This document shows, in pieces, positions 1-12,967 of a stretch of DNA of 12,967 nucleotides (within the stretch, counting starts at the first letter, position 1; every line of letters begins with the position of its first letter). This stretch comes from an archaeon (GTDB taxonomy: Archaea > Iainarchaeota > Iainarchaeia > Iainarchaeales > 1-14-0-10-31-34). The stretch lies in NCBI GenBank assembly GCA_043815885.1, contig JBDRIL010000006.1:1-12967 (forward strand), in the 5' to 3' direction. A model generated the notes under the pieces. That model was not told the DNA's origin and searched no databases. It saw nothing but the letters and a program-made list of their open reading frames with translations. The position numbers were made by a program, and so were the translations under genes.

Positions 1-323
1 TAGAAAAAATAATAGGGGGCAAAGTTAAAAAGATTGAGTCATTAAAAAAACCAAAAGAAGCCTCTTTGCCTGTAAAAGTGGAAAAATCTTTTTTAGCCCC
101 ATTAATTGGATTAGCTGCTTTAATTTTTATAGCGCTCTCCATTTTTGAATTAGTCAACTATTATTTTACTGGATCATTAGAGACTTCCTCTCGCATGAGT
201 TTTTACCAAGAACTTTTCTACAATTATCTAGATCTTATCTTTATTTTAGGCACGGTAGTTATCATAATTGCATTTATCTTCAAGTACCGAAAGAAAATAA
301 AAGAAATAATATTGCCTTCTTGA
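1..323 (+). CDS. Hypothetical membrane protein, 3' part (5'-truncated by window edge), two C-terminal TM helices
   Basis: The frame of track ORF 66..323 is open from base 3 (EKIIGGKVKKIESLKKPKEASLPVKV...), so TTG 66 is probably not the start. Two hydrophobic stretches (FLAPLIGLAALIFIALSIF; LIFILGTVVIIIAFIF) followed by a basic tail. Confidence 0.75.
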   Translation, partial: EKIIGGKVKKIESLKKPKEASLPVKVEKSFLAPLIGLAALIFIALSIFELVNYYFTGSLETSSRMSFYQELFYNYLDLIFILGTVVIIIAFIFKYRKKIKEIILPS

Positions 324-336
324 AAGCTTTTTAATA
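322..336 (+). promoter_or_regulatory. Archaeal BRE/TATA promoter of the mae-fum-dhs operon (leaderless or very short leader)
   Basis: GAAAG-C-TTTTTAATA ends about 25 nt upstream of ATG 362. Confidence 0.6.
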
Positions 337-361
337 CATTTTCTTCAAAGAATAATGTGAA

Positions 362-1531
362 ATGACTCTCGAAAAAGAATCCATTGAATTGCATGAAAAG
401 CTAAAGGGAAAGCTGGAAGTAAATTCAAAGGTAAAGGTAGATTCACAGAAAATGCTTTCTCTTGCCTACACTCCTGGAGTGGCAGAGCCATGCAAAGTGA
501 TTCAATCCTCTCCGGAAAAACTATTTGATTATACGATCAAATGGAATACTGTTGCAGTAATAACCGATGGAAGCGCAGTACTGGGCTTAGGAAATATTGG
601 CGCAGAGGCCTCTCTCCCAGTAATGGAAGGAAAATGCCTTTTATTCAAGGAATTCGCTGGATTAAATGCATTCCCTATTGCAATTAAAAGCCAGGAAACA
701 AAGGAAATCATTTCAACAATAAAAAACATTTCCCCAATCTTTGGAGGAATTAATTTAGAGGATATTTCCTCTCCAAGATGCTTTGAAATAGAGGAAGCAT
801 TATTTGATTTAAATATTCCTGTAATGCATGACGACCAGCACGGGGCAGCAATAGTCACTCTTGCCGCACTAGAGACTGCAGTAAAGGGAGTGAAAAAAGA
901 ATTGAGCGAAGTAAGAATTGTAATTAACGGAATTGGCGCAGCAGGAACAGGAATAACAAAACTCCTGCTTTCAAAAGAATTAACTCCAAGAGAATTAATT
1001 TTAGTTGACAGGGAAGGAGTATTATTTGAAGGAAAACCAGGAATGCTTAAACACCATGAAGAATTAACAAAACTTACAAACAAGAAAAAAGTAAAAGGAA
1101 CACTGAAAGATGCATTAATTGATGCAGATGTATTCATTGGAGTTTCAGTTGCAGGAATTGTTTCAAAAGAGATGGTTTCATCAATGAATAAAAAAGCAAT
1201 AATTTTTGCTCTAGCCAATCCAATTCCAGAGATTTCTCCGGAAGAAGCATTTAAGGGAGGAGCAGAAGTGGTTGCAACAGGAAGAAGCGATCTTCCAAAC
1301 CAGGTAAATAATCTCCTTGCATTCCCAGGAGTATTTAAGGGAGCATTAGAAGCAAGAGCCACTTCCATTAACCAAGAAATGAAGCTGGCAGCAGTAAAAG
1401 CCCTTTCCTCCTGCATTAAAACTCCGTCCAAAAACAACTTCATTCCAAATGCACTGGATAAAAAAATCGCTCTAAAAGTAGCAGAAGAAGTAAAGAATGC
1501 AGCAATAAATTCCGGGACAGTGAGAAAATGA
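362..1531 (+). CDS. mae: NAD(P)-dependent malic enzyme (short prokaryotic type, no PTA domain)
   Basis: Motifs LAYTPGVAEPC, TDGSAVLGLGNIG, PVMEGK, GGINLEDI, HDDQHG, GIGAAG (Rossmann), FALANP, ATGRSD, NQVNN; 389 aa. Confidence 0.97.
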   Translation: MTLEKESIELHEKLKGKLEVNSKVKVDSQKMLSLAYTPGVAEPCKVIQSSPEKLFDYTIKWNTVAVITDGSAVLGLGNIGAEASLPVMEGKCLLFKEFAGLNAFPIAIKSQETKEIISTIKNISPIFGGINLEDISSPRCFEIEEALFDLNIPVMHDDQHGAAIVTLAALETAVKGVKKELSEVRIVINGIGAAGTGITKLLLSKELTPRELILVDREGVLFEGKPGMLKHHEELTKLTNKKKVKGTLKDALIDADVFIGVSVAGIVSKEMVSSMNKKAIIFALANPIPEISPEEAFKGGAEVVATGRSDLPNQVNNLLAFPGVFKGALEARATSINQEMKLAAVKALSSCIKTPSKNNFIPNALDKKIALKVAEEVKNAAINSGTVRK

Positions 1532-2391
1532 ATTTAACTGATTCAATAATTGAATTGTATAAACGAACTTCAATCTTCCTGCCTGAAGATGTAAAAAAAG
1601 AAATAATGAAAGCAGAAAAAAAGGAAAAAAATCCTTTAGCAAAAAATGCAATGAATTCAATCCTCGAAAACATTAAAATTGCGGAAAAGAAAAAAATTCC
1701 CTTATGCGGCGATACAGGTTTGCCTGCTTTTTTCATTTCCCATCCAAAAGAATCCGATCAAGAAAAATTAAGAGAATCAATCCTAAATGCAACAGCAATT
1801 GCAACAAAAAAAAATTGTCTCCGGCCAAATGCAGTTGATTCCCTTACAGGAAAAAATTCCGGTACAGGAACAGGAAAAGGAATTCCTTCCCTTTATTTCC
1901 AGCAATGGAATTCTCCTTCAATAAAAATTGATTTACTCCTAAAGGGAGGCGGAAGCGAAAACATTGGAAGAACCTATTCACTTCCAAATGAAGAATTAAA
2001 TGCAGAGAGAAATCTGGATGGAGTAAGGAAATGCGTATTGGATGCAGTGGTAAAAGCCCAGGGAATGGGCTGCCCTCCAAGCATAATTTCAGTAGTAGTG
2101 GGCGGCTCAAAAGACGCAATTGCAATTGAATCAAAAAAATTATTCCTGGAAAAATTAAGCAAAAAAAATAAAAATCCAAAATTAGCTTTATTTGAAAAAA
2201 AATTGCTTGAAGAAATCAATTCTACTGGAATTGGGCCAATTGGAATAGGAGGAAGTTCTACTGCTCTTGCATTAAAAACCAAATTCCTCTCAAGGCATCC
2301 AGCAACTTTTTTTGTAGAGGTCGCCTTCTCCTGCTGGTGTGACAGAAGAACTTCTCTTGAATGGAAAAACGGAGCAGCAAAGTATGAGTGA
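1528..2391 (+). CDS. fumA: Class I (Fe-S) fumarate hydratase/tartrate dehydratase family, alpha subunit
   Basis: PLCGDTG (C-x-DTG), LRPNAV, KGGGSEN, GCPP, GIGPIGIGG, RHPA, C-terminal SCW; ATGA overlap with the malic enzyme stop. Confidence 0.93.
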   Translation: MNLTDSIIELYKRTSIFLPEDVKKEIMKAEKKEKNPLAKNAMNSILENIKIAEKKKIPLCGDTGLPAFFISHPKESDQEKLRESILNATAIATKKNCLRPNAVDSLTGKNSGTGTGKGIPSLYFQQWNSPSIKIDLLLKGGGSENIGRTYSLPNEELNAERNLDGVRKCVLDAVVKAQGMGCPPSIISVVVGGSKDAIAIESKKLFLEKLSKKNKNPKLALFEKKLLEEINSTGIGPIGIGGSSTALALKTKFLSRHPATFFVEVAFSCWCDRRTSLEWKNGAAKYE

Positions 2392-2974
2392 AAAAATAAT
2401 CAGGTTAAGGACTCCTCTAAATGAAGAAGAAATAAGGGAATTAAATTCCGGAGAAATGGTTGAATTAAGCGGAACAATCTTCCTTGCAAGAGACAGGGCG
2501 CATAAATTGCTCTCGGAAAAAACTCTTCCTGAATTCCGGAAAACACTGAATGCTTCTGCAATCTACCATTGCGGGCCGATTGCAAAAAAGGAAGGGAAGA
2601 AATGGAAAATTATTTCTGCAGGACCAACTACAAGCTCCAGAATGGAACCATATGAATCAGAAATAATAAAGAATTACGGAGTAAAGGCAATTATTGGAAA
2701 GGGAGGAATGAAGGAAGGCACTCTCCGCGCATTAATGGAGTTCAATGCAGTTTACCTTCTCGCTGTAGGAGGGGCTTCTGCCTTGCTTGCAGAAAAAATC
2801 GTGAAGGTAAAAAATGTTTTTTTCCTCAAAGAATTCGGAATCCCGGAAGCAGTGTGGGAAGTAGAAGTAAAAAACTTTCCTTCAATTGTTTCAATGGATT
2901 CAAAAGGAGAGAGTTTGCATAAGGAAGTGCTGCATAATTCAATTCAAAAATTCAAGGAGCTGCTTGAAAAATGA
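2384..2974 (+). CDS. fumB: Class I fumarate hydratase family, beta subunit
   Basis: ARDRAH, IYHCGP, AGPTTSSRM, IIGKGGM, GIPEAVW, MDSKG. Likely start ATG 2384 (MSEKIIRLRTPL), overlapping the alpha-subunit end, rather than the track's 2339. Confidence 0.93.
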   Translation: MSEKIIRLRTPLNEEEIRELNSGEMVELSGTIFLARDRAHKLLSEKTLPEFRKTLNASAIYHCGPIAKKEGKKWKIISAGPTTSSRMEPYESEIIKNYGVKAIIGKGGMKEGTLRALMEFNAVYLLAVGGASALLAEKIVKVKNVFFLKEFGIPEAVWEVEVKNFPSIVSMDSKGESLHKEVLHNSIQKFKELLEK

Positions 2975-3937
2975 AGGAAATGGAAGAAAAATTTGATATA
3001 GTGAAACAGGTTTCCTGCAGGGAAAAAATGACTGTAAATGAATTAATCCAGGAAATGAATGCTTCAGGAGTGATGGGCGCAGGAAAGTTGGCTAGAGCAG
3101 TATCTATTTACGAAGCAATGATCAGGGACAGGGAATGCAAGAAGTTCTTTGGCTTGGCAGGAGCAATGGTTCCAGGCGGAATGAAGAATGTAGTAATTGA
3201 TTTAATGGAAAAACACTGGATTGATGTACTAGTAACTACCGGGGCAAACCTTACGCATGATTTAATTGAAGCATTAGGCTTCCATCATTTTCAGGGAACG
3301 CATTGCGTTGACGACAGAATTCTTCATAAAAAAGGAATTGACAGAATGTATGACTCCTACATGAAAGGAGATGTGTATGAAAAACTGGAGGAATTCTGCC
3401 TGAAAGCATTCAAGGAAATGCCCAGAAAAATGACTATAAGAGAATTTCTCTGGGAATTGGGAAAAAGAACTCCCACTTCCCACACTAAATCCATTCTCCA
3501 CACTGCATATAAAGAAAAAATCCCCATATTCTGCCCTGCAATATCTGATTCAGGAATCGGTTTAATGGTTTGGAATGAAAAAATTGCTAAGAAAGGAGAA
3601 GCAGGAATTGAGGTTGATGCATTTGATGACTTAAAAGAAATAATGAATCTTTCCTGGGGGAGAGAAAGGAAAACAAAAATTAGGGTCAGTAATAATTGGA
3701 GGCGGAACCCCAAAAAATTTTATTGTCCAAAGCTTTCAATTCTCTCCAAACAAGGCTTCCTATGCAATCCAGATTACAATGGACAGGCCGGAACACGGCG
3801 GAAGCAGCGGAGCAGAACCAAGAGAAGCAATTTCCTGGGGGAAACTGCATGAAAAAGCCAATTACGTTAATGTAATCTGTGATGCAACTATTGCTTTGCC
3901 GATAATCTGTGCTGCACTAAAAGAAAGAATAAAATAA
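2971..3937 (+). CDS. dhs: Deoxyhypusine synthase, interrupted by a +1 frameshift between ~3635 and ~3683
   Basis: Frame 0 has GLAGAMVPGG, VTTGANLTHD, GIDRMYD, PIFCPAISDSGIG. The +1 frame from 3662 reads EKGKQKLGSVIIGGGTPKNF...YAIQITMDRPEHGGSSGAEPREAISWGK...VICDATIALP...ERIK* (TAA 3935-3937), with the catalytic Lys of EAxSWGK at 3842-3844. Removing one base gives 321 aa. Confidence 0.92.
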
Positions 3938-3940
3938 ATT

Positions 3941-4318
3941 TCATGACTGAACCATTTTTTGCAGTTTTCCTGAAGCAGAAAAAATGAAACTAGCCAGAAC
4001 TATTAGGTAAAGCATTAAAGAAAGGAGATAGTAAACAAAAGAGCCAGGCCCTAAAATTATAATAATGATTAGAAGGGTTAACCCCAGATATTTTCCAATC
4101 ATTATTTCTGTTCCATTAAAGATAATCCATGCAAGAACAAGGTATTGGGCGAGAAAGAAATCAAATACATTCGTTAGAATCAAGAAACCGGCAACAATGA
4201 TTGTGAGATGAAGCCTGCTTAACTTTCCGGGGCGAATGTAATAGATAACAATAATCAGCCATATCAGTATCTGTGCATAGAATTCGAAATGCTTAAGGAA
4301 TTCTCCAACTAAATCCAT
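3941..4318 (-). CDS. Small multi-pass membrane protein of unknown function (paralog A)
   Basis: 125 aa, almost entirely hydrophobic; aligns without gaps to 4369..4728; own TATA-like ATATAAAG (4350-4343) about 25 nt upstream. Confidence 0.85.
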   Translation of the reverse strand: MDLVGEFLKHFEFYAQILIWLIIVIYYIRPGKLSRLHLTIIVAGFLILTNVFDFFLAQYLVLAWIIFNGTEIMIGKYLGLTLLIIIIILGPGSFVYYLLSLMLYLIVLASFIFSASGKLQKMVQS

Positions 4319-4368
4319 GGCTCAGATAATTAGTAAACCCAGCTTTATATTTTTTACCTAAAAAGCTA

Positions 4369-4728
4369 CTACATCTTATTAAAAGCAGCTGCCACAAAAG
4401 AAGCAAACACAGATATATGAATAGCAATTGCAAGCAAAATAAACGGAAATGAATACGGTTCAAGGAATAAAAGCAATATCAATAGACTTATGTTGAATGC
4501 CCTGCCAGTCCAGATTTCCACTCCATGAAATGCAAGCCATGCAAGCACAAACCACCAAGCCATAAAGAAATCAAAAACAGTGGATATAACCAGAAATCCG
4601 CTAACAAGAACTATGAATTTCCCTCTGTTTAATGGTTTTGGATTCAAATAAAAAACAGTTATAATTATGAAAACCAACACAGCCATTAAGTATTTGTAGT
4701 AAGCCATGAAGTCTGTAATAAGGTCCAT
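4369..4728 (-). CDS. Small multi-pass membrane protein of unknown function (paralog B)
   Basis: 119 aa from ATG 4728 (MDLITDF matches MDLVGEF of paralog A, so preferred over TTG 4743); shared GFL...VFDFFxA...VLAW..FxGxEI. Confidence 0.85.
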   Translation of the reverse strand: MDLITDFMAYYKYLMAVLVFIIITVFYLNPKPLNRGKFIVLVSGFLVISTVFDFFMAWWFVLAWLAFHGVEIWTGRAFNISLLILLLFLEPYSFPFILLAIAIHISVFASFVAAAFNKM

Positions 4729-4799
4729 AATGCAATCAAACAAGTCCCGGTTATGTATAACTATTATGTATAGAAATATTTAAATATGGAATTAGGGCA

Positions 4800-4829
4800 T
4801 TACTTAATCTTTCCAACAACCAGCCTGTT
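4800..4829 (-). repeat. Displaced duplicate of the ATPase 3' end; contains a 13-bp direct repeat copy (4809-4821)
   Basis: CTTTCCAACAACC occurs at 4809-4821 and 5397-5409. On the minus strand the copy reads NRLVVGKIK*, versus the ATPase end VSWVVGKVR*. Confidence 0.8.
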
Positions 4830-4830
4830 T

Positions 4831-5106
4831 TCATCGGTATATTTTGTCATGGTGGTCGTAGTCTTCTATTATTATTGTTTTTTCTTTCTCGTTTATTGAG
4901 TAAATGAGTACAAACGGCCCGAATGTATGGACTCTTCTTTTTCCCTGCATTGGTTTTCTTAGTGGCTTGAACCAGTAGGGAGTTTCCATAATCTGTTTGA
5001 TTTTATTTTTCACTGTTCTTTCTTGTAATGGATCTTTTTTTGCTATTTTTTCAAATACTTTTTCCACGTGCTTTCTGATTTCCAATTCGTATTCCAAGGA
5101 AATCAT
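4831..5106 (-). CDS. Type II toxin, RelE/ParE superfamily (archaeal RelE/YafQ-like mRNA interferase)
   Basis: 91 aa, basic; FKPLRKPMQGKRRVH, FVLIY, C-terminal DYDHHDKIY; ATGA overlap with the antitoxin stop. Confidence 0.88.
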   Translation of the reverse strand: MISLEYELEIRKHVEKVFEKIAKKDPLQERTVKNKIKQIMETPYWFKPLRKPMQGKRRVHTFGPFVLIYSINEKEKTIIIEDYDHHDKIYR

Positions 5107-5345
5107 CTCTTGCGAAGCTTTTTGAAGTATTCATCAATGTCCTTGACCTTAACGGTTTTTTCTTTTTCGATTTTTCTCAGTTTTTCTACATACTCTGGCC
5201 TTAGTTCTGGTTCAAGCAATTCATGTTCGTATTCCTCAGCCATTTTATTGATTGCCTGGCTTTTGTCTCTGAACCCATATTTAGCTTTAACTATATTAAT
5301 CACTCTGTTGGCCTCTACATCCAACTTCACAATCGCAGTAGGCAT
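5103..5345 (-). CDS. Antitoxin, DUF2683-like family
   Basis: 80 aa; NRVINIVKAKYGFRDKSQAIN and LLEPELRPEYVEKL resemble DUF2683 proteins (from memory of the family); directly upstream of the toxin; GGTGA SD at 5354-5350. Confidence 0.85.
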   Translation of the reverse strand: MPTAIVKLDVEANRVINIVKAKYGFRDKSQAINKMAEEYEHELLEPELRPEYVEKLRKIEKEKTVKVKDIDEYFKKLRKR

Positions 5346-5350
5346 ATTAT

Positions 5351-5385
5351 CACCATATTAATATGGTGTTAATACGGTATTAAAA
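5351..5385 (-). promoter_or_regulatory. TA promoter with two adjacent palindromic operators
   Basis: Perfect 18-bp palindrome CACCATATTAATATGGTG (5351-5368), then TTAATAC-G-GTATTAA (5369-5383) overlapping the minus-strand TATA-like TTTTAATA (5385-5378). Confidence 0.75.
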
Positions 5386-5387
5386 GT

Positions 5388-8015
5388 TTATCTTACCTTT
5401 CCAACAACCCAGCTAACCAAATACAATACGATTCCAACTCCAATTATATATGCCCATTCAGTTATTCCCAATGCAACTGTATTGAAGAACACATTCAGTG
5501 GAGTGTACAATACAATTAATTGCAGGAAGATTGAGGAACCGATTGCCAGGATCAGCCATTTATTGCTGAAAGCTCCAACCTTGTACTCCCCCCTTATATT
5601 CTGCAGCCTGATTACCTCAAACACAACCAATGCAGTGAAAGCAATTGTCTGCGCCTTAATCACGTTCTCAGTATTCCCTAAATCTCCTTCATAAAATAAT
5701 CCAAACAAAAACAATACTGCAACTGTAATAAAGATTGAAGTAATGAATACAGTTGAAGTCATTCTCTTATTCATTATTTTTTCTTTTTTCGGTCTTGGAG
5801 GCTTATTCATTATTCCTTTTTCCGGCTTATCCAACCCCAAAGCCAGTGCAGGAAGGCCGTCAGTAACAATATTCAGCCACAATAATTGAATCGGAATCAA
5901 TGGAAGAGGGAAAGGAGTAAAAAAAGACAGAACAATAGCAATAAAGATAATCATTACTTCAGCAATATTGCATGAAAGAAGGTATGCAACAAACTTCTTT
6001 ATGTTATCATAAACCCCCCTTCCTTCCTCAACTGCCTCTACAATGCTCGCAAAATTATCATCAGTTAAAATCATATCGCTTGCTTCTTTTGCCACATCTG
6101 TCCCCTTTATTCCCATTGCTATTCCCATATCTGCCTTCTTTAATGCCGGGGCATCATTCACCCCGTCTCCAGTCATTGCAGTAACCAGGTTATTCGCTTC
6201 CAGTGCATTAATGATTTTCATTTTATGCAGTGGATTAACCCTTGCAAAGATATCAGTGTGAAGGATTGCCTCATCCATTTCCTTTTCATTCATTTCCTCT
6301 AATTCTTTTCCAGTAATCCCTCTTCCCTCCAAACCCAATTCCCTTGCAACTGCTATTGCAGTTTTTAAGTGGTCACCTGTAATCATTATCACCCTTATTC
6401 CTGCCTTCCTGCAAACCTTTACTGATTCAATTGCCTCCTTTCTCGGAGGGTCAATCATTCCCTGCAATCCCAAAAAAACCAGTTTCTCTTCTACTTCTTT
6501 TTCCTTTAATTCCTTGAACCCAAAACCCAGTACTCTCAGTGCCTTTTCTCCCATTTCATTATTTACTTCCAGTATCCTCTTCCTGTCCGCTTCATCCATT
6601 TTCCTTATATTTCCTTTTTCATAAATCCTGTCGCATTTCTCCAGCAATACCTCTGCAGCTCCTTTGGAATAAACATATTTCCTCTCCTTAAATTCATTCA
6701 CCACACTCATCAGTTTTCTTTCAGAGGAAAAAGGGACTTCATCCATTCTCTTCCATTCATTCTGCAGTTTCTCTTTATCCAATGAAGCCTTCTCTCCCAC
6801 TACAAGCAATGCCGCTTCAGTCGGATCGCCAATAATGTTTTCCTTTCCCGCAATACAGGAGTCATTGCATAAAACCCCTGCCTTCAATAATTCCTCTATT
6901 TCCCTTAAATCAAATTCCTTTCCTTCCTTCAAAAACTTTCCTTCCGCACTATAACCAATTCCCTTTACCTCAATGAATTCATTATTCACATACAGTTCCT
7001 TTACAGTCATTTCATTTTTAGTGAGTGTACCAGTCTTATCAGAGCAAATAACCTGCACCGCCCCAAGAGTCTCAACTGAAGGCAGCCTTCTTATCAGCGC
7101 GTGCCTTTTAGCCATTCTCTTTATTCCCAATGCAAGGGAAATAGTCACTACTGCCGGCAGCCCTTCAGGAATTGCTGCTACCGCCAGACTCAATGAAAAC
7201 ATCAATGCATTCCCGATATCCCCGCCACTCAATACCAGTGCCCCAAAAACAACCACACATATCCCTACAACCATTACTCCAATCCATTTCCCCAAATGCT
7301 TTAATCTTACCTGCAATGGGGTTTCTTCCTGTTCTATTTCCTGAATCATTACTGCTACTTTCCCTATCTCTGAATTCATTCCAGTTCTCACAACTATTCC
7401 TTTTCCCTTTCCCCTCACCACAGTTGTTCCGCTGAAAGCCATATTCTTTTGTTCTGCTACCCCAAGCTTTTCCTTTATCTCTAAAGAATTCTTTCCTACC
7501 GGAGTACTTTCCCCTGTAAGCGATGCCTCCTGCGTATAGAGGTCAAAGCATTCCACCAGCCTTATGTCTGCAGGAATCCTTGTCCCTTCCTCTAATTCAA
7601 TAATGTCCCCCGGAACCAGAAACTGTGAATCAATTTCATTCTTCTTTCCATCTCTCACTACAATTGCCTTTAATGTCATCATTCTCTTCAATGCCTGGAT
7701 TGATTTATCCGCATTGTATTCCTGCACAAATCCCACTACTGCATTAATGACTATTATTGCAAGAATCACTCCTGCTTCAATTGGCTCCTGACTAATAAAA
7801 AGAGAAATCAGGAAAGCAGCAATCAGTATCCATACAATAATGCTCTTGAATTGATTCAAAAAAATCCTTAACTTGGAAATCGGTTTCTTTTCTTCCAGTT
7901 TATTCAATCCATACTTCTCCAGCCTTTCCTTTGTCTCTCCTTCCTTTAAACCATTCAAATCAGAATTTAATTCCCTCACTACTTCTTCCACTGGTTGCTG
8001 ATAGAATTCATTCAT
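5388..8015 (-). CDS. Ca2+-transporting P-type ATPase (P2A, SERCA-like)
   Basis: 875 aa; TGES, IPEGLP, DKTGTLT phosphorylation motif, KGAAE, DPPR, TGD, GDGVND, M5 SCNIAEV, M6 WLNIVTDGLPA. Confidence 0.96.
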   Translation of the reverse strand: MNEFYQQPVEEVVRELNSDLNGLKEGETKERLEKYGLNKLEEKKPISKLRIFLNQFKSIIVWILIAAFLISLFISQEPIEAGVILAIIVINAVVGFVQEYNADKSIQALKRMMTLKAIVVRDGKKNEIDSQFLVPGDIIELEEGTRIPADIRLVECFDLYTQEASLTGESTPVGKNSLEIKEKLGVAEQKNMAFSGTTVVRGKGKGIVVRTGMNSEIGKVAVMIQEIEQEETPLQVRLKHLGKWIGVMVVGICVVVFGALVLSGGDIGNALMFSLSLAVAAIPEGLPAVVTISLALGIKRMAKRHALIRRLPSVETLGAVQVICSDKTGTLTKNEMTVKELYVNNEFIEVKGIGYSAEGKFLKEGKEFDLREIEELLKAGVLCNDSCIAGKENIIGDPTEAALLVVGEKASLDKEKLQNEWKRMDEVPFSSERKLMSVVNEFKERKYVYSKGAAEVLLEKCDRIYEKGNIRKMDEADRKRILEVNNEMGEKALRVLGFGFKELKEKEVEEKLVFLGLQGMIDPPRKEAIESVKVCRKAGIRVIMITGDHLKTAIAVARELGLEGRGITGKELEEMNEKEMDEAILHTDIFARVNPLHKMKIINALEANNLVTAMTGDGVNDAPALKKADMGIAMGIKGTDVAKEASDMILTDDNFASIVEAVEEGRGVYDNIKKFVAYLLSCNIAEVMIIFIAIVLSFFTPFPLPLIPIQLLWLNIVTDGLPALALGLDKPEKGIMNKPPRPKKEKIMNKRMTSTVFITSIFITVAVLFLFGLFYEGDLGNTENVIKAQTIAFTALVVFEVIRLQNIRGEYKVGAFSNKWLILAIGSSIFLQLIVLYTPLNVFFNTVALGITEWAYIIGVGIVLYLVSWVVGKVR

Positions 8016-8056
8016 GCTAACAATAATTAGTTAACCAATAATAAATACTTTGCTCC

Positions 8057-8083
8057 AAAAAAACAAGAAATAGAAGAAAAAAA
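8057..8083 (-). terminator. Oligo(T) terminator after Sec61beta
   Basis: Minus strand reads TTTTTTTCTTCTATTTCTTGTTTTTTT immediately after the TGA. Confidence 0.55.
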
Positions 8084-8251
8084 TCAGAACAAGAACTTCA
8101 GTATCATTACTATTGCAATAAATACAATAACTATTCCTAAAATGAATTCCGGGGTTATCTTTGGTCCGCCGGAATCCACATCAAAGAACCTCATTATCCC
8201 TATGGCTGAGCTTGGCCCGCTCACTCCAGGCCCTCTGTTTAATTTTACCAT
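8084..8251 (-). CDS. secG: Preprotein translocase subunit Sec61beta (archaeal SecG); absent from the ORF track
   Basis: 55 aa MVKLNRGPGVSGPSSAIGIMRFFDVDSGGPKITPEFILGIVIVFIAIVMILKFLF; GxMRFFD...KIxPE plus a single C-terminal TM is the Sec61beta signature; AAGGAGG SD at 8266-8260. Confidence 0.93.
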   Translation of the reverse strand: MVKLNRGPGVSGPSSAIGIMRFFDVDSGGPKITPEFILGIVIVFIAIVMILKFLF

Positions 8252-8353
8252 TCTTTTTTCCTCCTTAAAACAAAACCCTTAAATACAAATAATTCCTTAT
8301 AATAGATTACTGTAAAACAACAAATAAAAAGCTAAGCTTCAGGAGCTAAAAAA

Positions 8354-9298
8354 ATGGATGAAGAAAGAATCCGAAGATACATGAAAGACGTATTCCATGT
8401 AGTAATCCTTCTGGCACTAATACTTTTCCTTTTGGGATTGCTTACCTGGAGCGGCATACTTGGATGCAGTGCCATTCCCGGATGGTGTGAAGTATACTGG
8501 ATGTTTACTGGCGAACCAAGAACATTAATTGCCTATGGCGATTCCGGTTTAGGAGACCATGAATTGCTGCAGTACTATATGCAGCACCCGCAGTATCTGG
8601 GTTTAAGGGTTGATTCAAGAAAAATCGATTATTTAGGTTTAGGAAACCTGAAACAATATGATTTAGTTATTGTAACTGAAGCAAGAAAAATGAGCACCCA
8701 GAAAATGAAGATGTTCGTTGATTACGCTCTGGAAGGAGGAAAGTTAGTCTGGACTGGAGACGCAGGAGCAGAATTAGCTGAAGGAGATGAATTCGTTTAC
8801 AGAGATGACGAAGAAGAAGGAGCAGTACATGAAATGATTTCTCCCTGGGCAAGAAGAGACTTGGACAAAACTGACGGAAACTACGGAGTATTCCTTAACA
8901 GATTGCTTTCCCTTGATTACATTACCAATTACTGCTTAGAAAAGAAATGCACTGAAGGAAAAGAACCATGGATTGGAATGTTCCGCTTTGACCCAGGCGA
9001 AGACCACAAACTAGTTTTAGGGTTGGACCCTACACTCCAACTCTACGGAGACTTTGCAATAGTAAAAGAACGCGGTGACAGGCTTACAACAATTGTCTTA
9101 AGCGTTGACTCCCTTGCAATAATCACAACAGAAGGAGGCGGAAACTTAGGAAAAGTGTTCCCAATAATTGTTACAAGCGGCGTAGGAGAAAAAGTCGTTT
9201 ATTACTCTGCCCCCCTGGAAAACTATTTGAAGGAAAGCCAGGGAGGACGCTATTCCGACCAACTTTTAAGAAACATGTATTACGGGATGATTAAGTGA
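8354..9298 (+). CDS. Membrane-anchored hypothetical protein with probable class I GATase-like (ThuA/DUF4350-like) extracellular domain, paralog 1
   Basis: N-terminal TM; LKQYDLVIV...FVDYALEGGKLVWTGDAG pattern typical of that fold; AGGAG SD at 8341-8345. Fold assignment is by eye. Confidence 0.75.
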   Translation: MDEERIRRYMKDVFHVVILLALILFLLGLLTWSGILGCSAIPGWCEVYWMFTGEPRTLIAYGDSGLGDHELLQYYMQHPQYLGLRVDSRKIDYLGLGNLKQYDLVIVTEARKMSTQKMKMFVDYALEGGKLVWTGDAGAELAEGDEFVYRDDEEEGAVHEMISPWARRDLDKTDGNYGVFLNRLLSLDYITNYCLEKKCTEGKEPWIGMFRFDPGEDHKLVLGLDPTLQLYGDFAIVKERGDRLTTIVLSVDSLAIITTEGGGNLGKVFPIIVTSGVGEKVVYYSAPLENYLKESQGGRYSDQLLRNMYYGMIK

Positions 9299-9409
9299 AA
9301 AAAGAAAAGTTTATAAATAAGGACTTCCTATTTAAAACCAAAACATATTTAAATTATTAATTATACATTAAATAATAGGAACAATTACAGTATAAGGGTG
9401 ATGCAAAAA

Positions 9410-10261
9410 ATGTACGAAGGCGGTGAAGGAGGAGGGCCTCCAGAATATCCGGTTGAACCTCGAGCAGGAATTACTTCAAAACTGAAATACAATTTAGAGG
9501 GATTGATTCCACTAATTCTAATTATAATTATTGTTGCTTTTTTAGGGCATAAATTCGGTTTCTGGGATATTCCTTTCCTTGGAGGAGAACAGCCAATGCA
9601 GATGCTGATAATTGGACAGCCTTCAACTGACTTCACTAATATTCTGAACCAGAACAAAGATTTAGTCAGTTACTACATTCGTTCTGCTGACCACCTGAAC
9701 ATTAATCCAAAAGAACAGTTATCGAGATATGACGTAGTTGTATTGGACCAGCACTTAATGACCAAGAAAGAAGTCTCCAGTCAGTTAGGGGACGCAATAC
9801 AGGATTATGTAAGGAGCGGAGGAAAATTCATTACAATAATGGATTCAGGAATTAGAAGAACAGGCGCATCAGATGTACTTGGATGGAAAGCCACTTTCGG
9901 AGACATTGTACCTGTTTCATGCGAGAGAACAGGAGAAACAGATGTTCCTTCCTGTACTAACAGAATTCATTTGGCTGGATACATTGAAAGGGATGACTAC
10001 AAGCATCCAATAATGCAGGGAATTGAGAGAGCTCCAGCAGAAGGATATGCTCCTTATTACTTGGAGACCTTCCAGGTAGTAGTGACTGAAAGCAGGGGCC
10101 AGGTAGCTTATATCCTTAATGCAGACAGGACAGGGGAATGGTATCCGGGAATAGTTGAAAAGAAGTTAGTAATAGGAAAAAGCATTTACTTCGGTTACGA
10201 TCCAGGAAAAACAAGAGGAATACTTGAAAACACTTTAAAGTACCTGAAAGGAAAAATATAA
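9410..10261 (+). CDS. Membrane-anchored hypothetical protein with probable class I GATase-like domain, paralog 2
   Basis: TM at LIPLILIIIIVAFLG; LSRYDVVVL...IQDYVRSGGKFITIMDSG...HPIMQGI. Start ATG 9410 favoured by GGTGA at 9397-9401 (alternatives 9398, 9401); BRE/TATA AAAGAAAAGTTTATAAA at 9301-9317. Confidence 0.75.
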   Translation: MYEGGEGGGPPEYPVEPRAGITSKLKYNLEGLIPLILIIIIVAFLGHKFGFWDIPFLGGEQPMQMLIIGQPSTDFTNILNQNKDLVSYYIRSADHLNINPKEQLSRYDVVVLDQHLMTKKEVSSQLGDAIQDYVRSGGKFITIMDSGIRRTGASDVLGWKATFGDIVPVSCERTGETDVPSCTNRIHLAGYIERDDYKHPIMQGIERAPAEGYAPYYLETFQVVVTESRGQVAYILNADRTGEWYPGIVEKKLVIGKSIYFGYDPGKTRGILENTLKYLKGKI

Positions 10262-10287
10262 AGAACTCCATTAACAAGTTGTTATCA

Positions 10288-10473
10288 ATGGTAAAGATTA
10301 CAGTTGATAAGGAAAAGTGTACTGGCTGCGGCACCTGCGTACAGGTCTGCCCTGTAAGCATTTTTGAATTGAATTCAGGAAAATCCAAAACAAAAAAGGA
10401 CAAGATAAAAGACTGTTTGGAGTGCAAGGCATGCGAGGTTTCCTGTCCTGCTAGCGCAATAAAAGTAGAATAA
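10288..10473 (+). CDS. 2[4Fe-4S] dicluster ferredoxin
   Basis: [12 protein letters not shown] and [12 protein letters not shown]; 61 aa from ATG 10288. Confidence 0.95.
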
Positions 10474-10504
10474 TATTCATTTCGTTCAAGGAGGTGTAAT
10501 CGAA

Positions 10505-10792
10505 ATGGCAATCAACGAAAAATCAAACGAAAACACAGTCTTCATTGGAAAAAAGGGAACAATGGCTTACGTTTTGGCCGTAGTTACACAGATTAACAGT
10601 GGTGCAAGTGAAGTCATGATCAAGGCAAGAGGAAGAGCCATCAGCAGAGCCGTAGACGTAGCAGAAATAGTGAAAAACAAGTTTGTAACAGACTTAAAGA
10701 TAGCAAGAATCGGCGTCTCTACTGAAGAAATCACTACCCAAGAAGGAAATCCATTGAAGGTATCAGCAATAGAAATCCAAATGAAGAAGTAA
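10505..10792 (+). CDS. albA: DNA/RNA-binding protein Alba
   Basis: [37 protein letters not shown]; strong SD AAGGAGGTG at 10488-10496. Confidence 0.97.
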
Positions 10793-10800
10793 AAAAAAAC

Positions 10801-10852
10801 CTTCTTCCATTCTTTATTTTTTATTCTAATTCTGTTTATTTAACTCTATTTC
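10801..10852 (+). terminator. T-rich terminator region after alba
   Basis: CTTCTTCCATTCTTTATTTTTTATTCTAATTCTGTTTATTT following the stop codon. Confidence 0.5.
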
Positions 10853-10906
10853 TAGGAAAAAAACCAATAGCTTTAAATGCATTTCTGGAAAGCAGGCAAT
10901 TCTTAT

Positions 10907-11071
10907 TCATTGTCTTATTCTCGGCAGAATCACAAAGGCAAATACAGCTGAAAGCACAGCCAAAACCCAAAACACAACCGGATTCAATCCAATGGCTACA
11001 ACCAAAGTCAGCACAACCAACAGCAACACAATCAGCAGTAAAATCGGAATCTTAAGCCATTTCTTCTTCAT
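10907..11071 (-). CDS. 54-aa helical-hairpin membrane protein; absent from the ORF track
   Basis: MKKKWLKIPILLLIVLLLVVLTLVVAIGLNPVVFWVLAVLSAVFAFVILPRIRQ: two TM helices, GLNP turn, basic termini (positive-inside); GAGTG SD-like sequence upstream. Confidence 0.8.
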   Translation of the reverse strand: MKKKWLKIPILLLIVLLLVVLTLVVAIGLNPVVFWVLAVLSAVFAFVILPRIRQ

Positions 11072-11171
11072 ATTCAACACTCTTTATTTGCAGTTAGGAT
11101 AACTTGTTCCTCTGCATTCCTCTTCCAAAAAGAGTTGGTAAAAAAATAGTGCAGCATTTAATTTAAGTAAT

Positions 11172-11463
11172 TCACTTTGATTTTATTGGATAGTTTGCAA
11201 GATTGTTTCCAGCAATAATTTCAGCAACCCGTCTGTTAAGCCCTGTCTTTTTGTTAGGTCCCCCTGCCATTAACCTGTTAACCTCTACTTTAAATGCACT
11301 GGCATAAGGAATTCTCAATTTTCCGTATAACGTTTTAACATTGTCCCATTTGATTTTTTTTTCTCTTGCTAGGTTTACCAAAGAATTATACGAAGGAGGC
11401 TCCCCTCTCTTAGGCCCCGGCTTTTCGAACAATAGTTGGATTTTTTTTCTTTGGTAACGGCAT
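11172..11463 (-). CDS. Basic hypothetical protein, probably starting at ATG 11463 with a +1 frameshift in an A8 run
   Basis: Track ORF 11172..11432 has only a TTG start. ATG 11463 lies about 23 nt below TTTATATA (11493-11486) and joins the ORF (MPLPKKKIQLLFEKPGPKRG...) if one A is removed from the run at 11448-11441. Confidence 0.6.
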
Positions 11464-11501
11464 AATTAAATATTTTTAATTCCATTATATAAATAGTTAC
11501 T

Positions 11502-11732
11502 AAAAAAACAGGGTTTTACAGAGAGGAAATTAAATCCCCTCTCATTCGGGAGTTGTAACTGAAGTTTACTTTGTTAAACTTTAAATCCTTAATTCAACGT
11601 GAATCAAGAAAAGAAAACCCCAACCAAAAAGAATCTGTAACTTAAAATTTTGCCGGAGTTTGGTGGAATTAAGGGGTATTTAATGGATTAATTCCGTGAA
11701 ATGCAGTGAATTTTCTTATGGTTTGGGGTTTA
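11502..11732. ncRNA. Candidate structured non-coding RNA or cis element (strand uncertain, minus favoured)
   Basis: No ORF of 60 aa or more; multiple complementary segments; minus-strand TATA about 24 nt upstream and a T7 tract at the 3' end. No match to an RNA family I recognise. Confidence 0.4.
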
Positions 11733-11743
11733 AAAGGCCTTTG

Positions 11744-11763
11744 TTTATATATTATTATATAAA
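11744..11763. promoter_or_regulatory. Back-to-back TATA boxes (bidirectional promoter)
   Basis: TTTATATA (11744-11751), TTAT spacer, TATATAAA (11756-11763): perfect 8-bp inverted repeat of the archaeal TATA consensus. Confidence 0.6.
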
Positions 11764-11866
11764 AGAAAAGACAGAAAATGACACTATTTTTTTTCTTAAT
11801 TGAAAAACTTTGCTGTTTAACGCAGGATAGCGTTTTTTTCTCTTTCTTATAATAGGAGTTGATTAA

Positions 11867-12967
11867 TTGAATTTTAGTGAACTGAATATAAATGACGATA
11901 TAAAGAAGGCTTTGCAGAGAAAAGGTTTTTCAGAGGCTTCTGAGATACAGGAAAAAGTGATTCCTGAAGCCCTTTCAGGAAAAGATATTGTTGGAAAATC
12001 AAGGACAGGCACAGGCAAGACAGCTGCTTTTGCTATTCCAATAATTGAAAAAACAGTCCCAGGACAGGGATTTTCCACTCTCGTTGTTGTTCCAACAAGA
12101 GAGCTTGCAAGACAGGTTAAGGAAGAAATCGCTTCCATTGCAATCAACAGCAATATTAAAACAATAGCTGTTTTCGGCGGCCAGAACATCCGTATGCAGA
12201 TTGATTTGCTTAGAAGGAAACCAGAAATAATTGTTGGTACTCCTGGAAGGCTGCTTGACTTTATTTCAAGGAGGGTTATTGGCTTGGAAAAAGTAAGGTT
12301 CTTGGTTCTGGATGAAGCCGATAAAATGTTTGACATGGGTTTCAGGGAAGACGTGGAAAAAATAATTTCTTTTATTCCAAGAGAAAGGCAGACAATGCTT
12401 TTTTCAGCAACCATGCCGGCAGAAATTCTTTCCCTTATTGAAAGGTACATGAATCCAGATAAACTTGTTTTTGATTTAAGCGAAGACAATGCGCCGGTAC
12501 ATGAAGTGGATCAATTCTATGTAATGGTTGACAAAAGACAGAAGATTGATGCACTTCAAAGGGTTATTGACAACAGTGATTCAAAGATACTTGTTTTCTG
12601 CAGGACAAAGAGAACTGTTGACTGGCTTGAAATGCAGCTTTCAAGAAGAAGAATAAGTGCAGTTGCAATTCATGGAGACAAGCCCCAGAGCGCAAGAAAC
12701 AGGATAATCGAGAATTTCAAGAGTTCAAGAGAAGGAGTGCTTATTGCAACGGATATTGTTGCAAGAGGAATTCATGTTGACGACATTGACTATGTAATAA
12801 ATTTTGATTTCCCGCAGGAAGCAGAAACATACATTCACAGGATTGGCAGGACAGCAAGACAGGGAAGAAAGGGAACAGCAATCAGCTTTTGCTCCAATTT
12901 GCTTGAATTAAACTCTATTGAGAGAGTTGTCGCCAGAAACAACACAGTAATACAGCAACTTCAATAA
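11867..12967 (+). CDS. deaD: DEAD-box ATP-dependent RNA helicase (core only, 366 aa)
   Basis: Q motif GF...SEIQ, RTGTGKT, PTRELA, TPGR, DEAD, SAT, LVFC, ARGI, HRIGRTAR; TTG start with AGGAG SD at 11854-11858; TAA at 12965-12967. Confidence 0.96.
   Translation: MNFSELNINDDIKKALQRKGFSEASEIQEKVIPEALSGKDIVGKSRTGTGKTAAFAIPIIEKTVPGQGFSTLVVVPTRELARQVKEEIASIAINSNIKTIAVFGGQNIRMQIDLLRRKPEIIVGTPGRLLDFISRRVIGLEKVRFLVLDEADKMFDMGFREDVEKIISFIPRERQTMLFSATMPAEILSLIERYMNPDKLVFDLSEDNAPVHEVDQFYVMVDKRQKIDALQRVIDNSDSKILVFCRTKRTVDWLEMQLSRRRISAVAIHGDKPQSARNRIIENFKSSREGVLIATDIVARGIHVDDIDYVINFDFPQEAETYIHRIGRTARQGRKGTAISFCSNLLELNSIERVVARNNTVIQQLQ

Follow-up and report, generated by a model that had tools for sequence, protein, structure and literature searches.

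How does a two-gene toxin-antitoxin (TA) module come to lie at the very end of a calcium pump gene, between two copies of that gene's last codons? This question is raised by a locus in the window, as we call the whole stretch of 12,967 nt of archaeal DNA that was analysed. An earlier note had proposed that the module is an integrase-less cassette inserted into the end of the ATPase gene, and the exact 13-bp direct repeat on which that proposal was built, CTTTCCAACAACC, is indeed present. Its copies (4809-4821 and 5397-5409, spacing 588) enclose a promoter, a DUF2683 antitoxin and a RelE/ParE/YafQ-like toxin with a margin of 9 nt on each side: 9 nt lead from the end of repeat 1 to a conserved TATA-like block, and another 9 from the stop codon of the toxin to the start of repeat 2 (Table 1). 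The codon-for-codon match between two gene ends also reads as the note described it. On the minus strand, the ATPase ends in AGC TGG GTT GTT GGA AAG GTA AGA TAA (VVGKVR*), the second end in the ATPase frame reads AGG CTG GTT GTT GGA AAG ATT AAG TAA (VVGKIK*), and the stop offset is identical. A direct-repeat search recovers the same 13-mer pair and lengthens it to 39 nt, with 72% of positions identical (4783-4821 vs 5371-5409). Immediately beyond the 13 identical bases, however, four of the nine following positions differ between the copies, which is a poor fit to a longer duplication that has drifted evenly. The displaced stop (4800-4802) is 71 nt upstream of the ATG of the next gene (4728), and this layout is a natural arrangement before an insertion.

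Table 1. Features of the ATPase-TA locus in window coordinates.
Feature	Position	Strand	Basis or remark
P-type Ca2+-ATPase gene, 875 aa	5388..8015	-	ORF; Pfam E1-E2_ATPase, Cation_ATPase_C, Cation_ATPase_N, Hydrolase
Repeat copy 1, minus strand GGTTGTTGGAAAG, ATPase codons V-V-G-K	5397..5409	-	
Current last two codons and stop of the ATPase (GTA AGA TAA)	5388..5396	-	Proposed cassette-side DNA
TATA-like block ACTTTTAATACCG, where conservation in the cassette family begins	5375..5387	-	11-locus alignment
Palindrome, from TATA block to antitoxin start	5345..5374	-	Inverted repeat, 18-nt arms, 94% complementary
Antitoxin gene, 80 aa, DUF2683	5103..5345	-	Pfam PF10884, 37.3 bits (cut-off 27)
Toxin gene, 91 aa, RelE/ParE/YafQ superfamily	4831..5106	-	Pfam ParE_toxin, 31.1 bits (cut-off 23)
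Spacer after toxin stop, 9 nt, minus strand AAACAGGCT	4822..4830	-	
Repeat copy 2	4809..4821	-	
Proposed displaced original ATPase end (ATT AAG TAA, I-K-stop)	4800..4808	-	
Intergenic stretch with TATA-like TTTAAATA, ahead of next gene	4729..4799	-	TATA reading inferred
orf124, small membrane-protein gene	4369..4743	-	Translation probably starts from the ATG at 4728

The C-terminal domain of the pump is complete to residue 870 (Pfam Cation_ATPase_C, residues 703-870). The two genes beside it have the features of a type II TA module: they are small and co-directional, the antitoxin comes first, the antitoxin stop overlaps the toxin start (ATGA; ORFs 5103-5345 and 4831-5106 share 4 nt), and both match profiles above the Pfam cut-offs. 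Against the NCBIfam TIGR00053 YafQ family the toxin scores 57 bits, under the cut-off of 87, and its PDB matches, 2khe and 3g5o, are weak. ORF and Pfam searches of the DNA between the repeats found the two TA genes only, and no integrase or recombinase. Homology to other cassette copies begins only at the TATA-like block adjoining the present ATPase end; we take this block, ACTTTTAATACCG, to be a putative archaeal TATA box, and the ATPase end at 5388..5396 coincides with the expected BRE position of the TA promoter. The palindrome that follows is kept across the cassette family in the 11-locus alignment and is likely to be an autoregulatory operator. At the other end of the module, the bases after the toxin stop have a similar counterpart in another copy, L035 (AAACTGGCT). 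The downstream gene, orf124, has no Pfam family match and is a paralogue of the gene at 3941-4318.

An assembly artefact could be rejected: the structure recurs in L053, an independent metagenome contig of 1823 nt that is 98.6% identical, and each repeat is also crossed by separate contigs of run X1. Another possibility is that the repeat and the in-frame stop are coincidental and that the TA module arrived otherwise, for example by replacement via flanking homology. Flank shuffles never reached the observed match (0/300 and 0/500). Across the 1.16-Mb genome, however, there are 350 maximal exact direct repeats of at least 13 nt spaced 100-1000 nt, so a 13-bp repeat is by itself unremarkable. 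When the upstream flank of one cassette locus was compared with the downstream flank of another, 7 of 812 pairs had an exact match of at least 13 nt (six of these seven pairs being loci with a common tRNA-Tyr-like motif), and by gapped score the window locus stood in the top 1.5% only. The rarity lies in the tight position of the repeat at both module ends. From the genome density of 350 repeats, we estimate the chance of such a position at ~3e-4 (30-nt windows) to ~5e-3 (120-nt windows), from which some look-elsewhere discount is due since the repeat was picked from a very large scan. Coincidence also gains from the frequency of stops in AT-rich DNA, from the many cassette loci without a tight flanking repeat (20/29) and from strain comparison, in which homologous exchange carries the region 4520-5447 as a whole. 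Yet the distance from the conserved block to the repeat is 9 nt on either side, an equal architecture is found at three sister insertions with empty sites, and the source genome contains two more cases with longer repeats, as described below. Together with the shuffles and the density-based expectation, these observations make coincidence very unlikely.

The module is not confined to this locus. A cassette running from promoter to stop codon was found in 36 of the 196 genomes of the order and in 25 of its 73 genera, the best match (82% at the nucleotide level) belonging to another family. Thirty of the 37 matches could be assigned a locus, and 29 loci, the window's included, have both genes. 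Across these 29 loci, homology begins at the TATA block and stops at the toxin stop, and the flanks are unrelated apart from a few pairs: L029 and L041 have an orthologous downstream context in common, and a tRNA-Tyr-like sequence with a leader lies upstream in L034, L038 and L039 and likewise in L035 and L036. Cassettes are stacked into arrays in four genomes (G016, G077, G100 and G093). These observations support the reading of the module as a horizontally mobile promoter-to-stop unit without a recombinase. The earlier note's idea of a minimal TA cassette is supported by its recurrence in unrelated contexts; mobilisation by a dedicated integrase in trans gains no support, because each locus has a repeat of its own. 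The note had also suggested that other DUF2683-RelE modules be searched for flanking repeats. Such repeats are present at several insertions, while 20 of the 29 loci have no significant one within 120 nt; in at least two of those 20 (L028 and L033), repeats lie farther out, beyond the 120-nt range of the test.

At three sister insertions, the filled site can be set against the empty site of a congener, which in each case holds a single copy of the flanking repeat. In G099:C31, the copy closest to the window's, a 725-nt insert with an 8-bp repeat (CTTTTTAA) lies in a TATA box; its empty counterpart, G101:C28, has one CTTTTTAA copy. The insert in G089:C31 is a 1469-nt composite of the TA pair and a 221-aa ORF, with a 12-bp repeat (AATGTTTAAAAA) of which G087:C10 holds one copy. 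In G101:C18, a 591-nt insert lies behind an FKBP-like gene and is flanked by a 24-nt imperfect repeat that is rich in lysine codons; the empty counterpart, G099:C29, has one repeat copy, and the downstream copy in G101 continues into orthologous downstream DNA. The repeat at G101:C18 includes a protein gene's stop codon, that of the FKBP-like gene, in parallel with the ATPase. In a further genome, G077, the cassette is directly 3' of tRNA-Tyr(GTA) and the tRNA end is repeated exactly over 19 bp; the 700 nt downstream of tRNA-Tyr in its sister genome G076, scanned for this motif only, hold no second tRNA-end motif. The flanking repeats of the family (8, 12, 13, 19 and 24 nt) are all different and have no common core, a finding that speaks against a single site-specific integrase at work in trans.

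Duplicated gene ends also flank other cargo. Contig C56 of the source genome carries a 1452-bp two-gene insert on both sides of which the SHMT gene end is repeated exactly over 40 bp, and a 2852-bp insert with a ParE-like pair whose repeat at the PurH stop is exact over 21 bp (~45 nt imperfect). Neither insert contains an integrase. In G082, a gene end of 208 nt is duplicated around a cassette of the SHMT type, and the two copies encode homologous 69-codon tails.

At the ATPase locus itself, the empty site that the earlier note expected in related genomes did not turn up in the genomes, protein collection and metagenome searched. In the genomes and the protein collection, the nearest ATPases are at most 61% identical (at most 60% in the protein collection) and lack synteny. 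The sole metagenome match is the 98.6% identical strain, with the same structure. The joint of an empty site or of an excised circle, which the note had proposed to look for, was likewise not seen in contigs; rare variants are lost from contigs, so this is weak evidence. A relative that is ~86-91% identical (runs X2 and X3) keeps the ATPase-TA junction, and here 992 other bases replace 4760-4832, the region of repeat 2. In this relative, repeat 2 may be absent or the insert may formerly have been larger, an arrangement that touches what the note had named as evidence against its own proposal, namely a TA module at this place without the repeat.

The 992 extra bases between toxin and orf124, in which a second cassette or a small recombinase would fit, favour the idea that the module is what remains of a larger integrative island: an integrase-bearing element would have inserted at the ATPase end, and deletions would later have spared only the addictive TA pair. 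Composite inserts are known (the TA pair with a 221-aa ORF in G089, a MazF-like cassette with the TA pair in G100 and a 1347-nt mosaic in G093), and the passages cited here from work on cis-mobilizable elements (CIMEs; PMC5704250) describe bacterial integrated elements that decay to att-flanked remnants. Set against this, the promoter-to-stop unit recurs at 28 other loci with unrelated flanks, whole inserts measured against an empty site come to just 591 nt (G101) and 725 nt (G099), and no integrase fragment or further ORF lies between the repeats. Repeated independent decay to an identical minimal unit is unlikely, and we consider an island residue quite unlikely here.

The search of the genome for a tyrosine recombinase, also proposed in the note, was successful: the source genome encodes XerA (264 bits; cut-off, 220) as well as a second, divergent integrase, both on other contigs. 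In line with the note's own reading, either might serve an integrase-less, cis-mobilisable element in which the 13-mer is the attL/attR core, XerA or the integrase of a resident element moves a 588-bp circle, and the cassette mimics the ATPase end. The locus does have att-like direct repeats at both ends that overlap the 3' end of the target gene, with an identical core, then partly similar arms and stops at equal offset. Archaeal elements in the 3'-distal parts of protein genes, bringing a new stop, are described in the cited parts of PMC6563490. Moreover, the cassette lies beside or between tRNA-Tyr 3'-end motifs in G077, G016, G093, G171 and G098, with four motif copies in a row among TA, VapBC and other cassettes in G016, and the tRNA-Tyr of the source genome harbours an 11.4-kb integrase element with a 26-bp repeat, the only integrase-bearing element of that genome. 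But the tRNA-Tyr site of this element is unrelated to the 13-mer, which is not convincingly like a tRNA-Tyr site: compared with the L035-type site, the downstream flank of the window reaches the top 3% only, with generous gaps, which is not significant. The 13-mer and its 25/26-nt extensions have no other occurrence in the genome at the mismatches allowed, no arm-type or dif-like inverted half-sites were found at the cassette ends, the three empty-site insertions have no repeat core in common, and contigs show no excision or circle joint (weak evidence, as above). Movement by an integrase acting on the 13-mer is, in our judgement, unlikely.

Several established classes of element were tried and set aside. 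A tyrosine-recombinase integrative element was rejected for want of an internal integrase and of a common att core across the family insertions, and a CIME because the 13-mer is unique in the genome and the only integrase element uses a tRNA-Tyr end. An integron cassette would not account for cassette ends without an inverted repeat, and recombinase genes occur only on other contigs; in eight related loci, the window not among them, Rfam gave no match at E up to 0.1. A DNA transposon or MITE was discarded as 0/17 inverted pairs join both ends and the insertions differ in repeat length (8 to 24 nt), and a pdif-type Xer/dif module as there is no 28-bp two-arm site at 4800-4830 or 5388-5420. Restriction-modification (RM) units with long target duplications come nearer: the window locus has an addiction-type unit without mobility genes and with direct repeats on both sides, and the repeat is single at the empty site of a relative for three sister insertions. 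The repeat at the ATPase, exact over 13 bp and reaching 39 nt only at 72%, is shorter than the >30 bp used as the working threshold for that class; the SHMT case on C56 of the source genome, with 40 bp, is longer.

We think it probable that 4822-5396 is a naked type II TA operon inserted, with variable target duplication, into the ATPase end. Analogy with the sister insertions gives good support to an inserted cassette with a displaced ATPase end, short of proof at the ATPase locus, where we infer the same event. Naked cassettes move horizontally among genomes of the DPANN (Woesearchaeota-like) order, and in this model one would have entered the Ca-ATPase gene two codons ahead of its stop, leaving a 13-bp stretch of the target on each side. 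The route could be the reciprocal crossover of a circular cassette with a short stretch of identical sequence, or the repair of a staggered break, with catalysis presumably provided by host or unrelated functions. The pump would now end in two cassette-side codons and a stop (V-R-stop), which may be a replacement end brought by the cassette or cassette DNA with a fortuitous early stop, and the original I-K-stop and the promoter of the next gene would still lie behind, shifted 588 bp downstream. That 4800..4808 is the ancestral end is suggested by analogy with the comparison of G101:C18 and G099:C29. We speak of insertion with variable target duplication because no recombinase is encoded and the repeats vary from site to site. 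Only insertions that spare the target gene would be retained, and the addictive TA pair would then fix the insert in place.

A broader, tentative possibility is that this DPANN order holds a pool of recombinase-less addiction cassettes reaching from promoter to stop codon (DUF2683-RelE/ParE, VapBC, MazEF-like and unnamed two-gene units) that pass from genus to genus as fragments or small circles. Their target sites might be TATA boxes and the 3' ends of tRNA-Tyr, of RNase P RNA and of housekeeping genes, where crossover would use 8-40 bp of identity that is either fortuitous or carried along; the cassettes might then rebuild the target end, stack and sweep populations by homologous exchange. 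If true, this would be an integron-like cassette economy without attC or a dedicated integrase, and an archaeal TA counterpart of the unexplained RM insertions with long target duplication. To our knowledge, independent movement of TA modules outside plasmids, phages, integrons and transposons is poorly documented. Here, one 0.55-kb family yields several clean comparisons of filled and empty sites, with variable short target repeats and the target gene's end preserved. This suggests a general route by which addiction modules enter compact genomes with genes unbroken, and it accounts, in annotation, for the orphan pseudo-C-termini that DPANN genomes have downstream of small accessory genes.

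Known systems resemble these insertions in part. Like integron gene cassettes, among them the TA cassettes of chromosomal integrons and the archaeal integrons of Ghaly et al. 2022 (PMC9668308), and like the dif modules of Acinetobacter plasmids (PMC6449649, PMC13141974), as the cited passages present them, the cassettes are small (of promoter or gene size), recombinase-less, often TA pairs and arrayed; unlike them, the cassette ends in the window show no attC-type hairpin or 28-bp Xer site, no IntI is nearby, and the repeats are derived from the target and differ by site. CIMEs of streptococci and other Firmicutes, in the portions of Guedon et al. 2017 (PMC5704250) drawn on here, have the att sites of a cognate ICE or IME and are mobilised by the integrase of that element. 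They have in common with the cassettes attL/attR-like repeats, the lack of integration and transfer genes and tandem arrangement with other elements at a gene 3' end, but the source genome has no element with a matching site, and the family gives no indication of having decayed from a larger element. The archaeal integrated elements of Krupovic et al. 2019 (PMC6563490) introduce a new stop codon and displace the original, according to the legend of their Fig. 2C. Insertion at gene 3' ends, short direct repeats and tandem re-use of sites are shared with the cassettes; those elements, as characterised in the cited parts, measure kilobases and are integrase-bearing or are casposons, viruses or plasmids, whereas the unit here has 0.6 kb, two genes and no recombinase, and its sister copies have no common att core. 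The closest known case is the insertion of bacterial RM units with long, variable target duplication, described in a 2010 paper that suspected double-strand breaks, used a working threshold of 30 bp and included one 46-bp repeat overlapping 15 bp of a gene 3' end. Like those units, the cassettes carry addiction-type genes without a transposase or integrase, and their repeats are single at the empty site and variable in length. They differ in their cargo, a TA pair, in their DPANN archaeal hosts, in their shorter repeats (8-24 nt, 13 at the ATPase) and in that one 0.55-kb cassette family occupies many sites in many genera. The comparison ties archaeal TA mobility to the bacterial RM insertions with long target duplication.

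The toxin-antitoxin (TA) cassette at the end of the Ca-ATPase gene is a mobile unit. When the 196 genomes of the order were searched at the DNA level, 36 of them, in 25 of the 73 genera, proved to hold it, our own genome included (1.16 Mb in 62 contigs, of which C6 is the window; 92% complete, 37.6% G+C), at 65-82% identity, with the best match to the window's cassette in a genome of another family. There were 37 matches; seven came without a locus and one locus was partial, and 29 loci with both genes, the window among them, were examined. In alignments, homology within the family extends from a TATA-like CTTTTTAAT, which precedes the antitoxin ATG by about 42 nt, through a conserved palindrome and the two genes as far as the toxin stop codon. 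The flanks are unrelated among loci with few exceptions: one pair has orthologous downstream context, and two small groups of loci have a tRNA-like sequence and leader in common upstream. At six family-level ATPase loci the sequence extends downstream, and at none of them does this module lie behind the ATPase (0/6). Directly 3' of the toxin stop, GGCTGG occurs in three cassette copies (window 4822-4832, L035 and L028); 10 of 11 post-stop bases are equal between the window and L035 (AAACAGGCTGG vs AAACTGGCTGG), yet their toxins are only 52% identical.

Features of the window and of further gene-end and tRNA-end insertions in the same genome
Feature	Location	Strand	Remarks
P-type Ca-ATPase gene, complete	5388-8015	minus	875 aa; Pfam
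DUF2683 gene	5103-5345	minus	80 aa
ParE/RelE-type toxin gene	4831-5106	minus	91 aa; ATGA overlap with DUF2683 gene
Two tandem paralogous small membrane-protein genes	3941-4318 and 4369-4743	minus	after toxin gene
13-mer CTTTCCAACAACC	4809-4821 and 5397-5409		both copies followed in the ATPase frame by two sense codons and TAA
Proposed displaced ATPase end at second repeat copy	GGTTGTTGGAAAG-ATTAAGTAA		
SHMT gene-end insert	contig C56, 11141-12632 (L079)		40-bp exact repeat; 1452 bp, two genes
PurH-stop insert	contig C56, 2405-5277 (L079)		21-bp exact, ~45 nt imperfect repeat; 2852 bp
Integrated element in intron-bearing tRNA-Tyr	contig C49, ~3528-14930 (L054)		11.4 kb; 26-bp repeat of tRNA 3' end at both ends

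The closest NCBIfam model to the window toxin is the YafQ family, at 57 bits and under the cut-off. The nearest ATPase homologues point, by the names of their sources, to Woesearchaeota/Nanoarchaeota. The two small membrane-protein paralogues belong to no Pfam family and have no homologue near the ATPase in relatives of the family, and the second likely starts at the ATG at 4728 rather than at the TTG at 4743.

The strongest evidence is the comparison of filled with empty sites at sister insertions. The cassette closest to the window's, on contig C31 of genome G099, is a 725-nt insert relative to G101 (contig C28), which CTTTTTAA bounds on both sides and which has a single copy of it at the empty site; this octamer is the TATA-like box of target and cassette alike. 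In G089 (contig C31), a 1469-nt insert holding the TA genes and a 221-aa ORF has AATGTTTAAAAA at both ends, which is found once in G087 (contig C10). Behind an FKBP-like gene in G101 (contig C18) lies a 591-nt insert, and the last codons and stop of the gene (…AKRKAKK*) are seen again after the toxin (…KRKAKK*), with 20 of 24 nt identical. G099 (contig C29) has a single copy of this gene end; the downstream copy in G101 runs into orthologous downstream DNA and is therefore the displaced original end. In G100, an extra MazF-type cassette stands between the FKBP-like gene and the TA cassette. A 1347-nt mosaic that includes the TA cassette is inserted exactly after a stop codon in G093, and in each of the genus's six other genomes its flanking genes adjoin, with the matched flanks 2 to 41 nt apart; no target repeat was found at its outer ends.

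Two kinds of neighbor were observed beside TA inserts. Another type of mobile cassette combines a small antitoxin with a MazF-like toxin and has a conserved promoter of its own; relative to the TA cassette it is upstream in G100 (L056, contig C54) and downstream in G077 (L034, contig C23). Repeats of ~50-150 nt that look like MITE-type hairpins adjoin TA inserts at L035 (G093, contig C18; stored positions ~1230-1415) and L057 (G099, contig C31; ~3625-3760 and 1935-2025), with 33 and 15 matches, respectively, on many contigs of the two genomes.

At the window itself, the earlier note had described a 13-bp direct repeat that brackets the cassette, with an ATPase-frame stop behind each copy, and this is exact to the base. 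The same structure was seen again in an independent strain contig (L053) and in contigs of metagenome run X1. Our own genome holds 350 maximal exact direct repeats of at least 13 nt at a spacing of 100-1000 nt, so a 13-nt repeat says little by itself. What is rare is where it lies: each copy stands 9 nt beyond the nearer end of the block that is conserved in relatives, and the chance of such a bracket, estimated from genomic repeat density, is ~3e-4 (30-nt windows) to 5e-3 (120-nt windows). No flank shuffle matched the window repeat (0/300 and 0/500). When the upstream flank of one TA locus was compared with the downstream flank of another, exact matches of at least 13 nt arose in 7 of 812 pairs, six of them between loci with a common tRNA-Tyr-like motif, and the gapped score of the window fell in the top 1.5% of such cross-locus pairs.

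Flanking direct repeats at other DUF2683-RelE modules, the subject of a check proposed in the earlier note, were sought within 120 nt of the conserved block at the 29 loci with 500 shuffles each. At five loci (L034, L035, L036, L029 and the window) no shuffle reached the observed match, at four more (L032, L012, L043 and L007) p was ≤ 0.012, and at the other 20 there was no significant flank repeat within this distance. The L029 repeat, in G101, is A-rich and is not singled out by cross-locus controls alone; we accept it through the empty site in G099. An apparent gapped gene-end repeat at L006 was dropped (p ~0.4). The cassette of L007 follows an archaeal RNase P RNA gene at a distance of 33 nt. 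At L034 (G077), ARAGORN with introns places a tRNA-Tyr(GTA) with a 61-nt intron directly upstream of the cassette, and an exact copy of the last 19 nt of this tRNA follows the toxin stop. A scan for the tRNA-end motif over 700 nt on the downstream side of tRNA-Tyr in the sister genome G076 showed no second copy. This motif, GGGAGGCGGGA, has four copies on one strand in G016, and variants flank the cassette in G093 and G171. In G016, a row of cassettes (L047, contig C4, 9581-12813) consists of DUF2683-ParE, VapB-VapC, a 171-aa unknown and a 138-aa gene with a GNAT acetyltransferase, and behind every one of them, on the same strand, stands a partial 3' end of tRNA-Tyr. No described RNA family and no tRNA came up at the repeats; Rfam, which was run on related loci, and ARAGORN without introns miss the intron-bearing tRNA-Tyr, and ARAGORN with introns detects it in G077 and G076 and not in our own contig C49, where it was read by eye. 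The window 13-mer was also considered as a site of the tRNA-Tyr type found at L035 and L036, and was rejected as not significant (top 3% only, with generous gaps). Sites of the kind that make up Xer-type cassette arrays were not found at the window's cassette.

Alignment with related genomes had been expected to reveal an empty ATPase site, and none was found in the genome, metagenome and protein collections searched. A metagenome scan with the downstream gene orf124 returned, among the matches listed, only a 98.6% identical strain of the same structure; a protein search with the ATPase C-terminal region gave no match above 60% identity, and viral contigs yielded one weak match (44% over 39 residues). 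Among the first 59 of 119 listed homologues, the C-terminal tails are too variable to tell the ancestral end. Contigs of X1, probably the source sample, hold most of the stretch and contain neither a 4809-5409 joint nor a circle joint; all runs were searched as contigs, which drop rare variants, and missing excision joints therefore say little. A relative ~86-91% identical, on contigs of 10,192 and 10,775 bases from two runs (X2 and X3) of marine sediment in a different study, keeps the ATPase-TA junction. Its collinearity with the window extends from the toxin stop (4833) into the ATPase, and on the other side from orf124 up to 4759; in between, 992 other bases take the place of window 4760-4832, so the second repeat copy and the displaced end are not seen there. 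Both may have diverged too far to align, may have been pushed outward by a second insert, or may be missing. Over window 3824-5646, L053 differs from the window (98.6% identity) at 25 positions. None falls in the 928 nt at 4520-5447, which span the cassette, both repeats and near flanks; the adjoining 147 nt of the ATPase (5448-5594) contain 14 of them, and 4501-4519 contain six. This pattern looks like a recent homologous exchange, or a sweep, of the cassette-bearing segment between strains.

How such insertions arise bears on the proposal of the earlier note that the cassette is mobilized in trans. A tyrosine recombinase search of our own genome did recover candidates, XerA on contig C36 and one divergent integrase in the C49 element. 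An integrase acting in trans is nonetheless unsupported: the 13-mer has no other occurrence in this genome and bears no convincing resemblance to the tRNA-Tyr site, and the repeats at sister insertions have no common core. Since the cassette also carries no recombinase, these observations favor variable target duplication over a dedicated site-specific system. Such duplication could come about through crossover at short identity or when a staggered break is repaired. In G099, the TATA-on-TATA junction argues for a short stretch of identity shared by cassette and target. The window repeats share 13 identical bases and then differ at four of the next nine, which would fit crossover at, or duplication of, the 13-mer better than a longer duplication. 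Selection would then keep only those insertions that leave the target gene with a readable end. We regard the window locus as a genuine, fairly clean case in which a small addiction cassette has inserted at the end of a gene, with the local empty site missing.

A scan of our own genome for repeats overlapping the stop codons of long ORFs gave two further cases, both on contig C56 and both lacking an integrase. Within the insert at the PurH stop are an AAA_14/DUF4143 ATPase and, of 80 aa and 87 aa, a ParE-like pair; next to this insert is an AbiEi/AbiEii pair. The cassette type of the SHMT insert also occurs in six other genomes. In G082, a gene end of 208 nt is duplicated around it, and the 69-codon tails that the two copies encode are homologous but diverged, a textbook replacement end. 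The C49 element encodes its divergent tyrosine integrase next to the tRNA, along with terminase-like, radical SAM and HTH regulator genes, and a MazF-type toxin gene is found just outside it.

Full-text searches of the literature brought up no account of TA-only cassettes like these in archaea, though one may still exist. Known systems offer comparisons. In the insertions of restriction-modification units described by Furuta et al., flanking repeats often span a stop codon, and the mechanism is unknown. CIMEs are described in PMC5704250 as att-flanked remnants without an integrase. Among thaumarchaeal elements, Krupovic et al. 2019 (PMC6563490) place 14 of 68 in the 3'-distal parts of protein genes, where such elements bring a new stop.
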